Source: a virus
DNA: 64,000 nucleotides
IMG/VR virus record: IMGVR_UViG_3300023174_000071
Location: 1 to 64,000 of that record
Reading direction: 5' to 3' (one strand)
Numbering within the stretch: the stretch's first letter is position 1; each line of letters opens with the position of its first letter. Of the stretch, positions 1 through 64,000 are shown piece after piece. Position numbers and translations under genes: made by a program. The notes beneath the pieces were generated by a model. The model worked only from the letters and a program-made list of their open reading frames with translations. It did no database searches and was not told where the DNA came from.

Positions 1-10
1 AGATGGAGAG

Positions 11-457
11 ATGTTTCCTCCATCGCAAATTCCAGAGGATATGGAACTAAAAGATGTTTGCTCATTCAACATCAGCGTTGATAAGAGAGAACTCGGAGAT
101 GCGGAGATTCTTTCTTATCAAGTTGTTTATGATGGAATTTCTGCCGGCTCTAATTACGAAGGACTATCCATCAACGAAGAAGAAGATAGCTGGGAAGGAT
201 ATCCGGCTCCGATTATTCGCTTCACTCTTTCTAAGCCTATCGAATCGGAAAAGCTAATTCGAGCCGTTGAATATTCAAGGATGATGATGGAAGTAGAAGA
301 TGGATTATTTTATTTCCAAGATAACAACGGATGGGTTCATAAGGTTCCAAGGGAAGACTATGAATTGCTGCGAGACGATTTGGATGATCGAGGCTGGCGC
401 AAACCTATCTCGCAACTTCCAAAGCAAAAGTTGAAATCCGAAGACTGCATTAATTGA
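11..457 (+). CDS. hypothetical protein
   Basis: 148 aa ORF, GGAGAG RBS upstream, overlaps the next ORF; no recognised motif. Confidence 0.7.
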   Translation: MFPPSQIPEDMELKDVCSFNISVDKRELGDAEILSYQVVYDGISAGSNYEGLSINEEEDSWEGYPAPIIRFTLSKPIESEKLIRAVEYSRMMMEVEDGLFYFQDNNGWVHKVPREDYELLRDDLDDRGWRKPISQLPKQKLKSEDCIN

Positions 458-837
458 AAAAGGATTTTCAAATGATTGAAGCGGAACAAAAGATCCAATA
501 TCGTTGGGTGCAGAATTATTGCATTGATCGATTTGATTTGGAAGATGCCAAACTTAATCTTAAAGGTTGGATTGCCGGAACGCCAGATCGGGCTGTAACA
601 ACAAAACGTTTTCTCGATTGTTTTGGCTACAACATTAGTTGGAAAACAGAGCCAAAAGCAAACTGGACTTGGCGAATCTTCTGGCCTTCTAAAGAATCTC
701 GTTCCGAAACAGAAACAGATGGTTTAGAATATAAAACGATGGATGCAGCAAAGAAAGCTCTGCAAGATTTGTTTTCTATTCCAGAAGATGATGTAAAAAC
801 TATCCTCAATCCCGACAATCAAACGCAATATGAATGA
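454..837 (+). CDS. hypothetical protein
   Basis: 127 aa ORF coupled to the upstream gene; start may instead be the ATG at 472. Confidence 0.65.
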   Translation: MKKDFQMIEAEQKIQYRWVQNYCIDRFDLEDAKLNLKGWIAGTPDRAVTTKRFLDCFGYNISWKTEPKANWTWRIFWPSKESRSETETDGLEYKTMDAAKKALQDLFSIPEDDVKTILNPDNQTQYE

Positions 838-884
838 CTCAAAAAGGATAGCAATCTTCTATAAGCTTTCTAAGTTGGTGATTT

Positions 885-1340
885 ATGCATGAATCTTGGC
901 AGAACGCAACACCGGAACAGCTTTTAGAATGCTTGGAATGGATGAGCGCTATCAATAAAGCAATAGAAGAACGATATCTTTTCTTGCTAAAAGAAAATGC
1001 AGAACTAAAAGAAAAGTTAGCTGAAGCGCAAGATAAAGCTATTGCTTATGATTTAGATCAAGCCGGGATCCAACAAAGAGAGAAAGAAGCGGAGGAGTTG
1101 ATTCAACTTCGATATGAAGTATTCTCTCGAAAAAAAGAAAAGGCTCAACTCATCCAAACCATTAATGAATTTATTGAGTTGTCAAAAGTTGATGGAAAAA
1201 TTTATAATCAAGGAAGATCGGAAGGCGTAAGCGATGTTGCGGCTATGCTTCGCGCTATTCTTGATCCATCCGATGAACAAATGCTAAATCTTGACGGGCT
1301 TCTAAAACTAGTTGCTTATCATAAAGAGCTTTCTACTTAA
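885..1340 (+). CDS. hypothetical coiled-coil protein
   Basis: 151 aa, heptad-like E/K/L-rich helical sequence. Confidence 0.7.
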   Translation: MHESWQNATPEQLLECLEWMSAINKAIEERYLFLLKENAELKEKLAEAQDKAIAYDLDQAGIQQREKEAEELIQLRYEVFSRKKEKAQLIQTINEFIELSKVDGKIYNQGRSEGVSDVAAMLRAILDPSDEQMLNLDGLLKLVAYHKELST

Positions 1341-1410
1341 GGCTTTCTCATCGTTAGAACCGAAAACTATCCAGAATATTTAGATTGGTTTTATTTAATA
1401 TTGATTTGCT

Positions 1411-1440
1411 TTGCTGCGGCTGAGAATCTTTTGGTAATAT
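1411..1440 (+). promoter_or_regulatory. sigma70-like promoter for the ncRNA/tRNA-Ser unit
   Basis: TTGCTG (1411-1416), 18 bp spacer, extended -10 TG-n-TAATAT (1432-1440); predicted start ~1447 coincides with the 5' end of the structured RNA. Confidence 0.45.
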
Positions 1441-1446
1441 AAAGTT

Positions 1447-1802
1447 GTGATGAGATGGAGTTGAACGGGATTAGGCTAATAAAATAATTGCTAAATAAAT
1501 CTAGCAAACTATAGTTAATTTGGTATAACTTAGTCGTGGATATGTAAGTGCTTGCATAAATCAATTCCGTTCGATAGAACGGAGAATCTCTGAAGCCGTG
1601 CAAAGAGATTTGCTTTATGCAAAAAAGTTAAGAGAATTGTTTGGACTAAATCCACTTAATAAAAATAGATCTTAACAAATCTCTTAGCGTACCGTGATGC
1701 TTGGTTTAAAAATCAAGAACAGAATTTAATAAAGCCTGAAATATGATTTTATTAAGTTTTTAGTAACGGAAGCTTAAAGTCTTGTTTGATGAAATCTTGT
1801 TA
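1447..1802 (+). ncRNA. candidate large structured ncRNA of unknown class
   Basis: No credible ORF. Terminal helices 1448-1456/1794-1802 and 1461-1472/1778-1789 (G-U rich on the + strand) enclose four helical domains; see findings. Confidence 0.6.
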
Positions 1803-1814
1803 AGATAATGCTGT

Positions 1815-1905
1815 AGAGGGTTGACCGAGAGGTGAAGGTGCCAGCCTGGAAAGTTGGTTTATGTGTAAAAGCATAACGCGAGTTCGATCCTCGCACCCTC
1901 TGCCA
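1815..1905 (+). tRNA. tRNA-Ser(GGA)
   Basis: Acceptor AGAGGGT/ACCCTCT, discriminator G, encoded CCA; anticodon arm CCAGC-CTGGAAA-GTTGG; long variable arm; T-loop TTCGATC. Confidence 0.95.
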
Positions 1906-2011
1906 TTATCTAGTTTGAAGATACATTTTAATCGAGTCTAAATTTCAAAAAAGATTCTTAAAATAACTTGATAAAGTTTAAAACTTCACCATAATTAAGT
2001 ATTATCTTTCC

Positions 2012-2764
2012 ATGTCTAATATGGAAAGTCAAAAAAATATTTGCGCTTATGGTTGCGGCAAGCCCGGCATCAAGCAGTTTAAAAACGGCAACTGGTGTTG
2101 CTGCGAAAATGTAAATAGGTGCGAAGCTAAATGTAGAAGAGATTCCGAAAGGAAGGCTGGAATTAATCCACTTGAAAAATGGGGAATACCGCACCCAAAG
2201 GGTGCTACCGGCAAAGCCCCTTGGAATAAGGGAAAGAAATACGAAGAACTCTATGGAGAGGATGGAGCCAAAGAAGTAAAAAGAAAAATAGTAACTAGCG
2301 TGGGGAAAGAACGTTATAAGACAACGTGGGATAGACTCTCTGAAGAAAACAAGCAAAAGCAAAGAGAGCGATGCGCTAAGGTTGGAGCGAAAACGGGAGG
2401 GTACAAAAAAGGATCTGGTCGAGGTCTTTCTGGGTGGTACCAAGGTATCTGGTGTGATAGTAGTTGGGAGCTTGCATTTTTAATATATCATCTTGAGCAT
2501 GATATTAAAATAAAAAGATCTAAATTGGTATTCCCTTATATTTGGGAAGGCAATACTTATAATTATCATCCCGACTTTGAAGTAAATGAAATTGTTTATG
2601 AAATAAAAGGATACATGACAGAAAAAGCGCTCCAAAAGGTAAAGCAGGCTCCAATTGCTATATCTGTAATTGATAAGGAATTAATTAAGCCTTATTTAAA
2701 TTATACAATAAGAAAATATGGAAAAAAGTTTACATATCTGTATGAAACGAATAGTTCTAAGTAG
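2012..2764 (+). CDS. putative free-standing homing endonuclease, PD-(D/E)XK (TnsA-N-like) with Cys-rich/NUMOD-like N-terminus
   Basis: CAYGCG..WCCC N-terminus, PWNKGK motif, WCDSSWELAF...YHPDF...EIKG nuclease motif; directly downstream of tRNA-Ser. Confidence 0.75.
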   Translation: MSNMESQKNICAYGCGKPGIKQFKNGNWCCCENVNRCEAKCRRDSERKAGINPLEKWGIPHPKGATGKAPWNKGKKYEELYGEDGAKEVKRKIVTSVGKERYKTTWDRLSEENKQKQRERCAKVGAKTGGYKKGSGRGLSGWYQGIWCDSSWELAFLIYHLEHDIKIKRSKLVFPYIWEGNTYNYHPDFEVNEIVYEIKGYMTEKALQKVKQAPIAISVIDKELIKPYLNYTIRKYGKKFTYLYETNSSK

Positions 2765-2794
2765 AATCCAGTGATAAAACAATAGGACTTCACA

Positions 2795-3715
2795 ATGCAT
2801 AAAGTTGTTATTCTAGGTTCGGGGCCAGCGGGTTTAACGGCAGCGCTTTATCTTTCTCGTGCAAATATCACTCCATATGTTTATGAAGGATTGCAGCCGG
2901 GAGGTCAGCTTACCATTACCACAGAGGTCGATAATTTCCCCGGATTTCCCGAAGGCATCATGGGGCCTGAATTAATGGATCGCATGAAGCAGCAATGCGA
3001 AAGGTTCGGCGCTAAGTTTCTATTTGATGAAATTTCAGAAGTTGATTTCTCTTATCGACCATTTCTTTTAAAAAATTCTTCCGAAGAATGGATTGAAGCC
3101 GATTCTGTTATTATCGCAACGGGTGCTTCAGCTAAATGGCTAAATTTGCCCAGCGAACAGAAACTAAGAGGTCGAGGGGTTTCCGCTTGTGCCACTTGTG
3201 ATGGATTCTTTTTTGGCGGCGTTCCGGTTGCGGTTGTCGGTGGTGGAGATTCCGCTCTTGAAGAAGCCACATTCCTAACTAAGTTTGCTTCAAAAGTTTA
3301 TGTTATTCATCGGAAAGATAAGCTGCGAGCCTCTAAGGTAATGCAAGATCGAGCTTTTAAGAATCCAAAAATTGAGTTTGTTTGGAATCATGAAGTCTCG
3401 GAAGTTATTGGAGAAGAGAAGTGCGAAGGGTTAATCGTTCGCCATACTCAAACCGGCGAAGAGAAAGAGATTGAAGTCTCCGGATTGTTTTTAGCAATTG
3501 GTCACAATCCAAACACAGGCCTATTTAAAAATCAAATCCATCTAACGGAAAGCGGGTATATTGAAACCATTGCCGGTTCTTCTCGCACTTCAGTTCCCGG
3601 AATCTTTGCTTGCGGAGATGTTCAGGATAATATATATCGTCAAGCTATTACGGCGGCAGGCAGTGGTTGTATGGCGGCGCTGGATTGCGAGCGTTGGTTA
3701 GAAAGCAACAATTAG
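2795..3715 (+). CDS. trxB: thioredoxin-disulfide reductase
   Basis: GSGPAG FAD motif, CATCDG redox centre, GGGDSA NADPH motif, GDV...YRQAITAAGSG. Confidence 0.97.
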   Translation: MHKVVILGSGPAGLTAALYLSRANITPYVYEGLQPGGQLTITTEVDNFPGFPEGIMGPELMDRMKQQCERFGAKFLFDEISEVDFSYRPFLLKNSSEEWIEADSVIIATGASAKWLNLPSEQKLRGRGVSACATCDGFFFGGVPVAVVGGGDSALEEATFLTKFASKVYVIHRKDKLRASKVMQDRAFKNPKIEFVWNHEVSEVIGEEKCEGLIVRHTQTGEEKEIEVSGLFLAIGHNPNTGLFKNQIHLTESGYIETIAGSSRTSVPGIFACGDVQDNIYRQAITAAGSGCMAALDCERWLESNN

Positions 3716-3882
3716 TTTTTCTGGAATTCTAAAATGGAATTAGTTCAAAAGATACCTCTTGTTGTTACTTTGTTCATTTTGCAGATCATTATTTTCTTTG
3801 CTGAGATCATTATTTTTGTTGTTGAGAATCAAAAGCCAATCCTTTTTGTTTTGGCAATCTTATTGCTTTTGAATTGGGCAGC

Positions 3883-4095
3883 ATGTTGATCATCCCCGGT
3901 CAGATTTTTGAGATCAACAACCTCCTGACCGCAAACAATAATCTTTCGCAATATTTTTTTGTTTTAAAAGAATTTGGAAGAACGAGCCAAGCTAAACCAG
4001 TTTGGCTTTGCTTGACCGATAGAAATGCTTTGATTTATGTTTCCAGCGCATTTCTTTTGGATTCATGCAGGCTTTTAGAGAAAGAATGTTCTTGA
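3883..4095 (+). CDS. small beta-rich (SH3/KOW-like) hypothetical protein
   Basis: IIPGQIFEI start pattern shared with several small ORFs in the window. Confidence 0.55.
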   Translation: MLIIPGQIFEINNLLTANNNLSQYFFVLKEFGRTSQAKPVWLCLTDRNALIYVSSAFLLDSCRLLEKECS

Positions 4096-4724
4096 CTCCC
4101 GATGAAGAATCGGTAATGATTGGCGAGGAGATCTGCAAGATGAGTGGAGATATTTTTGAGCGGGGCGTATTTATTATTCCAAGGGGAGAGTATACGCAAT
4201 TTCGAAAAGTGTTTATTGATTATTATAATGCTTTGCTTCAAAAGGATTTTCTGGAAGCTAAGGCATTATATCCAGAAGTAAAAGCTGCTGGTCCTTATTT
4301 TCGTGGGGGAGAAAAGCATCAAGCAAGAGTTGATGTTATTAAAAGCCATTGCAAGAAAAATTGTTTGAAGGCAACCGATGAGATGGATGTAAAATTTTCT
4401 CGTCTTTATTCTATGTTTTTTATGGAAGATGAGTCGGGAGGATTTACAAAACTTCAATCTCCAAAGATGAATCAGATTCCATTTCTGCCTCCAACGGGCG
4501 ATGTGATTATTTCTTTTTGTGGAGCTTCCATTTCATTTAGGAATTCTGGCAATTCTGTTTGCTGGGAAGTTAGAGGAGTTGAGAGCGATTGTGAAGTTGC
4601 TCGCTCTCATCCTATTGCTAAAGAATTTTTCCGACGATTAAATTCAATGCGGTGGTCGGGCGGTTCGGGCGGAAAGATTATCCGACAGAATAATGTTCAT
4701 GAAACTTATGGGAAGCTTTTTTAG
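4086..4724 (+). CDS. hypothetical protein
   Basis: Long ORF; ATG at 4086 overlaps the end of the previous gene. Confidence 0.7.
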   Translation: MFLTPDEESVMIGEEICKMSGDIFERGVFIIPRGEYTQFRKVFIDYYNALLQKDFLEAKALYPEVKAAGPYFRGGEKHQARVDVIKSHCKKNCLKATDEMDVKFSRLYSMFFMEDESGGFTKLQSPKMNQIPFLPPTGDVIISFCGASISFRNSGNSVCWEVRGVESDCEVARSHPIAKEFFRRLNSMRWSGGSGGKIIRQNNVHETYGKLF

Positions 4725-4771
4725 AGTAGCTAACTTCTAAAAAAATAGTAAAACTAAAAGCAACAACGGAG

Positions 4772-5833
4772 ATGAAAATGAAAGTTGCTGTATATACCAT
4801 TTCAAAAAACGAAGAAGGTTTCGTAAAGCGTTGGGCGGAATCATGCGCTGAAGCTGATTATCGAATCATTTGCGATACAGGTTCCTCCGACAATACCGTC
4901 AGTGTTGCCGAAAGCCTTGGCGTAACGGTTCATCAAAAAGTATTTACTCCTTGGCGATTTGACACTTCTAGGAATTGGTCAATCGATTGCATTCCAGAAG
5001 ATGCCGATCTTTGTATCTGTCTCGATATGGATGAGATTTTAATTCCGGGTTGGAGACAGGCCATTGAAGGGGCGCAAGGTTTTAATAAAGTAAAGTATAA
5101 ATATGTTTGGTCTTGGAATGCGGATGGTTCAGAAGGCTTAACGTATGCCGCAAGCAAGATTCATTCAAGAAAGGGTTTTTATTGGAAGCATCCCGTTCAT
5201 GAAGTAATTATGCCGCTTGCAGGAACTATTGAAAAAGAAATTTGGATAGATGGACTTCAGATTCACCACCATCCAGATCCAACCAAATCAAGAGCGCAAT
5301 ATCTTCCGCTTCTCGAATTGGCGGTGCAAGAAGACCCGAAAGATGATCGGAACCAATACTATCTTGGCCGAGAATACTATTATAATAAACGATACGTCGA
5401 AGCTACAAGGCATCTAAAAATTTATTTAGATTTAGCTTCGTGGAAGCCGGAACGAGCAGCGGCTTGTCGATTGCTTTCCGAAACCGATCCCGCAAATTCC
5501 GAAAGCTGGATTTGGCGAGCCTTGGCTGAAGATTCCGGTCGTCGGGAGAACTGGGTTGGTTTGGCGAAAATCTTTTATGATAAAAAAGATTGGGAGTCTT
5601 GCCGCTGGGCCTCCATTAAAGCCTTGGCGATTACTCAGAAGCCTCTAGATTATCTTTGCACAGCAGAGGCTTGGGGTTATCTTCCTTTCGACTTCAAAGC
5701 ACTATCCTGTTATTATTTAGGGCGATTTGAAGAAGCTCTTGAAGCCGGGAAGATTGCTTTTGAAATGGAATCATCCAATGAACGATTAAAGCAAAATTTA
5801 GCTTTCTATCTAAAAGCTATGCAGAAGTCTTAG
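4772..5833 (+). CDS. family 2 glycosyltransferase with TPR repeats
   Basis: YTISKNEE, DTGSSDNT, RFDTSRN, LDMDE (DxD), HPVHE, followed by TPR-like YYLGREYY helices. Confidence 0.92.
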   Translation: MKMKVAVYTISKNEEGFVKRWAESCAEADYRIICDTGSSDNTVSVAESLGVTVHQKVFTPWRFDTSRNWSIDCIPEDADLCICLDMDEILIPGWRQAIEGAQGFNKVKYKYVWSWNADGSEGLTYAASKIHSRKGFYWKHPVHEVIMPLAGTIEKEIWIDGLQIHHHPDPTKSRAQYLPLLELAVQEDPKDDRNQYYLGREYYYNKRYVEATRHLKIYLDLASWKPERAAACRLLSETDPANSESWIWRALAEDSGRRENWVGLAKIFYDKKDWESCRWASIKALAITQKPLDYLCTAEAWGYLPFDFKALSCYYLGRFEEALEAGKIAFEMESSNERLKQNLAFYLKAMQKS

Positions 5834-5850
5834 AGATCAAAAGCCGCATC

Positions 5851-5890
5851 AAAAGAAAACCACCTTTGAAAAATAAGGTGGTTTTTCTTC
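5851..5890. terminator. intrinsic terminator-like hairpin
   Basis: AAAACCACCTT...AAGGTGGTTTT inverted repeat with T-tract after the glycosyltransferase. Confidence 0.6.
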
Positions 5891-5906
5891 ATGCAGAGAG
5901 GAATAT

Positions 5907-6422
5907 ATGAAGAACCATTTTTCGTTAGAAGAACTTCTCGAAATGTTTGAGATGAAACCAAAACATCATATTCAAGAAGATTATTTGGATTTGATTTGGG
6001 AGAGATCTCTTGTTTCCCAATTAGAATCGGAAAACTCTGGAGCTTCAGAAAAACAAGGCGAGGAAATTTTTCGTAAGAAAGAATCCGAATGCTATAAGAT
6101 ATTTGAAGCCAACCTAAGATTCGCAACGCTAAAGGCTTGCAGCCAAAAGCTTTCTTCATTCAAGATTTTTATAAAAATTGAAAAAGAATCTTTTACATTC
6201 AGCTCTTCAGATTGGAAGCAAACGCTCCGAGATTTACTTAACAAATCTTCTCTCGCCTTACCCGAAGAAGAACTTCTTGAGGCGAAAGGAATAGCGAAAC
6301 TTGGCACAACAGATTCTGCTAAAGAATTATGTTTGTCTTTATTGATGAAGGGTGCAGCGGTTGATTCTGCCGTTCTAGTCAATCATAAAAAATATTTAGA
6401 TGAGGCGATGGAACAGATTTAG
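5907..6422 (+). CDS. hypothetical protein
   Basis: 171 aa ORF with GAGG RBS. Confidence 0.65.
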   Translation: MKNHFSLEELLEMFEMKPKHHIQEDYLDLIWERSLVSQLESENSGASEKQGEEIFRKKESECYKIFEANLRFATLKACSQKLSSFKIFIKIEKESFTFSSSDWKQTLRDLLNKSSLALPEEELLEAKGIAKLGTTDSAKELCLSLLMKGAAVDSAVLVNHKKYLDEAMEQI

Positions 6423-6474
6423 TTTGCATCAAATGAAGATGGTGTTATCATCATAAAGGAGTAAACCCTAACCT

Positions 6475-6900
6475 ATGGATGTAAATTTATGTTTTGAATG
6501 TGGCGCAGCAGCAGATCACAATCATCATGTTGTGCCACGTTCCCTTGGTGGAACTAAGACTATTCCTCTCTGCCATAAATGCCACGGCTTAGCCCACGGC
6601 AGAGACGGCGCCAGAAATACAAGCGAACTAACCCGACTTGCTTTAAAAAAGAAAAAAGAAGCGGGGGAAAGAGTTGGCGACATTCCTTTTGGATTTAGTT
6701 TAGCCGAAGATGGCAAGAGCCTAATCTTAAATGAATACGAACAGCTTGTTATTTTAGAAATCCTGGAGTTAAGAAAGAAAGGATTATCTATGGAAAAGAT
6801 TTGCAATTATCTAACTGACTTCCGCTTTAAACCAAGAAAGGGTAAGTGGAACAAAGAAACTATCCGAAGAGTTCTTGTAAAAAACTTGGAGGTGCAATGA
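6475..6900 (+). CDS. HNH endonuclease fused to a serine-recombinase-type DNA-binding domain
   Basis: CFECG..HNHHVVPRSLGG..LCHKCHGLAH HNH, then GERVGDIPFGF...GLSMEKI...RKGKWNKETIRRVL recombinase-like C-terminal domain. Confidence 0.75.
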   Translation: MDVNLCFECGAAADHNHHVVPRSLGGTKTIPLCHKCHGLAHGRDGARNTSELTRLALKKKKEAGERVGDIPFGFSLAEDGKSLILNEYEQLVILEILELRKKGLSMEKICNYLTDFRFKPRKGKWNKETIRRVLVKNLEVQ

Positions 6901-7121
6901 TTAATGCTGGTCAAATCAGAGTGTGGCGCAAAGATAAAACTCAATCTGCCGACTCAAGCAATAAGCCGGATTCTTATTTTAGAATCCCTCCGAATACTAC
7001 GATCTTTATTTCAGCAAAGACAGAGGATGGTATTTGCACTTTGCTTTTTGAAGACGGCACTCTTATGAGGAGGCCGGAGTGGATGGTCGAACTATATTCT
7101 ACGGAGAGCAGCCTTGATTGA
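6897..7121 (+). CDS. small SH3/KOW-like hypothetical protein
   Basis: ATGA overlap with the upstream gene, GGAGG RBS; MINAGQIRVW start. Confidence 0.65.
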   Translation: MINAGQIRVWRKDKTQSADSSNKPDSYFRIPPNTTIFISAKTEDGICTLLFEDGTLMRRPEWMVELYSTESSLD

Positions 7122-7338
7122 GGTTGGAGAGTTTAGAATCTTCATTAGAGATATTGCTGAAAACAAAAAGGATATATTTTTTGTTTTACAAGAAATAAAG
7201 AAGGACTACTATTCTTTCTTCAAGATCATTTGCTCAAATGGATTGAACGAAACTCTATCCGGAGAATATCTGGAAAGCAATTCCGTCGTGTGGAATGGCA
7301 ATTCTAAAAATGATTCTCCAAACGGTTCCAAAACATGA
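7114..7338 (+). CDS. small SH3/KOW-like hypothetical protein
   Basis: MIEVGEFRIF...IFFVLQE...FKII; overlaps both neighbours. Confidence 0.6.
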   Translation: MIEVGEFRIFIRDIAENKKDIFFVLQEIKKDYYSFFKIICSNGLNETLSGEYLESNSVVWNGNSKNDSPNGSKT

Positions 7339-7376
7339 GTCAGATAGATTCGGGAGATCTGATGGTTTCAAAATTC

Positions 7377-8624
7377 TTAACAAATTTTGTCATATATAAA
7401 TAACCTGGAGAAGTTATCCATATACATCTGATGAAATTTAAGCAATGATGGCTTAAAATTATCATCTTGGGTAAACCATTTACCCTTAATTCGTTTTGCA
7501 ATATTTATTGCCGAATTTAAATCTCTATCTATTGTAAAACCGGGAAGCAACTCAACCTCTCTAATCGAAAGATCAGAGTTTAAAGATATCTCTCCTGTTA
7601 TACAATTTGTCTGAGATGTGTAGCTTTCATCTACTAAATGAAAACTTATACCTTCATTTTTAGCTTTGTATTCTAAAAATGTTTTGAACCTTGATAGGGT
7701 TCCTTGATTCTGTGTTGATTTATTTAAAGTAGAATTAGACTTTTTTGATTTAGTTAAGCTTTTAGTTTGGATATCACCAACGATTAATGTACCAATGTTT
7801 GACTCCAAACACTTGTTAATTATAACCCTACTCGCTTTATGCTGGAAATCTTTATTTTTATTAGCCTGCTTTCTTGCTGCCTTTTTATATAAAGCCCGGA
7901 TTCTTTTCCATCTCCTAGATCCCTTTTTCTTTTTATCACTCATTCCTTGTAGCTTTTCTTTTGTTTTTTCTATTTTTCGATATCTATTATTTTGAATAGA
8001 AAAAGGATCTATCTGATTTGAATAGCAACAGGCAATAGAGGATATCCCCAAGTCTATGGATAAAAATTTATCCACATCTAAATTATGGTTAGAATGCGAA
8101 GTTCCATATGTAAATATGGCATAGTAAGCATCCTCTTCTTTTGTAATCGTTAATGTTTTAATATTTGAATTTGATATTTCGGATTCTGAAAAATAAGAAG
8201 AAAGGTCTATAGCTAAATTGTTTTTCCTATCTAATGATATGTAAAAACCTTTTTCCGTTAGCTTAAATCCCCCGCCACCCTTATTGTAGTGAAAAGAAAA
8301 GGCATTAAAATTTTTATAGGTTTTAAATTGAGAAGGAAATCTTGCCGAAGGATCTGTTTTTCTTTTTGAATAATAAGATTTGATTGCTTCGATAAGTTGA
8401 TGATAGGTATTTTGGGCAGAATGAGAATGGATGGTTAGATTATTATTGATTCTAACTTGTTTGTGGTAATTATAAACATCTTTAAAGTCAAGCTTCCCGG
8501 CTTGATAAGTGGTTTTCGCAAAATAAAGCAATTGATTATAAAGAAGTTTATGTTCATCAGATAAAGTCTTCAGAACAAGTTCTTGATAATGATCAGGAAA
8601 AAATCTAACTTTAAGAGATTTCAT
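7377..8624 (-). CDS. tnpB: TnpB RNA-guided nuclease (IS607-associated)
   Basis: RuvC-I SIDLG, IVGDI, VDESYTSQ, RuvC-III DRDLNSAINI. Confidence 0.92.
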   Translation of the reverse strand: MKSLKVRFFPDHYQELVLKTLSDEHKLLYNQLLYFAKTTYQAGKLDFKDVYNYHKQVRINNNLTIHSHSAQNTYHQLIEAIKSYYSKRKTDPSARFPSQFKTYKNFNAFSFHYNKGGGGFKLTEKGFYISLDRKNNLAIDLSSYFSESEISNSNIKTLTITKEEDAYYAIFTYGTSHSNHNLDVDKFLSIDLGISSIACCYSNQIDPFSIQNNRYRKIEKTKEKLQGMSDKKKKGSRRWKRIRALYKKAARKQANKNKDFQHKASRVIINKCLESNIGTLIVGDIQTKSLTKSKKSNSTLNKSTQNQGTLSRFKTFLEYKAKNEGISFHLVDESYTSQTNCITGEISLNSDLSIREVELLPGFTIDRDLNSAINIAKRIKGKWFTQDDNFKPSLLKFHQMYMDNFSRLFIYDKIC

Positions 8625-9323
8625 TTTTAATCTCTTCTAGATTTTGAACAGCGTTAGCTACTTTCTTTTTATAATTTCTAGATCCGTAAAGCTTCATGCT
8701 GAAGTGATGAACGATAGAAATTAAATCTTCCGCAAATTCTTGTTCTTTTGATTTATCTGATTCTGAATCATCTACTATAATAATTTTGAAATTATTGCTT
8801 TGCGCTAATTCTTCAATTAATTCAAAACCAAACCTTAAAAGTCTATCTTTATAATGTATAATTAAAGTTTCAATCTTATCTTCTTTTATTAGATTAAAGA
8901 TTTCGATTAAACCTTTTCTTTTATAATTTAAAGAAGAGCCGAATTCCGATATCACTTTATGAACTTGAATACCATTTGATATGCAAAATTCTTTTAATCG
9001 TCGCTCCTGTTCTTTTAGGGAGTTAGATTGTTGCTGAGTAGATTCTCGGCAATAAAGAACATTTAATCTAGGCTCAGCTTTTACACCTTTAATTTTTTGG
9101 AAATGCTCGTCTGTATATCTTCTATGTCCAGATTTTAAAATAATTGGTATTAATATGCCCTCTTTTTCCCAGCGGTAAAGAGTCATATTAGAAACGCCGC
9201 ATAATTTTGAAAACTTTGTGATTGAATACATTTTATCAAATCCTACTATAATTAAAAAAAGTAGCAGAATTTATTTTGATTAAATAAATATGTTATATAT
9301 TTTGCGTATGGATTGACACATAA
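7381..9323 (-). mobile_element. IS607-family insertion sequence (tnpA + tnpB)
   Basis: Serine-recombinase tnpA overlapping tnpB; very AT-rich; boundaries deduced from in-frame rejoining of the interrupted gene, TAA present at both junctions (7378-7380, 9321-9323). Confidence 0.9.
8611..9231 (-). CDS. tnpA: IS607 transposase (MerR-like HTH + serine recombinase)
   Basis: N-terminal GVSNMTLYRWEKEG..SGHRRY HTH; YCRES catalytic motif; YKDRLLRFGFE; EDLISIVHHFSMKLYG. Confidence 0.95.
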   Translation of the reverse strand: MYSITKFSKLCGVSNMTLYRWEKEGILIPIILKSGHRRYTDEHFQKIKGVKAEPRLNVLYCRESTQQQSNSLKEQERRLKEFCISNGIQVHKVISEFGSSLNYKRKGLIEIFNLIKEDKIETLIIHYKDRLLRFGFELIEELAQSNNFKIIIVDDSESDKSKEQEFAEDLISIVHHFSMKLYGSRNYKKKVANAVQNLEEIKNEIS

Positions 9324-9553
9324 GATATAGTGGCGCACTAATTGACGGCGGCGCATTTGAAGGCTGCGGTTTTATTTTTGGTCGAGAGGAATCTGAGTTA
9401 ACAAAAATAAATGTAATCTTTGATATCGAAGATTCTGATATTTTTCTAATCGTTGAAAAGAAATTAACATTTGATGGAATGTATTTCAAAATTCTCGGAG
9501 AGAATATATCAACATGGATCTTTGAAGATGAAATTATTCGATTCCAAAAACTA

Positions 9554-9582
9554 AAAAGCCCGGAATAAATCTCCGGGCTTTT
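9554..9582. terminator. bidirectional intrinsic terminator
   Basis: AAAAGCCCGGA-ATAAATC-TCCGGGCTTTT between convergent units. Confidence 0.8.
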
Positions 9583-9604
9583 CTTTTTATACTATCCGAA
9601 AATA

Positions 9605-9919
9605 TCAAAGATGCGGATCGACAAATTTCTTTAGTCCAGCAAGAGGAGCGGCGCCAACGTGCTTCGCTACCATCTTTCCATCTTTGAAAAGAATAATCGT
9701 TGGAATTCCGGTGACGCCATAGCTGTTTGAGATCGAAGGATTTTTATCCGCCTCGATCTTTACGACCTTTAGCTTATCGCCATATTCTTTAGAAAGAGTT
9801 TCCATATGAGGCATCATAGCCTTGCATGGACCGCACCAAGTTGCCCAAAAATCAACAAGAACAGGAAGGGAAGAGGATAGAACCTCTTTTGAAAAATCAG
9901 AATCATTAATTGCGATCAT
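9605..9919 (-). CDS. trxA: thioredoxin
   Basis: VLVDFWATWCGPCK, GIPT cis-Pro motif, 104 aa. Confidence 0.97.
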   Translation of the reverse strand: MIAINDSDFSKEVLSSSLPVLVDFWATWCGPCKAMMPHMETLSKEYGDKLKVVKIEADKNPSISNSYGVTGIPTIILFKDGKMVAKHVGAAPLAGLKKFVDPHL

Positions 9920-9928
9920 GCTAACTCC

Positions 9929-10831
9929 TTATGGGAACTTTTGAAGTCGAGAGAAATATTCAATAGCATCACAATCATACCAAGAAGTTTTATCGGGAGA
10001 TCGGCTAGACGGAGAGAAATAACCATCCACCGCATTTATATAAAAACTCCATTCGCCATTATTAAATGTGTTCCATGACTTATCGGAGAAGAATCGTTTT
10101 ACCGATAGCTGCTCCAATGCCAAGTTATCAAACGATACCACATCAAATATAGAAAACAATTCATGAACCCACCAGAACCATTCTTTATGTTTGGGAGAAG
10201 ATAGATCTACATTTCCTTTATTGAATCCGAAATCTTTTTCTCCAAGGATCAAGATCTTCTTGACTCCCTTTTCGGCCAACCCTTTTACATCAGAAAAAGA
10301 ATCGATGCCGGAAATTACATGCAGAACCGTATTGGGATGCGAAAGTAATTCTTCTGGAATTTTCCAAGAGAGGTTCGGGCGATAAGAAATCCCCAATCCA
10401 TAAATGGATCCTGAATCCAATAATTCTTTAAGCTTCTTGTGATACTTTGGAATATGGCCTTGGTTGACGGTTAGGTTGCAAATGAATCCTTCACCACTCG
10501 CCCATTCTAAAAAAGAAATAAGGCCAGGACTTAATTCGTTTGCGCCGATAGCTAACTCCATACCGGAAGGCAAAGGCTTTAGCTTTTCTTTTAGAATTTG
10601 GTAATCACACTCCTTTCCGTTGGTCACAGCGGACTCATGGCAGAAAGAGCAGATAGATTTTCCTGTTTTCTCATTAAAGCCAAAGCTGCAAGAAGTATTT
10701 ACTCGAATATCTACATTGAATGGAGCGGTAGGCTTGAGCTCACCTTCAAATTCAATAGTTCGAGTGCCATCTTTATAGAGTTTAACCAGCGCATTACCGT
10801 TTTGATATTCTTTTAGGAGCATTATTATCAT
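9929..10831 (-). CDS. radical SAM-like protein
   Basis: NGNALVKLYKDGT start and stretched cluster motif C-x12-C-x2-C (CSFGFNEKTGKSICSFCHE), LAIGANE, NLTVNQ. Confidence 0.75.
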   Translation of the reverse strand: MIIMLLKEYQNGNALVKLYKDGTRTIEFEGELKPTAPFNVDIRVNTSCSFGFNEKTGKSICSFCHESAVTNGKECDYQILKEKLKPLPSGMELAIGANELSPGLISFLEWASGEGFICNLTVNQGHIPKYHKKLKELLDSGSIYGLGISYRPNLSWKIPEELLSHPNTVLHVISGIDSFSDVKGLAEKGVKKILILGEKDFGFNKGNVDLSSPKHKEWFWWVHELFSIFDVVSFDNLALEQLSVKRFFSDKSWNTFNNGEWSFYINAVDGYFSPSSRSPDKTSWYDCDAIEYFSRLQKFP

Positions 10832-11038
10832 CCAAACTTGTTTAAAAATACCAAAGAATAATAAAGGATGTATCTTGCTTATTTTTGTGTAATAAAAGTT
10901 GTCAATCTTGTTGTAGGAATCTTGTAGTTTGTCTGCGCAAAATATGCTGTAAAAGATGTTAAAATAAATGTAGCTTCAAGCTGATCAATTATGCGCCTAA
11001 TTATTAATAAAAAATTACACAAAACAGGTTATTTTCGC

Positions 11039-11986
11039 TTATTCTGAGATTAACTCGGTAAGCTTTTCGCCGCAATACTCTTTTCTTAAGTAAAACCTCT
11101 TGTAAGGCTTGTCTTGCTTTGAATTTAAATGCAGGTAGATATTCCTCTTCTTCATTCCGTGACGATTGACAAGCTGTTTCATGGTGCAGGTATCATGGAA
11201 TTCAAAGTCTCCCGCTCTATAAAGGTAGAATTTTTTAACATCAACCTTTGTAAATTGGGATATATCAAACTCTTCATCGGAAAGGCATAAGAAGTACTTG
11301 CGACCAACAGGAGTTTTAGTTTTTAATCGCACAGAAATCGTTGGGATGCCGATATCTAAGATTTTAGTTAAAGCAATAACGGATTTGTTTTCGTAAACAA
11401 GCTTTCCATTTAGATGATAGACATTAACTCTTTTATATTTAAATGTGTCGGTATAGGGTTCGATGGATTCCTTGTATTCATAGCGCCACATAAAACCGCA
11501 AGCCGTTCTTCCGGGCTTCAATGCTGCTGCTGATATTCTGGAACCATCTATATCTAAAGCCCTTGCGGCGTCAGCAACACTATTCCATTCGTTTACAAGT
11601 TCGCCGTCAAAGTTATATTGATAAACTTTTTTGCTTAAAGTTTCTTTTGCTAATCGGGAAATAGCTTCCAACTGCTCGGGCGTTCTTGGTGGAAACTTTC
11701 CAACAATAAGAGAGGCGTTAAGGTTTGGTTTTAATTTATCGATCCAATATTGTTCTTTCTTTCTTAGGGTTCTTTTTTGGCAGAACTCAATTACTTCAAA
11801 CTGAAATGCCTCGACGCCAAATTCATCACAAAGCTTTTGGACATTAGCGTTGCGGTGACGGTTGCCTCGCATTGTATATTTATGTTCTCGCCAGCGATTC
11901 TCGATGTTGCAACTGCCGCCAACATAAATATTATCGCCCATGAACATTTTGTAGACGCCGACTAATTTTTTCTTTTTCTCTTTCAT
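11039..11986 (-). CDS. GIY-YIG homing endonuclease with NUMOD1-type repeats
   Basis: GVY..IYVGGS..RWREH catalytic domain; KKVYQYNFDGELVNEWNSVADAARAL NUMOD1 repeat. Confidence 0.88.
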   Translation of the reverse strand: MKEKKKKLVGVYKMFMGDNIYVGGSCNIENRWREHKYTMRGNRHRNANVQKLCDEFGVEAFQFEVIEFCQKRTLRKKEQYWIDKLKPNLNASLIVGKFPPRTPEQLEAISRLAKETLSKKVYQYNFDGELVNEWNSVADAARALDIDGSRISAAALKPGRTACGFMWRYEYKESIEPYTDTFKYKRVNVYHLNGKLVYENKSVIALTKILDIGIPTISVRLKTKTPVGRKYFLCLSDEEFDISQFTKVDVKKFYLYRAGDFEFHDTCTMKQLVNRHGMKKRNIYLHLNSKQDKPYKRFYLRKEYCGEKLTELISE

Positions 11987-12068
11987 TTTAGATTTCCTTA
12001 GAAAAAATTAAACCGGCAAAAACAAAAACGCCACGCAAAAAATGCATGGCGCAGCGGAAGAATCTATT

Positions 12069-12869
12069 TTAGTCTGCTTTTTCAATCCAGAATTTTAATG
12101 CTTCTTGATTTTCTGGAATCTTAGCCAATTCGGCATAAACAACCCGCACTTCTTCGTGAGGAAAGGAGCTAAAGTTATCTTTTGGCGGATTCCTTTTCTC
12201 AACTATCTTTCGGGCATCATCATAAAGGCTAGCCTTTCTATAGATAGCTTTTCCAAATTCAATATCTAAATCATAAAATTGAAAACTACCCTTAACAGTT
12301 TTAATTGAACCAGCGATGCGTAAGATCGCATCTTTCACCCTGTAATCTTCGCCGGGTAGAGATTTAAATAAATATTTCTCATCATATCCTTCAACCCTAA
12401 GGGCGTAGTTATATTTTATATCAATAAATTTTCCATCTCGCCATTCTGGAACATCATAGAAATAATCCGAAGGGTCAGAATTATCATTTCCACCGAATAG
12501 CCACGAGTTCTTATTGAAGATAAAATTCTTTAACCATTCTTCGTTATCCTCCACGAGTCCTGTTGATTGATGATCAACATAGCCGGCCTCTGTTTCAATA
12601 ACTACTTTGTCAGCGCCGGTTTGCTTTCTGATGACATTAATTAGATTCTGATTATCACCAAGTTGTTGGGCGGCATAATTTGCTTTTTCAATAGATGAAT
12701 TTGTTTTAAACCAAGACCATCCATATTCTCCGCCGGTAAGAGAAACAACTCCATTACTATCGGGAGAGATGGAATCAAAAACAAATTGTTTATCTTCTTC
12801 TGCGATAGCAATAGAGTGGCAGCTGGATGAGTTGGTTTCAAATACACCGGTTCGAATAATTTTGTTCAT
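12069..12869 (-). CDS. phage protein with N-terminal FETNSSS motif
   Basis: MNKIIRTGVFETNSSSCHSI, GYVDHQS, FIFNKNSWLFGGNDN; a family I recall lying next to radical SAM genes in phages. Confidence 0.75.
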   Translation of the reverse strand: MNKIIRTGVFETNSSSCHSIAIAEEDKQFVFDSISPDSNGVVSLTGGEYGWSWFKTNSSIEKANYAAQQLGDNQNLINVIRKQTGADKVVIETEAGYVDHQSTGLVEDNEEWLKNFIFNKNSWLFGGNDNSDPSDYFYDVPEWRDGKFIDIKYNYALRVEGYDEKYLFKSLPGEDYRVKDAILRIAGSIKTVKGSFQFYDLDIEFGKAIYRKASLYDDARKIVEKRNPPKDNFSSFPHEEVRVVYAELAKIPENQEALKFWIEKAD

Positions 12870-13075
12870 GGGTGAACTCCTAAACTCATTAGTTTTAAGA
12901 TTCTCTTTGCTTCTTCCGATAAGATTACTTTATCTTTCTTTTCTTCTGATTCTTTCTTTCGATTTGAATAGCGTCGTTCGTTTGGGGTTTCGCTTTCGGA
13001 ATGAGCGGATGTTGCTGGATTAACATCTCGGAGAAAACTTTCGACTGCATAAACTTTTTGATTTGAGATATGCAT
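12866..13075 (-). CDS. hypothetical protein
   Basis: 69 aa, coupled to neighbours; DKVILSEEAK motif. Confidence 0.55.
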   Translation of the reverse strand: MHISNQKVYAVESFLRDVNPATSAHSESETPNERRYSNRKKESEEKKDKVILSEEAKRILKLMSLGVHP

Positions 13076-13332
13076 TATTTTGAAACCGCCGAAAAATCTT
13101 TAATGCAGGAAATAGAATTGCTTGATTTGTAAACGTAGACGAAACAAACAACGCCAGTTTTAGGGTGTGTCTCAACAACCCGTGAAGCAATGATAGCTGT
13201 TTCTTGCGCTTGTTTGGAGACGTTCTTTGGCGCTTTATGATTAACGATTCCAATAAGAATAATAATAAGTACAAAAAACAAAACCAAAGTCCAAGTAGGT
13301 GTGGCCTTTAGTTTTTGAAAAACGCTATTCAT
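13075..13332 (-). CDS. small membrane-anchored protein
   Basis: One TM helix, then THPKTGVVCF...ISCI Cys pair. Confidence 0.7.
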   Translation of the reverse strand: MNSVFQKLKATPTWTLVLFFVLIIILIGIVNHKAPKNVSKQAQETAIIASRVVETHPKTGVVCFVYVYKSSNSISCIKDFSAVSK

Positions 13333-13519
13333 TGTTGCTCCATCTCTGCAATTCTTTTAACTGACCGGCTTCATCAACAATTCCGCAACGCTTTAGAAAT
13401 TCAAAACATTCTTCGTCAGAAAGAGATTTGAAGAAAGAAAGCGTTGCAGAGTAAGCAGGAGATGAGTCTTTTTTCGACTCAATCTCCTGCTGGATTTTTT
13501 CTTTTATCTCAGGTAGCAT
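13325..13519 (-). CDS. hypothetical protein
   Basis: Likely start MLPEIKEK at 13519; FLKRCGIVDEAGQL. Confidence 0.55.
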   Translation of the reverse strand: MLPEIKEKIQQEIESKKDSSPAYSATLSFFKSLSDEECFEFLKRCGIVDEAGQLKELQRWSNNE

Positions 13520-14351
13520 TTTCAGAAGGAGGCGCAACTTCTGCTGGCTTGGCAACTTCTGGAGTTGCGGTTGGCTGAGCGACCTCTGCGGGTTTATCTT
13601 CAACCTTTTTTTCCTCAACCTTTTCTGGCGCAACTTCAACCTTAGCCTTTTCTTGCTCAGGTTTTTCTGGAGCAGGAGTCGGAGTTGGTTCTGGAGCCGG
13701 AGTGGGCGCTGGTGCCGGTTGAGCCTTAACTTCTGGTTTAGGTTTTTCTGAAGATTCTGATTTTACGGAAGGCTTGGGTTCCGGTTTTGGTTCAGATTTA
13801 ACTTCGGCTTTTGGTGAAGGCTTTGGTTCTGGTTTTGGTTCCGGCTTAGCTTCAACCTTAACTTCCGGTTTAGTTTCAGCTTTCGGCTTTGGGGCTTCAA
13901 CAGGCTTTGGCTTTTCTTCTTTGCGTAGCCAAGGTGCAATTGGATTACCCTTCTTCCAATCATGTTCATAGCGTTGACGCATTTTAGAAATTCCATCTAG
14001 ATTAACGCCATGCTCATTTCGTGCAGCAAGTTCGGAATCGGTTAGACCGCCATCATAAAGATCTACAACGGTAAGTGTAGCTTTAAACTTTTTGGCCATA
14101 ACAATATATGGCTCCATTTCCCATCGTTCGCAAAATGTATTCGCAACGACAACATCGTTTCCAGCGGTTAGGAAAAATTCCGCACGACTCTGGCACCATT
14201 GATGCGCTTGAGGTAGGGCGGTCGCATTAAATTTATATTGACCATCCACCATGAAGAAGTCATCCGCAGAAACAACTTCACAAGAAAGCTTGTGGGCAAG
14301 GGTTGACTTCCCGGCGCCACTGATACCACGAACCAAAAACAAATCAGCCAT
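13509..14351 (-). CDS. P-loop polynucleotide-kinase-like (AAA_33) protein with Pro/Glu/Lys-rich tail
   Basis: [12 protein letters not shown] Walker A, SADDFF, VVANTF, RNEHGV; ~135 aa PEPK/PAP low-complexity C-terminus. Confidence 0.85.
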
Positions 14352-14404
14352 ATTCAATCTCCTTTTGAGCTTCAGCTTTATCTTACGTCATTAAGAGGAG
14401 TTAG

Positions 14405-14653
14405 TCAAGAGATGTTTATAGTTTTTTCTTTGCGCCAGTCCTCGGAGATCTTCATAAGCTCAGAAAGGGAGGAGTCAGAAAGATACTTGGAAAACATCGT
14501 TATAATTTCTGCACGAGACATACCATGACAAGAAGATTGTATCATTTCCCAAAGTTCACAACTCGATTCGCATCTTCTTTCTTTCGCAAAAGAAAGCCAT
14601 GAATTTATGATGTTTGCCAACGCCTCATTTTCTTTTTCAACAACTTTTCGCAT
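14405..14653 (-). CDS. hypothetical protein
   Basis: 82 aa ORF with GGGAG RBS. Confidence 0.55.
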   Translation of the reverse strand: MRKVVEKENEALANIINSWLSFAKERRCESSCELWEMIQSSCHGMSRAEIITMFSKYLSDSSLSELMKISEDWRKEKTINIS

Positions 14654-14762
14654 AGGCTTCTCCCAATATCTTTCAAGAAAATTTTATTCAATTAATAGAA
14701 TTTTTCTCATGAAAATAAAAAATATTAATTCTATTGACAATTAAGAATATTGCAGATAAACA

Positions 14763-14957
14763 TTGCGATATTCAATTTGTCAGAAGGGAGAGTTTGTGAC
14801 GAAAAAGAAAAAGGAAATAAAGAAAAGAAACATCGTGGTTGTCAATATGATCAAGAGAAGCGCCTCAGCGGGTTCTCATTTAAATCGACTCTACGATATC
14901 TCAAAAGGAAAATCTAGAAAGCAGAAACACAAAAAGCCACCTGAAGAAGGTGGCTAA
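14763..14957 (+). CDS. small basic protein
   Basis: KKRNIV..SAGSH..KSRKQKHKK; TTGACA promoter upstream; start probably the GTG after GGAGAG. Confidence 0.6.
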   Translation: MRYSICQKGEFVTKKKKEIKKRNIVVVNMIKRSASAGSHLNRLYDISKGKSRKQKHKKPPEEGG

Positions 14958-14971
14958 TTTGTTTTTGAATA

Positions 14972-15214
14972 TTAGATTCGCTTAACAGATGATTTTGAAA
15001 CTTCTTTTTGCTCGCCGGTTTTTGAATCTTGAATTAAAAGAATTTCATCAGCAGGATTTCGATCTGCATTTTTCTTTAATTCTTCTCGGTGCTGAAGAAT
15101 GTTCCATTCATTTGATGAATCTTCAACGCTTACCTTTTCATTCTCAGGTACACGGTCAATGTTATTTTGATCCATTCCCTGCTTTGTTACACCATACTTT
15201 TTCAACATTGTCAA
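14972..15214 (-). CDS. hypothetical protein
   Basis: 80 aa ORF coupled to the upstream gene. Confidence 0.6.
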   Translation of the reverse strand: MTMLKKYGVTKQGMDQNNIDRVPENEKVSVEDSSNEWNILQHREELKKNADRNPADEILLIQDSKTGEQKEVSKSSVKRI

Positions 15215-15217
15215 CTC

Positions 15218-15601
15218 CTATTCTTTATTCTTATTCATTAGCATTTTGTTTTCTTTACGCAAAGCTTCAATATGTGCGATAATCCTTTCGGTTGCTTCTT
15301 CAAGAGACTCTGGTTTGCCGCAAGAGCCAATCGTTTCAATGATTTTTTGCGTAGCTACCCTACAACGCATCTTATGATCCATCTCGACTCCAAAGAAAGA
15401 AGATAGATTGCATTTTTCTTTCTGCTCAAACCAACCTTCATCCGTTATGAGCCAAAGAGAAAACGGCGCATCAGCAGGATGTAACTTAGGAAGAATTCGC
15501 TGGGCGTAACGACACATCTCATCGAAAACAGTATTTTGAGGAAATGTTGTCGTTACCGTTCCATCCCTATCAACAATAACATAAAAAGGATCGGGCTTCA
15601 T
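15218..15601 (-). CDS. hypothetical protein
   Basis: 127 aa ORF with GAGG RBS. Confidence 0.65.
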   Translation of the reverse strand: MKPDPFYVIVDRDGTVTTTFPQNTVFDEMCRYAQRILPKLHPADAPFSLWLITDEGWFEQKEKCNLSSFFGVEMDHKMRCRVATQKIIETIGSCGKPESLEEATERIIAHIEALRKENKMLMNKNKE

Positions 15602-15671
15602 GTTAACCTCGAAAACAAGAAAAACGAGAAAGCCACTTGGACTCTCTCGTTCTTTTTCGATTTTTAAGAAA

Positions 15672-15818
15672 TCACTCTGAGGCGCAAGTATCAGAATCGG
15701 AAGAATCTGAATCTGCGGAATCAGAATCGACTACTGAATCTTCACAGGTGCTAGTATCTAGAGCCTTTGAACTATCAGTAGATGAACATGCCATAAGTAG
15801 ATGTAGAATAAAAAACAT
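15672..15818 (-). CDS. 48 aa Asp/Ser-rich mini-lipoprotein (not in the ORF track)
   Basis: GGAGA RBS; MFFILHLLMAC-SSTDSSKALDTSTCEDSVVDSDSADSDSSDSDTCASE*; lipobox LMAC. Confidence 0.65.
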   Translation of the reverse strand: MFFILHLLMACSSTDSSKALDTSTCEDSVVDSDSADSDSSDSDTCASE

Positions 15819-15915
15819 TGCTATTCTCCGATTTGATTAGAGTTGAGTCAGTGACTTTTTGCCACGACACTATCATTCTAACTTACATTCCGAATAACGC
15901 AATCCCAAATCTAAC

Positions 15916-16023
15916 TTAGCGTAGGATATTTTTCTTAGTTAAAAGATAACCTGTACCAACTCCACAGGCGAAAGCTAAAACAAAACTAAAGAGAGAACAA
16001 ATCAATCCAAACAAAACACTCAT
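15916..16023 (-). CDS. 35 aa single-pass membrane peptide (not in the ORF track)
   Basis: GGAGA RBS; MSVLFGLICSLFSFVLAFACGVGTGYLLTKKNILR*. Confidence 0.5.
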   Translation of the reverse strand: MSVLFGLICSLFSFVLAFACGVGTGYLLTKKNILR

Positions 16024-16038
16024 ATTTTTCTCCTTATT

Positions 16039-16437
16039 TTACAGCAACTCTTTTCGAAATGGCTTCAAACAAAACTTATCATCCAACAGCGGAAGAGGAA
16101 TCGCTCCAAGTTTCGTGCAAACCTTTTCTGATTCTTTTGTTTCAGCATGAGCGTAGATGGCTTTTAATTCATGCTTCTTGGCTAGTTGAAAGATTTTAGA
16201 AATAACTTTGCCGCCATAGTTTCTACCCTTCAAAGCTTCCGGAATGGCTAAATATTGCAGCCAGCCAATCTTACCTCTTCTTGATTCTAAGAATGGATGA
16301 AAACCTATTGGCTCGATATGTTCATTGAGAACTTTTAGAGATGAAAAAATCTTCACTTCACAAACAACGTGAGAGAAAACTTTTGCAACAAATCGCTGTT
16401 CGGCCTCATCAAATCTAACGCTAATTTCAGGATCCAT
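16039..16437 (-). CDS. GNAT-family acetyltransferase
   Basis: LQYLAIPEALKGRNYGGKVI acetyl-CoA motif A, ..AIYAHA..KLGA. Confidence 0.7.
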   Translation of the reverse strand: MDPEISVRFDEAEQRFVAKVFSHVVCEVKIFSSLKVLNEHIEPIGFHPFLESRRGKIGWLQYLAIPEALKGRNYGGKVISKIFQLAKKHELKAIYAHAETKESEKVCTKLGAIPLPLLDDKFCLKPFRKELL

Positions 16438-16470
16438 ATTGCTTCTCTGAACTTATTTGATTTTACTGCG

Positions 16471-17088
16471 TTAGATTTTGTGACGGAAGAATTTAATAAT
16501 CTCATCCTTTGTCATTGATATGTATCCAAGATTTTTTAATTCTTGAATATAATCAACCGTTTCTTTTTGGATTCTTGGACGTTCTTTTTCCGCCAAATGA
16601 TCTCGCTTCATTCTTTTTTCAACAATCGCCCCAACATCATCCACCATTAGGATTTTATAATCCGCTTCAATATCATATCTCGTTCCGCTTTCAATGTGAA
16701 TGCCGAGCAAGATAGTGTGCTGTGGATCTTCAGATCTAATAAATTTTGATAAAAGGTTTGAGCGAATCTGGTGAACTTGACGAAGAAGTTCATCGGTAAA
16801 AAGATGGGAGCTTTTCCAACCGTGAGGCAAATCTAACATGCCGCAAGCTACGGAATCAAAGTTATCTAAATCAACTGTGGAGAAGCCGAAGTATTCCAAC
16901 TTACCCATCAATGCCGTCTTACCTACGCCTGATGGGCCGTCGATATGCGCCAATACTTTTCTAATTTCTTGGTTGCCTTCAAAAACTTCATCATCCGAAG
17001 AATCATTTAAAAGATTTTTTACAGCGATTGCTTCTTTTTTTAAACCAAGAGAATTAAGAACAGAGATAACAGCTTTAAGTTTTTTCAT
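16471..17088 (-). CDS. P-loop kinase-like protein with N-terminal helical tag
   Basis: HIDGPSGVGKT Walker A, VDLDNF; leader MKKLKAVISVLNSLGLKKEA. Confidence 0.75.
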   Translation of the reverse strand: MKKLKAVISVLNSLGLKKEAIAVKNLLNDSSDDEVFEGNQEIRKVLAHIDGPSGVGKTALMGKLEYFGFSTVDLDNFDSVACGMLDLPHGWKSSHLFTDELLRQVHQIRSNLLSKFIRSEDPQHTILLGIHIESGTRYDIEADYKILMVDDVGAIVEKRMKRDHLAEKERPRIQKETVDYIQELKNLGYISMTKDEIIKFFRHKI

Positions 17089-17131
17089 GGCAATATCCTA
17101 TCTCTGTTCTTAATATTAAGAGATTTCTAAC

Positions 17132-17566
17132 TCATTCACTCTGTTCTGGTAGAGTTTCCGGTACTTCTTGGTCGGCAGAAGTTGGCTCTGCAGGCTCATC
17201 CGCAATCTCTCCGTTGAACTCTACAACAAGAAAAGAATTATTCTTGCCGTGAATAAAATCAATTTGAGTGGCCGATTGACAGAATGCAAGCATGCTCTTC
17301 TTGTTAAGATAAGATTGAACTTCCGATGAAAGCTTCCATTCTTTTAGCTTTTCTTCTGATTCAAACTTTAGATCGCCGCAAATGAAAATGAAACCAAGGC
17401 TTTCTCCCGGTTCAAAAACACAAGTTGCGAGTTGCATCTTTGGGAATTTGTTGCGAGCCCAGCGTTCAAATGTTTTTCGAACACGCTTTGAATATGACTC
17501 TAATTCTTTTGTTAAAATAGTTTGCATTTCTTTTTCTAACATTGACCACTCCTTTTCAATAAACAT
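17132..17566 (-). CDS. hypothetical protein
   Basis: 144 aa ORF in a minus-strand operon. Confidence 0.65.
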   Translation of the reverse strand: MFIEKEWSMLEKEMQTILTKELESYSKRVRKTFERWARNKFPKMQLATCVFEPGESLGFIFICGDLKFESEEKLKEWKLSSEVQSYLNKKSMLAFCQSATQIDFIHGKNNSFLVVEFNGEIADEPAEPTSADQEVPETLPEQSE

Positions 17567-17876
17567 CCATTTTTGTTTCTATAGAATGTTTTGTCACAGC
17601 AATATAACCGTTATAAAATTCTGAAATAACTTTGAGGGCGAGATATTCTCCGGCTTCATCAAATGCTCCGCCGCAGAGATCGCAATAATTAATTTCAAAT
17701 TGTTCTAAAACAAAAGCTCTTTGTTCGGCTCTCAAATTTAGGTTGGTGATATTTAACCTATCTTCTCTTGAAAAAGGACAATCTTCGCAAAAATCTCGAT
17801 TAAGAGACCGCAAGCTATCAGAGCAAACCGAGAAGATGTTTTTCTTAAAAATAAGAATTTTGTTTTTTAAATTCAT
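17556..17876 (-). CDS. Cys-rich (zinc-binding?) hypothetical protein
   Basis: CEDC and CDLC pairs. Confidence 0.6.
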   Translation of the reverse strand: MNLKNKILIFKKNIFSVCSDSLRSLNRDFCEDCPFSREDRLNITNLNLRAEQRAFVLEQFEINYCDLCGGAFDEAGEYLALKVISEFYNGYIAVTKHSIETKMDVY

Positions 17877-18304
17877 TGAATTTTCACCACCATAACGTCA
17901 AAACGTATCTGGCGAATGATTGGAACTCTAGATAGGGCCAGAATTTCATCTGCGATTTGACGAAGAACAATAAACCCAGAATTAGTTTCGCTAATCACTC
18001 TTGCGAAATATATGGATTGGTTGGGGTTTGTCTGCCCCGCTAAAGGCAGACGAATAACACAATCTTCATGAGGAAAGATAACTTGAGATACAAAATATTT
18101 AATCTGATTGGATTCAGGCTTAACAGCATATTTGTGAGAACATAAAGATGAGATATCTAATTCTTTTTCATTCTGGCAAAGCTTTGCATTAAAATAATCT
18201 GGATCAAAAAAGTAAATAGGCGAAAGGGGGCTTGGACCTCCTTCGAAAATGCAAGAATGAGAAAAAGAAATGATATCGCCAGCTTTAATTTTATCAAACG
18301 TCAT
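17873..18304 (-). CDS. SH3/KOW-like hypothetical protein
   Basis: IKAGDIISF start; overlapping start/stop with neighbours. Confidence 0.6.
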   Translation of the reverse strand: MTFDKIKAGDIISFSHSCIFEGGPSPLSPIYFFDPDYFNAKLCQNEKELDISSLCSHKYAVKPESNQIKYFVSQVIFPHEDCVIRLPLAGQTNPNQSIYFARVISETNSGFIVLRQIADEILALSRVPIIRQIRFDVMVVKIQ

Positions 18305-18605
18305 TGGTTGTTACATGAAATCTTTCATCTATTTCGCTTGCCGAGAACCAACCATTAATCTTTTCGGAAACTAATTGGTAGTACAATTCTGCGTGGCCTC
18401 GGAAAACCTCTGTTCGGATAGCGGTTACCATGCAAGCTTCCTCGCCGGAAACATTGGAAACAATATTTTCTTCAAAACGGGACTCAGCATCCGAATATCT
18501 TAGATATCCAAACATTGGCCCCGATTCTGCAACGTCAACAAATGCGACCAAAATATCTCCAATTGAATATGGAGAAAATATTTTGACCTCAATAAACTCA
18601 CTCAT
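18294..18605 (-). CDS. SH3/KOW-like hypothetical protein
   Basis: YSIGDILV...YYQLVSEKINGWFSASEI. Confidence 0.6.
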   Translation of the reverse strand: MSEFIEVKIFSPYSIGDILVAFVDVAESGPMFGYLRYSDAESRFEENIVSNVSGEEACMVTAIRTEVFRGHAELYYQLVSEKINGWFSASEIDERFHVTTNDV

Positions 18606-18933
18606 TAGGCTCAAACATTCCAAGGTTATTGTAACAATAACATTTGGTCTGACCTAGAACTTCAATGCGCCTTGAAACATATGGAAGACAACTAATTGCA
18701 CAAGATTGATCCTCTTGAAGCGCCCTCTCATATGCTTGCTGTTTCATATTTCCCGCAATAAACATTTTAGCAGCCATCAAAACGGCAAGCGCAACGCACA
18801 ACCATTCAATATGGTCCCAAACAAATGCGCCAAACTTACCCGGAAAGGCACCAACAAACTTTGCGACAAGAACCACGAAAGACCAAATTTTCGAAAGGGT
18901 CGTCATATGAACATCTCCTATTTTATGAATCAA
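18598..18933 (-). CDS. membrane protein with Cys-rich C-terminus
   Basis: Hydrophobic segments, then CAISCLP...KCYC. Confidence 0.6.
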   Translation of the reverse strand: MIHKIGDVHMTTLSKIWSFVVLVAKFVGAFPGKFGAFVWDHIEWLCVALAVLMAAKMFIAGNMKQQAYERALQEDQSCAISCLPYVSRRIEVLGQTKCYCYNNLGMFEPNE

Positions 18934-20315
18934 ACAGAAAGGTTGTTATTAAAGCTGGGCAATGTCTTATACTTAATATAAATACTTTCTACAAAACTTG
19001 CAACCTGAGTTTCGGCTAAACCAATAAGTTCAGAACCTTCCGAATTCAAAATAGATTGCCAAGCAGAATTTAAATCTACATCTTCGCTAATCAATTTAGA
19101 AAATAAATCTTCTCCGCCCGAAGAAACACTTTCTTTTGATGAAAAAGAAACTTGACGGATTTTCTCATGCGCTGTCTGACGATCCATTCCGCTATCAACC
19201 AACTTTAGAATCAATTTCTCGGTCAACAAATAAGGCAACTTTTCCAAGACATTCTTTTCAATGATCGCTTCATTCACAACAAGACCGGAAGATAGATTTA
19301 AAAGAATATTTAGAATACCATCCGCTGTCAAGAATGTTTCCGGAATATAAAGTCTCCGACCAGCAGAGTCATCTAGGCTTCGCTCCAGCCACTGATTCAT
19401 TGCCGTTTGCGCTGCTTCATTAGCCTGATTAACGAGGTGGCGAGAGAGAGAACATAAACGTTCGGCCCTCATTGGGTTGCGCTTATAGGGCATAGCAGAA
19501 GAGCCCACTTGACTCTTTTCAAAAGGTTCCTCTACTTCCCCCAAATGAGAAAGTAATCTTAAATCTGCCCCCATCTTTGCCGCAGAGATTCCAATTCCGG
19601 ATATAGTTGAAATGATCTCATAATCAATTTTACGAGAATAGGTTTGCCCGGAAATGATAAGGCAATCATCAAAATCAAAATCTGCAGCAAAGTTTGATTC
19701 CAATTTTTTAACATTTGAAATCAAAGACTGAAAGCTCGCTGAAGTTCCAACTGCGCCTTTCAATCCTCGCAAGGAAAGATTGTCGCAAATAGAGTAAAGA
19801 TTATTAAAATCTTTATCCAAATCTTGAAGCCAAAGACAAGAGCGCTTTCCTACTGTCGTTAATTGTGCAGATTGAAAATGAGTATAACCTAATGTTCTTT
19901 TAGCTTTCCACTTCAAAGCAAACTTGCAAAGATGATGATTTACCGCAATTAACTTTCTCAAAAGCAATTCTAAACCTTGCCTCATCAAAATTAAATCGGC
20001 ATTATCCATAATATCACAAGAAGTTGCACCAAGATGGATATAAGGTTTCGCTTCTGGCGCAACCTCTCCCCAAGCATGAATGTGGGCCAAAACTTCATGA
20101 CGAGTTACACCTTCCCAATAAGAAACCCTATCCCAACGAATATCTTTTAAAGATTGCTCGAGAGATAGGATTGCTTCATCTGGAATGTTAACGCCAAGAG
20201 CTTTTTCATTTTTAGCCAATGAAAGCCAAATTTTTCTCCAGGTTAAATATTTATTTTCATTAGAGAAAACGGCTTCCATTTCAGCGGAAGCATAACGAGA
20301 TAGGTGGCCCAACAA
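18930..20315 (-). CDS. purB: adenylosuccinate lyase
   Basis: SRYAS start, RHEV, IHLGATS, THFQSAQ, signature GSSAMPYKRNP, ERSLDDSA. Confidence 0.96.
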   Translation of the reverse strand: MLGHLSRYASAEMEAVFSNENKYLTWRKIWLSLAKNEKALGVNIPDEAILSLEQSLKDIRWDRVSYWEGVTRHEVLAHIHAWGEVAPEAKPYIHLGATSCDIMDNADLILMRQGLELLLRKLIAVNHHLCKFALKWKAKRTLGYTHFQSAQLTTVGKRSCLWLQDLDKDFNNLYSICDNLSLRGLKGAVGTSASFQSLISNVKKLESNFAADFDFDDCLIISGQTYSRKIDYEIISTISGIGISAAKMGADLRLLSHLGEVEEPFEKSQVGSSAMPYKRNPMRAERLCSLSRHLVNQANEAAQTAMNQWLERSLDDSAGRRLYIPETFLTADGILNILLNLSSGLVVNEAIIEKNVLEKLPYLLTEKLILKLVDSGMDRQTAHEKIRQVSFSSKESVSSGGEDLFSKLISEDVDLNSAWQSILNSEGSELIGLAETQVASFVESIYIKYKTLPSFNNNLSV

Positions 20316-20338
20316 ATACCTCCGCTAAAAACTAAAGA

Positions 20339-20782
20339 TTAATCTCTTGACTCGCGAGGACGATAACTTCTTTCCGACTTTCCAGAATTCTTTTCTTGCG
20401 GTGCATTCCACTCTGGGCGAGGACGAGGCTTGCTGTCAAGTTGAGAAGTTTCCGCAACAACTTCAGCCGCAACTTCTACGGCGGATTCAGTAACGGTTTG
20501 GGGATCAACTTCTTGGGAAGTTGACTTCGTTTCAACTACATCAACATCAACCGACTGAAACTTTGGAAAGATTTTAATTACTTCACTCGGATCAACCCAA
20601 GCCGAATAAGAACATCCGTTCTCTCGTAAGTCTGAGTTTTCTTTTGAGCCGTTATCTACCAAGGCTTCATTGTCTTCATGGTTAATCTTTCGAACAAAGC
20701 CCATCATCCACTCATGGCGAAGAGTGGCATAAAAATAAACCTCATCACCATAATTTAACTCATTCTTATTTCGATCAAGCAT
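20339..20782 (-). CDS. hypothetical protein (SH3-like domain + disordered tail)
   Basis: GGAGA RBS before MLDRNKNELNYGDEV. Confidence 0.65.
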   Translation of the reverse strand: MLDRNKNELNYGDEVYFYATLRHEWMMGFVRKINHEDNEALVDNGSKENSDLRENGCSYSAWVDPSEVIKIFPKFQSVDVDVVETKSTSQEVDPQTVTESAVEVAAEVVAETSQLDSKPRPRPEWNAPQEKNSGKSERSYRPRESRD

Positions 20783-20873
20783 ATTTGGTCTCCTTTTCAG
20801 CAACCAACTTAATATCCATTCAGAAATTGTCAATAGATGTTGCTTAGAATATTTTACTGTCATCAAAACGAAA

Positions 20874-20909
20874 GGTGGCCGGAAAAACTGTTAGGAAATT
20901 CCGACCACC
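20874..20909. terminator. hairpin, putative terminator
   Basis: GGTGGCCGGAA...TTCCGACCACC inverted repeat downstream of the tRNA/endonuclease unit. Confidence 0.5.
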
Positions 20910-20917
20910 ATAAAGTT

Positions 20918-21586
20918 TTAAATTTTGCCGGCTGCTTTTTTAGCCCAATAACCACGAGGAGGTTTGTTTATGCCATAAAACTTAGACCACTTCTCAATCG
21001 CCTTATCTGATACTCCATAATCTTCAGCGATCTTTTGAGTAGGCTTTTCCCATAGAAGTTTATGCAATTCTTCTTTTGATGGACGTTCTACTTTTCTTGT
21101 TTTGAATCGTGATTCAATCCGCTTTTCAGTTTCTGCTTTTGTAAGTTCTAAGTTAAAATCTCGATATGTTCTTTTTGAAGCAACATCAGTAAGCTCCAAG
21201 AAATCCTCCCACCAATAAAATGGTGTAGCCGAATTTCCAACTTCCGTTGAAATTTTTGCTCCTCTAAATTTTATAGAGGGATAAAGAACTTTATCTATAT
21301 CAGGATAATAGATTCCAAAATATTCAAAATCATTATCAGAATATTTTTTCTTATGGTTTCCATTTTTATCCGACCAGCTAGTGCCAGTGGAAACTGTATG
21401 ACAAGAGGAGTATTTACATTGAATTCTTAAAAATTTTCCATCTTTATATGCAATAAGATCAAATGGTAAAGATTCACAAACAACCGGCGTGAAGATAACG
21501 AATCCTTTTTTAGAAAGGTCTGCTATAACTTGCGTTGCGCCGATATCTCCTTTTAACTTTTTATCTGTTAACAAGTTCGACTCCAC
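20918..21586 (-). CDS. PD-(D/E)XK endonuclease (group I intron-associated type) with C-terminal HTH
   Basis: KGDIG...LPFDLIA...IQCK nuclease motif; RPSKEEL...IAEDYGVSDKAIEKW HTH; downstream of the tRNA cluster. Confidence 0.8.
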   Translation of the reverse strand: MESNLLTDKKLKGDIGATQVIADLSKKGFVIFTPVVCESLPFDLIAYKDGKFLRIQCKYSSCHTVSTGTSWSDKNGNHKKKYSDNDFEYFGIYYPDIDKVLYPSIKFRGAKISTEVGNSATPFYWWEDFLELTDVASKRTYRDFNLELTKAETEKRIESRFKTRKVERPSKEELHKLLWEKPTQKIAEDYGVSDKAIEKWSKFYGINKPPRGYWAKKAAGKI

Positions 21587-21693
21587 CTTTTTTATCGGTA
21601 AAGTGATTATACTGTTTTTATAAGGTTTGCGAGTAAAGCTTTATTATTTTTAACAATAAACCCAGCAACCTTAATAGATTCGAACATTTAAAG

Positions 21694-21765
21694 TGCGTCC
21701 ATCTGGATTCGAACCAGAAATAAGAATTTAGAAGACTCTTGTGATATCCCTTTCACCATGGACGC
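21694..21765 (-). tRNA. tRNA-Arg(UCU)
   Basis: Acceptor GCGTCCA/TGGACGC, D-arm GTGA..TCAC, anticodon loop CTTCTAA, T-loop TTCGAAT; CCA not encoded. Confidence 0.93.
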
Positions 21766-21913
21766 ATAAGTATTTTAAAGGTTAAAGCTTATTTTTAAGA
21801 CTTCGCACTTCGCCAAAATAAATATTAAAATAAGAAGTTGCAAATGATAAGTTAGTTAAAATTACTAGTTCGAATCGAGTTCGGTGTTCTAGAAATTTTT
21901 ATTTAGAATAAAG

Positions 21914-21987
21914 TGGTGCCGCGGGGCAGAATCGAACTGCCGTTTCTTGGTTACAAATCAAGGGTTTTGCCATTAAACTAACGCGGC
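21914..21987 (-). tRNA. tRNA-Thr(UGU)
   Basis: GCCGCG acceptor, anticodon loop TTTGTAA, GGCAG-TTCGATT-CTGCC T-arm, encoded CCA; mismatches at 7:66 and 31:39. Confidence 0.9.
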
Positions 21988-22007
21988 CCAAAAAATAATA
22001 TCGAAAG

Positions 22008-22085
22008 CGCGGGAGGTGAGGATCGAACTCACTTAAATGACGCAGATTAACAGTCTGCCGCTAAAACCAGATCAGCTACACCCGC
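22008..22085 (-). tRNA. tRNA-Asn(GUU)
   Basis: Anticodon arm GCAGA-CTGTTAA-TCTGC, T-arm GTGAG-TTCGATC-CTCAC, discriminator G; 9 nt variable region; CCA not encoded. Confidence 0.88.
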
Positions 22086-22104
22086 ATTCACTCTTCCCAC
22101 TCTC

Positions 22105-22133
22105 TATTTAACCGCTTACTCATCATCCGTCAA
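22105..22133 (-). promoter_or_regulatory. sigma70-like promoter of the tRNA cluster
   Basis: TTGACG - 17 bp - TAAATA on the minus strand, ~20 nt before tRNA-Asn. Confidence 0.6.
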
Positions 22134-22143
22134 CAACTTTTTT

Positions 22144-22875
22144 TCAAATTTCGACAATCAGGTCATTGCGGTAAAGTTTTTTGCTTTCCGATGGATAAGC
22201 ATAAGGGTTACAGATAAACCGAGTGTTATAAATGATTTCATCGGTCGGAGTATGAGTATGTCCATAACACCAAACCTTCAGCGAGGTAAGGTTACGAACA
22301 AATTCTTCTGTGGCTCCAACGAAGAAGCGATTAAGCGGAGAGCCTGCATATTGCGGATGAATAACGCCATCAAAAGGAAGATGATGAGTTACAATAATCT
22401 GAGATTCTTCGCTTTCGAAGAATTCTCGGGCAAGTTTATTTTCATTATAAACTTCTGACTCAAGATTCTTTACATAATAAAAGTCACCCATGTTTCGTTT
22501 ATACAAAACATTTAGAGGGTCATCACCAAACCAAAGCGTTGCGCCCGAAACTTTTACTCCACAAATTTGGACCGAAGAGCGATCCAAATTAATAAGATTT
22601 GGAATTGAAGCGGCAAGTTCTTGACGCAGAGAACGCACTTGAGCAATAGAGCCATGATAGTGTTCATGGTTTCCGGCAACATAAAGAATAGGTGTCGGAG
22701 CAAAATGTTCGCAAAGCAACTTTAAGTAAGTTGGAAAAGTTTTAAAATCTCCAATGTCCCCAGCGATAATTACACCGTCAACATCTAGTTTGGGAAGATT
22801 TTTAATATAGGCTTTTCCTTCTTTCTCGCCAAGGAATTCAAAATGGATATCGCTATAAAGTTGAAACTTTGCCAA
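22144..22875 (-). CDS. calcineurin-like metallophosphoesterase
   Basis: SDIH, AGDI, AGNHE, THH, GHTH motifs. Confidence 0.93.
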   Translation of the reverse strand: MAKFQLYSDIHFEFLGEKEGKAYIKNLPKLDVDGVIIAGDIGDFKTFPTYLKLLCEHFAPTPILYVAGNHEHYHGSIAQVRSLRQELAASIPNLINLDRSSVQICGVKVSGATLWFGDDPLNVLYKRNMGDFYYVKNLESEVYNENKLAREFFESEESQIIVTHHLPFDGVIHPQYAGSPLNRFFVGATEEFVRNLTSLKVWCYGHTHTPTDEIIYNTRFICNPYAYPSESKKLYRNDLIVEI

Positions 22876-23045
22876 AATTTACCTCAGCGTTTACCACTCT
22901 TCGTCAGATAAGAGAGTGTTTTTCCATTCAAAATATTCTTTAGGATCCATTCCACCGAGAGGCTTCTTTAGAATATCTTCCAAATTTTCTTCTTGGTGCT
23001 TCATTTCTTCCTGCCAATCTTCTTCATCGGAATATTCGTCTTTCA

Positions 23046-24056
23046 TTATTCGCCGCCCTTCAAAAGAAATCGGTTGCTGATTGCCTTGAAACTTTGATTT
23101 GTTTCGCAGCTTTTAAACACGAGACCTTCTCGTTCTGTTCGGTTATTTAACACAGAAGAGCCTTCGGCGTCAAGCAGAACAGATGAAATCGTATAGTCGG
23201 AGGAAAACTTTGTTTGCATAGAAATAACGGGAACATGATTGATTTCTAATTGTTTGCAAATCTCTCGTCGCTCATCGGGAAGAAGATAAGAGTGGGAATC
23301 AATATCCCAAATATCATAAAGAAAAAAATCTTGACCAGTTAAACCGTATGGGTTCTTTTGGATACCGGCGCCGATCAACTCTCCTTGAAGGGCGAGATTT
23401 CTTCCTGTGCTGATAATTTTTTGGATTAGATTTTCTCTAATTGCAACCGCCCAAAAAGAATTTGCTTCATCCTTTTTCAGATCAAGGTTTCGGCTGCAAA
23501 CCCCGGAGTTGTCATCATAATGGTAAACCGTCATTGAACTTCCATCCAACTTTTCGGTAACCTCCCAAGAGAGGTTGGCGTCTTTCCAAATGTTAAATTG
23601 TTTTGGAAGATTTTGAATTCGTTCTTGATCTGTTTTATGAATAAAGCTTGGGAAAAGACCTCGGACTATTCCGGAGAGTTGTGCGGGGATTTCCGCTTCC
23701 CATTTAACAATCCCAAGACGTTCGGAAACATCCTCTCCTTCTTCTGCGGAATGATCTCCAAGAATAGAAAGAGGGAGAAGTAAACCTTGAGACAATTCGC
23801 CACGAAGCTTTATCGTCCGCAGCTTTTCCCCTTGAATTCCTTTATATTCTCTTGGTTCCCTTCCTTTAGATAAGAAGGGGGCAAGATGAGTAGGAATCCA
23901 ACTGTCAATCTCGCTCATTACAGCGAGGTCTCCAGCTTTAAACTCTCCCTTTTTGATAACAACCTGCCAGCCGCCGACAATTGCTTTTTCAATAGCGTCA
24001 GCATTTTGAATTGGAAGAATATTATCAATCTTTTTAATTGAAGCAAGCTGCCGCAT
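23046..24056 (-). CDS. RNA ligase, DRB0094 family
   Basis: MRQLASI..IQNADAIE OB-like N-domain, KTDQERIQN, motif I TEKLDGSS, QGELIG, REGLVFK, FKAISN. Confidence 0.93.
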   Translation of the reverse strand: MRQLASIKKIDNILPIQNADAIEKAIVGGWQVVIKKGEFKAGDLAVMSEIDSWIPTHLAPFLSKGREPREYKGIQGEKLRTIKLRGELSQGLLLPLSILGDHSAEEGEDVSERLGIVKWEAEIPAQLSGIVRGLFPSFIHKTDQERIQNLPKQFNIWKDANLSWEVTEKLDGSSMTVYHYDDNSGVCSRNLDLKKDEANSFWAVAIRENLIQKIISTGRNLALQGELIGAGIQKNPYGLTGQDFFLYDIWDIDSHSYLLPDERREICKQLEINHVPVISMQTKFSSDYTISSVLLDAEGSSVLNNRTEREGLVFKSCETNQSFKAISNRFLLKGGE

Positions 24057-24058
24057 GA

Positions 24059-24631
24059 TTAACCTTTGTTTGTAAGAGGATGGCATTTCCAGCAGACAGG
24101 TTCATAACTATCTGCGCCGCCAACAGAGATTTCTTCTTCTGCTTCAGTTTTTCTTAGAGTAACCTGAGCATCATCTCCGCAATTCGTACAGACGGCGGAG
24201 CATTTTTCAATCTTTGTTGCATAAGGCATCATCTTGGAAACTTCTAGAAACGGCTTTAGATTTGAAGAAAGTTCAATCGAAGAAACATAAACGGTAATTC
24301 CGGATTGGAATAGCTGAATGAGAGCGTCGGAGCAGCCTTCAATCATAAAGGCTTCATCTACGGCTACAACTTCTGGTTTTAATTCTTCTGCGATTTGAAG
24401 AATCTGATCGCCGCTTGAAACGGCGAGGGCTTGAAGCGAACCGCCGGAATGGGTTACAATGGAAGTATTTGAGTATCGACCATCAATCGTGGGTTTGAAG
24501 CAAATAACTTTTGAACCACGAATCTGATGCCTTTCGACGGCAGCTAAAAGCCTAGAAGACTTTGAGGAAAACATTGCCCCGACAAATAGAACAAATTCCC
24601 AAATTTTATTTTTCGATTGTTTGACTTTCAT
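24059..24631 (-). CDS. tdk: thymidine kinase
   Basis: GAMFSSKS, FKPTIDGRY, AVDEAF, C-terminal zinc site AVCTNC...VGGADSYEPVCWKC. Confidence 0.93.
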   Translation of the reverse strand: MKVKQSKNKIWEFVLFVGAMFSSKSSRLLAAVERHQIRGSKVICFKPTIDGRYSNTSIVTHSGGSLQALAVSSGDQILQIAEELKPEVVAVDEAFMIEGCSDALIQLFQSGITVYVSSIELSSNLKPFLEVSKMMPYATKIEKCSAVCTNCGDDAQVTLRKTEAEEEISVGGADSYEPVCWKCHPLTNKG

Positions 24632-24676
24632 TTTAACCGCTCCGCATATAAAGTTTAAGTCTCGGAGCGGTTGCTG

Positions 24677-25024
24677 TCAAGTCATTCTGATCTTTTTTTT
24701 GGACTCTTCGTACAGCTTTCCAACTTCTTCTGCTGATGGTCTATCTCTTTGTTCCATTCTCTCTTCAGATAAACCTAAGTCTTTAAAGCCTAAATCTTTA
24801 AATATAGATTCTATCTCTTCATCAGAAATATCTTCATTTAATTCTTCTTCTGAAAATTCATCGGGATCAAAACCCATAGCCAACATTTCTTCTTTTGAAT
24901 ATCTCGGTACCGACAATATGGTTTCCGGAGACTCTTCGCTAAGAATGTTTAGCACGGACTTTTCATCTTTATTTGTTGCCGCCTTAAATAAAGATTTGAT
25001 TTTTGAATATCTTTGTTTTGACAT
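24677..25024 (-). CDS. acidic hypothetical protein with N-terminal KxA tag
   Basis: MSKQRYSKIKSLFKAA then an E/D-rich body. Confidence 0.7.
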   Translation of the reverse strand: MSKQRYSKIKSLFKAATNKDEKSVLNILSEESPETILSVPRYSKEEMLAMGFDPDEFSEEELNEDISDEEIESIFKDLGFKDLGLSEERMEQRDRPSAEEVGKLYEESKKKIRMT

Positions 25025-25092
25025 ATTAGTTTCCCAAAAGCTGTTAAGCTATATGTGAAAACAAAAAATTTAGCACATGATCAAATGGAAAA

Positions 25093-25548
25093 TCACTTAT
25101 GCTTTTTCATTTGGCGATACATCCAAGGCGGCATGGGGCTTTCGGACTTCCACAATCCCAGATGCTTTTGCTTTGCGGAGGTCTCGGCTGCAACATATTT
25201 TTCATCATGAGAAAACTCTAAGTAAACCCAAGCTAAACCAACTTGAACCATTAGAAGATTAACTTCAACATCATTAACTTTTACCAAGCCAATAACTCGA
25301 CCATAGCGATCTCTGGATTCAAAATCGACCGAAACAACTTTGTCTAAAACCAAATCCGAAAGAGTTTGTTTTGCTTCTAAACCAAATTCCTGGGATTTTT
25401 CTGGGGCATCAATTTGAGCAAAGCGGATTCTGGTCGGCAAAGCATCGGCAACCAAAATATCAATAGTGTCTCCGTCCAGAACTTTGGTTACCTTGCCAGT
25501 GACCGTTGCGGCAAAAACCTGAGAAACAAAAAGAAGAAAGAAAATCAT
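25093..25548 (-). CDS. thermonuclease (SNase family), secreted
   Basis: Signal-like MIFFLLFVSQVFAA; VLDGDT, RFAQIDAPE, DRYGR, GLAW, GLW. Confidence 0.92.
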   Translation of the reverse strand: MIFFLLFVSQVFAATVTGKVTKVLDGDTIDILVADALPTRIRFAQIDAPEKSQEFGLEAKQTLSDLVLDKVVSVDFESRDRYGRVIGLVKVNDVEVNLLMVQVGLAWVYLEFSHDEKYVAAETSAKQKHLGLWKSESPMPPWMYRQMKKHK

Positions 25549-25763
25549 TTCGTCACAGGGATAAATAAGCCGGAGCTTGTTGGTAGCGTTTCGGTCTGAA
25601 GCCAAGCTTCATGAACTAAGGTTACATCAAGAGAATTTGGATTCTTTTTAGATTGAGAAATAATAAATTCTCGACCATTTGAAATCACACGAATAACTCC
25701 GGATGATCCTTCTCCGAGATAAATAGTTAAGCCGGTTTCTTTTTGTTCCATCTTATTCTCCAA
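25545..25763 (-). CDS. hypothetical protein
   Basis: 72 aa; ATGA-coupled to the SNase gene. Confidence 0.55.
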   Translation of the reverse strand: MENKMEQKETGLTIYLGEGSSGVIRVISNGREFIISQSKKNPNSLDVTLVHEAWLQTETLPTSSGLFIPVTK

Positions 25764-25817
25764 AATAATAAAGCCATCGTTGTTTCACGATGGCCGATTA
25801 AATCTCAAACTGTTTTC

Positions 25818-26165
25818 TTACTCAGCATGGAGATTAGGATCGGTTTCCCAACCCCATCGAGCAAAGATATTGCGAACGCCACCATGATTATCTTGCAGGT
25901 AGCCAAGCAGTCGTTCCGAAGAAGAACGAATAAAATCTTCTGATGTATCAAGAGGAGTTAGCGTCCGAAGAGAATCAATCTTATCATCATAAGAATAGGT
26001 CTTATCCCAAAGCGATACACGATATACGGGAGTATCGGAAGAATCTTCGGGATTATACTTTCCCTTCTTACCTTCGCCTGTCCATTCCCACTGTACCTTA
26101 AAATTCCCGTGACGATAAGTGAAAACCTTAGAAAGTTTCGAATCAAATTTTGATACGTTAGACAT
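25818..26165 (-). CDS. hypothetical protein
   Basis: 115 aa; WEWTGEG..G.YNPED..DTP motif. Confidence 0.65.
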   Translation of the reverse strand: MSNVSKFDSKLSKVFTYRHGNFKVQWEWTGEGKKGKYNPEDSSDTPVYRVSLWDKTYSYDDKIDSLRTLTPLDTSEDFIRSSSERLLGYLQDNHGGVRNIFARWGWETDPNLHAE

Positions 26166-26226
26166 TTTCTTCTCTCAAATAAGTTAACGATTCTAAGTTT
26201 ATTGAATGTGCTTCGGTTGTCTAGAA

Positions 26227-26448
26227 CTAAAAACCAATGCGTCGGGTAAGTGGCGCATCAGTACTCTCAACAAAATCATCCTTAACCTTTACGTCACCAT
26301 TTGGCAAGCGAACCTCCGAAAAATATTGCATCGGGTTCTCATAGGAGCGCTCAATCTTATTGTAAGCAGAATCCACCAAAGCAAAAATAGGATTGCGCTC
26401 CGGATCCAAATCCACTTCAACACAAAAAACAATAACCGACTTCGACAT
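26227..26448 (-). CDS. hypothetical protein
   Basis: 73 aa ending RRIGF; TTGACA promoter upstream. Confidence 0.6.
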   Translation of the reverse strand: MSKSVIVFCVEVDLDPERNPIFALVDSAYNKIERSYENPMQYFSEVRLPNGDVKVKDDFVESTDAPLTRRIGF

Positions 26449-26516
26449 AGTATTACCTTGATTTTTAAGTAAGCAAAAACAGTTTATTGAAAATGAGAAG
26501 CTATGTCAAGTTAAAT

Positions 26517-26954
26517 CTAAAGCTTTTTTAGATTTTTTGAAATAACCAATTGAGTTTCATTATTATTGATATTGCCAACGAGATATCTTACCGTTCCGCA
26601 TTCACCTTTTGATGAACTAATTACTTTATAAATAGTTTTCACATCAGATTTAATAAGAACAAGTTCGTCGGGCAAAAAGGTAGGATCGGAATCCTCTTCA
26701 GAAAGAAGATTTAGAGAATTCTTCATGGCGGAAAGTTCGGCGTTAATAACTGCCGCAGAATCCGCAATAGCCATAAGCGTCAAGGAAGATTCTTTTGCAA
26801 TCTTAACCTGCTGATCTTTTGATAGAATCAAAGATGAGAAAGAAGAATGGATCTTCGAAATGGCCGAAGCGAATTCGTTAACAAGCTTTGTTTGTTGATA
26901 TTCTTTTTCTTCAATTTGCTTAAGCAGGTTGGCTTTCAACTCATCGAGATTCAC
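26517..26954 (-). CDS. coiled-coil protein with C-terminal SH3-like domain
   Basis: Helical N-terminus, then FLPDELVLIK...YKVI...YLV. Confidence 0.65.
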   Translation of the reverse strand: MNLDELKANLLKQIEEKEYQQTKLVNEFASAISKIHSSFSSLILSKDQQVKIAKESSLTLMAIADSAAVINAELSAMKNSLNLLSEEDSDPTFLPDELVLIKSDVKTIYKVISSSKGECGTVRYLVGNINNNETQLVISKNLKKL

Positions 26955-27261
26955 GAATCCTCCAATTCAGAGCGAACGAACCCACAGCTTGCATATCTGG
27001 TCCGTTATATTTTTTAACCATACCGTTATGCCAAAAGATAAAACTTGGCATAGAGTATAGCGAAAGGTTCGATATTGCTGCCGGATTCTTTTCGAGATCG
27101 ATATAATAAACTTCCAGCCAAGGATTATCTTCTGCGATTCGTTCAAAGTCGGGTTTTGCTTTTAAACATGGCGCACAATGTTTAGAGCCCGCCATGATTA
27201 AAACATAACCTTCCGAAATCTCTTGCCAAAAATTTGAATCATTCAAATCTAGAATAGGCAA
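26941..27261 (-). CDS. thioredoxin-like protein
   Basis: HCAPCL CxxC, SMPSF cis-Pro motif, 106 aa. Confidence 0.85.
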   Translation of the reverse strand: MPILDLNDSNFWQEISEGYVLIMAGSKHCAPCLKAKPDFERIAEDNPWLEVYYIDLEKNPAAISNLSLYSMPSFIFWHNGMVKKYNGPDMQAVGSFALNWRIRESR

Positions 27262-27738
27262 CTAGCAACTCCTTTCGCTAAAGATGTTGATATTGAAAAC
27301 AAATAGATCTAAAACTTCTTTGGGTAGCGGAAAATTAAATGCGGCTTCAATTCCAGCTTTAGGGTCAATATATACTTGACATTCTGGACTGTCACCATTT
27401 AAGAACACAGAGTTTGTTACGATGTAAAACTCTTCGTCATCTTCAATAACCTTATCTGCCACGAAGTCGATAGATAACTCTTTCAATGGTGGAAGAAAGA
27501 TTTGACATTCTAAATGAAAATCAATCAGAGCCACATTTTCAAATTTCTGAAAAAAGAGTTCCAAATCCTTACTTGAGCCATCATTTATAAAATCCATAAT
27601 AATGGAATAATAATTCTTCTCTCCATACTCTGCGGGTGCAAACAATGTTTTTCTTGTTTTAAACTCAGAGGTTTCTTTGGATAGCGAAAATAGGGCGAAA
27701 ATAAATTCTGAAAACTCTTTGCCGGATAGCTTTGCCAT
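27262..27738 (-). CDS. member of the C-terminal NxxxF-motif paralogue family
   Basis: GGAGG RBS before MAKLSG; ends LPKEVLDLFVFNINIFSERSC. Confidence 0.65.
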   Translation of the reverse strand: MAKLSGKEFSEFIFALFSLSKETSEFKTRKTLFAPAEYGEKNYYSIIMDFINDGSSKDLELFFQKFENVALIDFHLECQIFLPPLKELSIDFVADKVIEDDEEFYIVTNSVFLNGDSPECQVYIDPKAGIEAAFNFPLPKEVLDLFVFNINIFSERSC

Positions 27739-28251
27739 AATCCCTCCGTATTTGCTATAACAAATCATATGGGCGACTTTATTGCTTTGGCGACTCTATG
27801 TATGGGTCAACATTCTAGATTTGTTATAACATTAACTATGCGCCATTTATTCGTCTGCGTTATTTGACGCAAAATAACCTTATTCAGATCATGAGGCAAC
27901 CAATTTGCCTCAAAAGGACAACTCCTCTCTAAAATGAAATTTGTGTGATTTTTTGTGTTCGTAAAAATTCAGCTGCAATCTTTTTTATAAAACTATTTTA
28001 AAAAAGTTTAAATTATTTTTCGCGTTTCTACTAATACGGTAGTGGAACATATGATATATGACCCAAGTAATAGACTAACAGGTTGTAGAAATCACTCAAC
28101 CACTACCCGCTCTGAAATAGAAATAGAATAAAGAGTTAAGAAATAATCTAGTAACTTAGAACATATAGATATATATCATATGTCATTTTTGGCGCTAGCG
28201 ACGATATAAAGCCGATTATTAACGGCTGCCGCTTCGAACTTCCGAAAGAAC

Positions 28252-28533
28252 TTAAAATTTTTCAACACATTTTGCGGAAATCCAAAAATTAAAATCATCT
28301 CCAAACAATCTAACGTAGCAAATGGATTGCGTTGGATAGCTGATTGTCTCTATTTCCGTAACCATATAAACATTTTTTGAATCTAAGTTTTTATATGGAA
28401 TGAATTCGGAGGCGGATTTATCTTTGTGATTAGGAAGCTCTTTGTAAACACAAACAAAAAGCACAAGGACTTTATCGGGACGCTTGATGCCTACAAGCTC
28501 TCCTATTTGGAAGGTTGGAGTTTTTTGATCCAA
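28252..28533 (-). CDS. SH3/KOW-like hypothetical protein
   Basis: FQIGELVGIK...YVRLFGDDFNFWISAKCVEKF. Confidence 0.65.
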   Translation of the reverse strand: MDQKTPTFQIGELVGIKRPDKVLVLFVCVYKELPNHKDKSASEFIPYKNLDSKNVYMVTEIETISYPTQSICYVRLFGDDFNFWISAKCVEKF

Positions 28534-28733
28534 TCAATCCTCACATTTTTCACAATATCAATTTCAAATAAAATGTTAAAATAATTTTTGCTTTTCCCGT
28601 AAGAAAGAATTAAGCCATGAGTTCCTGCTTGGATCAATCCGGCTTTCATATCGTGGAGATGCATTTTTTCTTGACAAAAGAAATGCGTGGTTACCTCTAT
28701 CATATCTCCAACTTCAAATTTTTCCATTAACAC
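28503..28733 (-). CDS. SH3/KOW-like hypothetical protein
   Basis: FEVGDMIEV...GTHGLIL...FNILF. Confidence 0.6.
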   Translation of the reverse strand: MLMEKFEVGDMIEVTTHFFCQEKMHLHDMKAGLIQAGTHGLILSYGKSKNYFNILFEIDIVKNVRIDWIKKLQPSK

Positions 28734-28781
28734 ACTCGCCTCAAAAGCATATCATATCTTTGGTCGAATGCAATAGGCGAA

Positions 28782-29405
28782 TTAAAGTTGTATCATTATG
28801 CTCTTATTCGCTTCGATCAATTTAATTAAAGTCTTTTGAATGCCGGGATTAATTCTCAAAATATGTGGCATCATCGTATGACGGATATAGTTTCTGTCAT
28901 AATCTACATCGCCATTTGATGGATCTTCAACCCAAGTCACACCCTTTCTTTCCGCCCAACTCGCCAAAACTTCTTTCGGCGTCAAAAGAAACGGACGAAT
29001 AAAATTATCCCGCTGAACAGGAATAAGCTTTGGATTACCCCGAAGAGAAGTCATAACCCACCACTCAATCGCATCATTAAGATGGTGGCAAGTAATAATC
29101 TTATCTTCAGAATTTGTAACCGTCTCAAACCACTCGTATCTCTGCTTCCGCCAGAAATCTTCCATGGATTGGTTTTTGTTCGTGGAGCCTTCCAACCTTC
29201 CAACCAAAATCGGAATAGACCATTTTTCACAATAATTTCTAACGCAACTCTCTGCATCCCCAGCGTGAGATGTTGCGTGGTTGAAATGAAGAACCGTTAG
29301 GTTCCGCTTGCCCTGTCGCAAAAAATCAAGACAGGCCATCGAATCTTGACCGCCTGAGACTGCGACGGATACCTTGAGAGGTATTTTGCATGATAATTTA
29401 ATCAT
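28782..29405 (-). CDS. tilS: tRNA(Ile)-lysidine synthetase, catalytic domain only
   Basis: PP-loop AVSGGQDS, HFNH, RKQRY, CHHLNDAIE, IRPFL, WVEDPSN, RNYIRH; 207 aa, lacks the C-terminal domains. Confidence 0.92.
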   Translation of the reverse strand: MIKLSCKIPLKVSVAVSGGQDSMACLDFLRQGKRNLTVLHFNHATSHAGDAESCVRNYCEKWSIPILVGRLEGSTNKNQSMEDFWRKQRYEWFETVTNSEDKIITCHHLNDAIEWWVMTSLRGNPKLIPVQRDNFIRPFLLTPKEVLASWAERKGVTWVEDPSNGDVDYDRNYIRHTMMPHILRINPGIQKTLIKLIEANKSIMIQL

Positions 29406-29480
29406 GATTTAAAATAACCTAACCGTTGTTTTCGCGAAGTGGGGTCTTTGAAAATGTAGCTTTAAACTGAGAAAAAAGCG

Positions 29481-29564
29481 TAGGCGCGGCGAGAGTTGAA
29501 CTCGCATGTCAAACCGATTACTCCTTTAACGACTCTGTGTATGAGGCAGGGGAGATACGCGCCT
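29481..29564 (-). tRNA. non-canonical tRNA-like gene, CAU anticodon (putative tRNA-Ile2)
   Basis: Perfect acceptor AGGCGCG/CGCGCCT+A and T-arm GCGAG-TTCAACT-CTCGC; loop CTCATAC; no D-hairpin 5' of the anticodon arm; D-loop-like TAATCGG lies 3' of it. Confidence 0.75.
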
Positions 29565-30528
29565 ATAAGCTTGATTTTCGAAGAAACTTCAAGAGTTTCT
29601 CAAACTGTTCTTCAACAAATTTCTTATCGAATTTGCCGTCATCATCGATGACATATTCATTGTACCCAGCTGCGCGAATCTTGTCAACCTTTATTTTGTC
29701 TCTTGTTTGAACTTGTTTAACAGAATGTTTTTTTGTAATTTTTCTTCGGTGCCAAGGTCCATTCCACATTACGGCTATTTTTAAGTCCGGAATGATAACA
29801 TCGGCGTCCCATCCGTCAAACATGGGCTCGTTACAAAGAACGTTTGCAAATTTATCCGTACAAAGTTGAGCAAAGTATATTTCGTTTTTGCTTCTTCGAG
29901 TTTCGCGTTGTAACTGAGATGAGGCGATACCTGCTAACCTTGCCTTTCTCATATTCTCTTCATATTGTGGATTTTTTTCATTAAATTTATATTTTGTTGC
30001 ACAACTAATATCGCAGAATTTTTTATTTTTCCTTTTATATGAAACAGTAAATTTTTCATTGCAGTGAAGGCATTCTTTTGTTGTATCTTCATAAATATGA
30101 GAAAATTTCTTTTTAACCGTATCGCTCGTCTTCTTACTAATCGCTTCTCTATTTAATGCTGTAGCGGAACTTCTTGCACATTTTTGAGAGCAGAATCTTC
30201 CGGTTCCATAAACTTCTTTAATTTTTTCATTACATCTTTCGCATTTGTTTGAAAAGATTGATTTCTTTTTATTTTCCGCTCTTTCTTCTCCTAGAATATG
30301 TAAGCGGAGAGTGCTTTTTGCAAACATTTGATTGCAATTTGGACATGCAACCAAAGTTCGTGAAGCTATAGCTGCTGCAGCACGGGCTCTTTCGCCTTTT
30401 TCTTTTCCTTCAGCGGTATGCTTCGCTTTCCAATGCAGCAATATATTTTTTGTAGATTTCTTTTCTCCGCATTCCAAACAAACGGCTTGTCCATCTTCAT
30501 CAATTTTTGCGATATCTTCTAGCTTCAT
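29563..30528 (-). CDS. Zn-finger-rich putative homing endonuclease with Vsr/DUF559-like nuclease domain
   Basis: Multiple CxxC and FCSxxC motifs; RSKNEIYF...WDADVIIPDLKIAVMWNGPWH...RDKIK; stop codon overlaps the 5' end of the tRNA-like gene. Confidence 0.75.
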   Translation of the reverse strand: MKLEDIAKIDEDGQAVCLECGEKKSTKNILLHWKAKHTAEGKEKGERARAAAAIASRTLVACPNCNQMFAKSTLRLHILGEERAENKKKSIFSNKCERCNEKIKEVYGTGRFCSQKCARSSATALNREAISKKTSDTVKKKFSHIYEDTTKECLHCNEKFTVSYKRKNKKFCDISCATKYKFNEKNPQYEENMRKARLAGIASSQLQRETRRSKNEIYFAQLCTDKFANVLCNEPMFDGWDADVIIPDLKIAVMWNGPWHRRKITKKHSVKQVQTRDKIKVDKIRAAGYNEYVIDDDGKFDKKFVEEQFEKLLKFLRKSSL

Positions 30529-30641
30529 GATAGTTAAAATAACCTTTGTATTTTAATTTTACTATATCCAGCAAGCCCCGCCAATCTTATCTTTATTATT
30601 TTTCTCACCATCCTTTAGGGAATAAAAAGGGGGATGGGTCG

Positions 30642-31082
30642 ATGAGGATTTTGAGTTTTGCTTTGGTTATTTTTCTATCGTCCGCCTCGATTCATGCGGA
30701 AGAATCGACACCTGTTGTAGCTATCGATAAAGATATTGTTACACTGATGACAATAGAAGGTGAAGCCCAACCCTGTTCGAAGATAATTGCCAACCCTCCA
30801 ACCACAACATTTTGGACACAGGATGGAGAGTTAAAAGAAATTAATCTTTGGATTAGCGATTGTAAGGGCGCATCACCATCTGCTGGCGGAAGTTGGGATT
30901 TTTCCACATCTGAATCTTGGAAAACTAGAAAGCCATTAATGGCAGCAATAGCGCATGGCGGAAAATTTTCCTGTTCTATTGCGTGGTCAATGAGAACGGA
31001 TTCGGTTAGTTCAGTACAATTCATAACTAATTGGTCTGTAGTTTCTTCTCAAAAGTGTTTTGCAGCAATTGCGACAAGATAA
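30642..31082 (+). CDS. secreted hypothetical protein
   Basis: Signal peptide MRILSFALVIFLSSASIHA; four Cys. Confidence 0.65.
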   Translation: MRILSFALVIFLSSASIHAEESTPVVAIDKDIVTLMTIEGEAQPCSKIIANPPTTTFWTQDGELKEINLWISDCKGASPSAGGSWDFSTSESWKTRKPLMAAIAHGGKFSCSIAWSMRTDSVSSVQFITNWSVVSSQKCFAAIATR

Positions 31083-31085
31083 AGG

Positions 31086-32102
31086 TTGAATCAAATGTCG
31101 AGAAAGTTTGTTTTGAAAAGTTTGTTTAAAAAAGCGTCCGGGCAAAATCCAACTCAAGAAGTTCATATTTTTGATTTTGATTCTTGTCTTTTCCGTTCGC
31201 CTTATCCTCCGGCAGATTGGAAGGGTGGTTGGTGGGGAAGTTTAATTTCTCTGGATGAGCCATGTGTTCCTGCTGAGCCGGATTCTTCTTGGTGGAATTC
31301 GGAAGTTGTTTCTCAAGCTAAGGCGTCCATTCAAAATCCGGATGTTTACACGATGCTTATGACAGGTCGGCAGGATCATATTTTCCGATATCGAATTGTT
31401 GATCTTCTAAATCAAGCCGGTTTGAATTTTGATTTTATTCGCCTAAGCGATTCGGATAACACTCGAGATTTCAAATTTTCAAATATGAAAAATAAGATCT
31501 TTGAGTTTCTTAGAAAGGACAGCCTATCTATCGGAAAGATTAAGATTTGGGACGATAACAAATCGTATCTTAACTATTATAAAAAAGCTTTAGAGGAATT
31601 GTTTCAAAAAATTCCTGACCCAACAAAGAGGCCGATTGTTGAGGTTTTCCATGTTGTAGCGAAATCGAAGCCGGCCCTATCTTCGCAACCTGAAGGCGAA
31701 CATAAAATTAAAAAGAATGGTTACCTTGGTTTGTTTTTGGATTCTCAATCTAAGGCGGATTTGATTTATCATTTTCCGCAAGAATATGAAAACCCTTATG
31801 GTGAGCATGTCACTTTGCTTTTCAAACCATCAGAAGCTGTTAAATCTATTGTTATAGATTCTGGGTTGATTGGAAAAGAATATCCAATTCAGATTGTTGG
31901 TTATGCGGCGAGAGATGGTGTTCAGGCAGTTGCTGTGGAAGTGAAAGGCTTGGAAGATTTTCTAATTGAAACAGATCGAATTCTTCATATCACCATATCT
32001 ACATCGAATGACCGCAAACCTGTGGATAGCAACAAGCTATTGATGGAAGGCTTTGAAAAAATTCAAGGTCCGCAGATTCGGGGCATTTTGTTATTCAGGT
32101 AA
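31086..32102 (+). CDS. RNA end-healing enzyme: HAD phosphatase (Swiss Army Knife RNA-repair type) + 2H phosphoesterase
   Basis: HIFDFDSCLFRSP, MTGR, IWDD HAD motifs; HVTL...HITIS 2H motifs; leader SRKFVLKSLFKKAS. Confidence 0.82.
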   Translation: MNQMSRKFVLKSLFKKASGQNPTQEVHIFDFDSCLFRSPYPPADWKGGWWGSLISLDEPCVPAEPDSSWWNSEVVSQAKASIQNPDVYTMLMTGRQDHIFRYRIVDLLNQAGLNFDFIRLSDSDNTRDFKFSNMKNKIFEFLRKDSLSIGKIKIWDDNKSYLNYYKKALEELFQKIPDPTKRPIVEVFHVVAKSKPALSSQPEGEHKIKKNGYLGLFLDSQSKADLIYHFPQEYENPYGEHVTLLFKPSEAVKSIVIDSGLIGKEYPIQIVGYAARDGVQAVAVEVKGLEDFLIETDRILHITISTSNDRKPVDSNKLLMEGFEKIQGPQIRGILLFR

Positions 32103-32154
32103 TTATTTTCCAAATATTGTCGTACAATCGTTTATAAGTTTGGAAAAGAACATC

Positions 32155-34551
32155 ATGAATTCTGGTTTAAGTGTAGCTTCTCGAAGAATTATTTTAAAAA
32201 CATTACAAAAATATGCTCAGCAATATTGGGGCAACTCTGGTGCTGGCATCTTATTTATTTGTAGCGAAGATAACACCTGTCTTTTAGCCTTAAGGTCTTC
32301 TGGCGTTAATGAGCCCGGAACTTGGGGAGTTCCGGGTGGGGCTATAGAGAAAGGTGAATCACCAGAAATTGGCGCAGAAAGAGAGGTTAAAGAAGAGTTT
32401 GGTTCATTACCGTCTTCATTTGAAGAGGTAACCAGAACTAAATTTAAATCCGATAATGATTTTGAATATACAACTTTTATTTATGATATTTCAAAAGATG
32501 AAAAAAGAAATTGGTCAAAAAGGATTAAATTAAATTGGGAGAATGATCAATTTAAATGGTTTGATTTTTCAACCTTGCCATCAAATTTACACTTTGGCGT
32601 TCAAAAAGTAAAGCAGCTTTTAGTGGAACAGTCCAACTTGTTTTTATTTCCCGAACGAAAAAACAATTGGGATCATTATCGGAATATATTGTCCAAGCTA
32701 AAAACTTCCGTTAAAAAAGAAAATCAGCAGATTTTTAATTCTTTAATTTCTGAATTAGAAAACCCTCCCCAAACCGAAGGGAGAGAGCAGTTAGTTAACT
32801 ATTCGAAATTAATTTCTGATAAAATGTTAGACTTATCTAAGTCATTATCTTCAGCAGGCGAAGAAGATATTGCTAAAAAAATTGAAGTTGCAGCAAACTC
32901 AATCGTTAAAGAACTTGATCGTGATATGGTGGAAAGCGAACTTGTAAGTAAAGAGCAGGCGACAGATAAATTTCTTTATCATGGAACAAATTTTGGAGAT
33001 GTTCTTTCGCTATTAACAACCAAAACATTCCAGCCTACTGGAACATACAAGAAGGTATCGCTAACAACTAGTTTTGATTTGGCTTTAAAATTTGGCGATA
33101 CAGTTTTAGCTTTTGATGCTGATAAGCTAAAAGCGAAAGGTGCAAGAAAGATGCAATACGGAACAACGGATGAGGTTGCAAAAGCTAATTCTGAAGGCCG
33201 AGATGAAGATTCATTAGATCATCCCGAAGGCCCTATTATTCTAGATATATACAAATATGAGCAAGAGTGGTCTATTCGAACTCCATTTTCATTTGATCTA
33301 CAAGACCTTGATAGAATTTATTTCGTCTGTGATCCTAATCGTAAATATGGAAAAGAATCAAATACTTATGATGAAGCCATGGACCTTGTTCACTCGATTG
33401 TTGGAGACGAAGTCCCTCTTGTCTGTTCGAGCATAAAAGCAACAGCGCCATTTTATCCAGATCAATCTTCTAGAGTTTCTTCTGGTATCATTGGTTTGAA
33501 ATCATTTTTATTTACAAATATTCTCCGTGCATGTTCTGACTTAAAAGATATAAGACTTGAATATTTTAAAATAATGGAAAGACACGGTATACCAAACGAG
33601 TATATCAAATATGACCGTCTATACTCCTATTTAAATAATCTTATAAGTTTATTTAATGAAATGGAGACCGTTAAGAATGACCTTAATTTTTCATATGTAA
33701 ATAAAGATAGAGGCAAAGCTTCGGTCATTTTGAGATTAGATTCTTTATTATCAAGAATTCTTGGCTCAAACGAAATGAGTGAAGGTGAATCTTCACAAAA
33801 TAGTTTAACGGGGATTTCGGAGTTTACATATAGAGAATACTCTTATAGTGATTATTCGGCCTCGGCGCAGAAAGAAATAGAAGCTTTCGTAGAAAATCTA
33901 AATGAATATATTAAAGCTTTAATTTCAGAGCTAAAGAACAAGGTAAGTTTTTTTAAGCAAACTTCGAGTGAAGCAATAAAATTTTCAGATAAAGAATCTC
34001 TATATCCTTATATTTTTAATGATATATCTCTTCCGCCGTTTCTTAAGAGTAAGTTGTACGCCAAGAGTTCATCTTTATTTTCAGAAATATATAATGATTA
34101 TTTGAATGGCAATCTTTCTAATTATGGCGATGATTATAGAATCAAAAATAGACTGGAATCATTAGCAGAAAAAGCTCCGCCTGATGCTATCCCAACAGAG
34201 CTTCTAAAAGACAGACCAATAATTTTAATTGATCATATAAATCCAGATCTTTTTTCTGATCAGCAAATTAAAGATGCGCTATCAAGTCAAGATAACTATA
34301 ATGCTGATTGGATATTTAACTACAGATACGGCTTTGACAAAACAAAATTTCCGGCGCTCGATGATGCAAAAAAATACTTTGAAGAATGTGAACAGTCATA
34401 TCCCGGTTGCGCAAAAGATACCTTGAAATCTATAAAGGATATAAAATCAAAAGATTTTTACATGAGAGTGTTTAAAGTTTTGGGGCGTCAAGACTTAATT
34501 AATGATATAACAGATTTGATTGAGTTTTTGGAACAGCTATCTGCGAATTAA
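32155..34551 (+). CDS. polyvalent protein: NUDIX hydrolase + ADP-ribosyltransferase-like domain + helical C-terminus
   Basis: Nudix box GGAIEKGESPEIGAEREVKEEFG; ART-like FLYHGT...VSLTTS...YEQEW; ATG at 32155 gives leader ASRRIILKTLQKYAQ. Confidence 0.8.
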   Translation: MNSGLSVASRRIILKTLQKYAQQYWGNSGAGILFICSEDNTCLLALRSSGVNEPGTWGVPGGAIEKGESPEIGAEREVKEEFGSLPSSFEEVTRTKFKSDNDFEYTTFIYDISKDEKRNWSKRIKLNWENDQFKWFDFSTLPSNLHFGVQKVKQLLVEQSNLFLFPERKNNWDHYRNILSKLKTSVKKENQQIFNSLISELENPPQTEGREQLVNYSKLISDKMLDLSKSLSSAGEEDIAKKIEVAANSIVKELDRDMVESELVSKEQATDKFLYHGTNFGDVLSLLTTKTFQPTGTYKKVSLTTSFDLALKFGDTVLAFDADKLKAKGARKMQYGTTDEVAKANSEGRDEDSLDHPEGPIILDIYKYEQEWSIRTPFSFDLQDLDRIYFVCDPNRKYGKESNTYDEAMDLVHSIVGDEVPLVCSSIKATAPFYPDQSSRVSSGIIGLKSFLFTNILRACSDLKDIRLEYFKIMERHGIPNEYIKYDRLYSYLNNLISLFNEMETVKNDLNFSYVNKDRGKASVILRLDSLLSRILGSNEMSEGESSQNSLTGISEFTYREYSYSDYSASAQKEIEAFVENLNEYIKALISELKNKVSFFKQTSSEAIKFSDKESLYPYIFNDISLPPFLKSKLYAKSSSLFSEIYNDYLNGNLSNYGDDYRIKNRLESLAEKAPPDAIPTELLKDRPIILIDHINPDLFSDQQIKDALSSQDNYNADWIFNYRYGFDKTKFPALDDAKKYFEECEQSYPGCAKDTLKSIKDIKSKDFYMRVFKVLGRQDLINDITDLIEFLEQLSAN

Positions 34552-34553
34552 TC

Positions 34554-34979
34554 TCATTTCGAAAAAATGATGAGGCATCCTGCGAAAATTAGGATGCCAC
34601 CAAATACAACTTCTTTTGAAACGGTTTGGTTAAATAGTAACCAGGAAAATATAATAACAAAAAATGGATAAGAGATTTCTAGCATAGCGGCGGTGGATGA
34701 GCCTATTTTTACAATCGCTGAAAATGCAAAAAGACTAGCCAAGATAGATAAAGAATGGGCGGCGAAAGTTAATCCAACCGTTTTTAGATCGGCTTCTTCT
34801 CCAAAAAACTTCTGCAAATTAAATCCACGATAGGCAAAAAATATCATGGAGAAAGTTAAGGCCAAGACTCCATTTACAAAGATGATGGCATTTGGAGTTA
34901 ATGTTTTTAGAAATTTTCCATCCACCGCATAAACGAATCCCCATAATAATGCGGCAAGCACGCAAAATAAATAAGCCAT
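34554..34979 (-). CDS. EamA/DMT-family membrane transporter (single domain)
   Basis: Five TM helices; AALLWG, EISYPFF, GGILIFAG. Confidence 0.85.
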   Translation of the reverse strand: MAYLFCVLAALLWGFVYAVDGKFLKTLTPNAIIFVNGVLALTFSMIFFAYRGFNLQKFFGEEADLKTVGLTFAAHSLSILASLFAFSAIVKIGSSTAAMLEISYPFFVIIFSWLLFNQTVSKEVVFGGILIFAGCLIIFSK

Positions 34980-35053
34980 ATCTCCACCCTTCTAAAATGT
35001 CGGCAGAGAATAGTAGGATTAGGTGCTAATGTGTTTGATTAAAATAAGAGAGA

Positions 35054-35968
35054 ATGATGATGCAAGAACGGTTGAGAAAACTTTATTCTTTTTTGATTTC
35101 TGGTGGCTATTCAGATCAGGCGAATCAATTAGTTAAAACGGCGGCACCATTGGATATGTTTTACCCGGAATCTAAAGACTTATCTAATTGGCAAGATTGG
35201 ATGAGCAATCTGGTTACGCCAATTGTTATATTTAGTTTTGACTCTTCGGAATTAAAAGCTTCAGATATCAATAAAATGAGAAAAGTATTCGGCCATTCAG
35301 ATGATGAAGTTGAATTTGAAGAGGGCGAATATGATGTTGCGGTTCAGCCTTCATCTATGTTTTCCAATAGCAAAAAAGTCGCTACTGCAAATATATCTGA
35401 TTTTATTTCAGCATTTCCAGAATTTGGGGCGAAGCTTAAATTAAAATCATTAGATATTAATGATATTGTTTTAATGCTTTATAATAAGAAGCCAATCCAA
35501 ATGGGTTCGGTTACCTTTGATAGATCCCCGCAATATTTCGTCCATGACATCTTTCATTTCTTCGAAGAATTTAATCAAGACTTTGTTGCAAAATTTATTT
35601 TATCTATAAGTGATTTTTTAAAATTTGCATTGTCTTGTTATGAAGATGAATCAGGAAAATCGCCGGAACAAAATCTTTTTAAGAAATCATATTGGAAATT
35701 CTTTACAGGATTTTATTCTTTAGAGACGGATGCTAACGCTGACCTTTTCTCCATTGCAGCAAAAGGTGATTTTAAAAAGAGCTTTATGATTCCTGATGAG
35801 CTTTCTTTTAACGATAAGATTTATAAACTTGATCCTGAAAATAAATCAGAAATCATTAATCGATTTGAATCGCTAAATGGTTCTATAAATAAAATGTTGA
35901 AAAATTCGGATAATGATCCGCTAAAAGATTATAAGGGGAAAGTTTTGCTTCACGACTTTGTTCCGTGA
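35054..35968 (+). CDS. hypothetical protein with N-terminal KxA tag
   Basis: RLRKLYSFLISGGYSDQANQLVKTAA leader; HDIFH metal-site-like motif. Confidence 0.75.
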   Translation: MMMQERLRKLYSFLISGGYSDQANQLVKTAAPLDMFYPESKDLSNWQDWMSNLVTPIVIFSFDSSELKASDINKMRKVFGHSDDEVEFEEGEYDVAVQPSSMFSNSKKVATANISDFISAFPEFGAKLKLKSLDINDIVLMLYNKKPIQMGSVTFDRSPQYFVHDIFHFFEEFNQDFVAKFILSISDFLKFALSCYEDESGKSPEQNLFKKSYWKFFTGFYSLETDANADLFSIAAKGDFKKSFMIPDELSFNDKIYKLDPENKSEIINRFESLNGSINKMLKNSDNDPLKDYKGKVLLHDFVP

Positions 35969-36202
35969 TTAGGAGCGGATTGTTTTCTTAAAAACGGTCT
36001 CTCCGTTTTTCTTCTTGATGTAAATTTTTGCCGACTCAAAATCTCCATCATAGATGTAGTTCAGATGCTCTCGGATAGCCTCTATAAAGGCTTTAATGTC
36101 TAGACTATCCCATCCGCCTAGATCTTGTTTATCTCCTGCTATAACACCATCCGCAATCAATTCAACGCTATCGTGATTACGATCCCAATGAGCCATGGCC
36201 AT
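35969..36202 (-). CDS. hypothetical protein
   Basis: 77 aa ORF convergent on 35054-35968. Confidence 0.55.
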   Translation of the reverse strand: MAMAHWDRNHDSVELIADGVIAGDKQDLGGWDSLDIKAFIEAIREHLNYIYDGDFESAKIYIKKKNGETVFKKTIRS

Positions 36203-36266
36203 TCCTGTTGATGAAGGAAATTAATGGTAACACAAAATCCCATTCAAAGCAAGTGCTAACTTTTAG

Positions 36267-36743
36267 CTACTCTTCGAAATCAGGAAGATCATCTGATTGT
36301 TTCGTTTCGCTAAAGTTTGCGACAACCGTTTCGCCACAGATGATTTTTCTTGTGGCATCCAATTCTTCTTTCTTGAATCCATCGCTATATTGCTTAGCTA
36401 AAGTCAAAAGTTCTTGAGCAGAAGCGAAGTCATTTTCCATCGCTTTCTGGCGGCTTTCTTCAATTAATTCTTTAGAGCGGATGGATGCTCGAAATACAGA
36501 AACCCATGAGTTTAAATTTTCAATTGTTTCAAGAATGGAGGCTTCAATATATGAAAAGTCTCCATCAATTTCTTTCCAGTCTTCGGATAGTTTGGCTATA
36601 GCTTCATATGCAGCAAACCCGGAAGGATCATCGGAAAAGACATTGAATAAGTTTCCGTTAAACTCATCTTCCGGCGATATGATTAATTTTTCAATAATTA
36701 TATTTTCCAAAGTGAACTCTCTCTTTAACATTTCAAGTAACAA
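36267..36743 (-). CDS. acidic hypothetical protein
   Basis: 158 aa ORF. Confidence 0.65.
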   Translation of the reverse strand: MLLEMLKREFTLENIIIEKLIISPEDEFNGNLFNVFSDDPSGFAAYEAIAKLSEDWKEIDGDFSYIEASILETIENLNSWVSVFRASIRSKELIEESRQKAMENDFASAQELLTLAKQYSDGFKKEELDATRKIICGETVVANFSETKQSDDLPDFEE

Positions 36744-36800
36744 CCATTTCTCTTGCTCTCATTAACTGTTCTTGCTATATTCGCCAACAGAGAGTTATGA

Positions 36801-37319
36801 ATGCAAAATAAGTTTTCACATTTAGAGATTGTTGAGTTGATAACAGAAACCTTTAATATAGCGAATCATTTCAACCTTAAACTTTATAGCGCATCATATG
36901 ATGGATTAAAAAATCGTCTTGTTTCTGTTCGTTGGTTGAAAGATGAAGAAGATTATATTATCAGAAAATCTCTGAATCTTAAAACAGAAGATATTCTACT
37001 TCCGCCCAACGCTAGAAATAATAATTTTTGTATTTATTCTCATGCTGAATCATTTGTTGATGAAGTCATTTATCAGATTGTAATTTCATTTAAAGCTGAT
37101 TCTGGGAAAATAATTGGAGAATTTTCTTTTGTAGCCGATATACTGGATGACGATGATCTATTTTCATCGCCTTCTTTTTGGGTTTGCGCAAAAAATGAAA
37201 GGCTAACGGATCAAGATAGAATCTCTTGGTTGCTTGATGCAACGGAGGTTGATGATATCAAAAAATTTATTGTAAGCAGAATCATGCCGGCAACCATCAA
37301 CAGGCCGGAATGGAGATAG
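36801..37319 (+). CDS. tandem array paralogue 1
   Basis: 172 aa; LLDATEVDDIKKFIVSRI near the C-terminus. Confidence 0.65.
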   Translation: MQNKFSHLEIVELITETFNIANHFNLKLYSASYDGLKNRLVSVRWLKDEEDYIIRKSLNLKTEDILLPPNARNNNFCIYSHAESFVDEVIYQIVISFKADSGKIIGEFSFVADILDDDDLFSSPSFWVCAKNERLTDQDRISWLLDATEVDDIKKFIVSRIMPATINRPEWR

Positions 37320-37320
37320 T

Positions 37321-37731
37321 TTGAATATTCCAAACTATGAACAAAAAAGCATATCTGAAAAAGAAACAAAGGAAATGCTTAAATATATTCGTAAGAATTT
37401 CAAAAATAATAAATTGAAATTTCAAGAGGTCATGTATGTTGACTCTTCAGAGCAACCTCCGATTCAAACTGGTTGGTCAAACCTTATTTCCAATTTTCCT
37501 GATTACTTGAAGCTTATTGCTAATGTAAAAACAAAAGATGGCGTTTTAATCTTATCCTTCTTTAACACCAAATATGGTTTTCACATTCAAGGCAACTGGA
37601 CTTCTAAGGTTAAGGATGGATCAGTTGAGCATTACGAATATTCTCTTCCGTTAGGTTCAGCGATTGTAGACAAAGAAGTTCCAGAATATATTACAGAATT
37701 TACAATTCGGCATGCTCATATATTTTGTTGA
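37321..37731 (+). CDS. tandem array paralogue 2
   Basis: 136 aa; ends VPEYITEFTIRHAHIFC. Confidence 0.65.
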   Translation: MNIPNYEQKSISEKETKEMLKYIRKNFKNNKLKFQEVMYVDSSEQPPIQTGWSNLISNFPDYLKLIANVKTKDGVLILSFFNTKYGFHIQGNWTSKVKDGSVEHYEYSLPLGSAIVDKEVPEYITEFTIRHAHIFC

Positions 37732-37790
37732 TTAACGATTCTTCTATTTTCGAGTGATATATAGGAAGTAGCCCTTCCGCTGAGAGTAAC

Positions 37791-38306
37791 ATGATAGTAA
37801 GGACTGAGTTTACAAGCGACCGGCTTTATGAGTTTCTTGAAAACTTAACCAAGTTATTTTCAGAATATTCTTTTGTTGCTATATTTTATTTGGGGAGCAA
37901 GATTTATTCTCCAAAGATAATTCATTATATGAAAACAGAAGGGGCGGAGATTAAGGATTCGACATTAGATGTTGGAAATCCAGAATCTATATCTTTTTGT
38001 TATACAGATTTGTCAGAATTAATTGCAGCGGTAAAGCAGCATCAAGAGCAACTTTATATCTCTGATGAGACTGTTTATTGCAATCATTCTTTTAGCGTTC
38101 AGATTTTTCAGCCGAATGAGAAGATTCTAATATTGTTTAGAAACAATTTTGAATATAGCGCAAATTGGTTATTTGATGTTTGTTATTTTGAATATGAAAA
38201 AGATGAGGGCAGTTTGATTATGGAAGCAAGCGATCTGCTGACGCATTCTCAAAATAAAGCATTAAATTTCTTAGTCATAAATAATCTTGATATGTTTCTA
38301 GATTAA
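37791..38306 (+). CDS. tandem array paralogue 3
   Basis: 171 aa; ends ALNFLVINNLDMFLD. Confidence 0.65.
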   Translation: MIVRTEFTSDRLYEFLENLTKLFSEYSFVAIFYLGSKIYSPKIIHYMKTEGAEIKDSTLDVGNPESISFCYTDLSELIAAVKQHQEQLYISDETVYCNHSFSVQIFQPNEKILILFRNNFEYSANWLFDVCYFEYEKDEGSLIMEASDLLTHSQNKALNFLVINNLDMFLD

Positions 38307-38334
38307 TTTCTTCAGTTAAGTTACAATAAAAACT

Positions 38335-38817
38335 ATGTCTTATACATTCAAAACAGAAACCGTTAGCATGGAAGAGATTTGTGAGCTTCTAAATGAAATA
38401 AAAAAAGAATGTTTTAAGTTTAAAGTTTGCATTAAAGATATTTACACTATGGATGTTGTAACTTTTTCTTTTTCAGAAAAGGGCGCAAAGCATCCTTGGG
38501 ATCCTTTCGACTTCTCAAAAACCTGCTCTGATGTTTTAAAAAACCAAACAGGAGAGTTGGTGGGCGAGATATCGTATTGCTTTAATAAAGATGAAGAAAA
38601 ATGGTTGATCATTGAGATAGACTCAGATGGAAAGGAGTTGTATATCTCGGCCTATATAAAGGTTTTAATTCATTACTTTACTGAAGACTATAGCAAAAGG
38701 ACAATGTCGGTATCGGAATCTGTAAGCTCAATTCTATCTGAAGATTGCCCGATTAAATTATCTCAAAACATAATTCTTTCTTTGCTAAGGTATCCTTATC
38801 TATTCTCTGTTCCCTGA
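38335..38817 (+). CDS. tandem array paralogue 4
   Basis: 160 aa; ends ILSEDCPIKLSQNIILSLLRYPYLF. Confidence 0.65.
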   Translation: MSYTFKTETVSMEEICELLNEIKKECFKFKVCIKDIYTMDVVTFSFSEKGAKHPWDPFDFSKTCSDVLKNQTGELVGEISYCFNKDEEKWLIIEIDSDGKELYISAYIKVLIHYFTEDYSKRTMSVSESVSSILSEDCPIKLSQNIILSLLRYPYLFSVP

Positions 38818-38868
38818 TTCGTGAATCTAAAAATATGGTTGAATTTTGGAATCATATGAGGGTTTAGG

Positions 38869-39345
38869 ATGGCAAGAAGAATATATCATAACGAATTAGC
38901 GGCGTTTCTTGTAAAATTGCTTAAAGCTTTTCCTACAAGAACAGCCCTTATTTTAAAGCAAAAACATGGCGAGAGAATCGTTCAAATAAAATATCCCCAA
39001 GAAATATTGAACAAAATCTCTCTGGACTTCGCTCGCCATAATCGCTTTCTAAAAAGTGAGAGCGCTTCTTCGTTATTAAAGATTGGCTTAAATCAACTGC
39101 TATCTTTTCGCCCTAATGTTTCGCATCAGATAATGGTTACGTTATCTTCCGATTGTCATTTTGTTATTCAAATCTTGACGATGGATGTTTCATTTGAAGA
39201 AGGCATTCAGGCGATCATTTCATCTCCGGCGTTTTACATTGGAGAAGAATTAGTCTTTGATATCGACAAAGCCACAAAGAGTGGTAGTATGAATAAAACG
39301 CAAGCAGAAATGGTTAAGCGACTTTTCGCCAAGAGAATCGAATGA
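38869..39345 (+). CDS. tandem array paralogue 5
   Basis: 158 aa; N-terminal helix NELAAFLVKLLKAF resembles neighbours. Confidence 0.65.
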   Translation: MARRIYHNELAAFLVKLLKAFPTRTALILKQKHGERIVQIKYPQEILNKISLDFARHNRFLKSESASSLLKIGLNQLLSFRPNVSHQIMVTLSSDCHFVIQILTMDVSFEEGIQAIISSPAFYIGEELVFDIDKATKSGSMNKTQAEMVKRLFAKRIE

Positions 39346-39833
39346 ATAAATCCTTAGTGTTTGATGAGTCAGAATTTAAGGAATTCACAAAAGAACTAAA
39401 GAAAGCTTTTGGTTCTTATGTTGGCTATTACCTGCCGGATGCTGCTTGGGGAGAATTTTCAAATAGAGAATATTTTGGAAAGACTCTAAAGAATGGCGAT
39501 GAGATTATCGAAAAATTCAAGCGAGCAATAGTTCAACCTGAAAAGATAGATGGAGTTATGTCTGGCGGTATTTTAATATCCGCCTTTCTTCCGCTTCATT
39601 TGTTTATATGTTTTAAGCAGAATCGACCGTGCTTTCTCTTCTTCTCTATTGAAATTAGATATTCAAAGAATCTGCAGAATATAAATTTTTCAATAATAGA
39701 TGTATCATGGGAAGAAGAGTTGGAAGATTTAACAGTAGAAACAACAAGACATATTCAGCCGATCTTGGATAAAGATTCTGTTCCAGAAGAGTTGAAAGCT
39801 TTTTTAATCTCAAATCTACATTTACTTAAGTGA
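39342..39833 (+). CDS. tandem array paralogue 6
   Basis: 163 aa; ends VPEELKAFLISNLHLLK. Confidence 0.65.
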   Translation: MNKSLVFDESEFKEFTKELKKAFGSYVGYYLPDAAWGEFSNREYFGKTLKNGDEIIEKFKRAIVQPEKIDGVMSGGILISAFLPLHLFICFKQNRPCFLFFSIEIRYSKNLQNINFSIIDVSWEEELEDLTVETTRHIQPILDKDSVPEELKAFLISNLHLLK

Positions 39834-40339
39834 AAATGTTGTTACTAGAAAAAATAGCGAGCATTCAAATTGATGTAGATGCAGCAAGAGAATTGCTGTT
39901 AGACATACCATGCTGGTTAGATTTTTCTATGTTCAAAGTCTACGCTGCAAAGTATAAGAATTTTGAGGTTAATTCTAAAAACGATCTACATCATTTGTTC
40001 TCACAGCTATCTCGGGATTGTTTTAATATTGAGAAGTTAGCTGTAACTCCAAGAACAGAAAAAGACTGCCTTCATCATGCTTTGACCATGATTCCGACAG
40101 CCTTATGTGCTATTGATTTATATTCTAAATTTTCGGAATCATATCTGAAATTAAATTTCGATTATGATTTTGATCCAACAAATGCGAATAGATTTGGAGT
40201 TAATCTATATTTGGCTCGGGTTCATTACGCTCACTCTGAGCTTCCGCTTATTTACAATTCCAATATCGAGCAGGCTATGGGCGAAGTCTCAGAAGATTTA
40301 AAGATTGTATTAATTAACAATCTTCATATTTTCCGTTAG
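39830..40339 (+). CDS. tandem array paralogue 7
   Basis: 169 aa; ends VSEDLKIVLINNLHIFR. Confidence 0.65.
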   Translation: MKMLLLEKIASIQIDVDAARELLLDIPCWLDFSMFKVYAAKYKNFEVNSKNDLHHLFSQLSRDCFNIEKLAVTPRTEKDCLHHALTMIPTALCAIDLYSKFSESYLKLNFDYDFDPTNANRFGVNLYLARVHYAHSELPLIYNSNIEQAMGEVSEDLKIVLINNLHIFR

Positions 40340-40539
40340 GCTTCAGCGGAAGTTTGAGTTAGAACCTTTTCCAGATATCTAATCAGCTTTGAGCTTCTTC
40401 GAAAAGATGAAGATAAGATTTTCCAACTTTCAATAGCATCTGGGGCGTCAAGAGCTTTCTGTAAAGAGATATCGACTTCTTTTAAGATGCCGATATAGCA
40501 AACGCTGTTGATTGCAAAATTCCAACTATCTGAACTCAT
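40336..40539 (-). CDS. small helical protein, paralogue of 40555-40758
   Basis: 67 aa; SW...CYI...ESW...LEKVL..T.AEA. Confidence 0.6.
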   Translation of the reverse strand: MSSDSWNFAINSVCYIGILKEVDISLQKALDAPDAIESWKILSSSFRRSSKLIRYLEKVLTQTSAEA

Positions 40540-40554
40540 AGTTCACCAGTTTGA

Positions 40555-40758
40555 TTAAGCCATAGCGTTGGTGTTCGCCAAATCTTCTTCAAGCTTTAGA
40601 AGCTCGCTTTTCGCAATTTCAATTTCATCCATTAGGCGAAAGCTTTCCATGCTTCCAATTTGCTTTGTGTCGAGCTCATCAATCATCTTATTGATGACGA
40701 AACCATTTTGAATATAACAAATAGCTTGCAACATATCAATCCAAGAAATTTCGTTCAT
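40555..40758 (-). CDS. small helical protein, paralogue of 40336-40539
   Basis: 67 aa; SW...CYI...ESF...LEEDL..T.AMA. Confidence 0.65.
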   Translation of the reverse strand: MNEISWIDMLQAICYIQNGFVINKMIDELDTKQIGSMESFRLMDEIEIAKSELLKLEEDLANTNAMA

Positions 40759-40847
40759 CAGTCACTCCATTCTCGAAGGTTCACAAACTATATAACTAAG
40801 ATGGAGTGCAAGTGCAATGAATATTGTTGTGAGTTGCGATTTTGAAA

Positions 40848-41378
40848 TCACAAATGAAACAAATCAATATTAAGAAGAATGAATTTTTTCAACTCATCGG
40901 ATTTGCTTTTCTCAAGAAGCAACTCAACGGCGGCATTATTTCTTCCATGAAAGCTTGTGCTGGCGCTCCAATTGCAAGAGTTGCTATATCCAAACTTTAA
41001 ATCAATAAAATATTTGAAATTTAGAAAGGATTCTTTGCTTAAAAATAGCTGAATCTCGCAGTATTCGCTTCCCTCTTCGGTCGCTATATCTTTATTGAAA
41101 TTCATTTCCAATATTGATTCGTCGGATAGCTGTTCGATATCTATGTCAAATAAAAAATTTAACGCTTCAGGTTTTTCTTTAACATCTATCTTTAGGTCGG
41201 GGTATACCAACTCATCTTTGTAAGTAACGGGCTTAGCTTTTTCTCTACAAAATGAGTCATCTAGTCTTTGATTCCATGACGCATAATGAAATGGCCTTAT
41301 AATTTCAACGCAAGAAAATGTTTCTGTTGCTGCTCTTATGAATTGTTCGATATCATCTTTTATCTCTTCATAGTTCAT
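40848..41378 (-). CDS. member of the C-terminal NxxxF-motif paralogue family
   Basis: 176 aa; ends SDELKKFILLNIDLFHL. Confidence 0.65.
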   Translation of the reverse strand: MNYEEIKDDIEQFIRAATETFSCVEIIRPFHYASWNQRLDDSFCREKAKPVTYKDELVYPDLKIDVKEKPEALNFLFDIDIEQLSDESILEMNFNKDIATEEGSEYCEIQLFLSKESFLNFKYFIDLKFGYSNSCNWSASTSFHGRNNAAVELLLEKSKSDELKKFILLNIDLFHL

Positions 41379-41432
41379 TTATTTTTACACTTATTTATAT
41401 TAAAAGCAAAATAGTTAATAGGAGTCCACCTC

Positions 41433-41807
41433 ATGGCTAGATTAAAAGATATTGCAAAAATTTCAACAACAATAGATGAACCAGATTTTTGGATTTGTAT
41501 AAAAGGAAGCGAAAAAAACTTAGGCGAAGTTCGAAAAACAAAGCCAGAAAAATCAACATCTTGGGCGGGAATAAAGGTGAAAGAAGAATATCTAGATCGT
41601 ATTCTTCCGAATTACCTGTTTTATGTTATGATGTATTTTTATAATTCCGGCATCTTTCGTCAACTTAGCATGGGAACGTTAGACTTACAGCATCTAAGAA
41701 TTGAAGATATAGGTTCAAAAATACAACTTGATATACCAGAATCTATAGAAAGCAAAGCATCTAGAAGATTTGTTTTAAATCAATTATTTAAATTTGCATC
41801 AAAATAG
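41433..41807 (+). CDS. stand-alone type I restriction specificity (HsdS TRD)-like domain with C-terminal KxA tag
   Basis: RLKDIAKI...ILPNYLFY...GTLDLQHLRIEDI resembles the HsdS TRD borders; ends SRRFVLNQLFKFASK. Confidence 0.6.
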   Translation: MARLKDIAKISTTIDEPDFWICIKGSEKNLGEVRKTKPEKSTSWAGIKVKEEYLDRILPNYLFYVMMYFYNSGIFRQLSMGTLDLQHLRIEDIGSKIQLDIPESIESKASRRFVLNQLFKFASK

Positions 41808-41810
41808 CAA

Positions 41811-41841
41811 AAGCCACGAAGGTTAACCCCCTCGTGGCTCT
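41811..41841. terminator. terminator hairpin between convergent genes
   Basis: AGCCACGA..GG-TTAA-CC..TCGTGGCT. Confidence 0.7.
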
Positions 41842-41862
41842 TATTTGTTTTTGGTTAATTTA

Positions 41863-42936
41863 TCAGGTTGAAGTTTTAATGTCGGCCTGATTCTGAATTT
41901 CAATAATTCGATCCTTCACCAAGTCTCGAATCTTCAACATGTTTTCAATATGCTTACAGCCAATAATCTTTGAGAAGAAGAACATTTGAAGTTCAGGATT
42001 TAGATTATTGAAAAACACATGAACATTACTGCATTGCTGTGCAGTCCATTCGTTTTCTGCAGCGTGAGAAGTTAGCTTACGAACCAACGTGGTGACGTTT
42101 TCTGCATCGTCAAAATTAATCTTCGAAATGATATCTGGATTATTAAGAATATCTTCGGCTTGAACGATAAACTTATAATTCTTAATAAATGAAACTAGAG
42201 AGGATGCCGCATCCGGTCCAACGAATCCGCTTGCAATAGCGTAGACCATATCGTTAACCGCTCCGTTCTTAACCAAATCTTTTCCTTTAAGTGAGCGATT
42301 AAGTCGATCCCAGCTTCGCATACTTGGAGTGATCGTTCCCGATTCTACTTGATTTGTTTCTCGTAGATGCTCAGGATGATTTCGAATAAAATCAATAAGA
42401 ACTGGAGAAAGCTCATTCTTCTCCGCCCAACTGATCCACTGAGAAGTCTCCACGGTCAAATCAGCAATCCAAAAGCGGTCAAGAAGTGCGGAGTCCATTT
42501 CGGAAATAGAATAATTGTTGCCGGTATTTACCGCAGCAATAACTCGAGTTTGAGGGTGAAGATAAATTGGAAGACCATCTGGACCGTTACCCAAACAGCG
42601 ATCCAAGATAACTTGGAAGAAAGAATTCATGACACTAGGAAGTGCTCGATTTAGTTCATCGAGCATGATAACTACAGGCTCACGGCTTGCTCGCATAAAC
42701 CAAGAAGGAAGAGCGAAAGAAGAAACGCCAGTATCTTTAATCTTTTCCAAGTCAGGGTATCCGACAACATCTCCTTCCTGCATCGTTGAAGCTCGGACAT
42801 CAACGAATGGGAGTTTAAGATTTTGCGCTACTCGATAGCCAAGCTGGCTTTTTCCAATTCCATGTTCGCCACGAACTAGAACCGCAATTTCAGCGGGGAG
42901 ATTTAGAATAACTTGCTCAATCGTTTCAGCGTTCAT
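41863..42936 (-). CDS. MoxR-like AAA+ ATPase
   Basis: GEHGIGKS Walker A, MLDELNRA Walker B, AAVN, MDSALLDRF, PSMRSW. Confidence 0.9.
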   Translation of the reverse strand: MNAETIEQVILNLPAEIAVLVRGEHGIGKSQLGYRVAQNLKLPFVDVRASTMQEGDVVGYPDLEKIKDTGVSSFALPSWFMRASREPVVIMLDELNRALPSVMNSFFQVILDRCLGNGPDGLPIYLHPQTRVIAAVNTGNNYSISEMDSALLDRFWIADLTVETSQWISWAEKNELSPVLIDFIRNHPEHLRETNQVESGTITPSMRSWDRLNRSLKGKDLVKNGAVNDMVYAIASGFVGPDAASSLVSFIKNYKFIVQAEDILNNPDIISKINFDDAENVTTLVRKLTSHAAENEWTAQQCSNVHVFFNNLNPELQMFFFSKIIGCKHIENMLKIRDLVKDRIIEIQNQADIKTST

Positions 42937-43008
42937 GTTTCTCTACTCCAACAATTACAGGTTCAGAATAACTTACAGTTTGTCTTGAGTCAACAAAATA
43001 GTTTGCAA

Positions 43009-44337
43009 TCAATCCATCTTGATTAAGATATCTCTAGAATCTTTTTCAAACTCAAGTTCTCGATTAGGCGTAATAACAAATGCTCTGCGATAATTTGCGG
43101 GAGAAGGTTTAAAGCTTCCACCGTCAGTCATAATAATCATTCCATCAAATCGCTTTTCTTTCAAAAAGTGTTCATGGCAAACTTGAAATGAAGTTCCGCC
43201 ATAGCGAGTCCTTTTTGCTGGAATCTGAGAACCTTTCTTCCAAACAACTTCTGACTCTTCATCAACAGCGCAATCAAAATGGAAAATATGGAAAGAAGTT
43301 AGCTTGGACAATTTATTTAATTCGGCAAACATAAGATCCAGTTCATCATCCGACACAGAGCCGGATTGATCGATATAAACTGCAATCTTTGGATGATAAA
43401 GAGTTTTCATTCCAGAATAAATTCCTGGATATTTCTTATTCACTCGATGGATAGAATTTTCTCGCTCCGCTCGAAATGACATTCCGACAAAATTGCGAAG
43501 GATGTTTTTCCAATCAATCTTTCCAAACGCAAAATTTTGAATATCTTTTTTAATTTCAGCCGCAACATTTCCCCAACGACCTTTAGCTCGGGCATCTTCA
43601 ATCGCTTCTCGGATGATGCTTCGAATTTTTGCATTCATATATTCCGGATTAGATGAACCCTCACCTTCTCCTTCTTGCGACTCACCACCCCATTCTTCAT
43701 GGGAATCAAAATAAATATTTTCATTACACAAGTGATTCTTGATATCCTCGTCTTCCATGAGCATCTTAAAGTATTGTTCGGATGCAAGCTTCGGAGGCAT
43801 TGACACGATAAGGTCAGATAGTTTTTGATTCAAAGCAGAAACTTCGGAATCAGAAGAAGCATTAAGCTTCAAACTTCGTCCCGGTTTAAAGCCACATTCC
43901 GGCATCAACTCATCAGGAATTACACTGTTAATGTAAAGATCTGTGGCGATATTCCAAACTTTGTGCGGCTCAAGTTTCCGACCAAGAGAGAGGTGCCCCA
44001 AACAAACATGATAAATTTCATGCATAAGAATGCCGTAAATCTTTTTACGTTGTTCTTTGATTGCAGCAAATGGCCCAAGAAACAGGGGGTTATAAAAAAG
44101 ATAAAGGCAATCATCTTTAATTCCAACGCCGATAGTTGGAAGATTGAAATCCACTCGCTTATTCATCCGGCGAATAATATCGGAAAAGAAACAATACTCC
44201 GAACGCATAGTAATAAGAAATGCATCCAAATCGAAATTATTGGCATGACGTACCAATTCTTCCATGGACATATTTTCAAATTCAACATGCTTGTAAGTTT
44301 CTGGAATTTTTGAAGACATAATCTCTCCTCTATTCAA
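43009..44337 (-). CDS. zincin metallopeptidase-like + vWA domain protein (DUF2201-type)
   Basis: MHEIYH, WNIATDLYIN, DSHEEW, IDQSGSV MIDAS, GGTSF, MTDG. Confidence 0.9.
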   Translation of the reverse strand: MNRGEIMSSKIPETYKHVEFENMSMEELVRHANNFDLDAFLITMRSEYCFFSDIIRRMNKRVDFNLPTIGVGIKDDCLYLFYNPLFLGPFAAIKEQRKKIYGILMHEIYHVCLGHLSLGRKLEPHKVWNIATDLYINSVIPDELMPECGFKPGRSLKLNASSDSEVSALNQKLSDLIVSMPPKLASEQYFKMLMEDEDIKNHLCNENIYFDSHEEWGGESQEGEGEGSSNPEYMNAKIRSIIREAIEDARAKGRWGNVAAEIKKDIQNFAFGKIDWKNILRNFVGMSFRAERENSIHRVNKKYPGIYSGMKTLYHPKIAVYIDQSGSVSDDELDLMFAELNKLSKLTSFHIFHFDCAVDEESEVVWKKGSQIPAKRTRYGGTSFQVCHEHFLKEKRFDGMIIMTDGGSFKPSPANYRRAFVITPNRELEFEKDSRDILIKMD

Positions 44338-44379
44338 AGAGAGTCTATCCAGAGAACTTCAAATGGTCAAGAAACTTTC

Positions 44380-44622
44380 TTAATCTCGCTTAGAGTGCAT
44401 CATGAATTCATAAACATCAAGAATATCTCTGGCTGCACCATTGATTTTTGATTCAACCCAATCATCAAGGTCAGAGTTATTGTCGATTTTTTCTAGCAAT
44501 TCAGAGCAGTGTTCGACCAATGCACGAAGAGAGGTGACGGACATATAGCTTCCATCTCGATCTTCATTTTCGAGATTTTGAGCTTTCTTGAGAAGTAGAC
44601 TGATTTTAGTTTTGCGTTCCAT
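44380..44622 (-). CDS. small helical phage protein with N-terminal KxA tag
   Basis: MERKTKISLLLKKAQ; YMS...LDDWVESKI...DVYEFM. Confidence 0.7.
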   Translation of the reverse strand: MERKTKISLLLKKAQNLENEDRDGSYMSVTSLRALVEHCSELLEKIDNNSDLDDWVESKINGAARDILDVYEFMMHSKRD

Positions 44623-44624
44623 AT

Positions 44625-45152
44625 CTAAATCTTTTGTTTTAGCAGAAATTTTTTATTAAAAAGATGACGAATCATCTGAGACCGCTCCTCAGCCTTCTGT
44701 TCGGAATCTTTTGGTCGCAAAACTTTCTTGCAAAACTTCTTTGTAGAAATCTTTGCTGATTGAGTTTTCCCTGCCAATCCAACTTTTTTCATTTCTACAA
44801 TAACGGCTTCGGTGGAAAGTTTAACATTTTTCATATCTTCTTTTTTCCAACCAAACCCCATTCCGTCCACATGAAGCTGGAAAACCCCGTAAGATTTTTT
44901 GCCAGGAGAAACGGCTTCCGGATCGAAACGGCTTTCTGCAAAAGAATTAACTAGAAGTCCGACAATTTCTTCTTTCTTTAATCCTTGTTCGATGGCCACT
45001 TCTTCTATTTGGCAAGCAATTTTCTTTTGGTCATATGTCACAAGTAAATTCTGACAAGGAGAATTATTTAGATATTCAAAGTACTCTTTTGTATATAATG
45101 CTCCTGAAGGAGCATAAGCATTAGAGATTATAAAGGCTAACAGGATAAACAT
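44625..45152 (-). CDS. lysozyme/transglycosylase-like protein with signal peptide
   Basis: GGAGA RBS, MFILLAFIISNAYA; AESRFDPEAV...SYGVFQL catalytic-Glu and GxxQ motifs. Confidence 0.75.
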   Translation of the reverse strand: MFILLAFIISNAYAPSGALYTKEYFEYLNNSPCQNLLVTYDQKKIACQIEEVAIEQGLKKEEIVGLLVNSFAESRFDPEAVSPGKKSYGVFQLHVDGMGFGWKKEDMKNVKLSTEAVIVEMKKVGLAGKTQSAKISTKKFCKKVLRPKDSEQKAEERSQMIRHLFNKKFLLKQKI

Positions 45153-45412
45153 CTTATCTCTCCAGTTTATTCTTTTAGTCTTTAGAGTGATTATCTTTTT
45201 TCTTAAGGAGTGTAGAGTGGTGAGTGACAAGTAGATCACTATGTCTCCGTTTTAGACTTGTCAAGATCTAAAGTTTATGTTTTATAACTCTTTCTATTAG
45301 CACATTTTATGTTTAACCAGCTTGTAGATAGATTTTAGCGTGGAAATTTTTTATTGGCGCTGGTTCTGTTTCCCGGCAAAAATAAATTTTTCACACAACA
45401 AGAAAAAAATCA

Positions 45413-45441
45413 TTGACGGAATGAGTGCGGTCAGATAGTTT
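45413..45441 (+). promoter_or_regulatory. sigma70-like promoter with A-tract UP element
   Basis: TTGACG - 17 bp - TAGTTT upstream of 45490. Confidence 0.6.
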
Positions 45442-45489
45442 CTTCTTGTCAGCGGTAAGCTGAACAAAAAAACTAGACTGGAGAAAGAA

Positions 45490-46896
45490 ATGAACGCCGA
45501 AACTGTTCCCACTCACTCTATTGTTAATTCTGCTGGAGATGCTGTTCGCGTTGGTGTTGGAACAGATCTATTTCCACTTCTTTCTTCTCCGGAATTTTCT
45601 TACACCAAGGGTTTCCGAATCGTTGAACTTTCCAAGGTGAACACTACGCAGGATGGGGATACGGTTTCGGCAGTTTCGATTGACCGCCAAGAGCGTCAGC
45701 GAAATTCTCTTGAAAACTTTGGCCAAAAGCACGGCTTGAATCTTAAGGGGTTTGCTTGGGCTCAACCTGTTGTTGCCCGTGGAATCCGAATCACCAAGGA
45801 TGGCGATGAACGTTTTCTCGCTTCTCGTGAGGCTCACAATCAGCGCAACTTGGTAGAAGAAGATCTTTTGTCGGTAGCCACCGCTGTTGATGCGGAAAAG
45901 CGAGAGGATGTTACGGTTGGCACAAAAGAACTTTCTATGTCTGAAGATGGTCGTTTGATTTATTCGGGTGGTCAGACCATTCTTGAAGAACCGGGTATGA
46001 ATAGTCTTCTTTCTTTTGTTAATGATGTTCTTCCCCGTTCCGGCTCTCTGATGCGAATTCTTTCCGCTAAGGAACGTGCGAATCTTTTTAATCAGCAAAT
46101 TGCGAAGGTTACCGATAATCGTCCGTTTGTTCTCCGTACTCGCCAAGATGCTGGTGGAAACCGAACCACTTATGCGGCAGTTACCTCTGGGTATGCAGCT
46201 TGCGATGCGAATTATGTTTGTCGAGATGTTGCTAAGGCTGTAAAGGGAATGGGTTTGCGAGGAGAGGTTGCTTACAATCCAAACTCTACACTTCTTCAGA
46301 TTAATGGCGGAATCCACGCTGAAAATGTTGTTGATTTTGGTGCGGGTGATGCTTTCCGTGCGGGGCTTTGGTTCCGAACGGGTGATGCTCGAAATTCAAA
46401 CTTTAGCGGCGGCATTTTCGTTGAGCGTAACCTTTGCCGTAACTTTATTGTTCTTAGTTACGATCAGGTAAAGACTCTTTCTATTCGTCACTTTGGAAAG
46501 GGTTTTTACGACCGAGTTCAGAAGGGCGTAGAGAAGCTTGTTCCTCAAGTTGAAGAAATGCTTCAGATTTTTTGCAACGATTGGGGTCTCTTGCGTAAGG
46601 TTGAGATTGGTCAAGTTTATAAGTGCGAAGAGAATGGTCGCTCTCTTGATGCCCTCTCTGCTTTGCGTTCTATCTCTATGGAACGAGAGTTGGATAAGCT
46701 TACTATCGGTCAGAAGGAACGTGAAAAGGTTCTGGTCGCTGCTTACCAACAGGAACCGGGAGATACTCTTGCTGACCTTGTTAATGCCGTAACTCGTGCT
46801 CATGAATTTGTGGAAATTGATCAGCGTCATGAGTGGGAAGTTGCGGGTGGTCAACTTATGAATCGCCTCACGAAGATGGCTCTCGTCGCAAATTAA
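45490..46896 (+). CDS. DUF932/DUF945-like phage protein
   Basis: LRTR...YAAVTSGY...AGLWFRTGD...VERNLCRNF...IRH...LVNAVT; codon style suggests high expression; own promoter and terminator. Confidence 0.7.
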   Translation: MNAETVPTHSIVNSAGDAVRVGVGTDLFPLLSSPEFSYTKGFRIVELSKVNTTQDGDTVSAVSIDRQERQRNSLENFGQKHGLNLKGFAWAQPVVARGIRITKDGDERFLASREAHNQRNLVEEDLLSVATAVDAEKREDVTVGTKELSMSEDGRLIYSGGQTILEEPGMNSLLSFVNDVLPRSGSLMRILSAKERANLFNQQIAKVTDNRPFVLRTRQDAGGNRTTYAAVTSGYAACDANYVCRDVAKAVKGMGLRGEVAYNPNSTLLQINGGIHAENVVDFGAGDAFRAGLWFRTGDARNSNFSGGIFVERNLCRNFIVLSYDQVKTLSIRHFGKGFYDRVQKGVEKLVPQVEEMLQIFCNDWGLLRKVEIGQVYKCEENGRSLDALSALRSISMERELDKLTIGQKEREKVLVAAYQQEPGDTLADLVNAVTRAHEFVEIDQRHEWEVAGGQLMNRLTKMALVAN

Positions 46897-46917
46897 CAAT
46901 TTCTGAAAAGATTGTTT

Positions 46918-46958
46918 AAGGCCGACAATGCTTAATTGCTTGTCGGCTTTTTCTTTTT
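46918..46958 (+). terminator. intrinsic terminator
   Basis: GCCGACAA...TTGTCGGC followed by a T-tract. Confidence 0.8.
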
Positions 46959-47025
46959 CAGATGGTTGTTTTCCAAAATCTAATGTTGCATGGGGGCTGT
47001 CAATCAAAAGAGGATTGCAGGGGAT

Positions 47026-48576
47026 ATGTGGGCTTTTTTATTTTTATTATTGGTAGGATGTTCTGAGAATCAGCTAAGACAAATTCAGCATACGGAACCG
47101 AATATATCTGTAACTCCGGTAGATATTGATTTTGGAACAGTAAATGTTTCCGAACCCGATAATCAAATCTTTCAGGAAGTTGAAGTTGAAAATAAAGGAA
47201 ATGAAACATTAGAAATAAGATCTATTTCTTTTGAATCTCCTCAGTCTTTATTTTCAATTACTCAACCGGATTCTTATTCTTTAGAACCATTAGAAAAGAC
47301 ATCCTTTTTAATTTTTTATAACCCTCAGTCTTTTTCTTCCGACTTTTCTACTTTGACAGTTTTCTCAAATGATCCGGAAACTTCAAAGCTTGATATTTCT
47401 TTAAAAGGTCAAGGTGGCGCTCCATCCATTCTTGTGGAACCAGAGTCTGCAGATTTTAATCAAACTCCAGTAGGCTGTTCCGACCAGATGACCGTAAAGA
47501 TATCAAATGTTGGAAACGTTCAATTATCTATTGATTCAATTGATTTTTTCGTTTCTTATCCAGAAGATATGTCTATCGATACAGCTTTAATTGACCCTTC
47601 TTTGTTCCCTATGGTCATTCAGCCTTTAGAATATATTGAGCTTCCAGTTAAATATATTCCAGATGATACCTTAATTGACTCTTCTTTCTTAAAGATAGAA
47701 TCTGATGATCCAGCAAGACCGGTTGTTTTTTCGGAACAATTTGGAGAGGGCGTTTATACAAATTGGAAAAAAGATATCTTTGAGAAAGATAGCACGCCGG
47801 TTTCTGACATCTTATTCGTAATCGACAACTCGGGTTCAATGGCTGAAGAACAAGCAAATATGGCGACAAACTTTGATTACTTTATGAATGCCTTAACTGC
47901 ATTATCTGTCGATTACCATATTGCAGTTATAACGACCGATTCTCCAGTTTTCAGAGGCCCCATTATTACAAATTTAAATCCAGATCCTATTTCAGAATTC
48001 GCTTATCAGGTTCAAGCTGGAACGAATGGTAGTTCATATGAAATGGGAATTGAAATGGCTTATCTTGCAACAAAAAGCGGAGGTCAAGCCTCTCCGGGTT
48101 CCTCTTTCTTTAGAAGCGCAGCTTATTTTTCAATCATCTTTATTTCCGATGAGGAAGATTCTTCTCCAAAATCTCATATGGATTATCTTTCCCATTTTCA
48201 ATCTTTAAAGGCAGCATCAAATTTAATTGTTTCTCACGCTATAGCTGGAGATTACCCATACGGATGTTCTACCGCCACATTTGGTGAGGGATATTTTGAA
48301 TTAGTAAATGATATGTCTGGTGATTTTCTTTCAATCTGCTCTTCTAGTTGGGGCGTCGGAATGGAATCTCTAGCCGTACAGGCCGCTGGGACTTCAACAT
48401 TTGTTTTATCAGATCAGCCAATTGAAGATTCCATTTCTGTATCTATTGATGGAGTGGACATATCTTTAGGTTGGATATATGATGTATCCTCAAATTCTAT
48501 TGTTTTTTCTTCGGGTTATGAACCTCAAGAAGGTCAAACAGTAGAAGTTAACTACGCCGTTAGAGAAGAATGCTAA
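47026..48576 (+). CDS. lipoprotein with two Ig-like (choice-of-anchor D/ASH) domains and a vWA domain
   Basis: Lipobox LVGC; IDFG..V.N.G...L.I repeated twice; DILFVIDNSGSMAEEQ MIDAS, ITTD, ISDEED. Confidence 0.85.
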   Translation: MWAFLFLLLVGCSENQLRQIQHTEPNISVTPVDIDFGTVNVSEPDNQIFQEVEVENKGNETLEIRSISFESPQSLFSITQPDSYSLEPLEKTSFLIFYNPQSFSSDFSTLTVFSNDPETSKLDISLKGQGGAPSILVEPESADFNQTPVGCSDQMTVKISNVGNVQLSIDSIDFFVSYPEDMSIDTALIDPSLFPMVIQPLEYIELPVKYIPDDTLIDSSFLKIESDDPARPVVFSEQFGEGVYTNWKKDIFEKDSTPVSDILFVIDNSGSMAEEQANMATNFDYFMNALTALSVDYHIAVITTDSPVFRGPIITNLNPDPISEFAYQVQAGTNGSSYEMGIEMAYLATKSGGQASPGSSFFRSAAYFSIIFISDEEDSSPKSHMDYLSHFQSLKAASNLIVSHAIAGDYPYGCSTATFGEGYFELVNDMSGDFLSICSSSWGVGMESLAVQAAGTSTFVLSDQPIEDSISVSIDGVDISLGWIYDVSSNSIVFSSGYEPQEGQTVEVNYAVREEC

Positions 48577-48607
48577 TTTTTAGAAAAGCAATGATAGGAG
48601 ATATATA

Positions 48608-48976
48608 ATGTCAAAACGACTTCTAGGTGTTATGGTTAAGGGTCCAAAGGTTCTCGACAAATCACGAGTTCCTTATGCTATCAAGCAGGCCGCAAAGAAA
48701 GCTCCATTTGAATTTGATGAGCAGAAAGTTGCTTGGGGCGCTCAGGTTGTTCAAGAATTTATTTCTTTTTGGGAAAACCCAACGCATCTAGACGTTGTGA
48801 AGATGCCAGATCCTGACGATAGCAAGAGCGTTATTTTATTTGCTGGCGATTCTGTAGAAGTTCAGATGGGCTCTGCGGGTAAGCTGGAATATCAGCATGA
48901 ACCAAAGGGTCGGGCTTATCAAATTCTCCGAACCTCAATGCTAGCAGGATTTCTTCCTCTATTTGGTTTGCGCTAG
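48608..48976 (+). CDS. hypothetical protein
   Basis: 122 aa, AGGAG RBS. Confidence 0.65.
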   Translation: MSKRLLGVMVKGPKVLDKSRVPYAIKQAAKKAPFEFDEQKVAWGAQVVQEFISFWENPTHLDVVKMPDPDDSKSVILFAGDSVEVQMGSAGKLEYQHEPKGRAYQILRTSMLAGFLPLFGLR

Positions 48977-49237
48977 TTTTTTAATTTCAACAACAAGTGG
49001 CTCCGAACCTTTTATAACTCGGTGCCACGTTCCTTGAGGGATGAAGATTTGTTCTTCGTCCCTTAAGTTTTTTGGAAGTTCATTATCGAATTGTAATTTC
49101 CATCCGCCACATTTCTTGATGGTAACGATTCGATCTTCTAAGTCTGTATGCCAAATTAGTTCTTGAGATGGAGTTGTTGGATCGAATGTTCTTTCCAGAA
49201 CTCCATTTTCATTTCTTTCTTTGAATGGAAAATTCAT
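48959..49237 (-). CDS. cupin-like protein
   Basis: WHTDLEDR...IFIPQGTWHRVIKG. Confidence 0.75.
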   Translation of the reverse strand: MNFPFKERNENGVLERTFDPTTPSQELIWHTDLEDRIVTIKKCGGWKLQFDNELPKNLRDEEQIFIPQGTWHRVIKGSEPLVVEIKKLAQTK

Positions 49238-49249
49238 TTGGCTAAAATT

Positions 49250-49900
49250 TTACCAATTTGGTGGAAATCTGCAAGCCCAATATCCGGCGGTTGTTTTATC
49301 TTTCTTTGCTTTGCAGTTATGTCTTGCTCTAAAACTTTTTCTTGCCTTAGCGTTACCCGCTCTTGTTTTTAGATTCGGATCGCCAAATGTGATTCGCTTT
49401 ACTCTGTCGCCATCTTTAACATAAACAACAGATTTTTTCTTTCCATATCCAGGTTCGCCCTTTCTTATGTATCTTGGCTTATTGATGGAAACATTTTTTC
49501 CTTTATATTCCGCCGCAATCTTAAGCATTTCATCTTCGTTTTCTAAAGCAATTGGGCAATCGAGAGGAACGAGTTGACCTTCATATTCGGCAAACTTTCC
49601 AAAATCACTATCTAAAATTTCATGGCTAGATTTGTCTACGATGAGTTTGCCTTGTTCAACCATTTCTCTGGCTTCATTAATTAGATAGAAGTGACTCTCT
49701 GAAAATTCTCTAAAAACAGGATCGGTGAGGGGGATATCATTTTCTAAATGGTAAGCTAAACCATCTGAAAATGAAGCGGTCTTATCGAGTAGTATGATAT
49801 TGCGACCGTTACCGTCTAAAATTCCCTGAAGAAGTAAAGCTTCTTTTTTAAGATCTGCTTGTTTTAGAAATTGAATAAGATGATTTATTTTTTCTTTCAT
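49250..49900 (-). CDS. conserved phage protein with tagged N-terminus and basic C-terminal domain
   Basis: GAGG RBS before MKEKINHLIQFLKQADLKKEA; C-domain ITFGDP...RKSFRARHNC...TAGYWACR. Confidence 0.75.
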   Translation of the reverse strand: MKEKINHLIQFLKQADLKKEALLLQGILDGNGRNIILLDKTASFSDGLAYHLENDIPLTDPVFREFSESHFYLINEAREMVEQGKLIVDKSSHEILDSDFGKFAEYEGQLVPLDCPIALENEDEMLKIAAEYKGKNVSINKPRYIRKGEPGYGKKKSVVYVKDGDRVKRITFGDPNLKTRAGNAKARKSFRARHNCKAKKDKTTAGYWACRFPPNW

Positions 49901-49949
49901 TTTTGATTCCTCAACTAATATAGTTAGGAATATAGATAGGAGATTTATA

Positions 49950-50309
49950 ATGCTTGAAAAACTCGTAAAAATTGCAAACCGTCTTGACCAACTTGGCGAA
50001 ACCAAGCTTGCCGATGAAGTCGATGCGCTTGTTCGTAAGATCGCTAGCGACCTTCATAAGGGTATGAAGAAGGATGGTGAGATTCTAGAAATTGGAACGC
50101 ACATCGTTCACCCCGGAGAAACCCTTGGCCAAATTACAATTGATCGTAGAGGATCTTTTTCTGAAGTTACGGTTGAAGATAATTTAAAGCTAAATCCAGG
50201 TCTTAATCCTTCTAAATTACAGATAGGTAAAGAAATTAAAGTTTGGCAATCTTCTGCGTTTGAAGGCGGTGTTCCAGTAGAAGGAATGGAGCCTCTTCCA
50301 GAAGTATAA
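49950..50309 (+). CDS. LysM-domain protein with N-terminal helical KxA tag
   Basis: MLEKLVKIANRLDQLGETKLADEVDALVRKIA; HIVHPGETLGQI...LNPGLNPSKLQIGKEIKV LysM. Confidence 0.85.
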   Translation: MLEKLVKIANRLDQLGETKLADEVDALVRKIASDLHKGMKKDGEILEIGTHIVHPGETLGQITIDRRGSFSEVTVEDNLKLNPGLNPSKLQIGKEIKVWQSSAFEGGVPVEGMEPLPEV

Positions 50310-50381
50310 TTTTTATTTTTTAAGCATGCTTGATTATAAAATTAAGCATGCTTTTCTTTTGTAAAAAGTAAAATCTCCAAC

Positions 50382-50681
50382 ATGAAGAAAGTTGGAGAGC
50401 ATCTTTATATTATTCAAAGCGCTGTTACCGGTGCTGTTAAAATTGGCCGCTCTAATGATGTAGATAAGCGGCTAAAACAATTGCAAACAGGAAGTTCTTA
50501 TCGCTTGGTTCTTCTTGCTAGCTTTGAAAGCCAAGGTCACATGGAAGCATTTCTTCATAAGAAATTTGAGAGATATAAATCCTCAATGCAAGGAGAATGG
50601 TTCACTCATTATTGTTTACCAAACTTGCCGGATTGGATGTATGAGAAGTTACCATTTGACGATATGTGGTGGAAGCAGTAA
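50382..50681 (+). CDS. GIY-YIG (T5orf172/MUG113-like) protein
   Basis: LYII..VKIGRS...RLKQLQTG...E..LH...GEWF. Confidence 0.85.
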   Translation: MKKVGEHLYIIQSAVTGAVKIGRSNDVDKRLKQLQTGSSYRLVLLASFESQGHMEAFLHKKFERYKSSMQGEWFTHYCLPNLPDWMYEKLPFDDMWWKQ

Positions 50682-50683
50682 TC

Positions 50684-51247
50684 TCATTTTGGAATGGTTT
50701 CTAACATATCCAGCATTTTAAACCAAAGCTTCATCGTATTGTAAGCGTCATCAATAGCACGATGCTTTGTTCCTTTGAAATGCATACCATATTTTAAAAT
50801 ACTCTTTGCCAAACCACCTTGAGTCTTTTCGTTCCTAGAGATCATAAGACTTTGGTGGATTGTTTTTACGTTAATATAAGAATGACCGAGAATCCACTCG
50901 TAAGGCATACCCGTTTCTTGTAGTTGATTCTTGAGAAGATAATGGTCGCCTCCACCCCAAGTAACAACACATTGTTTAAATTTAAATGGCTTTAAATATT
51001 CACAAAGGTCATAATACGCTTCATGGAGAGGTTTTGCCGCATCAACATCTGCTTGCTTAATTGTAGTTAAGCGAATGATATATTCACTTAAATTTTCATT
51101 TGGATTTACAAAGAAGTGTTTTTTCTCTATAATTTCTCTCTTGTATGCATTTCCAACCGTTACACCAATTTCAATAATCTTTCCGGAAGGTTGGTTCATC
51201 TCTAAATCAAGACTTACATATATTGGAGAATTATGTTCTTCACTCAT
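50684..51247 (-). CDS. DEDDh 3'-5' exonuclease
   Basis: SLDLEM, IIEIG, TWGGGD, HRAIDDA. Confidence 0.88.
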   Translation of the reverse strand: MSEEHNSPIYVSLDLEMNQPSGKIIEIGVTVGNAYKREIIEKKHFFVNPNENLSEYIIRLTTIKQADVDAAKPLHEAYYDLCEYLKPFKFKQCVVTWGGGDHYLLKNQLQETGMPYEWILGHSYINVKTIHQSLMISRNEKTQGGLAKSILKYGMHFKGTKHRAIDDAYNTMKLWFKMLDMLETIPK

Positions 51248-51837
51248 GGGTTAACTCCAGATAGCAAAACAATTTGGCAAATATGCTCAAGACGTTCAAT
51301 ATGCTCAAATGCTGCCCAAGGAGAATTTGCAACAGCGGTGACTCCATGACCCATTTGTCCAACAATATCATATTTCAAATTCCCATCGCTGTCAACCCCC
51401 AGATTCTTTGCTGTCTCTTCACCTAAAATAACGGAAGTTACAGGTAAAATCGGGACCGATGGGCCAATACGAGTGTAGCGATATAATTCCGGGAAGTTAG
51501 AACAGATTTTCTGTAAATCAAAACCACGATACATAGCCGCAATTGTAGCAGTAGGATGAAGATGAACAACAGACCGTGTTACCTTTGAATCCTTTTGAAT
51601 TAAATAATGCATATGTAATTCGCCCGAAGGGTTCATGGAAGAAGGTATCTTTAATCCACCTTCTTCGATTTTTACTTTTGTAATATGCTCAGGTTCTATA
51701 ATCGTTTTGCGCCAACCAGATGGTGTTATATATAGAGTATTTCCCGTTTTTCTTTTTAGAGAAATATTGCCATCACGAGTTGTAATCCAACCTCGTTCAT
51801 AAGCTTTTCTCATTACATCACCAATTGAAGTCAGCAT
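51244..51837 (-). CDS. class II aldolase/adducin-family protein
   Basis: DGNIS, ITPSG, PSGELHMH, VVHLHP, GHGV. Confidence 0.88.
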   Translation of the reverse strand: MLTSIGDVMRKAYERGWITTRDGNISLKRKTGNTLYITPSGWRKTIIEPEHITKVKIEEGGLKIPSSMNPSGELHMHYLIQKDSKVTRSVVHLHPTATIAAMYRGFDLQKICSNFPELYRYTRIGPSVPILPVTSVILGEETAKNLGVDSDGNLKYDIVGQMGHGVTAVANSPWAAFEHIERLEHICQIVLLSGVNP

Positions 51838-51838
51838 T

Positions 51839-52099
51839 TTATTCCTTAAGGTTTTCTTCTTTTACCAATGAAAATAGTTGATAGGATAGCAATCTATCAC
51901 CACAAGGTTCTGAGCAACTAGTACATCCAGAGCAAAACTTTTTACCAATTGCTTTCAATGACTCTAATCTTTTTTCTATATGTTCTTCTGATTTAATTCT
52001 TATTTGTTTAAAATAGGTTTGTTGAGGGTTTTTCCAATCTTTAAATTGAGCAATAATTAAAAACATTTTATTTTTCCTATAATCTATTAATATCGACAA
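51839..52099 (-). CDS. small Cys-cluster hypothetical protein
   Basis: CSGCTSCSEPC. Confidence 0.55.
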   Translation of the reverse strand: MSILIDYRKNKMFLIIAQFKDWKNPQQTYFKQIRIKSEEHIEKRLESLKAIGKKFCSGCTSCSEPCGDRLLSYQLFSLVKEENLKE

Positions 52100-52125
52100 A
52101 AGAGTTTGATTCTCTGGAGGGAAAG

Positions 52126-52290
52126 ATGTGGCGTGAAGTTTTTAATGATAAAAAAGAAGTTCCTTTCTTCTTAGATGCAGACGACTGTACCGAAGAACAC
52201 GTTATCGAACCGGAAAAGAAGCAAGAAAAAGAAAAGGAACAAATCAAAAATATAACAAAAGAAGAAGCGTTAAAAAAACTTCTTTGGTAA
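52126..52290 (+). CDS. 54 aa hypothetical protein (not in the ORF track)
   Basis: GGAGG RBS; MWREVFNDKKEVPFFLD...EALKKLLW*. Confidence 0.5.
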   Translation: MWREVFNDKKEVPFFLDADDCTEEHVIEPEKKQEKEKEQIKNITKEEALKKLLW

Positions 52291-52570
52291 TCTTTTCTTT
52301 TTCTTTGCGAAAAGGTCATTAAAAACAGAAAAAATGCCCAGCAAAGCCAACGCTCCTATAATAGCGAAAAAAGCAAATTCATAATTTTCAGAATTGCTGT
52401 CCGAGAAAGATGAAAGAAAAAACATTTCTTCTCCGCTATATCAAACGGTAAAAATAGTCGAGCGTTGGCTTTGCCTTTTTTCTCCACTGATGTTAACGTT
52501 ACATCATCAGAACGCTCTTGTCTTAATGAGTGTCAACTGTTATTATTTCCTCATAACTTGAGGCGGAAAA

Positions 52571-52900
52571 ATGAGTACCGACGTTCCATCGAGTAAACTG
52601 GAAGAACGAGCAAAATATGCTATGCATTTATGGTTTCTTGTTTTTTCCGACACGCTGCCACCTGATTCAAAAATTGGAATTCGTTTAAATTTTGAATGGA
52701 GTGGTTATTTCTCCGCAAACTTGTTTATCAGCGTAAAAGAACAGGAAACAGGGAAGATTTTAGAAGTACCTTATCTTGATCAATATCGACCAACTAGAGC
52801 GGCAACACCTGAGATTGCTTTAGATAATCTCATTTATTATCTTGAAGCTGATACGAACAAACAGAAGAAACCAAAAGCTGAATCAAAGGAGAAGAAATGA
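52571..52900 (+). CDS. hypothetical protein
   Basis: 109 aa, ATGA-coupled to the next gene. Confidence 0.65.
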   Translation: MSTDVPSSKLEERAKYAMHLWFLVFSDTLPPDSKIGIRLNFEWSGYFSANLFISVKEQETGKILEVPYLDQYRPTRAATPEIALDNLIYYLEADTNKQKKPKAESKEKK

Positions 52901-53214
52901 GCGACAATAAACAGCCGGATCCGGTACCAAATGGCCATCCTGCACTTTGGGATTTGATCATCTCTGACATGAAAGGTCGAGATGAACTTGGTTTGAAAAA
53001 TTACGGAACAAGGTTGCAACCGTTTAATGGTCGCAGCGCTATTAAGGATGTTTACGAAGAACTTCTCGATGGTATGGTTTATCTAAAGCAGCTTCAGTTT
53101 GAGCTTCATTCTATCTCCACTCAGATTAAAGAAGTCGCAGAAATGATGGCTCAATCTGAAGCAAAAGAAAAGCTTGAAAATGTATCCTCAAAAATAGAGA
53201 CTTTTTTGCTTTAA
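52897..53214 (+). CDS. conserved small phage protein (possible all-alpha NTP-pyrophosphatase-like)
   Basis: RDELGLKNYGTRLQPFNGR..YEELLDGMVYLKQ. Confidence 0.6.
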   Translation: MSDNKQPDPVPNGHPALWDLIISDMKGRDELGLKNYGTRLQPFNGRSAIKDVYEELLDGMVYLKQLQFELHSISTQIKEVAEMMAQSEAKEKLENVSSKIETFLL

Positions 53215-53626
53215 CATGCCGCTAAAAAAAGAAAAGATATTTAATTGTATCGAATTCTTTTTTGAATTATTGATATTTTCTATTTGCATTATTACATTTT
53301 TGATAATGAAAACTATCATGAATGTTAAAAATAAAATAACAAATTGCATCATCAAAATGCTAAAAAACTAACATGATCATAGGAGTTCAAAACTAAAACA
53401 GAATAGAGGGAGAGAGAGATGAAGCCAATTGATTTTTTGGTTTGGTTCTTAGATATATTTTTATTTTTCCCACTATCTAATTTTGTTTTTTGGTTAATCG
53501 AGCACCCCTATTGGTTTTATAGTTTAACGTTTTTCACCATTGCAATGAGTTTGTTTTTTCTTTACAAAACAAAAAATCAATGAATTTTCCAATTCTGATT
53601 GAAATCAGTTCAATTAGAGAGGGAAC

Positions 53627-53896
53627 TTGGAAAAAGAAGTTAAAAGAATGAATGAAAAAGAAGTGCAAGACTTAATTTCAAGTCTAACTATCGAACATGA
53701 GATTCGATACCCTGTTCCTGGTGAAGTCTGGATTTCACCTGATTTTGAAGAAGCTTTAATAATTTTATCTGCCGAAGTTATTGGTAAAAATGATGAAACT
53801 ATTCCGGGCATAGTCTATCAAATAGGTAAAACCATGAGAGTGATGTCACTAGACACATTTGCAAAAAGCTTTATCAATAAAAAGGATTTAAAATGA
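53627..53896 (+). CDS. hypothetical protein
   Basis: PVPGEVW...IVYQ...RVMSLDTF. Confidence 0.55.
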   Translation: MEKEVKRMNEKEVQDLISSLTIEHEIRYPVPGEVWISPDFEEALIILSAEVIGKNDETIPGIVYQIGKTMRVMSLDTFAKSFINKKDLK

Positions 53897-54201
53897 GCAA
53901 GTTAGACATTTATAAGATTCCTGTATTCGAAGAAGATGACCGCTTTAAGCCAGTAACTGCTAGCCATTTTTTCATTAAGAAAGTTGGACTTCGCTATGCT
54001 TATCAGATCGAAGGCTCTCCTTGGTTTGTGTTTAAGAATGGAGAAACGGTAGACGATCTTTGTTTTGCTGATGCTTCCAGTAACAAGTTTTATACAATTG
54101 ATGAATTTATCTTGTCATATTCTATTCCGCCTAAGGTCAGAACGCTTATGACATATTTCTTTGTTAAACTCGGAAAGGAAACCGAACCCATCGGAGGCTG
54201 A
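53893..54201 (+). CDS. hypothetical protein
   Basis: 102 aa, ATGA-coupled. Confidence 0.6.
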   Translation: MSKLDIYKIPVFEEDDRFKPVTASHFFIKKVGLRYAYQIEGSPWFVFKNGETVDDLCFADASSNKFYTIDEFILSYSIPPKVRTLMTYFFVKLGKETEPIGG

Positions 54202-54481
54202 AGTGAATCGTCACGAAATTCTTATTTACGCAAAAGCTCATCCTCATACTCAAATTGAAGTTGAAAAAGAAGTCGAACTTGATATTCCCGGAGAAGATGA
54301 TGATGGTGCTTGGTTTTTAAATGGAATTTTAGTTGAAGGTCCGACGACACTTTGTCCCGGCGATCACATTAAGTATAAGCGAGGCGCTAATCCAAATAAG
54401 CAACCTCGCACTATACGTTGGCCATTTAGTTTTGGAAACTATACTGGCCAAGCGCCATGGGACCAGTTTGGTGACAATTAA
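54161..54481 (+). CDS. hypothetical protein (FHA-like strand pattern?)
   Basis: GAWFLNG...TTLCPGDHI. Confidence 0.5.
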   Translation: MLNSERKPNPSEAEVNRHEILIYAKAHPHTQIEVEKEVELDIPGEDDDGAWFLNGILVEGPTTLCPGDHIKYKRGANPNKQPRTIRWPFSFGNYTGQAPWDQFGDN

Positions 54482-55155
54482 AGAATTTTGATATTTTTAA
54501 TCGGCGTAATGATCGGCATAGTGGGTTGAGTTTCGGGCTCACCTTGAATATTATTAAATATTGGTGTCGCAATAGTTATTCCGATTAAATATCCCTTTTG
54601 GTTGAAAACTCCTCCTCCGCTAGAACCCGGAAGAGCAAAGCCGTTGGCAATATATAGATCATTATAAACCCAAGATATCATGCCCGGATTGACGAAAGCA
54701 ACTCTGCCTTCTGGGCAGCCTACTTGGAAAATATCATCTCCAACTTCAACATTTTCATGGGATATGTTTGCTGGTCTCATACCTTTTGGCGCAGCCTCTA
54801 TTGGATAGATCGCCCAATCTGATTTCATTGAATCGTCATTATCTAAATAAAAATCATCAAGTTCGGCGCACTCTTCTGGCGCCTCAATAAAGCAAGCTCT
54901 TTTTTTATTTTCTGGCATAGCGTTAGCAACATGTTCCGCTGTAACTATGCCCCAACCTATTCTTGAATCTTTAATTAAAGTTCCGCTTCCAATTGGTTTC
55001 CAGCCGTCTAAATCTACTTGAATAACTACGCTCTCCTTTATAATAGTTTTGATAACTTGTTTGTTGTTCCCTGAACCCCCAAATCCACTTTCCGGATGAC
55101 AAGCAAACAGCGCAAGAAGAATGAAACTGAGGAAGGGCTTAAATAAATTAAGCAT
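54478..55155 (-). CDS. trypsin-like serine protease, lipoprotein
   Basis: Lipobox LFAC; GSG, VTAEHV, DWAI, PGSSGGGVFN catalytic triad. Confidence 0.9.
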   Translation of the reverse strand: MLNLFKPFLSFILLALFACHPESGFGGSGNNKQVIKTIIKESVVIQVDLDGWKPIGSGTLIKDSRIGWGIVTAEHVANAMPENKKRACFIEAPEECAELDDFYLDNDDSMKSDWAIYPIEAAPKGMRPANISHENVEVGDDIFQVGCPEGRVAFVNPGMISWVYNDLYIANGFALPGSSGGGVFNQKGYLIGITIATPIFNNIQGEPETQPTMPIITPIKNIKIL

Positions 55156-55307
55156 GAAGCCTCCCCGGTTGCGTTTAGTCGCAATTTAATATCAAAAAAA
55201 TAGCAGAATAACAATCTGAGATATTAGCAGGTTCCGGATTGTTTGCTTGCATTTTCTTTTGATATTGAAAAGAATATTTATTATTTTCATCTGCTAATAG
55301 AGTAGCA

Positions 55308-55420
55308 TGTTTTGAAGGCGTAAGCTTTCTTCTTGAGATCATTTTGACTCAAGAACCCCCGTATCTAATTGAATGGGAAAACAAAAAAACTAATCGCACC
55401 TTTAAGGGCGAAAAAGGAGA
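55308..55420 (+). promoter_or_regulatory. structured 5' leader of the Hsp20 gene
   Basis: TGTTTT/AAAACA closes hairpins GAAGGC-GTAA-GCTTTC, TTCTTGAG/CTCAAGAA and CCC/GGG; a further TCGC/GCGA hairpin precedes the AAGGAG RBS. Confidence 0.5.
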
Positions 55421-55425
55421 ATAAA

Positions 55426-55920
55426 ATGAAAAAAGATAGCACAGCTGGAATTGCGTCAACACTAAACTCACGTACAAGAAATCGTTTGGCGCAAGAATTC
55501 GCAACACCATTTGATATGTTTTTCGATGAAGTTATGGCTCAAACTTTTCCCGGCTTTTCAGTTGGTTTTGGTCAAGATTTTTTTGAGAAAGGCAGTTATC
55601 CAAAAGTAAATATCATCAATAACGACGCTGCTGTGATTATTGAGGCGGCAGTTCCGGGCCTCGAAAAAGAGGATATCTCTATTGATCTATCTGAGGGTAT
55701 TCTTACTATTAGCGGCAAATCTAACCAATCTCATGACGCAAAGAATTATGTTCACCGAGAGATTAAGCGATCTAGTTTTTCAAGATCATTTAAGCTTGAT
55801 GAAAATTTGGACTGCGAAAAAATTGATGCTGAAATGAAAAATGGCTTGCTTCTTTTAAAGATTGAAAAGAAAAAGCCAGAAGAAGTTTTGCCAAAGATTC
55901 GTAGAATTTCTATTAGCTAA
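55426..55920 (+). CDS. small heat shock protein (Hsp20/alpha-crystallin)
   Basis: YPKVNI, AVPGLEKEDI, LTISG, SFSRSFKL, AEMKNGLL, C-terminal ISI. Confidence 0.93.
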   Translation: MKKDSTAGIASTLNSRTRNRLAQEFATPFDMFFDEVMAQTFPGFSVGFGQDFFEKGSYPKVNIINNDAAVIIEAAVPGLEKEDISIDLSEGILTISGKSNQSHDAKNYVHREIKRSSFSRSFKLDENLDCEKIDAEMKNGLLLLKIEKKKPEEVLPKIRRISIS

Positions 55921-55947
55921 TAGTTAAGTTTTAGCTATGGAGATAAG

Positions 55948-56523
55948 ATGCAGAAAGATCGTTACTCTGAAGATCGAGTGATAGAAATTAAGGGTGAGAC
56001 AAAAACTCTTACCGTTAAAGATAATGTTACAGTTCAGGAAACTCTTTCTGCATCTAAAGTTGAAGCTACAGATGCTTCTCAGCCATCAACATTTGCTGGA
56101 AATGTAACTGTTGGTGGCGCTATTAATGCAAATTCAATTGAAACAACCTCCGGAGTTACAATCGGTGGTGCCGCTGCTTTTTATGGAAGTCAAAAGTGTA
56201 AAACAAAACGATTGACCAGTTCTCCTTATTCAGTTGCGGACAGTGATTATTTTATTGTTTGCTCAGCAAATAATGCGACTATAACTTTACCTTATTCCGG
56301 ATCTTCTAGAGTTTTTATTATAAAAAATCATACAAGCACTGCTCTAACAATTAATGCTGGTTCACTTGGTAGTCGTGATAATGATATATATTCAGGAACA
56401 AGCACAACTGGAAGTAACAATTATACTTTGGCTGAATATAAGAGTGTTGTAATTATTGGAACTGCGAATCTAAGTTTTTCTGGGAGATCTGGGACAGATT
56501 ACTGGATTGTTAGCTATCTATAA
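55948..56523 (+). CDS. putative virion fibre/structural protein
   Basis: T/S/G-rich beta repeats; SPYSV..SDYFI...TITLP...FIIKN. Confidence 0.6.
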   Translation: MQKDRYSEDRVIEIKGETKTLTVKDNVTVQETLSASKVEATDASQPSTFAGNVTVGGAINANSIETTSGVTIGGAAAFYGSQKCKTKRLTSSPYSVADSDYFIVCSANNATITLPYSGSSRVFIIKNHTSTALTINAGSLGSRDNDIYSGTSTTGSNNYTLAEYKSVVIIGTANLSFSGRSGTDYWIVSYL

Positions 56524-56689
56524 GATTTATACTGTGCAATTTTAAATATATTCGCATTAATACTTGTTTTCATCTATTAATATTCCTATCATCAGGAGAA
56601 TGCATAAGCTTTTTCTATTGGACGAACTTGAAACGCTTAAGCAAATTAAAAAGCGCTGATTCCTGCTGCCATTCTTTTGGGAGGAAGAT

Positions 56690-57019
56690 GTGGCAAACTC
56701 CATTAAAAATGGAGAAAATAAAGATCAAGTACCAAATTCATTTTGGTGCTTGTACGATTATTTGACACACAGCGGAAAGTTTACTTCTATAGTTAGGGTG
56801 ACATATATTCGATTTAGATTAAATAATTCAAACTTATGGATTGATTTTTTTGAGAAAGATCATAAAGTAAAATTGGGAGAGGATTTTAATCCAGCACCTG
56901 TTATAAATGATGTTCAGCTATACAATACAAAAAATATAGATTTATTTGAGTTTATATCAAAATGCCCAAGAGACATTGCGATAGATTTATTATTCTTTGT
57001 CAATGAATTTTCTGAATAA
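56690..57019 (+). CDS. hypothetical protein
   Basis: GGAGG RBS, GTG start; ends CPRDIAIDLLFFVNEFSE. Confidence 0.6.
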   Translation: MANSIKNGENKDQVPNSFWCLYDYLTHSGKFTSIVRVTYIRFRLNNSNLWIDFFEKDHKVKLGEDFNPAPVINDVQLYNTKNIDLFEFISKCPRDIAIDLLFFVNEFSE

Positions 57020-57036
57020 TATTGAGGATATGAAAA

Positions 57037-57360
57037 ATGGCGTTTCAAAGAATTCGAGTTAAAATTCCGCACCAGTTAATTGGCTCTGGGGAGCACTTAT
57101 CTGAAATGCATCCAGAGCAATACTTTTTAGATGAGATGGGCGATCTTATTTACTGCCTATACGCAAGAGGTATGACGCCCGAAGATATCGCAAAACATGT
57201 TTCAAAATACGAACCCGATTTCCCGGTTTCTCGTGTAAATATGTTTATCACATTAGCGGACAGAAAAGTTCTATGGCTTTTAACCGGCGAAGTAAATCGT
57301 AATAAAACTGAAGTTACAAAGAAACTTGCTCGCTTAAGAGAAAAAAAATTTAAACTATAA
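57037..57360 (+). CDS. hypothetical protein (possible HTH)
   Basis: LYARGMTPEDIAKHV. Confidence 0.6.
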   Translation: MAFQRIRVKIPHQLIGSGEHLSEMHPEQYFLDEMGDLIYCLYARGMTPEDIAKHVSKYEPDFPVSRVNMFITLADRKVLWLLTGEVNRNKTEVTKKLARLREKKFKL

Positions 57361-57368
57361 TAAAGGAT

Positions 57369-57620
57369 TTGCGAGTGAAACAGGAAAAATTAAAAAACTC
57401 TATCGCTCGCAATTACTTTTTGCTAACCAGTCAGGAAGGTTCAGGGGTAGGCAGAACTTCGATTCGTCCAGGGGTTTCAGATTCGGGCGACAAGGTTTTT
57501 GTTATTGCACCTCAAGAATATGTTGAAAGATATATTCAAAATAATCAGAAGTTGCTAAGTCAATATGGAGAAGATTGGCTTATTCTTTTAGCTATTCAAG
57601 ATTGGATTGCCGGAAAATAA
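57369..57620 (+). CDS. hypothetical protein
   Basis: 83 aa ORF in a + strand run. Confidence 0.55.
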   Translation: MRVKQEKLKNSIARNYFLLTSQEGSGVGRTSIRPGVSDSGDKVFVIAPQEYVERYIQNNQKLLSQYGEDWLILLAIQDWIAGK

Positions 57621-57683
57621 TAATCCAAAAGACTTGACGATAAAATAAACAAGGTTATTATCTTCTATAAATTAGGAGAAGAT

Positions 57684-58037
57684 ATGTTTGATTTTGTCGG
57701 ATCTCCAATTTTTGGATTAAAGAATAATTCGCCTCAACTTATTGCCCTAATGTTGAGGGACTTGGCCTCGGCAATAGAGTTGGCCGGAACAACAAGACCT
57801 GTAATGGTTGCGGCTATCGATCCGGTCGGTGAGAATATAATTTTTTATTCATTTAATTCTTTAACCGGACAAATCAAAACAACATCAACTCATCTTCCAA
57901 AAGCCTCTTCACCTATTGCAATGGATGTTATTGCTGAATCAATAGCTAAGGCGACCTTAGAAAAGTTGGCAAAAGGTGAAAATGCTGTCATAGCATGGGA
58001 GTTAACAAACTTTCTTTGCGACTTTTCAAAAATTTAA
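57684..58037 (+). CDS. hypothetical protein
   Basis: AGGAG RBS, TTGACG promoter upstream. Confidence 0.65.
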   Translation: MFDFVGSPIFGLKNNSPQLIALMLRDLASAIELAGTTRPVMVAAIDPVGENIIFYSFNSLTGQIKTTSTHLPKASSPIAMDVIAESIAKATLEKLAKGENAVIAWELTNFLCDFSKI

Positions 58038-58048
58038 AGGGATTAATC

Positions 58049-58981
58049 ATGTTAAATGTTAAAGTATTGTTAACTGCTTTCTTAGTTTCTTGCACAGGAC
58101 TATCCGTAGGAATTGGAAACGAATATCAAGTTACTCGTCAAGACACAGACCAAGAAGATTCTGATGTTGTCGTTGAGGATACAGATGATTCCGGTGTAAC
58201 TCAGCCGGATTACACGGGGTTAATTGGTGGGGTTATTCGATTCTCTTCCATTCAATATGGTTGCTATGAGTGTTTTACAGATTCCACGGGGCCATTCTCT
58301 GTTTCTGGCGTTCTAGCTTTTCATGAGCCTGTTCACCAAACTTGGAATGATTGGATTCCTTCTCCCGGAACTTGCACCAATTATTTAACGCAAAATGATC
58401 CGGCAACCCAATTTTTAGATTTAGGTCAAAAGGTAGAGATTAATGTTGGAAGCCGATATCTTCCATTTTCTAGAAATTATACAAACGGAACCACTCAATA
58501 TAATTTCTCAAGCACAACAAATTTGGACTTTCAGTACGGTGCAAGCTATAATCTAAATGTTTATCCAAATTCCACGACCGACGCATTTCAAATTAACAAT
58601 GTATTTGTCACACCAGAAAGATTAAATATTACGAATCCAACCCAGTTGATGAATCCATTCTCATCAGCTTTCGCTCCTGTTGTTTCAAAATCAGGAACAA
58701 CGATTTCTTGGACACCGTCAGGTTCGGGATACTTTTTCGTAATTTTAGATGTCTATAGTGAAGATGGCTCAACTTATCTTGGCGGCGCTTTGTGCGTAGA
58801 TAATGATGATGGAAGCATTTTTATTGACCCATCTGTTCTTGGAAGTTTTTATCCGGGCTCATTAGTTGGCGTTTATATGTATCGCTATCGCTTGACAGAA
58901 ACGGTAAGACCAGATAATGGAAGCACACTCCAGTCTATAACTCAGGTAGGGTTAGCTGGGACTGCAACTCTAAATTATTGA
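58049..58981 (+). CDS. lipoprotein with Asp/Thr-rich linker and beta-rich body
   Basis: MLNVKVLLTAFLVSC lipobox; DTDQEDSDVVVEDTDDSG linker. Confidence 0.75.
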   Translation: MLNVKVLLTAFLVSCTGLSVGIGNEYQVTRQDTDQEDSDVVVEDTDDSGVTQPDYTGLIGGVIRFSSIQYGCYECFTDSTGPFSVSGVLAFHEPVHQTWNDWIPSPGTCTNYLTQNDPATQFLDLGQKVEINVGSRYLPFSRNYTNGTTQYNFSSTTNLDFQYGASYNLNVYPNSTTDAFQINNVFVTPERLNITNPTQLMNPFSSAFAPVVSKSGTTISWTPSGSGYFFVILDVYSEDGSTYLGGALCVDNDDGSIFIDPSVLGSFYPGSLVGVYMYRYRLTETVRPDNGSTLQSITQVGLAGTATLNY

Positions 58982-58988
58982 GGTCAAA

Positions 58989-59552
58989 GTGGTTGAGCAA
59001 AAAGAGAAGAAAGAACGAATTAAGCATGATGCATATTTCACTCCAGAAAAACTCGCTAAGCGTTTAGTTTCTCTTCTGCCTATTGATTCTCGCCATAAAG
59101 TTCTTGAGCCCCATGTTGGCGGCGGTGCTTTTGCTTCCGCCATTAAGGATACCGGAGCGCACCTTACAGGTTCTGATATTCAAGAAACCTCAGCGGGGTT
59201 TGAAATCTGTGATGAAAAGATTGTATGTAATTTCCTTCATCATGATTACCAAAATAAGTTTGATTTCGTAATTGGAAACCCTCCATTTAATGATGCGCTG
59301 GATCACGTTCAGCGAGCGCTAAGTCTGACCAAATCAACAGGGGGTGTTGGATTTTTGTTGCGAATTGGATTCTTTGCATCAATTTCACGTTTTGAATTTT
59401 GGCAAAAGCATCCAGCAAAGAAGGTTTGGGTTCTAGCTGAGCGCCCATCTTTTGCTCACGGAACTACTGACGCTCAAGAATATGCTTTCTTTTATTGGAC
59501 ACCCGGTTATAAAGGCACTACAGAGATTGAAGTAATCCGCTGGAAAGATTAA
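58989..59552 (+). CDS. N6-adenine (amino) DNA methyltransferase
   Basis: DAYFTP, VLEPHVGGGAF motif I, IGNPPF motif IV, RPSF. Confidence 0.88.
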   Translation: MVEQKEKKERIKHDAYFTPEKLAKRLVSLLPIDSRHKVLEPHVGGGAFASAIKDTGAHLTGSDIQETSAGFEICDEKIVCNFLHHDYQNKFDFVIGNPPFNDALDHVQRALSLTKSTGGVGFLLRIGFFASISRFEFWQKHPAKKVWVLAERPSFAHGTTDAQEYAFFYWTPGYKGTTEIEVIRWKD

Positions 59553-59567
59553 AAAAGGATTAATAAA

Positions 59568-61820
59568 ATGTTTACTGAAGAAGCACGAATCGCCCTTAGT
59601 ACAGCGCTTGAAAAAGCTAGGATTATGTGCCATGAGTTTGCTGCAGCAGAACATATTCTTTATGGCCTGCTTTCTTCTCCTACTGTAGAGGAGATTTTTA
59701 AAGCATGCGGCGGCTCAATTGAAGAAATCGAAGAACTCGTTGAAGTTAATCTAAATGTTAATGAAACGCTTGACGTTGACCCCCGGCGTTATGAGCCCGA
59801 ACAAACCGTCGCTTTTCAACGAATTATTCAGCGAGCAGTTCTTCATGCAAAGAGTCTAAGCCGAGAAGTTGGCTGTGATGATTTGCTGGTTTCGCTGCTA
59901 AGTGAACAAGATTGTCATGCTGTATTTATTTTGGAAAACCAAGGTGTTGACCGCCTTGCTGTAACCTCTTATCTATCTCAAGGTAAGAAGAAAAAGGCAG
60001 CAATCAAGAAGGGTAAGAAGAAAGAAGCTGCTATGTCTGGAGGGGATGATGCTTCCGTTTCAGATGACCCTCTAGCTACTTATGCTGCAAATCTTAACGA
60101 AAAAGCTAAGGCTGGAAAGATTGATCTTCTTATTGGTCGAGAAGTGGAACTTGAGCGAACCGTTCAGATTCTTGGTCGCCGCAAGAAGAATAATCCAATT
60201 TTTATTGGAGATCCCGGTGTAGGTAAAACTGCAATCGTTGAAGGTCTTGCTCTAAAAATTGTCTCCGGAGAGGTTCCGGATGCCATTAAGAATTGCGTTG
60301 TTTATGCTCTGGATATGACGGCGCTACTTGCGGGTACAAAGTATCGTGGTGATTTTGAAGAGCGTCTAAAGGCTGTAATGAAGCGTCTGGAAGAGGATAG
60401 CAATTCTATTCTTTTTATTGATGAAATTCACACCTTGGTAGGTGCTGGTTCAACTTCGGGTTCAACGATGGACGCCGGAAATATCCTAAAGCCAGCGCTA
60501 TCTTCTGGAAATCTTCGCTGCATTGGCTCAACAACGCATGAGGAGTTTCGTCAATCTTTTGGAAAGGACAAAGCGCTTGCTCGTCGTTTTCAAACCATTG
60601 ATGTTGTTGAACCTTCGTTGGGTGAAACTATTCAAATTCTTTTTGGCCTTAAGAAAGGTTACGAAGATCACCACATGGTTTCTTATACCAATGAGGCTGT
60701 GGAAGCTTGTGCTAAGCTTGCAGCGAAGCATATTACAGGTCGATTCCTTCCAGATAAGGCAGTCGATGTAATGGATGAAGTTGGTTCAGTATCTCGATTG
60801 AAGGGAATTAAAGTTGTAGAACTTTCTCACGTCGAAGAAGCTGTAGCCAAGATTGCACGAATCCCTGCCAAGTCAGTATCTTCTGAAGATAAGGATAAGC
60901 TAAAGAATCTAGAAAAAGATCTTAAGTCTGTAATCTTTGGTCAAGATAAGGCTGTAGAGTCGGTGGTTACGGCAATTAAAATGTCAAGGGCGGGTATCGG
61001 TTCAGCTACAAAGCCTATTGGAAGTTTCCTATTTGCAGGACCAACGGGTGTCGGAAAGACGGAGTTGGCGAAGCAGCTTGCCTATCAGCTTGGCATTGAG
61101 TTTGTTCGATTTGATATGTCAGAATATATGGAAAAGCACGCTGCGGCTCGTTTGATTGGCGCTCCTCCGGGATACGTCGGCTTTGAGCAGGGCGGTTTGC
61201 TAACAGATTCTGTTCATAAAAATCCACACTGCGTATTGTTGCTGGATGAAATCGAGAAGGCGCATTCTGATTTGTTTAATCTATTGCTTCAGGTAATGGA
61301 TCACGCAACCCTTACAGATAACAATGGTCGCAAAACAGATTTTAGGAATGTTATTGTGATTATGTCATCCAACGCTGGTGTTCGAGAAATGCAATCTCGT
61401 AATGTTGGCTTTTCTCAAATTGCAACGCCATCAAAATCGGGAGATGCTTTGAATCGAACTTTCTCTCCAGAATTCCGCAACCGTCTTGATGCAATCATTT
61501 CATTTAATTCTCTAGATGAGGCTTCTATCTTGCGGGTTGTCGATAAGTCTATGTTGGAATTAGAAGCTCAATTGCTAGATAAAAACATCACGGTAACCAT
61601 GACCGATGAAGCTCGAAAGTTCTTTGCCAAGGAAGGATTTAAGCCAGAGTTTGGAGCCCGAGAAATGGGTCGAGTTATTCAGAGTCATGTAAAGCGACCG
61701 TTGGCGGATATGATTCTGTTTGGCGATCTAAAAGACGGCGGCAATCTTGTTATTGATTTTGTTAATGAGCAAATTGTTTTGCTAACTCAATCGTCTAATG
61801 TTGAAATGGCCGAAGCATGA
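59568..61820 (+). CDS. clpA: ATP-dependent Clp protease ATP-binding subunit ClpA
   Basis: Clp N-domain, [42 protein letters not shown]; no middle coiled coil. Confidence 0.96.
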
Positions 61821-62005
61821 CAAAAGAAGAAATTAACGATCTTGCCATTCTGATTAAAAATCTTAAGAATAGCAAGTGCATCAAAACATCATTGGAGCAA
61901 GATTTGATGGATAAATGCGAAAAGTTAATTTTGAAACTTGAGCAAACAGAGCAGGAAATAGCAAGGCTGCGTCGTTCGATCTGATTGGCGCAGTAAAATG
62001 AGTAA

Positions 62006-62278
62006 ATGAGAATTTACCCAGAAGAGCAGAAGAGTTTTTGTAAACTTTATCTTCCAAAGGATAAGGTTGCGGGACTTTTCTGCTTTCATCTTTATTTAAA
62101 AGAATTTGCTGAAACTGACTTTTCGTTTCATCTTTTTCCAAGAAAAAATTTTAGATTTTTTGGTTACCAAAAAAGTTGGTACGACGGACCAATTTATGAA
62201 TTCGGCCTTGGGCCGCTTTTTCTTTTTGTGATTATTTCAGGCAAAGGCTTTAAGATTTTTGGAAAGAGTTTCTTATGA
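62006..62278 (+). CDS. hypothetical protein
   Basis: FGYQKSWYDGPIYEFGLGPLF. Confidence 0.55.
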   Translation: MRIYPEEQKSFCKLYLPKDKVAGLFCFHLYLKEFAETDFSFHLFPRKNFRFFGYQKSWYDGPIYEFGLGPLFLFVIISGKGFKIFGKSFL

Positions 62279-62499
62279 AACTGTTTCAAATTTTTCTTAT
62301 TCTCTTTGCATTTATTTCTTGTGAAAGCGAGCCTTATGTTTCACAAGATTGCGCTTCTCGATGCAGACCTCATCCTTATGTTTTAAGAAGCATAATATTC
62401 AAAAGTGGTAGACAGTTGGAAGTCTGTCTTTGCAGAGATGCTTCTGGTAAGTTAGACTTCCCAAGTGAGTTCGTCTCTGGTAAGCAAATACCAAAATAG
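62275..62499 (+). CDS. small Cys-rich lipoprotein
   Basis: Lipobox FISC; CASRCRP...VCLC, similar Cys pattern to 18598-18933. Confidence 0.65.
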   Translation: MKLFQIFLILFAFISCESEPYVSQDCASRCRPHPYVLRSIIFKSGRQLEVCLCRDASGKLDFPSEFVSGKQIPK

Positions 62500-62510
62500 A
62501 ATGAGAAAAT

Positions 62511-63101
62511 ATGCAATTTAAATCAGAAGATATTTTTATATCAGAACTAGATAGGCTTTGGGGCAAAACAGAGCCTTGGATTGTTATCCATCAAAAGTCT
62601 AGAAATGAAAATATTGTATTATCCCCAATGCAAGTTGATTTCTTAAATCAAACGCTTCAGAAGATTATTGCCTCATCTGATGAAGCAGCAAATGAGGAGG
62701 TAACTTGTCTTTTAAGCTCTACAAATTGGCCTCCATTAGATAGGCCTAGCGATAAATATAGAGATACAGAGGCTTTATCTTTTTTGATTGCTTCGGAGTT
62801 TGTCATACCCAACCATGTAAGTAACGAAGGAGTTGTTGGGTTATACATTCAATGTTCAGGGGTTTTTCGTCACGGTCCTGATTTTGAACCTATGCCTGCT
62901 ATTAGTTTTTCGGACGAAGGCGACGATCCATTTTGGGAGTTTTATCACCTCTGTCAAAAGTATAATTTTGATGGTTTAGTAAAGTGGTGTTCTTTAAAAA
63001 GAAATAAACTGCCATTAGATTATTACAAACACATGTTGAAGAAAAACGCTTGGTGTGATAGGCTTCAGAAAATAGAAGATTTAGAAAACCAAAAGGATTG
63101 A
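62511..63101 (+). CDS. hypothetical protein
   Basis: 196 aa ORF. Confidence 0.7.
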   Translation: MQFKSEDIFISELDRLWGKTEPWIVIHQKSRNENIVLSPMQVDFLNQTLQKIIASSDEAANEEVTCLLSSTNWPPLDRPSDKYRDTEALSFLIASEFVIPNHVSNEGVVGLYIQCSGVFRHGPDFEPMPAISFSDEGDDPFWEFYHLCQKYNFDGLVKWCSLKRNKLPLDYYKHMLKKNAWCDRLQKIEDLENQKD

Positions 63102-63104
63102 ACA

Positions 63105-63407
63105 ATGAGCACTAAATGTACAATTGGATATGGTAAAAAATATCATCTCTTTGAAGAGATTTTTGATTCAGAGAAGGTTTGGATTCAGCTTGACTCTAAT
63201 TCTTTTAATGCTCAACTTACAAGTTATCATAACGAACCTAGTTTGGTGGTAGGTATCGATATCGCTACTTGGAGAGATATTGTAAATGCTTGGAATAATT
63301 CTTCTTGGGCAAAAGATTTAACGAGAGATTATTCTAAGTCAGATGTTGAAGAGTTTTTTAGCATTTTTGATAAAATTAAAAAAGACAAACCATCTGGAGA
63401 AGAATAA
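63105..63407 (+). CDS. hypothetical protein
   Basis: MSTKCTI.YG..YHLFEE motif. Confidence 0.65.
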   Translation: MSTKCTIGYGKKYHLFEEIFDSEKVWIQLDSNSFNAQLTSYHNEPSLVVGIDIATWRDIVNAWNNSSWAKDLTRDYSKSDVEEFFSIFDKIKKDKPSGEE

Positions 63408-63662
63408 ATGTCAAGCCCATTTTGGTTATCTTGGACTGTTGCCTTTTTGTTTTACTTTATGATTTCACTGTCGGCAGCGATTGCTTCAGTTCTGATTAAT
63501 CAAAAAAGAAATACAGAAGCAACAATACTTCTTCTCTTTATTGTTGCAGATATTATTATTGCATTTTATCGATCTCCAGATTTGTGGATCCCGCTTCTTT
63601 GTGGGTATGGCTTCATTTACCTCCTAAGCGTTATCCTTCCAGCAGGTAAAAATGATGAGTGA
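63408..63662 (+). CDS. small membrane protein
   Basis: Three hydrophobic segments. Confidence 0.6.
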   Translation: MSSPFWLSWTVAFLFYFMISLSAAIASVLINQKRNTEATILLLFIVADIIIAFYRSPDLWIPLLCGYGFIYLLSVILPAGKNDE

Positions 63663-63861
63663 AAAAATTCCAGGATTAATTTCGATTACCGAAACCCCTA
63701 GCGGCTTCATTTTTGAGATTGATGACGATAAGATTTCCGAATTCTATTCCGCATTTGGATTGGAGGTCGGGGATTCCGCTGGGTTTCAAGAGGTTTTAAA
63801 CCAAGCGATTGAAAACTTCCTAAAAAGCTATGAGGAGAATAAAAATGAACGAGAAGAATGA
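63652..63861 (+). CDS. hypothetical protein
   Basis: 69 aa ORF. Confidence 0.55.
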   Translation: MMSEKIPGLISITETPSGFIFEIDDDKISEFYSAFGLEVGDSAGFQEVLNQAIENFLKSYEENKNEREE

Positions 63862-64000
63862 TAAATATCTTTGTGAAAAATATCCTTTAATTTTTAAAGA
63901 TAGAACGCTTGCCGATGATCGTCAGACGTTGATGTGCTACGGATTTTGTCATGGCGATGGTTGGTTAAATATTCTTGATACGCTTTGTGATGGAATCCAG
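63845..64000 (+). CDS. hypothetical protein (partial, runs off the window)
   Basis: MNEKNDKYLCEKYPLIF...MCYGFCHGDGWLNIL. Confidence 0.6.
   Translation, partial: MNEKNDKYLCEKYPLIFKDRTLADDRQTLMCYGFCHGDGWLNILDTLCDGIQ

What the first reader, a model, noticed from the sequence alone, without database searches (positions are those of the whole stretch)
1447..1802. ~355 nt multi-junction structured RNA directly upstream of tRNA-Ser
Seen: a stretch without a credible ORF that begins at a predicted sigma70 start and ends 12 nt before tRNA-Ser. Its ends pair (1448-1456/1794-1802; 1461-1472/1778-1789, several G-U pairs, which favours the + strand). Four domains lie inside. A: GGCTAA/TTAGTC (1474-1535) holding TTGCTA/TAGCAA and AGTTA/TAACT hairpins. 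B: TTGCATAAA/TTTATGCAA (1552-1622) holding TTCCGTTC-GATA-GAACGGAG and AATCTCT/AGAGATT. C: GTTAAGAGAATTGTT/AACAAATCTCTTAGC (1627-1688). D: CCGT/ACGG enclosing CTTGGTT/AATCAAG and AATTTAATAAA/TTTATTAAGTT. Possible long-range pairs are GTGGAT (1536) with ATCCAC (1650) and TAAGT (1545) with GCTTA (1772). Established: large phage ncRNAs such as GOLLD and ROOL often lie beside tRNAs, but they are longer. I cannot assign this RNA to a known class.
Basis: partly seen in the sequence, partly recalled or inferred. Interest (0 to 1): 0.75.

Follow-up and report, generated by a model that had tools for sequence, protein, structure and literature searches.

The report
Unclassified structured RNA beside phage tRNA-Ser
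A 356-base non-coding stretch just upstream of a serine tRNA gene in an uncultivated freshwater jumbo phage very probably makes a folded RNA of no described family, and its 300-base core is present in some related phages and missing in at least one.

Summary
Window 1447-1802 lies in a 474-nt ORF-free gap that ends 12 nt before tRNA-Ser(GGA). On the + strand it folds at -95.3 kcal/mol against -66.2 for shuffles (z -5.8). Its two ends form a 27-bp helix with 10 G-U pairs. That helix exists only in the + strand RNA: -25.3 against -4.1 kcal/mol, with 7 of 6918 genome controls as good. No Rfam family matches.

The new evidence comes from Logan contigs of three other aquatic or subsurface runs, which carry the core (about 1472-1771) at roughly 80-98% identity. 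Their substitutions break fewer + strand pairs than position-shuffled ones: 8 against 14.9±2.3, P≈0.003. Read on the - strand the figures are 12 against 12.9. One contig lacks 1464-1768 but keeps both flanks and a tRNA-Ser.

No homologue could be fetched as sequence, and 36 terminase-related phage records lack it. Expression and function are untested.

My best reading (0.6) is an accessory structured ncRNA made together with the tRNA, a new variant of the tRNA-linked phage ncRNA kind. This scan has not noted it on other DNA.

The parts
1432..1440 (+). Extended -10-like element (TGnTAATAT). A start near 1447 would follow from it.
   Evidence: Read by eye. The promoter scan did not list it. The stretch 1389-1463 is kept with 3 differences in contig r12 of run X5.
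1447..1802 (+). The whole predicted structured RNA: a closing helix plus four internal domains.
   Evidence: MFE -95.3 kcal/mol, z -5.81. No Rfam match. Single copy in the 128-kb record.
1448..1477 (+). 5' strand of the closing helix P1/P2.
   Evidence: It pairs with 1771-1802 through 27 pairs, 10 of them G-U. The duplex is -25.3 kcal/mol on + and -4.1 on -.
1464..1768 (+). Core module of 305 nt, absent from one related contig. AACGG lies at both borders (1464-1468 and 1765-1769).
   Evidence: Contig r12 of run X5 joins 1463 to 1769 with 5 other letters between them (tables 5, 5c, 8).
1474..1535 (+). Domain A: two small hairpins, with weak support.
   Evidence: z -1.52. The linked changes at 1514 and 1529 give a non-pair in 3 contigs.
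1552..1622 (+). Domain B: a three-way junction made of a 9-bp stem and two hairpins. The loop at 1592-1603 shows no listed variation.
   Evidence: z -4.67. No listed differences in 1585-1612. The first hairpin has a compensated, longer stem in r10, read by eye from the loose end.
1627..1688 (+). Domain C: a long interrupted hairpin with a variable tip.
   Evidence: z -4.56. Compensatory pairs are 1638/1677 (U-A to C-G) and 1648/1666 (A-U to G-C) in r10.
1692..1769 (+). Domain D: a 4-bp base enclosing two hairpins. The junction 1688-1704 shows no listed variation.
   Evidence: z -2.72 on +, against -1.11 on -. Changes at 1713, 1731, 1732 and 1734 keep their pairs through G-U.
1815..1905 (+). 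tRNA-Ser(GGA), 12 nt downstream of the RNA.
   Evidence: ARAGORN. Rfam tRNA at 51.6 bits.
2012..2764 (+). Putative free-standing endonuclease gene with its own promoter-like site at 1968-1995.
   Evidence: PHROG 15427 'endonuclease', E 1.8e-9. No Pfam or PDB match. Promoter-like site scoring 10 of 12.

Best explanation
Window 1447-1802 encodes an accessory, highly folded non-coding RNA of an undescribed family, read from the + strand.

Inferred course of events. Transcription starts near 1447 and runs on into tRNA-Ser(GGA). RNase P cutting at the tRNA 5' end (1814/1815) sets the RNA free. The 27-bp G-U-rich helix formed by its two ends either shields it from exonucleases or acts as a double-strand processing stalk of the RNase III type. 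The roughly 300-nt core then acts in trans. It has domains B, C and D, and three invariant single-stranded CGUG-containing blocks at 1535, 1597 and 1693. It most likely acts by binding a protein or by assembling with itself, as other tRNA-linked phage RNAs do.

What is shown: non-coding status, excess folding, strand-specific closing helix, recurrence of the core in other metagenomes, pair-sparing variation, and presence/absence among relatives.

What is inferred: promoter, co-transcription, processing, and any function.
For: - The gap is 474 nt without a credible ORF. The - strand frame 1394-1603 has no protein relative.
- Related contigs carry indels of 2, 1, 1, 2 and 7 letters across 1617-1751, none a multiple of three (table 4).
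- Folding on + gives z -5.81, against -3.86 on -.
- The closing helix is -25.3 kcal/mol on + and -4.1 on -. Of 6918 genome controls, 7 are as good. Ten of its 27 pairs are G-U, so it is not a DNA inverted repeat.
- Five Logan contigs from runs X3, X4 and X5 (three studies) carry the core: 6 differences over 244 nt, 17 over 298, 16 over 297, 17 over 170, and 27 plus 11 gap letters over 181.
- Run X2, a fourth study, holds both borders of the RNA with 0 to 1 differences.
- I used the 39 listed substitutions inside the RNA. On + they give 14 kept and 8 broken pair states, against 14.9±2.3 broken in 5000 position shuffles (P 0.003). The same test read on - gives 12 against 12.9 (P 0.44).
- Two pairs change on both sides and stay paired.
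- By eye, the 28-30-letter loose ends of r9 and of the r14 type (table 7) again offer a G-run on the left and a C-run on the right. The window has G-U pairs at that place.
Against: - No RNA run was available, so transcription is unproven.
- No homologue could be brought in as sequence, so no proper covariation test (R-scape or RNAalifold) was possible.
- The variant test uses five related partial contigs, an incomplete table (42 differences were not shown) and my own assignment of differences to contigs by depth.
- Eight pair states are broken, including two double changes to non-pairs (1514/1529 in 3 contigs, 1635/1680 in r10).
- The region ranks only 9th of 1060 windows for composition-corrected folding, and other gaps reach z -2.5 to -4.3.
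- Domain A is not significant.
- The RNA is absent from 36 of 36 terminase-related records and from one close relative of the locus. It is therefore dispensable.
- The core is far more uniform (up to 94-98% identity) than its flanks (under 80%). That fits recent exchange as well as it fits constraint.
Confidence: 0.6

Rival explanations
1. The 305-nt core is a small non-autonomous mobile DNA element, or a segment spread by gene conversion from the neighbouring endonuclease gene. It landed in the loop of a leader hairpin of tRNA-Ser, and its hairpins serve DNA-level mobility rather than an RNA.
For: - One contig lacks exactly 1464-1768 while keeping both flanks at 92-96% identity.
- AACGG lies at both borders.
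- The core is 94% identical in r9, whose flanks differ and are G+C-richer, while the core itself has 30% G+C.
- A putative endonuclease gene lies 200 nt downstream.
- Free-standing homing endonucleases in the T4 tRNA cluster co-convert flanking DNA (PMC2330249, passages read).
Against: - There are no terminal inverted repeats. The end pairing vanishes on the - strand (-4.1 kcal/mol), so it is RNA pairing.
- It is single copy in the 128-kb record.
- It is absent from 36 related records and from every collection scan.
- The 'empty' contig keeps the orphan 3' strand (1771-1786) whose partner lies inside the missing part. That looks like a deletion, not an unfilled target.
- The 5 letters at the joint are not a clean single copy of the repeat.
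- Variants spare + strand pairs only.
Confidence: 0.12
2. Only the outer helix matters. It is a cis-acting processing or stabilising stalk of the tRNA-Ser precursor, and the core is a tolerated expansion of its loop with no function of its own.
For: - The relative without the core keeps 1389-1463 and 1769-1829, that is the helix strands and a tRNA-Ser(GGA) (the anticodon was read by eye from the loose end).
- The helix is the most strand-specific feature.
- Phage tRNA precursors are processed from multi-gene transcripts by RNase P (PMC11143913, passages read).
Against: - The core is much better conserved than the helix strands across contigs.
- Blocks 1530-1549, 1585-1612 and 1688-1704 show no listed change.
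- Variants spare pairs inside the core.
- An r14-type contig has the core but nothing like the tRNA within 245 nt downstream at 80% likeness (tables 7, 8).
Confidence: 0.13
3. It is an A+T-rich spacer with chance hairpins and makes no functional RNA.
For: - Intergenic gaps of this genome often fold better than shuffles: z -2.4 to -4.3.
- The region ranks 9th, not 1st, of 1060 windows.
- Domain A is no better than shuffles.
- It is dispensable in relatives.
Against: - The closing helix is matched by only 7 of 6918 controls.
- Sparing of pairs is specific to the + strand (P 0.003).
- A neutral spacer would not stay 90-98% identical while its flanks fall below 80%.
Confidence: 0.1
4. The core is a self-splicing or otherwise excised intron within the tRNA leader.
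For: - Presence/absence among close relatives.
- The missing segment ends in G (table 5).
- An endonuclease gene is nearby.
- Group I introns do invade tRNA genes in bacteria and phages (PMC3984707, abstract in the search listing only).
Against: - No group I or group II model appears even at E<=10.
- It does not interrupt any recognisable gene.
- The 5' flank pairs with the far 3' flank, not with the start of the insert, so there is no P1-like helix.
Confidence: 0.03

Closest known systems
GOLLD and ROOL RNAs (large ornate RNAs of phages and prophages)
   Same: They are phage-encoded, lie next to tRNA genes, are multi-domain and highly folded, have no known function and are not needed by all relatives. 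The paper states that both are 'often near tRNA islands' (bioRxiv 10.1101/2024.12.08.627333, passages read).
   Different: There is no match to either Rfam model, even at E<=10. This RNA is 356 nt, whereas many GOLLD members exceed 800 nt. No pseudoknots are supported. Only a handful of representatives are known. Self-assembly is untested.
The bacteriophage T4 tRNA region: small stable 'species 1 and 2' RNAs made with the tRNAs, and the free-standing homing endonuclease gene segB inside the cluster
   Same: The layout is the same: a non-tRNA RNA, a tRNA and a free-standing endonuclease gene, in a segment that differs between related phages. SegB converts the flanking tRNA region of a co-infecting phage (PMC2330249, passages read).
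   Different: The species 1 and 2 RNAs are recalled from memory and were not checked in any call. SegB is of the GIY-YIG type, whereas the gene here matches only a PHROG 'endonuclease' family. No cleavage site or homing is shown here.
Candidate structured RNAs (csRNAs) predicted from IMG/VR
   Same: These are structured RNA candidates from uncultivated phages. Some are tRNA-like or lie next to tRNAs (PMC10690425, passages read).
   Different: I could not check whether this RNA is among them.
rRNA-type processing stalks (flanks of a stable RNA pairing into a long helix that RNase III cuts)
   Same: A 27-bp helix formed by the two flanks encloses the folded core. It is long enough for a double-strand-specific nuclease. 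This is established knowledge, recalled.
   Different: No cleavage was tested. The helix has 10 G-U pairs and two interruptions.

Membership tests
GOLLD / ROOL / raiA / HEARO / OLE / RNase P / tmRNA / 6S (Rfam families) | Match to the family's covariance model | tested here: not met
   The whole-window cmscan at gathering score found only 4 tRNAs. In 1300-2050 at E<=10 the 6 matches were the tRNA and five eukaryotic snoRNA/scaRNA models far below their gathering scores. ARAGORN found no tmRNA.
GOLLD / ROOL kind (not family) | Encoded by a phage next to tRNA genes | tested here: met
   The RNA is 12 nt upstream of tRNA-Ser, in a virus record with a terminase gene.
GOLLD / ROOL kind (not family) | Forms RNA-only multimers | not testable with these tools
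   This needs native gels or cryo-EM.
Group I intron | Conserved catalytic core recognised by the Rfam model, and interruption of a gene that the excision restores | tested here: not met
   No intron model appears at E<=10. No ORF or RNA gene spans the insert.
MITE-like non-autonomous transposon | Terminal inverted repeats at the DNA level | tested here: not met
   The end pairing is -25.3 kcal/mol on + but -4.1 on -. Ten of 27 pairs are G-U.
MITE-like non-autonomous transposon | Several copies per genome | tested here: not met
   There is one match in the 128-kb record by BLAST and by model R1. The record is only 38% complete.
MITE-like non-autonomous transposon | Target-site duplication and unfilled sites | tested here: inconclusive
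   AACGG lies at 1464 and 1765. One contig lacks 1464-1768, but it has 5 unlike letters at the joint and keeps an orphan helix strand.
TnpB/IscB guide (omega) RNA | Lies at the end of an element that carries tnpB or iscB | tested here: not met
The record holds no similar DNA. There is no HEARO hit.

The most novel reading that the evidence does not exclude
The core may be a mobile RNA gene. On this reading it is a roughly 300-nt structured module that moves or is exchanged between unrelated phage genomes and settles inside a helix formed by its flanks. Its own 5' end (1464-1477) would pair with the target's downstream flank (1771-1786), so choice of target or excision would be guided by RNA or DNA pairing. 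That mode of spread is not described for any known element.
Probability: 0.08. Interest if true: 0.85.

Novelty: new variant of a known kind. Interest (0 to 1): 0.5.

Why it matters
Large folded RNAs next to phage tRNA genes (GOLLD, ROOL) are among the few widespread RNA classes whose function is still unknown. A smaller, unrelated example in freshwater jumbo phages would show that the link between tRNA genes and ornate RNAs is a general feature of phage biology rather than a quirk of two families. It comes with natural versions that carry or lack its core. At 300-356 nt it is easy to transcribe, probe and image. The natural core-less relative is a ready-made control for asking what the RNA does to tRNA-Ser processing or to infection.

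Tried and rejected
Searches for homologues that found nothing usable:
- blastn against 50,697 GenBank phage records. E 1e-5 gave none. E 10 gave 44 records, all short matches, the listed ones in coding regions or unannotated records, with E>=0.3.
- Window words and patterns scanned in viral contigs and metagenome contigs: 0 matches each.
- Genome contigs: 3 matches, which the alignment showed to be chance hits in G+C-rich bacterial DNA.
- Flanking proteins as anchors. ORF 885-1337 and ORF 2012-2761 have no relatives in viral contigs.
- ORF 885-1337 has two relatives among 5.8 billion proteins (P0001 at 74%, P0002 at 90% over 60% of the query). Their contigs could not be reached (P0001 also has no match in the phages collection).
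- 80 terminase-related IMG/VR loci were fetched. Of their records, 20 were searched with the DNA (only chance matches with E>=0.002), 20 with the upstream protein (0 of 20), 16 with the tRNA (2 weak matches; one lies in a tRNA-Gly gene and the other locus holds no tRNA) and 36 (G000 included) with model R1 (only G000 itself; one E 0.3 match in G017).
- The other 45 of the 80 records, all small, were not searched.
- The terminase has at most 26% identity to cultured phages.

Other negative results:
- Antisense targets. The longest exact complements of the conserved blocks elsewhere in the record are 10-12 nt, about what chance gives.
- No repeated promoter-like word is shared with the rest of the genome.
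- The - strand ORF read as a protein has no homologue.
- Expression: no RNA holder was listed.
- The endonuclease has no Pfam match even at E 10 and no PDB relative.
- Earlier notes of this scan hold no look-alike.

Readings I rejected:
- tRNA remnant or T-arm reading of hairpin 1566-1583. The loop letters vary (1572, 1573, 1576) and ARAGORN finds nothing there.
- CsrB-type sponge. I counted 6 GGA by eye, about my rough expectation; no call made this count.
- The flank pairing of r9 and r14 was judged by eye only. Their letters are not session sequence, so I did not type them into any tool.

Closed supplements of PMC10690425 may list this RNA.

Full report
Setting. The window is the first 64 kb of a 128,325-bp IMG/VR virus record that CheckV rates 38% complete. 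It has 37.8% G+C. It carries a large terminase gene, and by the first residues printed (my reading, no search) also two GroEL-like genes, a DnaE-like gene and a CCA-adding-like gene. It is therefore a fragment of an uncultivated jumbo phage. Eighty IMG/VR loci encode a terminase 48-71% identical to it, including a 332-kb record rated 99% complete. Cultured phages reach at most 26% identity. Runs that hold the stretch are lake, freshwater, aquatic and subsurface metagenomes.

The observation. Between the stop of ORF 885-1340 and tRNA-Ser(GGA) at 1815-1905 lie 474 nt without a credible ORF. On the + strand, 1447-1802 folds to -95.3 kcal/mol. Dinucleotide shuffles give -66.2±5.0, so z = -5.81. 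The reverse complement reaches only z -3.86. By domain, B (z -4.67) and C (z -4.56) are strong, D is moderate (z -2.72) and A is not significant (z -1.52).

The closing helix. The most telling feature is the helix formed by the two ends. Its 27 pairs, 10 of them G-U, give -25.3 kcal/mol on the + strand and -4.1 kcal/mol on the other. Only 7 of 6918 equally spaced control pairs from the genome do as well. This is RNA pairing, not a DNA inverted repeat.

Against over-reading the folding. After regression on composition the region ranks 9th of 1060 windows of 356 nt. Two other gaps of the window give z -2.4 to -4.3.

Known families. The whole-window cmscan finds only the four tRNAs. A permissive scan of 1300-2050 adds five eukaryotic snoRNA/scaRNA models far under their thresholds. 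ARAGORN sees no tRNA or tmRNA inside the region. GenBank phages hold nothing similar.

Relatives. None could be fetched as sequence. A single-sequence covariance model of 1536-1720 matched only the window's own record among 36 records of the terminase family. Neither the upstream protein nor the tRNA has a counterpart in those records. The RNA is therefore not part of the conserved core of this phage lineage.

Logan contigs. Laying the Logan contigs of four runs on 880-2800 gave the only comparative data, and they are informative.
- Run X2, from another study, holds 151-nt contigs identical to the window across both borders of the RNA (1345-1495 and 1671-1821, 0 and 1 differences). The arrangement is therefore not an assembly artefact.
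- Runs X3, X4 and X5 hold five contigs with the core: r4 (1482-1725, 6 differences), r9 (1472-1769, 17), r14 (1475-1771, 16 plus 4 gap letters), r15 (1562-1731, 17) and r10 (1589-1769, 27 plus 11 gap letters).
- In r9, r10 and r14 the alignment at 80% likeness stops at 1769-1771 on the right. In r9 and r14 it stops at 1472-1475 on the left, and the contigs go on with unlike letters.
- All indels are of 1, 2 or 7 letters, which excludes a coding frame.
- One X5 contig (r12, 254 nt) matches 1389-1463 (3 differences) and 1769-1829 (5 differences) with only five other letters in place of 1464-1768. Beyond 1829 it runs into what I read by eye as a diverged tRNA-Ser with the same anticodon.

Do the variants respect the fold? 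I assigned the 39 listed substitutions inside the RNA to contigs by their depth values, and judged each against the MFE pairs. There were 14 kept and 8 broken pair states, and 14 changed positions are unpaired.
- Two pairs are compensated on both sides (1638/1677 and 1648/1666). Several A-to-G or U-to-C changes keep a pair only as G-U on the + strand (1631, 1713, 1731, 1732).
- Two double changes end in non-pairs (1514/1529 in three contigs; 1635/1680 in r10, next to indels).
- When the same substitutions are moved to random positions with the same reference base, 14.9±2.3 pair states break. The observed 8 is reached in 0.3% of 5000 shuffles. Read on the - strand the observed 12 is ordinary (12.9±2.2, P 0.44).
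- The caveats are real. The test rests on five related partial contigs and a table that hides 42 less-supported differences, and the structure was derived from the reference.
- By eye, the loose end of r10 shows the first hairpin of B rebuilt with a U-A to C-G change and two extra pairs. The loose ends of r9 and of the r14 type offer a G-run on the left and a C-run on the right, where the window has G-U pairs. I did not compute these, because the letters are not session sequence.

What the presence/absence means. The missing piece is bounded by AACGG on both sides (1464 and 1765). The core is much more uniform than its flanks. In r9 it sits between G+C-richer flanks although it has only 30% G+C itself. 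That pattern invites a mobile-element reading. Against it:
- there are no DNA-level terminal repeats;
- the record holds one copy;
- nothing turned up in related records;
- the core-less contig retains the 3' strand 1771-1786 whose partner (1464-1477) lies inside the missing part.

The last point is what a deletion between short repeats leaves, not what an unfilled target looks like. I therefore read the core-less form as a deletion. I read the whole as an accessory RNA gene in a mosaic, fast-changing part of the genome. The upstream gene also changes partner after 1120 in X4, and P0002 diverges after residue 80.

The endonuclease gene. The gene 200 nt downstream of the tRNA matches only a PHROG endonuclease family. 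It may help such segments to spread by co-conversion, as SegB does for the T4 tRNA region (PMC2330249, passages). Nothing here tests that.

Mechanism. Shown: a non-coding, strongly folded stretch whose strand-specific closing helix, recurrence and pair-sparing variation point to a + strand RNA. Inferred:
- a start near 1447, after an extended -10 look-alike at 1432-1440 that I saw by eye and the scan did not list;
- read-through into the tRNA, since no terminator-like site lies between them;
- release by RNase P at 1814/1815, and possibly by a double-strand nuclease in the stalk;
- a trans function carried by the invariant single-stranded blocks. Each contains CGUG (1535, 1597, 1693). I roughly expected 0.5 occurrences, by my own arithmetic and not by a call.

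I found no antisense target in the record. The closest known kind is the tRNA-linked ornate phage RNAs GOLLD and ROOL, whose functions are also unknown. Membership in either family was tested and is not met.

Verdict. It is probably (0.6) a real, undescribed, accessory structured RNA. Interest is moderate, because representatives are few, expression is unproven and function is open.

Noticed in passing
window 2012-2764: This 250-aa ORF directly after tRNA-Ser has an N-terminal Cys-rich stretch and a C-terminal part matching PHROG 'endonuclease' families (best E 1.8e-9). It has no Pfam or PDB match, and its own promoter-like site lies at 1968-1995. It may be a free-standing homing endonuclease in a tRNA region. 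An 88%-identical piece (2204-2520) occurs in run X5.
   Followed up: partly
window 53215-53626: This 412-nt gap folds with z -4.32 on + and -1.96 on -. It contains a purine-rich stretch followed by ATG near 53415, so it may hold a small membrane-protein gene rather than an RNA.
   Followed up: partly
window 13351-13706; G000 93985-94340 and window 48951-49306: These are the strongest composition-corrected folding windows of the genome scan (-4.19, -3.55 and -3.09 sd, + strand). The first has 45% G+C, well above the genome mean. I did not look at them further.
   Followed up: no
window 880-1340: The upstream gene is mosaic. P0002 (ENA) is 90% identical over the first 80 residues or so and then unrelated, and an X4 contig leaves the window's sequence at 1120. 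This suggests a recombination breakpoint inside the gene.
   Followed up: partly
window 27769-28251: This 483-nt gap folds moderately on both strands (z -2.5 and -2.4). No Rfam match was found in the whole-window scan.
   Followed up: partly
G000 72032-73501, 79226-80839, 111167-112825, 120937-123288: Outside the window, the record has ORFs whose first residues look like a lysyl-tRNA-synthetase-type protein, two GroEL-type chaperonins and a CCA-adding enzyme. This was read from N-termini only.
   Followed up: no

What the first reader, a model, noticed from the sequence alone, without database searches (positions are those of the whole stretch)
28782..29564. Rewired, D-arm-less CAU tRNA-like gene paired with its own minimal TilS
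Seen in sequence (minus strand, 84 nt): AGGCGCG UA UCUCC CCUGC CUCAUAC ACAGA GUC GUUAAA GGAG UAAUCGGUUU GAC AU GCGAG UUCAACU CUCGC CGCGCCU A. Acceptor stem and T-arm are perfect, but there is no D-hairpin before the anticodon arm. Instead CUCC (nt 11-14) can pair with GGAG (41-44) lying 3' of the anticodon arm, a D-loop-like UAAUCGG follows, and GUC (32-34) can pair with GAC (55-57). These two helices cross, so the core would be a pseudoknot with the D-loop moved to the variable-arm position. The gene ends 75 nt upstream of a co-oriented 207 aa TilS that lacks the C-terminal domains. Established: TilS converts C34 of tRNA-Ile(CAU) to lysidine so that it reads AUA; A73 and C4:G69 are Ile identity elements and both are present. 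Inference: a dedicated enzyme/tRNA pair that supplies AUA decoding (ATA codons are frequent in AT-rich genes such as 32155-34551) on a topologically rearranged scaffold that might evade host anticodon nucleases, or that acts as a decoy. The anticodon stem has only 3 Watson-Crick pairs. I cannot check whether this fold is already described.
Basis: partly seen in the sequence, partly recalled or inferred. Interest (0 to 1): 0.88.

Follow-up and report, generated by a model that had tools for sequence, protein, structure and literature searches.

The report
Rewired phage isoleucine tRNA beside mini-TilS
This 84-base gene is a divergent member of a large, almost unannotated family of phage isoleucine tRNAs whose D-arm pieces lie on either side of the anticodon arm instead of forming the usual cloverleaf, and here it sits just upstream of a one-domain copy of the enzyme that would let it read the codon AUA.

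Summary
On the minus strand, 29564..29481 has a perfect 7-bp acceptor stem, a consensus T arm, a CAU anticodon loop and no D hairpin. A 207-aa TilS catalytic domain starts 75 nt downstream. ARAGORN and Rfam do not call the element.

It is not a one-off. A covariance model built from 95 other viral sequences matches it end to end (53 bits). A D-loop-like strand follows the anticodon arm and keeps the R15-Y48 covariation. All anticodons are UAU, GAU or CAU.

The conserved fold is nested, not a pseudoknot.

One relative (L243) keeps the same insertion and has two compensatory T-stem changes, which argues for selection.

Mini-TilS genes recurrently sit next to a CAU tRNA, canonical or rewired. However, 0 of 35 other phage records with a rewired CAU tRNA encode a TilS.

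This scan has found the same rewired family before on other DNA, including one copy beside a mini-TilS. My four literature searches found no paper describing it.

The parts
29481..29564 (-). Rewired, non-cloverleaf tRNA gene with anticodon CAU; proposed tRNA-Ile2, 84 nt including discriminator A; no CCA encoded
   Evidence: Sequence. Full-length match to family model R1, 53.2 bits, E 1.8e-11. Not called by ARAGORN or Rfam.
29558..29564 (-). Acceptor stem 5' strand (nt 1-7). It pairs with 29482-29488 (nt 77-83). Includes C4-G69.
   Evidence: 7 of 7 Watson-Crick pairs. In the family all 7 pairs show changes on both sides.
29551..29554 (-). Strand A (nt 11-14, CUCC) of the D-stem-like helix, 5' of the anticodon arm
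   Evidence: Complementary to nt 41-44. Family columns 11-13 with 37-39 are 99.6% paired and covary.
29533..29550 (-). Anticodon hairpin (nt 15-32). Pairs C15-G32, C16-G30, U17-A29 and G18-C28, with A31 bulged and a C19.A27 mismatch. Loop CUCAUAC, anticodon CAU at 29541-29543.
   Evidence: my alignment to A3. The family-like fold is -20.5 kcal/mol against an MFE of -24.1. Family members average -19.4 against -21.7.
29525..29532 (-). 8-nt bulge (nt 33-40): the family's invariant AAA preceded by a lineage-specific 5-nt insertion
   Evidence: Comparison with A3, where the bulge is AAA in 95 of 95 sequences.
29521..29524 (-). Strand B (nt 41-44, GGAG) of the D-stem-like helix, 3' of the anticodon arm
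29506..29520 (-). Relocated D-loop-like single strand (nt 45-59). It has U-A-A, then G-G-U, and ends in the Y48-like U59. It contains a 2-nt insertion (UG, nt 54-55).
   Evidence: Family invariants U40, A41, G46, G47, U48 and A52. Column 42 with 53 is A-U in 70, G-C in 23 and other in 2. L243 has the same UG insertion.
29489..29505 (-). T arm (nt 60-76)
   Evidence: Relative L243 differs by two compensatory pair changes in this stem.
28782..29405 (-). Mini-TilS: 207 aa, a PP-loop (SGGQDS) catalytic domain only
   Evidence: PF01171 at 2.7e-39. TIGR02432 lysidine_TilS_N at 129.6 bits against a cut-off of 93.6. Aligns to residues 26-229 of the 317 in 1wy5 and 15-200 of the 433 in 1ni5. 251 relatives at E<=1e-10; the 120 listed are 178-221 aa.
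29563..30528 (-). Homing-endonuclease-like ORF (321 aa). Its stop codon overlaps tRNA nt 1-2.
   Evidence: phrog_1271 HNH endonuclease at 8.6e-13; zinc-finger hits. Similar ORFs abut rewired or canonical CAU tRNAs in L020, L036 and L097.
29659..29687 (-). Sigma-70-like promoter match (TTGACA, 17 nt, TACAAT), about 95 nt upstream of the tRNA
   Evidence: This is a consensus match only: 7 sites were found in the region against 5.0 expected.

Best explanation
The element is a working, though divergent, member of a large phage family of non-cloverleaf isoleucine tRNAs.

In this family, the strand just after U8-A9-U10 pairs with a strand that lies 3' of the anticodon arm. Together they form one long bulged hairpin: a D-stem-like helix stacked on the anticodon stem, in place of the usual D-stem/anticodon-stem stack. 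The D-loop sequence (A14, R15, G18, G19) follows as a single strand that leads into the T arm. It could therefore still make the U8-A14, R15-Y48 and G18G19/T-loop contacts of an L-shaped tRNA.

This copy carries CAU. The co-oriented one-domain TilS 75 nt downstream most likely converts C34 to lysidine, so that the tRNA is charged with isoleucine and reads AUA.

What is shown: family membership, covariation, TilS domain identity and recurrent TilS-tRNA(CAU) linkage. What is inferred: the 3D fold, expression, lysidinylation, charging by IleRS and decoding.
For: (1) Family. There were 99 distinct sequences: 80 UAU, 17 GAU and 2 CAU. The acceptor stem is fully paired in 87 and paired at 6 of 7 in 12. 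The discriminator is A in 93.

(2) Covariation on the MAFFT alignment A3 (95 sequences, window excluded). 98.9% of cells are paired against 69.4% in shuffles. The covariation score is 0.757 against 0.183 (0 of 500 shuffles reach it). Slid controls give at most 45% paired. Helix 11-13/37-39 is 99.6% paired, and the Levitt-like pair is A-U in 70 and G-C in 23. The selecting pattern did not fix these columns.

(3) The window copy matches model R1 end to end at 53.2 bits.

(4) Relative L243 (TilS 67% identical) keeps 39 of 44 visible nt of the 3' part, including the UG insertion. Four of the 5 differences are two compensatory T-stem pair changes, and CCA is encoded.

(5) Contigs from two runs of other studies (X5, X6) carry parts of the element with 0 and 1 differences.

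(6) Isoleucine signals. A73 and C4-G69 are present, not the Met-type U4-A69/A5-U68 (PMC9976931). Among the other rewired CAU copies, C4-G69 occurs in 25 of 28 and A73 in 28 of 28. Several of those arrays also hold a canonical tRNA-Met(CAU) and tRNA-Ile(GAU).

(7) TilS. TIGR02432 scores above its cut-off. In 5 of 14 related TilS records a CAU tRNA lies within 1.5 kb: L002=L242, L243, L244, L245 and L246. No tRNA of any other anticodon was called in any of the 14.

(8) The record's other tRNAs read AGA, ACA, AAY and UCC, and ATA codons are in use: 258 in 92 ORFs.
Against: The window copy is an outlier. It scores 53 bits against 77-91 for 35 other full-length CAU copies. It lacks the family's invariant U15-A32 pair and its bulged U. 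It has a C.A mismatch closing the anticodon loop, and C38 where 28 of 28 other CAU copies have A38. A38 is listed as an Ile determinant. It also carries two insertions. No full-length close relative was found, so its anticodon arm has no comparative support. In relatives seen in runs X2 and X4, the stretch 29368-29583 is replaced by 268 other letters. 0 of 35 records with other rewired CAU tRNAs encode a TilS, including 0 of 10 that are at least 90% complete, so the tRNA type does not need its own enzyme. Closer TilS relatives use a canonical CAU tRNA. Nothing here bears on expression, modification or charging.
Confidence: 0.6

Rival explanations
1. Decaying pseudogene. This is a rewired tRNA gene that lost function, for instance after the neighbouring homing endonuclease arrived, while the TilS serves a host tRNA-Ile2 or a phage tRNA in the unsequenced part of the genome.
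For: It has the lowest model score among the CAU copies. It has a mismatch at the loop-closing pair, has lost the conserved U-A pair and bulged U, has C38, and carries two insertions. The record is estimated to be only 38% complete. The segment is replaced in related strains.
Against: The acceptor stem, T arm, A/B helix and nearly every family-invariant nucleotide are intact. The changes are clustered rather than scattered. L243 conserves the 3' part, including the insertion, with compensatory T-stem changes, although its TilS is only 67% identical. The family-like fold is as stable as that of typical members.
Confidence: 0.2
2. It is a methionine tRNA (elongator CAU, read as such) on the rewired scaffold, and the adjacency to TilS is incidental.
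For: An unmodified CAU reads AUG, and MetRS relies mainly on the anticodon (PMC9976931). ARAGORN labels the canonical CAU tRNAs beside related TilS genes as Met. The 128-kb record has no other Met tRNA.
Against: C4-G69 and G5-C68 are present rather than the Met-type U4-A69/A5-U68. Every other anticodon seen with this exact layout in my scans is an isoleucine anticodon. A CAU tRNA is the only kind of tRNA found beside mini-TilS genes. There is no run of three G-C pairs above the anticodon loop; that this run marks initiator tRNAs is recalled knowledge, not from a call.
Confidence: 0.1
3. It is a tRNA-like regulatory or processing element, not a decoder. It could mark the 3' end of the endonuclease mRNA, or sit in the TilS leader as a substrate mimic that the enzyme binds to control its own synthesis.
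For: It lies between two co-oriented genes, overlaps the upstream stop codon, is followed by a run of six T four bases after the discriminator, and encodes no CCA.
Against: The terminator scan reports nothing at this place. Family members sit inside tRNA arrays with normal spacing. The anticodon is restricted to NAU with U33 and A37. L243 encodes CCA and has another gene between the tRNA and TilS.
Confidence: 0.07

Closest known systems
Canonical bacterial and phage tRNA-Ile2(CAU) with TilS (E. coli type; TilS structures 1ni5, 1wy5, 3a2k)
   Same: CAU anticodon with U33 and A37, A73, C4-G69, a 7-bp acceptor stem and a consensus T arm. The D-loop letters are the same as in the canonical CAU tRNA beside the closest viral TilS relative (L002). 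A TilS catalytic domain is encoded next door.
   Different: There is no D hairpin: the D-stem partner strands flank the anticodon arm and the D loop follows it. It has C38 instead of A38. The enzyme has no CTD1 or CTD2. In type I TilS these domains read the acceptor stem (recalled, not tested), so recognition would have to rest on the anticodon arm.
The rewired phage tRNA-Ile/Arg family noted earlier in this scan (unpublished as far as my searches show); model R1 here
   Same: The layout, the invariant nucleotides, the covarying A/B helix, the R15-Y48 pair and the NAU anticodon. The element is a full-length R1 match.
   Different: A 5-nt insertion in the AAA bulge and a 2-nt insertion in the D-loop-like strand. 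The A/B helix has 4 bp instead of 3. The U-A pair and bulged U are replaced, the loop-closing pair is C.A, and a TilS gene sits next to it. 0 of 35 other CAU members have a TilS in their record.
D-armless mitochondrial tRNA-Ser(AGY) of animals, and the engineered 'mini HisT' of E. coli (PMC11551756, abstract and passages read)
   Same: No D hairpin between the acceptor and anticodon stems. The mini HisT work shows that bacterial EF-Tu, ribosome and a synthetase can accept such a tRNA.
   Different: Those tRNAs have lost the D loop and its contact with the T loop, and are described as Y-shaped. Here the D-loop letters, G18-G19 and the R15-Y48 covariation are kept, so an L shape is the likelier fold.
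TilS of the Pseudomonas jumbo phages PA5oct and MIJ3 (PMC6892783, passages read)
   Same: A one-domain, roughly 203-aa phage TilS, 40% identical over 90% of the query.
   Different: No tRNA is annotated or called within 3 kb of it, and there is no R1 match in the whole PA5oct record.

Membership tests
Canonical cloverleaf tRNA (Rfam RF00005) | 7-bp acceptor stem, discriminator, and a 5-bp T stem with a GTTCRANNC loop | tested here: met
   all pairs are Watson-Crick and the loop is UUCAACU.
Canonical cloverleaf tRNA (Rfam RF00005) | D hairpin (stem 10-13/22-25 enclosing the D loop) between U8-A9 and the anticodon arm | tested here: not met
   nt 10-14 run straight into the anticodon hairpin, and the D-loop letters lie at nt 45-53.
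Canonical cloverleaf tRNA (Rfam RF00005) | Score at or above the family's gathering threshold (29 bits) | tested here: not met
   No RF00005 match at gathering score, nor at E<=10. ARAGORN is also silent. Only 4 of 9 other rewired copies in 8 loci pass, at 30.8-35.2 bits.
Rewired phage tRNA-Ile family (model R1, alignment A3) | Full-length match to a covariance model built without the query | tested here: met
   53.2 bits, E 1.8e-11, model positions 1-77.
Rewired phage tRNA-Ile family (model R1, alignment A3) | A helix between the strand after U8-A9-U10 and the strand 3' of the anticodon arm, followed by U-A-R...G-G-U and a Y that pairs with R | tested here: met
   CUCC with GGAG; U45-A46-A47, G50-G51-U52; A47 with U59.
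Rewired phage tRNA-Ile family (model R1, alignment A3) | Invariant C14-G33 and U15-A32 pairs with a bulged U31 and a 3-nt AAA bulge | tested here: not met
   The window has C14-G41, C15-G32, a bulged A31 and an 8-nt bulge. The model's own alignment marks non-standard pairs here.
Rewired phage tRNA-Ile family (model R1, alignment A3) | Isoleucine-type anticodon NAU in a 7-nt loop with U33 and A37 | tested here: met
   The loop is CUCAUAC. The family has UAU 80, GAU 17 and CAU 2 of 99.
tRNA-Ile2 (lysidine tRNA) | Bacterial Ile identity elements A73, C4-G69, A35, U36, A37 and A38 (PMC9976931) | tested here: inconclusive
   A73, C4-G69, A35, U36 and A37 are present. Position 38 is C (the list comes). 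The D-arm elements cannot be mapped with certainty.
tRNA-Ile2 (lysidine tRNA) | C34 converted to lysidine and the tRNA charged by IleRS | not testable with these tools
   Needs mass spectrometry and aminoacylation assays.
TilS (tRNA lysidine(34) synthetase) | N-terminal PP-loop catalytic domain (TIGR02432) with the SGGxDS motif | tested here: met
   129.6 bits against a cut-off of 93.6. SGGQDS is in the translation. PF01171 at 2.7e-39.
TilS (tRNA lysidine(34) synthetase) | C-terminal tRNA-binding domains (CTD1, and CTD2 in type I) | tested here: not met
   The 207-aa protein aligns only to residues 26-229 of 317 (1wy5) and 15-200 of 433 (1ni5). The full-length model NF007942 scores 84.9 bits against a cut-off of 606. 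Relatives end at the same point.

The most novel reading that the evidence does not exclude
In this lineage the two matching insertions (nt 33-37 and nt 54-55) add a third helix. It would close the relocated D loop into a hairpin and cross the 11-14/41-44 helix, giving a truly pseudoknotted tRNA core. This core would have co-evolved with a one-domain TilS that reads only the unusual anticodon arm. The pair would then be a self-contained, host-independent AUA-decoding pair whose shape might also escape host enzymes that cut or degrade tRNA.
Probability: 0.15. Interest if true: 0.92.

Novelty: new variant of a known kind. Interest (0 to 1): 0.8.

Why it matters
[quoted passage not shown] This gene belongs to a natural family, present in hundreds of phage contigs and in cultured Streptomyces phages, that breaks that rule in strand order. 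It nevertheless keeps the nucleotides needed for the L shape.

Standard tRNA finders miss it or barely detect it, so phage tRNA inventories and codon-usage analyses are incomplete.

The window adds a directly testable case: a CAU member next to a one-domain TilS. An in vitro assay with two small parts could show three things: whether a non-cloverleaf tRNA is modified, charged and used; what a TilS without acceptor-binding domains recognises; and whether such pairs are orthogonal to host systems.

Tried and rejected
Approaches that led nowhere:

- blastn of 28700-29700 against cultured phages found no match.
- An exact 25-nt search for the T arm plus acceptor strand in IMG/VR found nothing.
- The first loose pattern gave 85 stretches. 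Nearly all belonged to one protein-coding family. Only L020 and L036 were look-alikes, and four were canonical Met tRNAs with a long variable region.
- I used relatives of the L020/L036 endonuclease as an anchor. This gave no new rewired copy: L097 has a canonical CAU tRNA after the endonuclease gene, and L096 has none.
- I searched for further window-type copies with the UG insertion. There were 2 viral and 48 genome-collection pattern hits, and none matched R1 at the pattern site. The second helix therefore stays untested.
- Sequencing runs: no RNA holder was listed, so nothing can be said about expression.
- A contig of run X6 (record 14) matches only tRNA nt 2-43, with 3 differences and unlike flanks. 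I could not read it and draw nothing from it.
- PA5oct has no R1 match. The 642-kb uncultured phage LR756502 has rewired UAU, GAU and Arg-type copies about 5 kb from its TilS, but no CAU copy.

Readings I rejected:

- A tmRNA-like domain. There is no G3-U70 and no mRNA part.
- A split or intron-holding tRNA. Both acceptor strands lie within 84 nt.
- An att-site remnant. Both halves are present.

I did not use structure prediction or the complex tool, because no claim here rests on a protein fold. Supplementary files of papers were closed, and none was needed for a claim made here.
Full report
WHAT IS THERE

The window is the first half of a 128,325-base IMG/VR virus record. CheckV estimates it as 38% complete, so it is probably a jumbo phage. 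It has:
- a perfect 7-bp acceptor stem;
- U8 and A9;
- a 7-nt loop, CUCAUAC, with CAU in the anticodon position;
- a perfect 5-bp T stem with a consensus T loop;
- discriminator A.

There is no hairpin between nt 10 and the anticodon arm.

The upstream ORF (29563..30528, 321 aa) looks like a homing endonuclease (phrog_1271 at 8.6e-13). Its stop codon overlaps tRNA nt 1-2. Seventy-five nt downstream starts a 207-aa ORF (28782..29405).

ARAGORN and Rfam call four ordinary tRNAs in the window but not this element, even at E<=10. Folding energy alone is unremarkable (z = -1.77).

IT BELONGS TO A LARGE FAMILY

A loose pattern gave two look-alikes, L020 and L036. Two further patterns then opened the family:
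- 21 of 23 hits had the same layout;
- across the loci held, 134 copies gave 99 distinct sequences.

The layout runs as follows: acceptor stem; U-A-U; a 3-nt strand A; a 6-bp anticodon stem with one bulged U; a 7-nt loop; A-A-A; a 3-nt strand B complementary to A; U-A-R..G-G-U..C-A-Y; T arm; acceptor stem; discriminator.

The anticodons are UAU (80), GAU (17) and CAU (2), all isoleucine-type. The discriminator is A in 93 of 99.

I aligned 95 of these with MAFFT. That is the 99 distinct sequences minus five whose automatically picked 3' end gave an odd length (L122, L127, L152, L196, L198), plus L020, without the window.

On this alignment:
- 98.9% of cells form a standard pair, against 69.4% in shuffles;
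- the covariation score is 0.757 against 0.183, reached by 0 of 500 shuffles;
- sliding the 3' partners by 1 to 3 columns drops pairing to 38-45%.

The selecting pattern did not fix these columns.

The column after U-A and the last column before the T stem are A-U in 70 sequences, G-C in 23 and other in 2. This is the R15-Y48 Levitt-pair pattern of ordinary tRNAs; that comparison is recalled knowledge, while the counts are.

My reading is therefore as follows. The A/B helix plus the anticodon stem replace the D-stem/anticodon-stem stack. The D loop has been moved behind the anticodon arm but still does its usual job. The fold as conserved is nested and is not a pseudoknot.

THE WINDOW COPY

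Model R1, built from the 95 sequences, matches the window element over all 77 model positions at 53.2 bits, E 1.8e-11. It finds no other rewired tRNA in the 128-kb record.

The copy is divergent. The other 35 full-length CAU copies score 76.8-91.5 bits. Compared with the alignment it has:
- a 4-bp A/B helix;
- C15-G32 in place of the invariant U-A pair;
- a bulged A in place of the bulged U;
- a C.A mismatch closing the loop;
- C38;
- five extra nt before the A-A-A;
- two extra nt (UG) in the D-loop-like strand.

With this alignment, the long hairpin keeps 8 Watson-Crick pairs where the family has 9. Its family-like fold is -20.5 kcal/mol against an MFE of -24.1. The 95 members average -19.4 against -21.7.

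So is the 6-bp alternative in the MFE fold (35-40 with 52-57). Neither has a counterpart in the family.

The only relative of the window type that I could find is L243. This contig starts inside the gene, so only its last 44 nt are visible. It has the same UG insertion and an identical T loop and acceptor strand. Two T-stem pairs are changed on both sides, and CCA is encoded, although its TilS is only 67% identical. This is the best evidence that the window type is under selection.

Contigs of runs X5 and X6, from other studies, carry parts of the element with 0 and 1 differences. In runs X2 and X4 the stretch 29368-29583 is replaced by 268 other letters.

Scans for further window-type copies found none.

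THE ENZYME AND THE PAIRING

The 207-aa protein has the SGGQDS PP-loop motif. It matches PF01171 (2.7e-39) and the TilS N-domain model TIGR02432 above its cut-off (129.6 against 93.6 bits). It aligns only to the N-terminal domains of the solved TilS structures 1wy5, 1ni5 and 3a2k.

There are 251 relatives at E<=1e-10. The 120 listed are 178-221 aa long, and the closest ones end at the same point. This is therefore a family of one-domain TilS proteins.

The nearest cultured examples are the Pseudomonas jumbo phages PA5oct and MIJ3, at 40% identity. Their TilS was reported in PMC6892783 (passages read).

Of 14 related TilS records fetched (L002 and L242 are one contig), five have a CAU tRNA within 1.5 kb:
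- L002, L244 and L245 have a canonical one 420-540 nt upstream;
- L246 has a canonical one 15 nt downstream;
- L243 has the rewired one 1.4 kb upstream.

No tRNA with any other anticodon was called in any of the 14.

The reverse does not hold. None of the 35 IMG/VR records with another rewired CAU tRNA has a PF01171 match, including 0 of 10 that are at least 90% complete. So the enzyme-tRNA pairing is a trait of the mini-TilS phages, not of the rewired scaffold.

ILE OR MET?

The window copy has A73, C4-G69 and G5-C68. PMC9976931 lists A73 and C4-G69 for bacterial Ile, and U4-A69 and A5-U68 for Met. Among the other rewired CAU copies, C4-G69 occurs in 25 of 28 distinct sequences, against 47 of 76 UAU and 4 of 16 GAU copies. 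Several of those arrays also hold a canonical tRNA-Met(CAU) and tRNA-Ile(GAU).

ATA makes up 12% of the Ile codons in 92 long ORFs (258 codons, 8.7 per 1000). This is a real but moderate demand, not a striking one.

IS IT KNOWN?

Four full-text searches found no description of a phage tRNA with this layout (listings and abstracts seen).

In Streptomyces phage Daubenski the GAU copy lies in an unannotated gap between two genes, while other tRNAs of that record are annotated. The stretch is shared by 49 Streptomyces phage records.

Rfam detects 4 of 9 copies in 8 loci, just above threshold. ARAGORN misses those of L020 and L036.

This scan's own earlier notes describe the same rewired Ile/Arg family in other genomes, one of them beside a mini-TilS. 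My analysis was independent up to and agrees with them.

VERDICT

My best explanation, at confidence 0.6, is a functional rewired tRNA-Ile2 that serves as substrate for the neighbouring mini-TilS. The main rival is a decaying copy, at 0.2.

Noticed in passing
window 29563-30528 (-); L020 6319-7002 (-); L036 621-1304 (+); L097; L243: Homing-endonuclease-like ORFs sit directly against CAU tRNA genes, both rewired and canonical, in several unrelated phages. In L036 and L020 the ORF runs about 30 nt into the tRNA and stops in or next to the anticodon loop. In L243 a similar ORF (judged by eye from a translation) lies between the tRNA and TilS. This may explain the 268-letter replacement seen in runs X2 and X4.
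   Followed up: partly
window 22144-22875 (-), 23046-24086 (-), 31086-32102 (+): RNA-repair-type genes surround the tRNA genes. A metallophosphoesterase and an RNA ligase (PF09414 at 1.8e-32, with a PHA02142 OB-fold domain) lie just upstream of the Arg/Thr/Asn tRNA cluster. A protein with a HAD 'Swiss Army Knife RNA repair' domain (PF10307 at 5.9e-20) lies near the rewired tRNA.
   Followed up: partly
L275 1610-1698 and 4577-4657; L261 4368-4457, 4872-4949 and 5086-5165; L252 2702-2781; L248 4235-4314; L255 35-113: Weaker R1 matches (28-40 bits) look like further rewired layouts. Some have Arg anticodons (UCU, UCG, ACG, CCU). Others are Ile copies with an extra hairpin between the D-loop-like strand and the T arm. 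The scaffold is therefore not limited to Ile and tolerates insertions.
   Followed up: no
L035, L057, L069, L085: Canonical tRNA-Met(CAU) genes that have a normal D arm plus an 18-nt variable region containing a D-loop-like AAAUCGGUU motif.
   Followed up: no
L237 (Streptomyces phage Daubenski, MN444876.1), about 1709-1785 of the locus: A rewired tRNA-Ile(GAU) lies unannotated between the genes for a nucleotidyltransferase and an FtsK-like translocase, in a cultured phage. 49 Streptomyces phage records share the stretch.
   Followed up: partly
window 32053-34551 (+): An 832-aa protein with an N-terminal NUDIX domain (PF00293 at 2.1e-14) and a long C-terminal part with no Pfam match.
   Followed up: no
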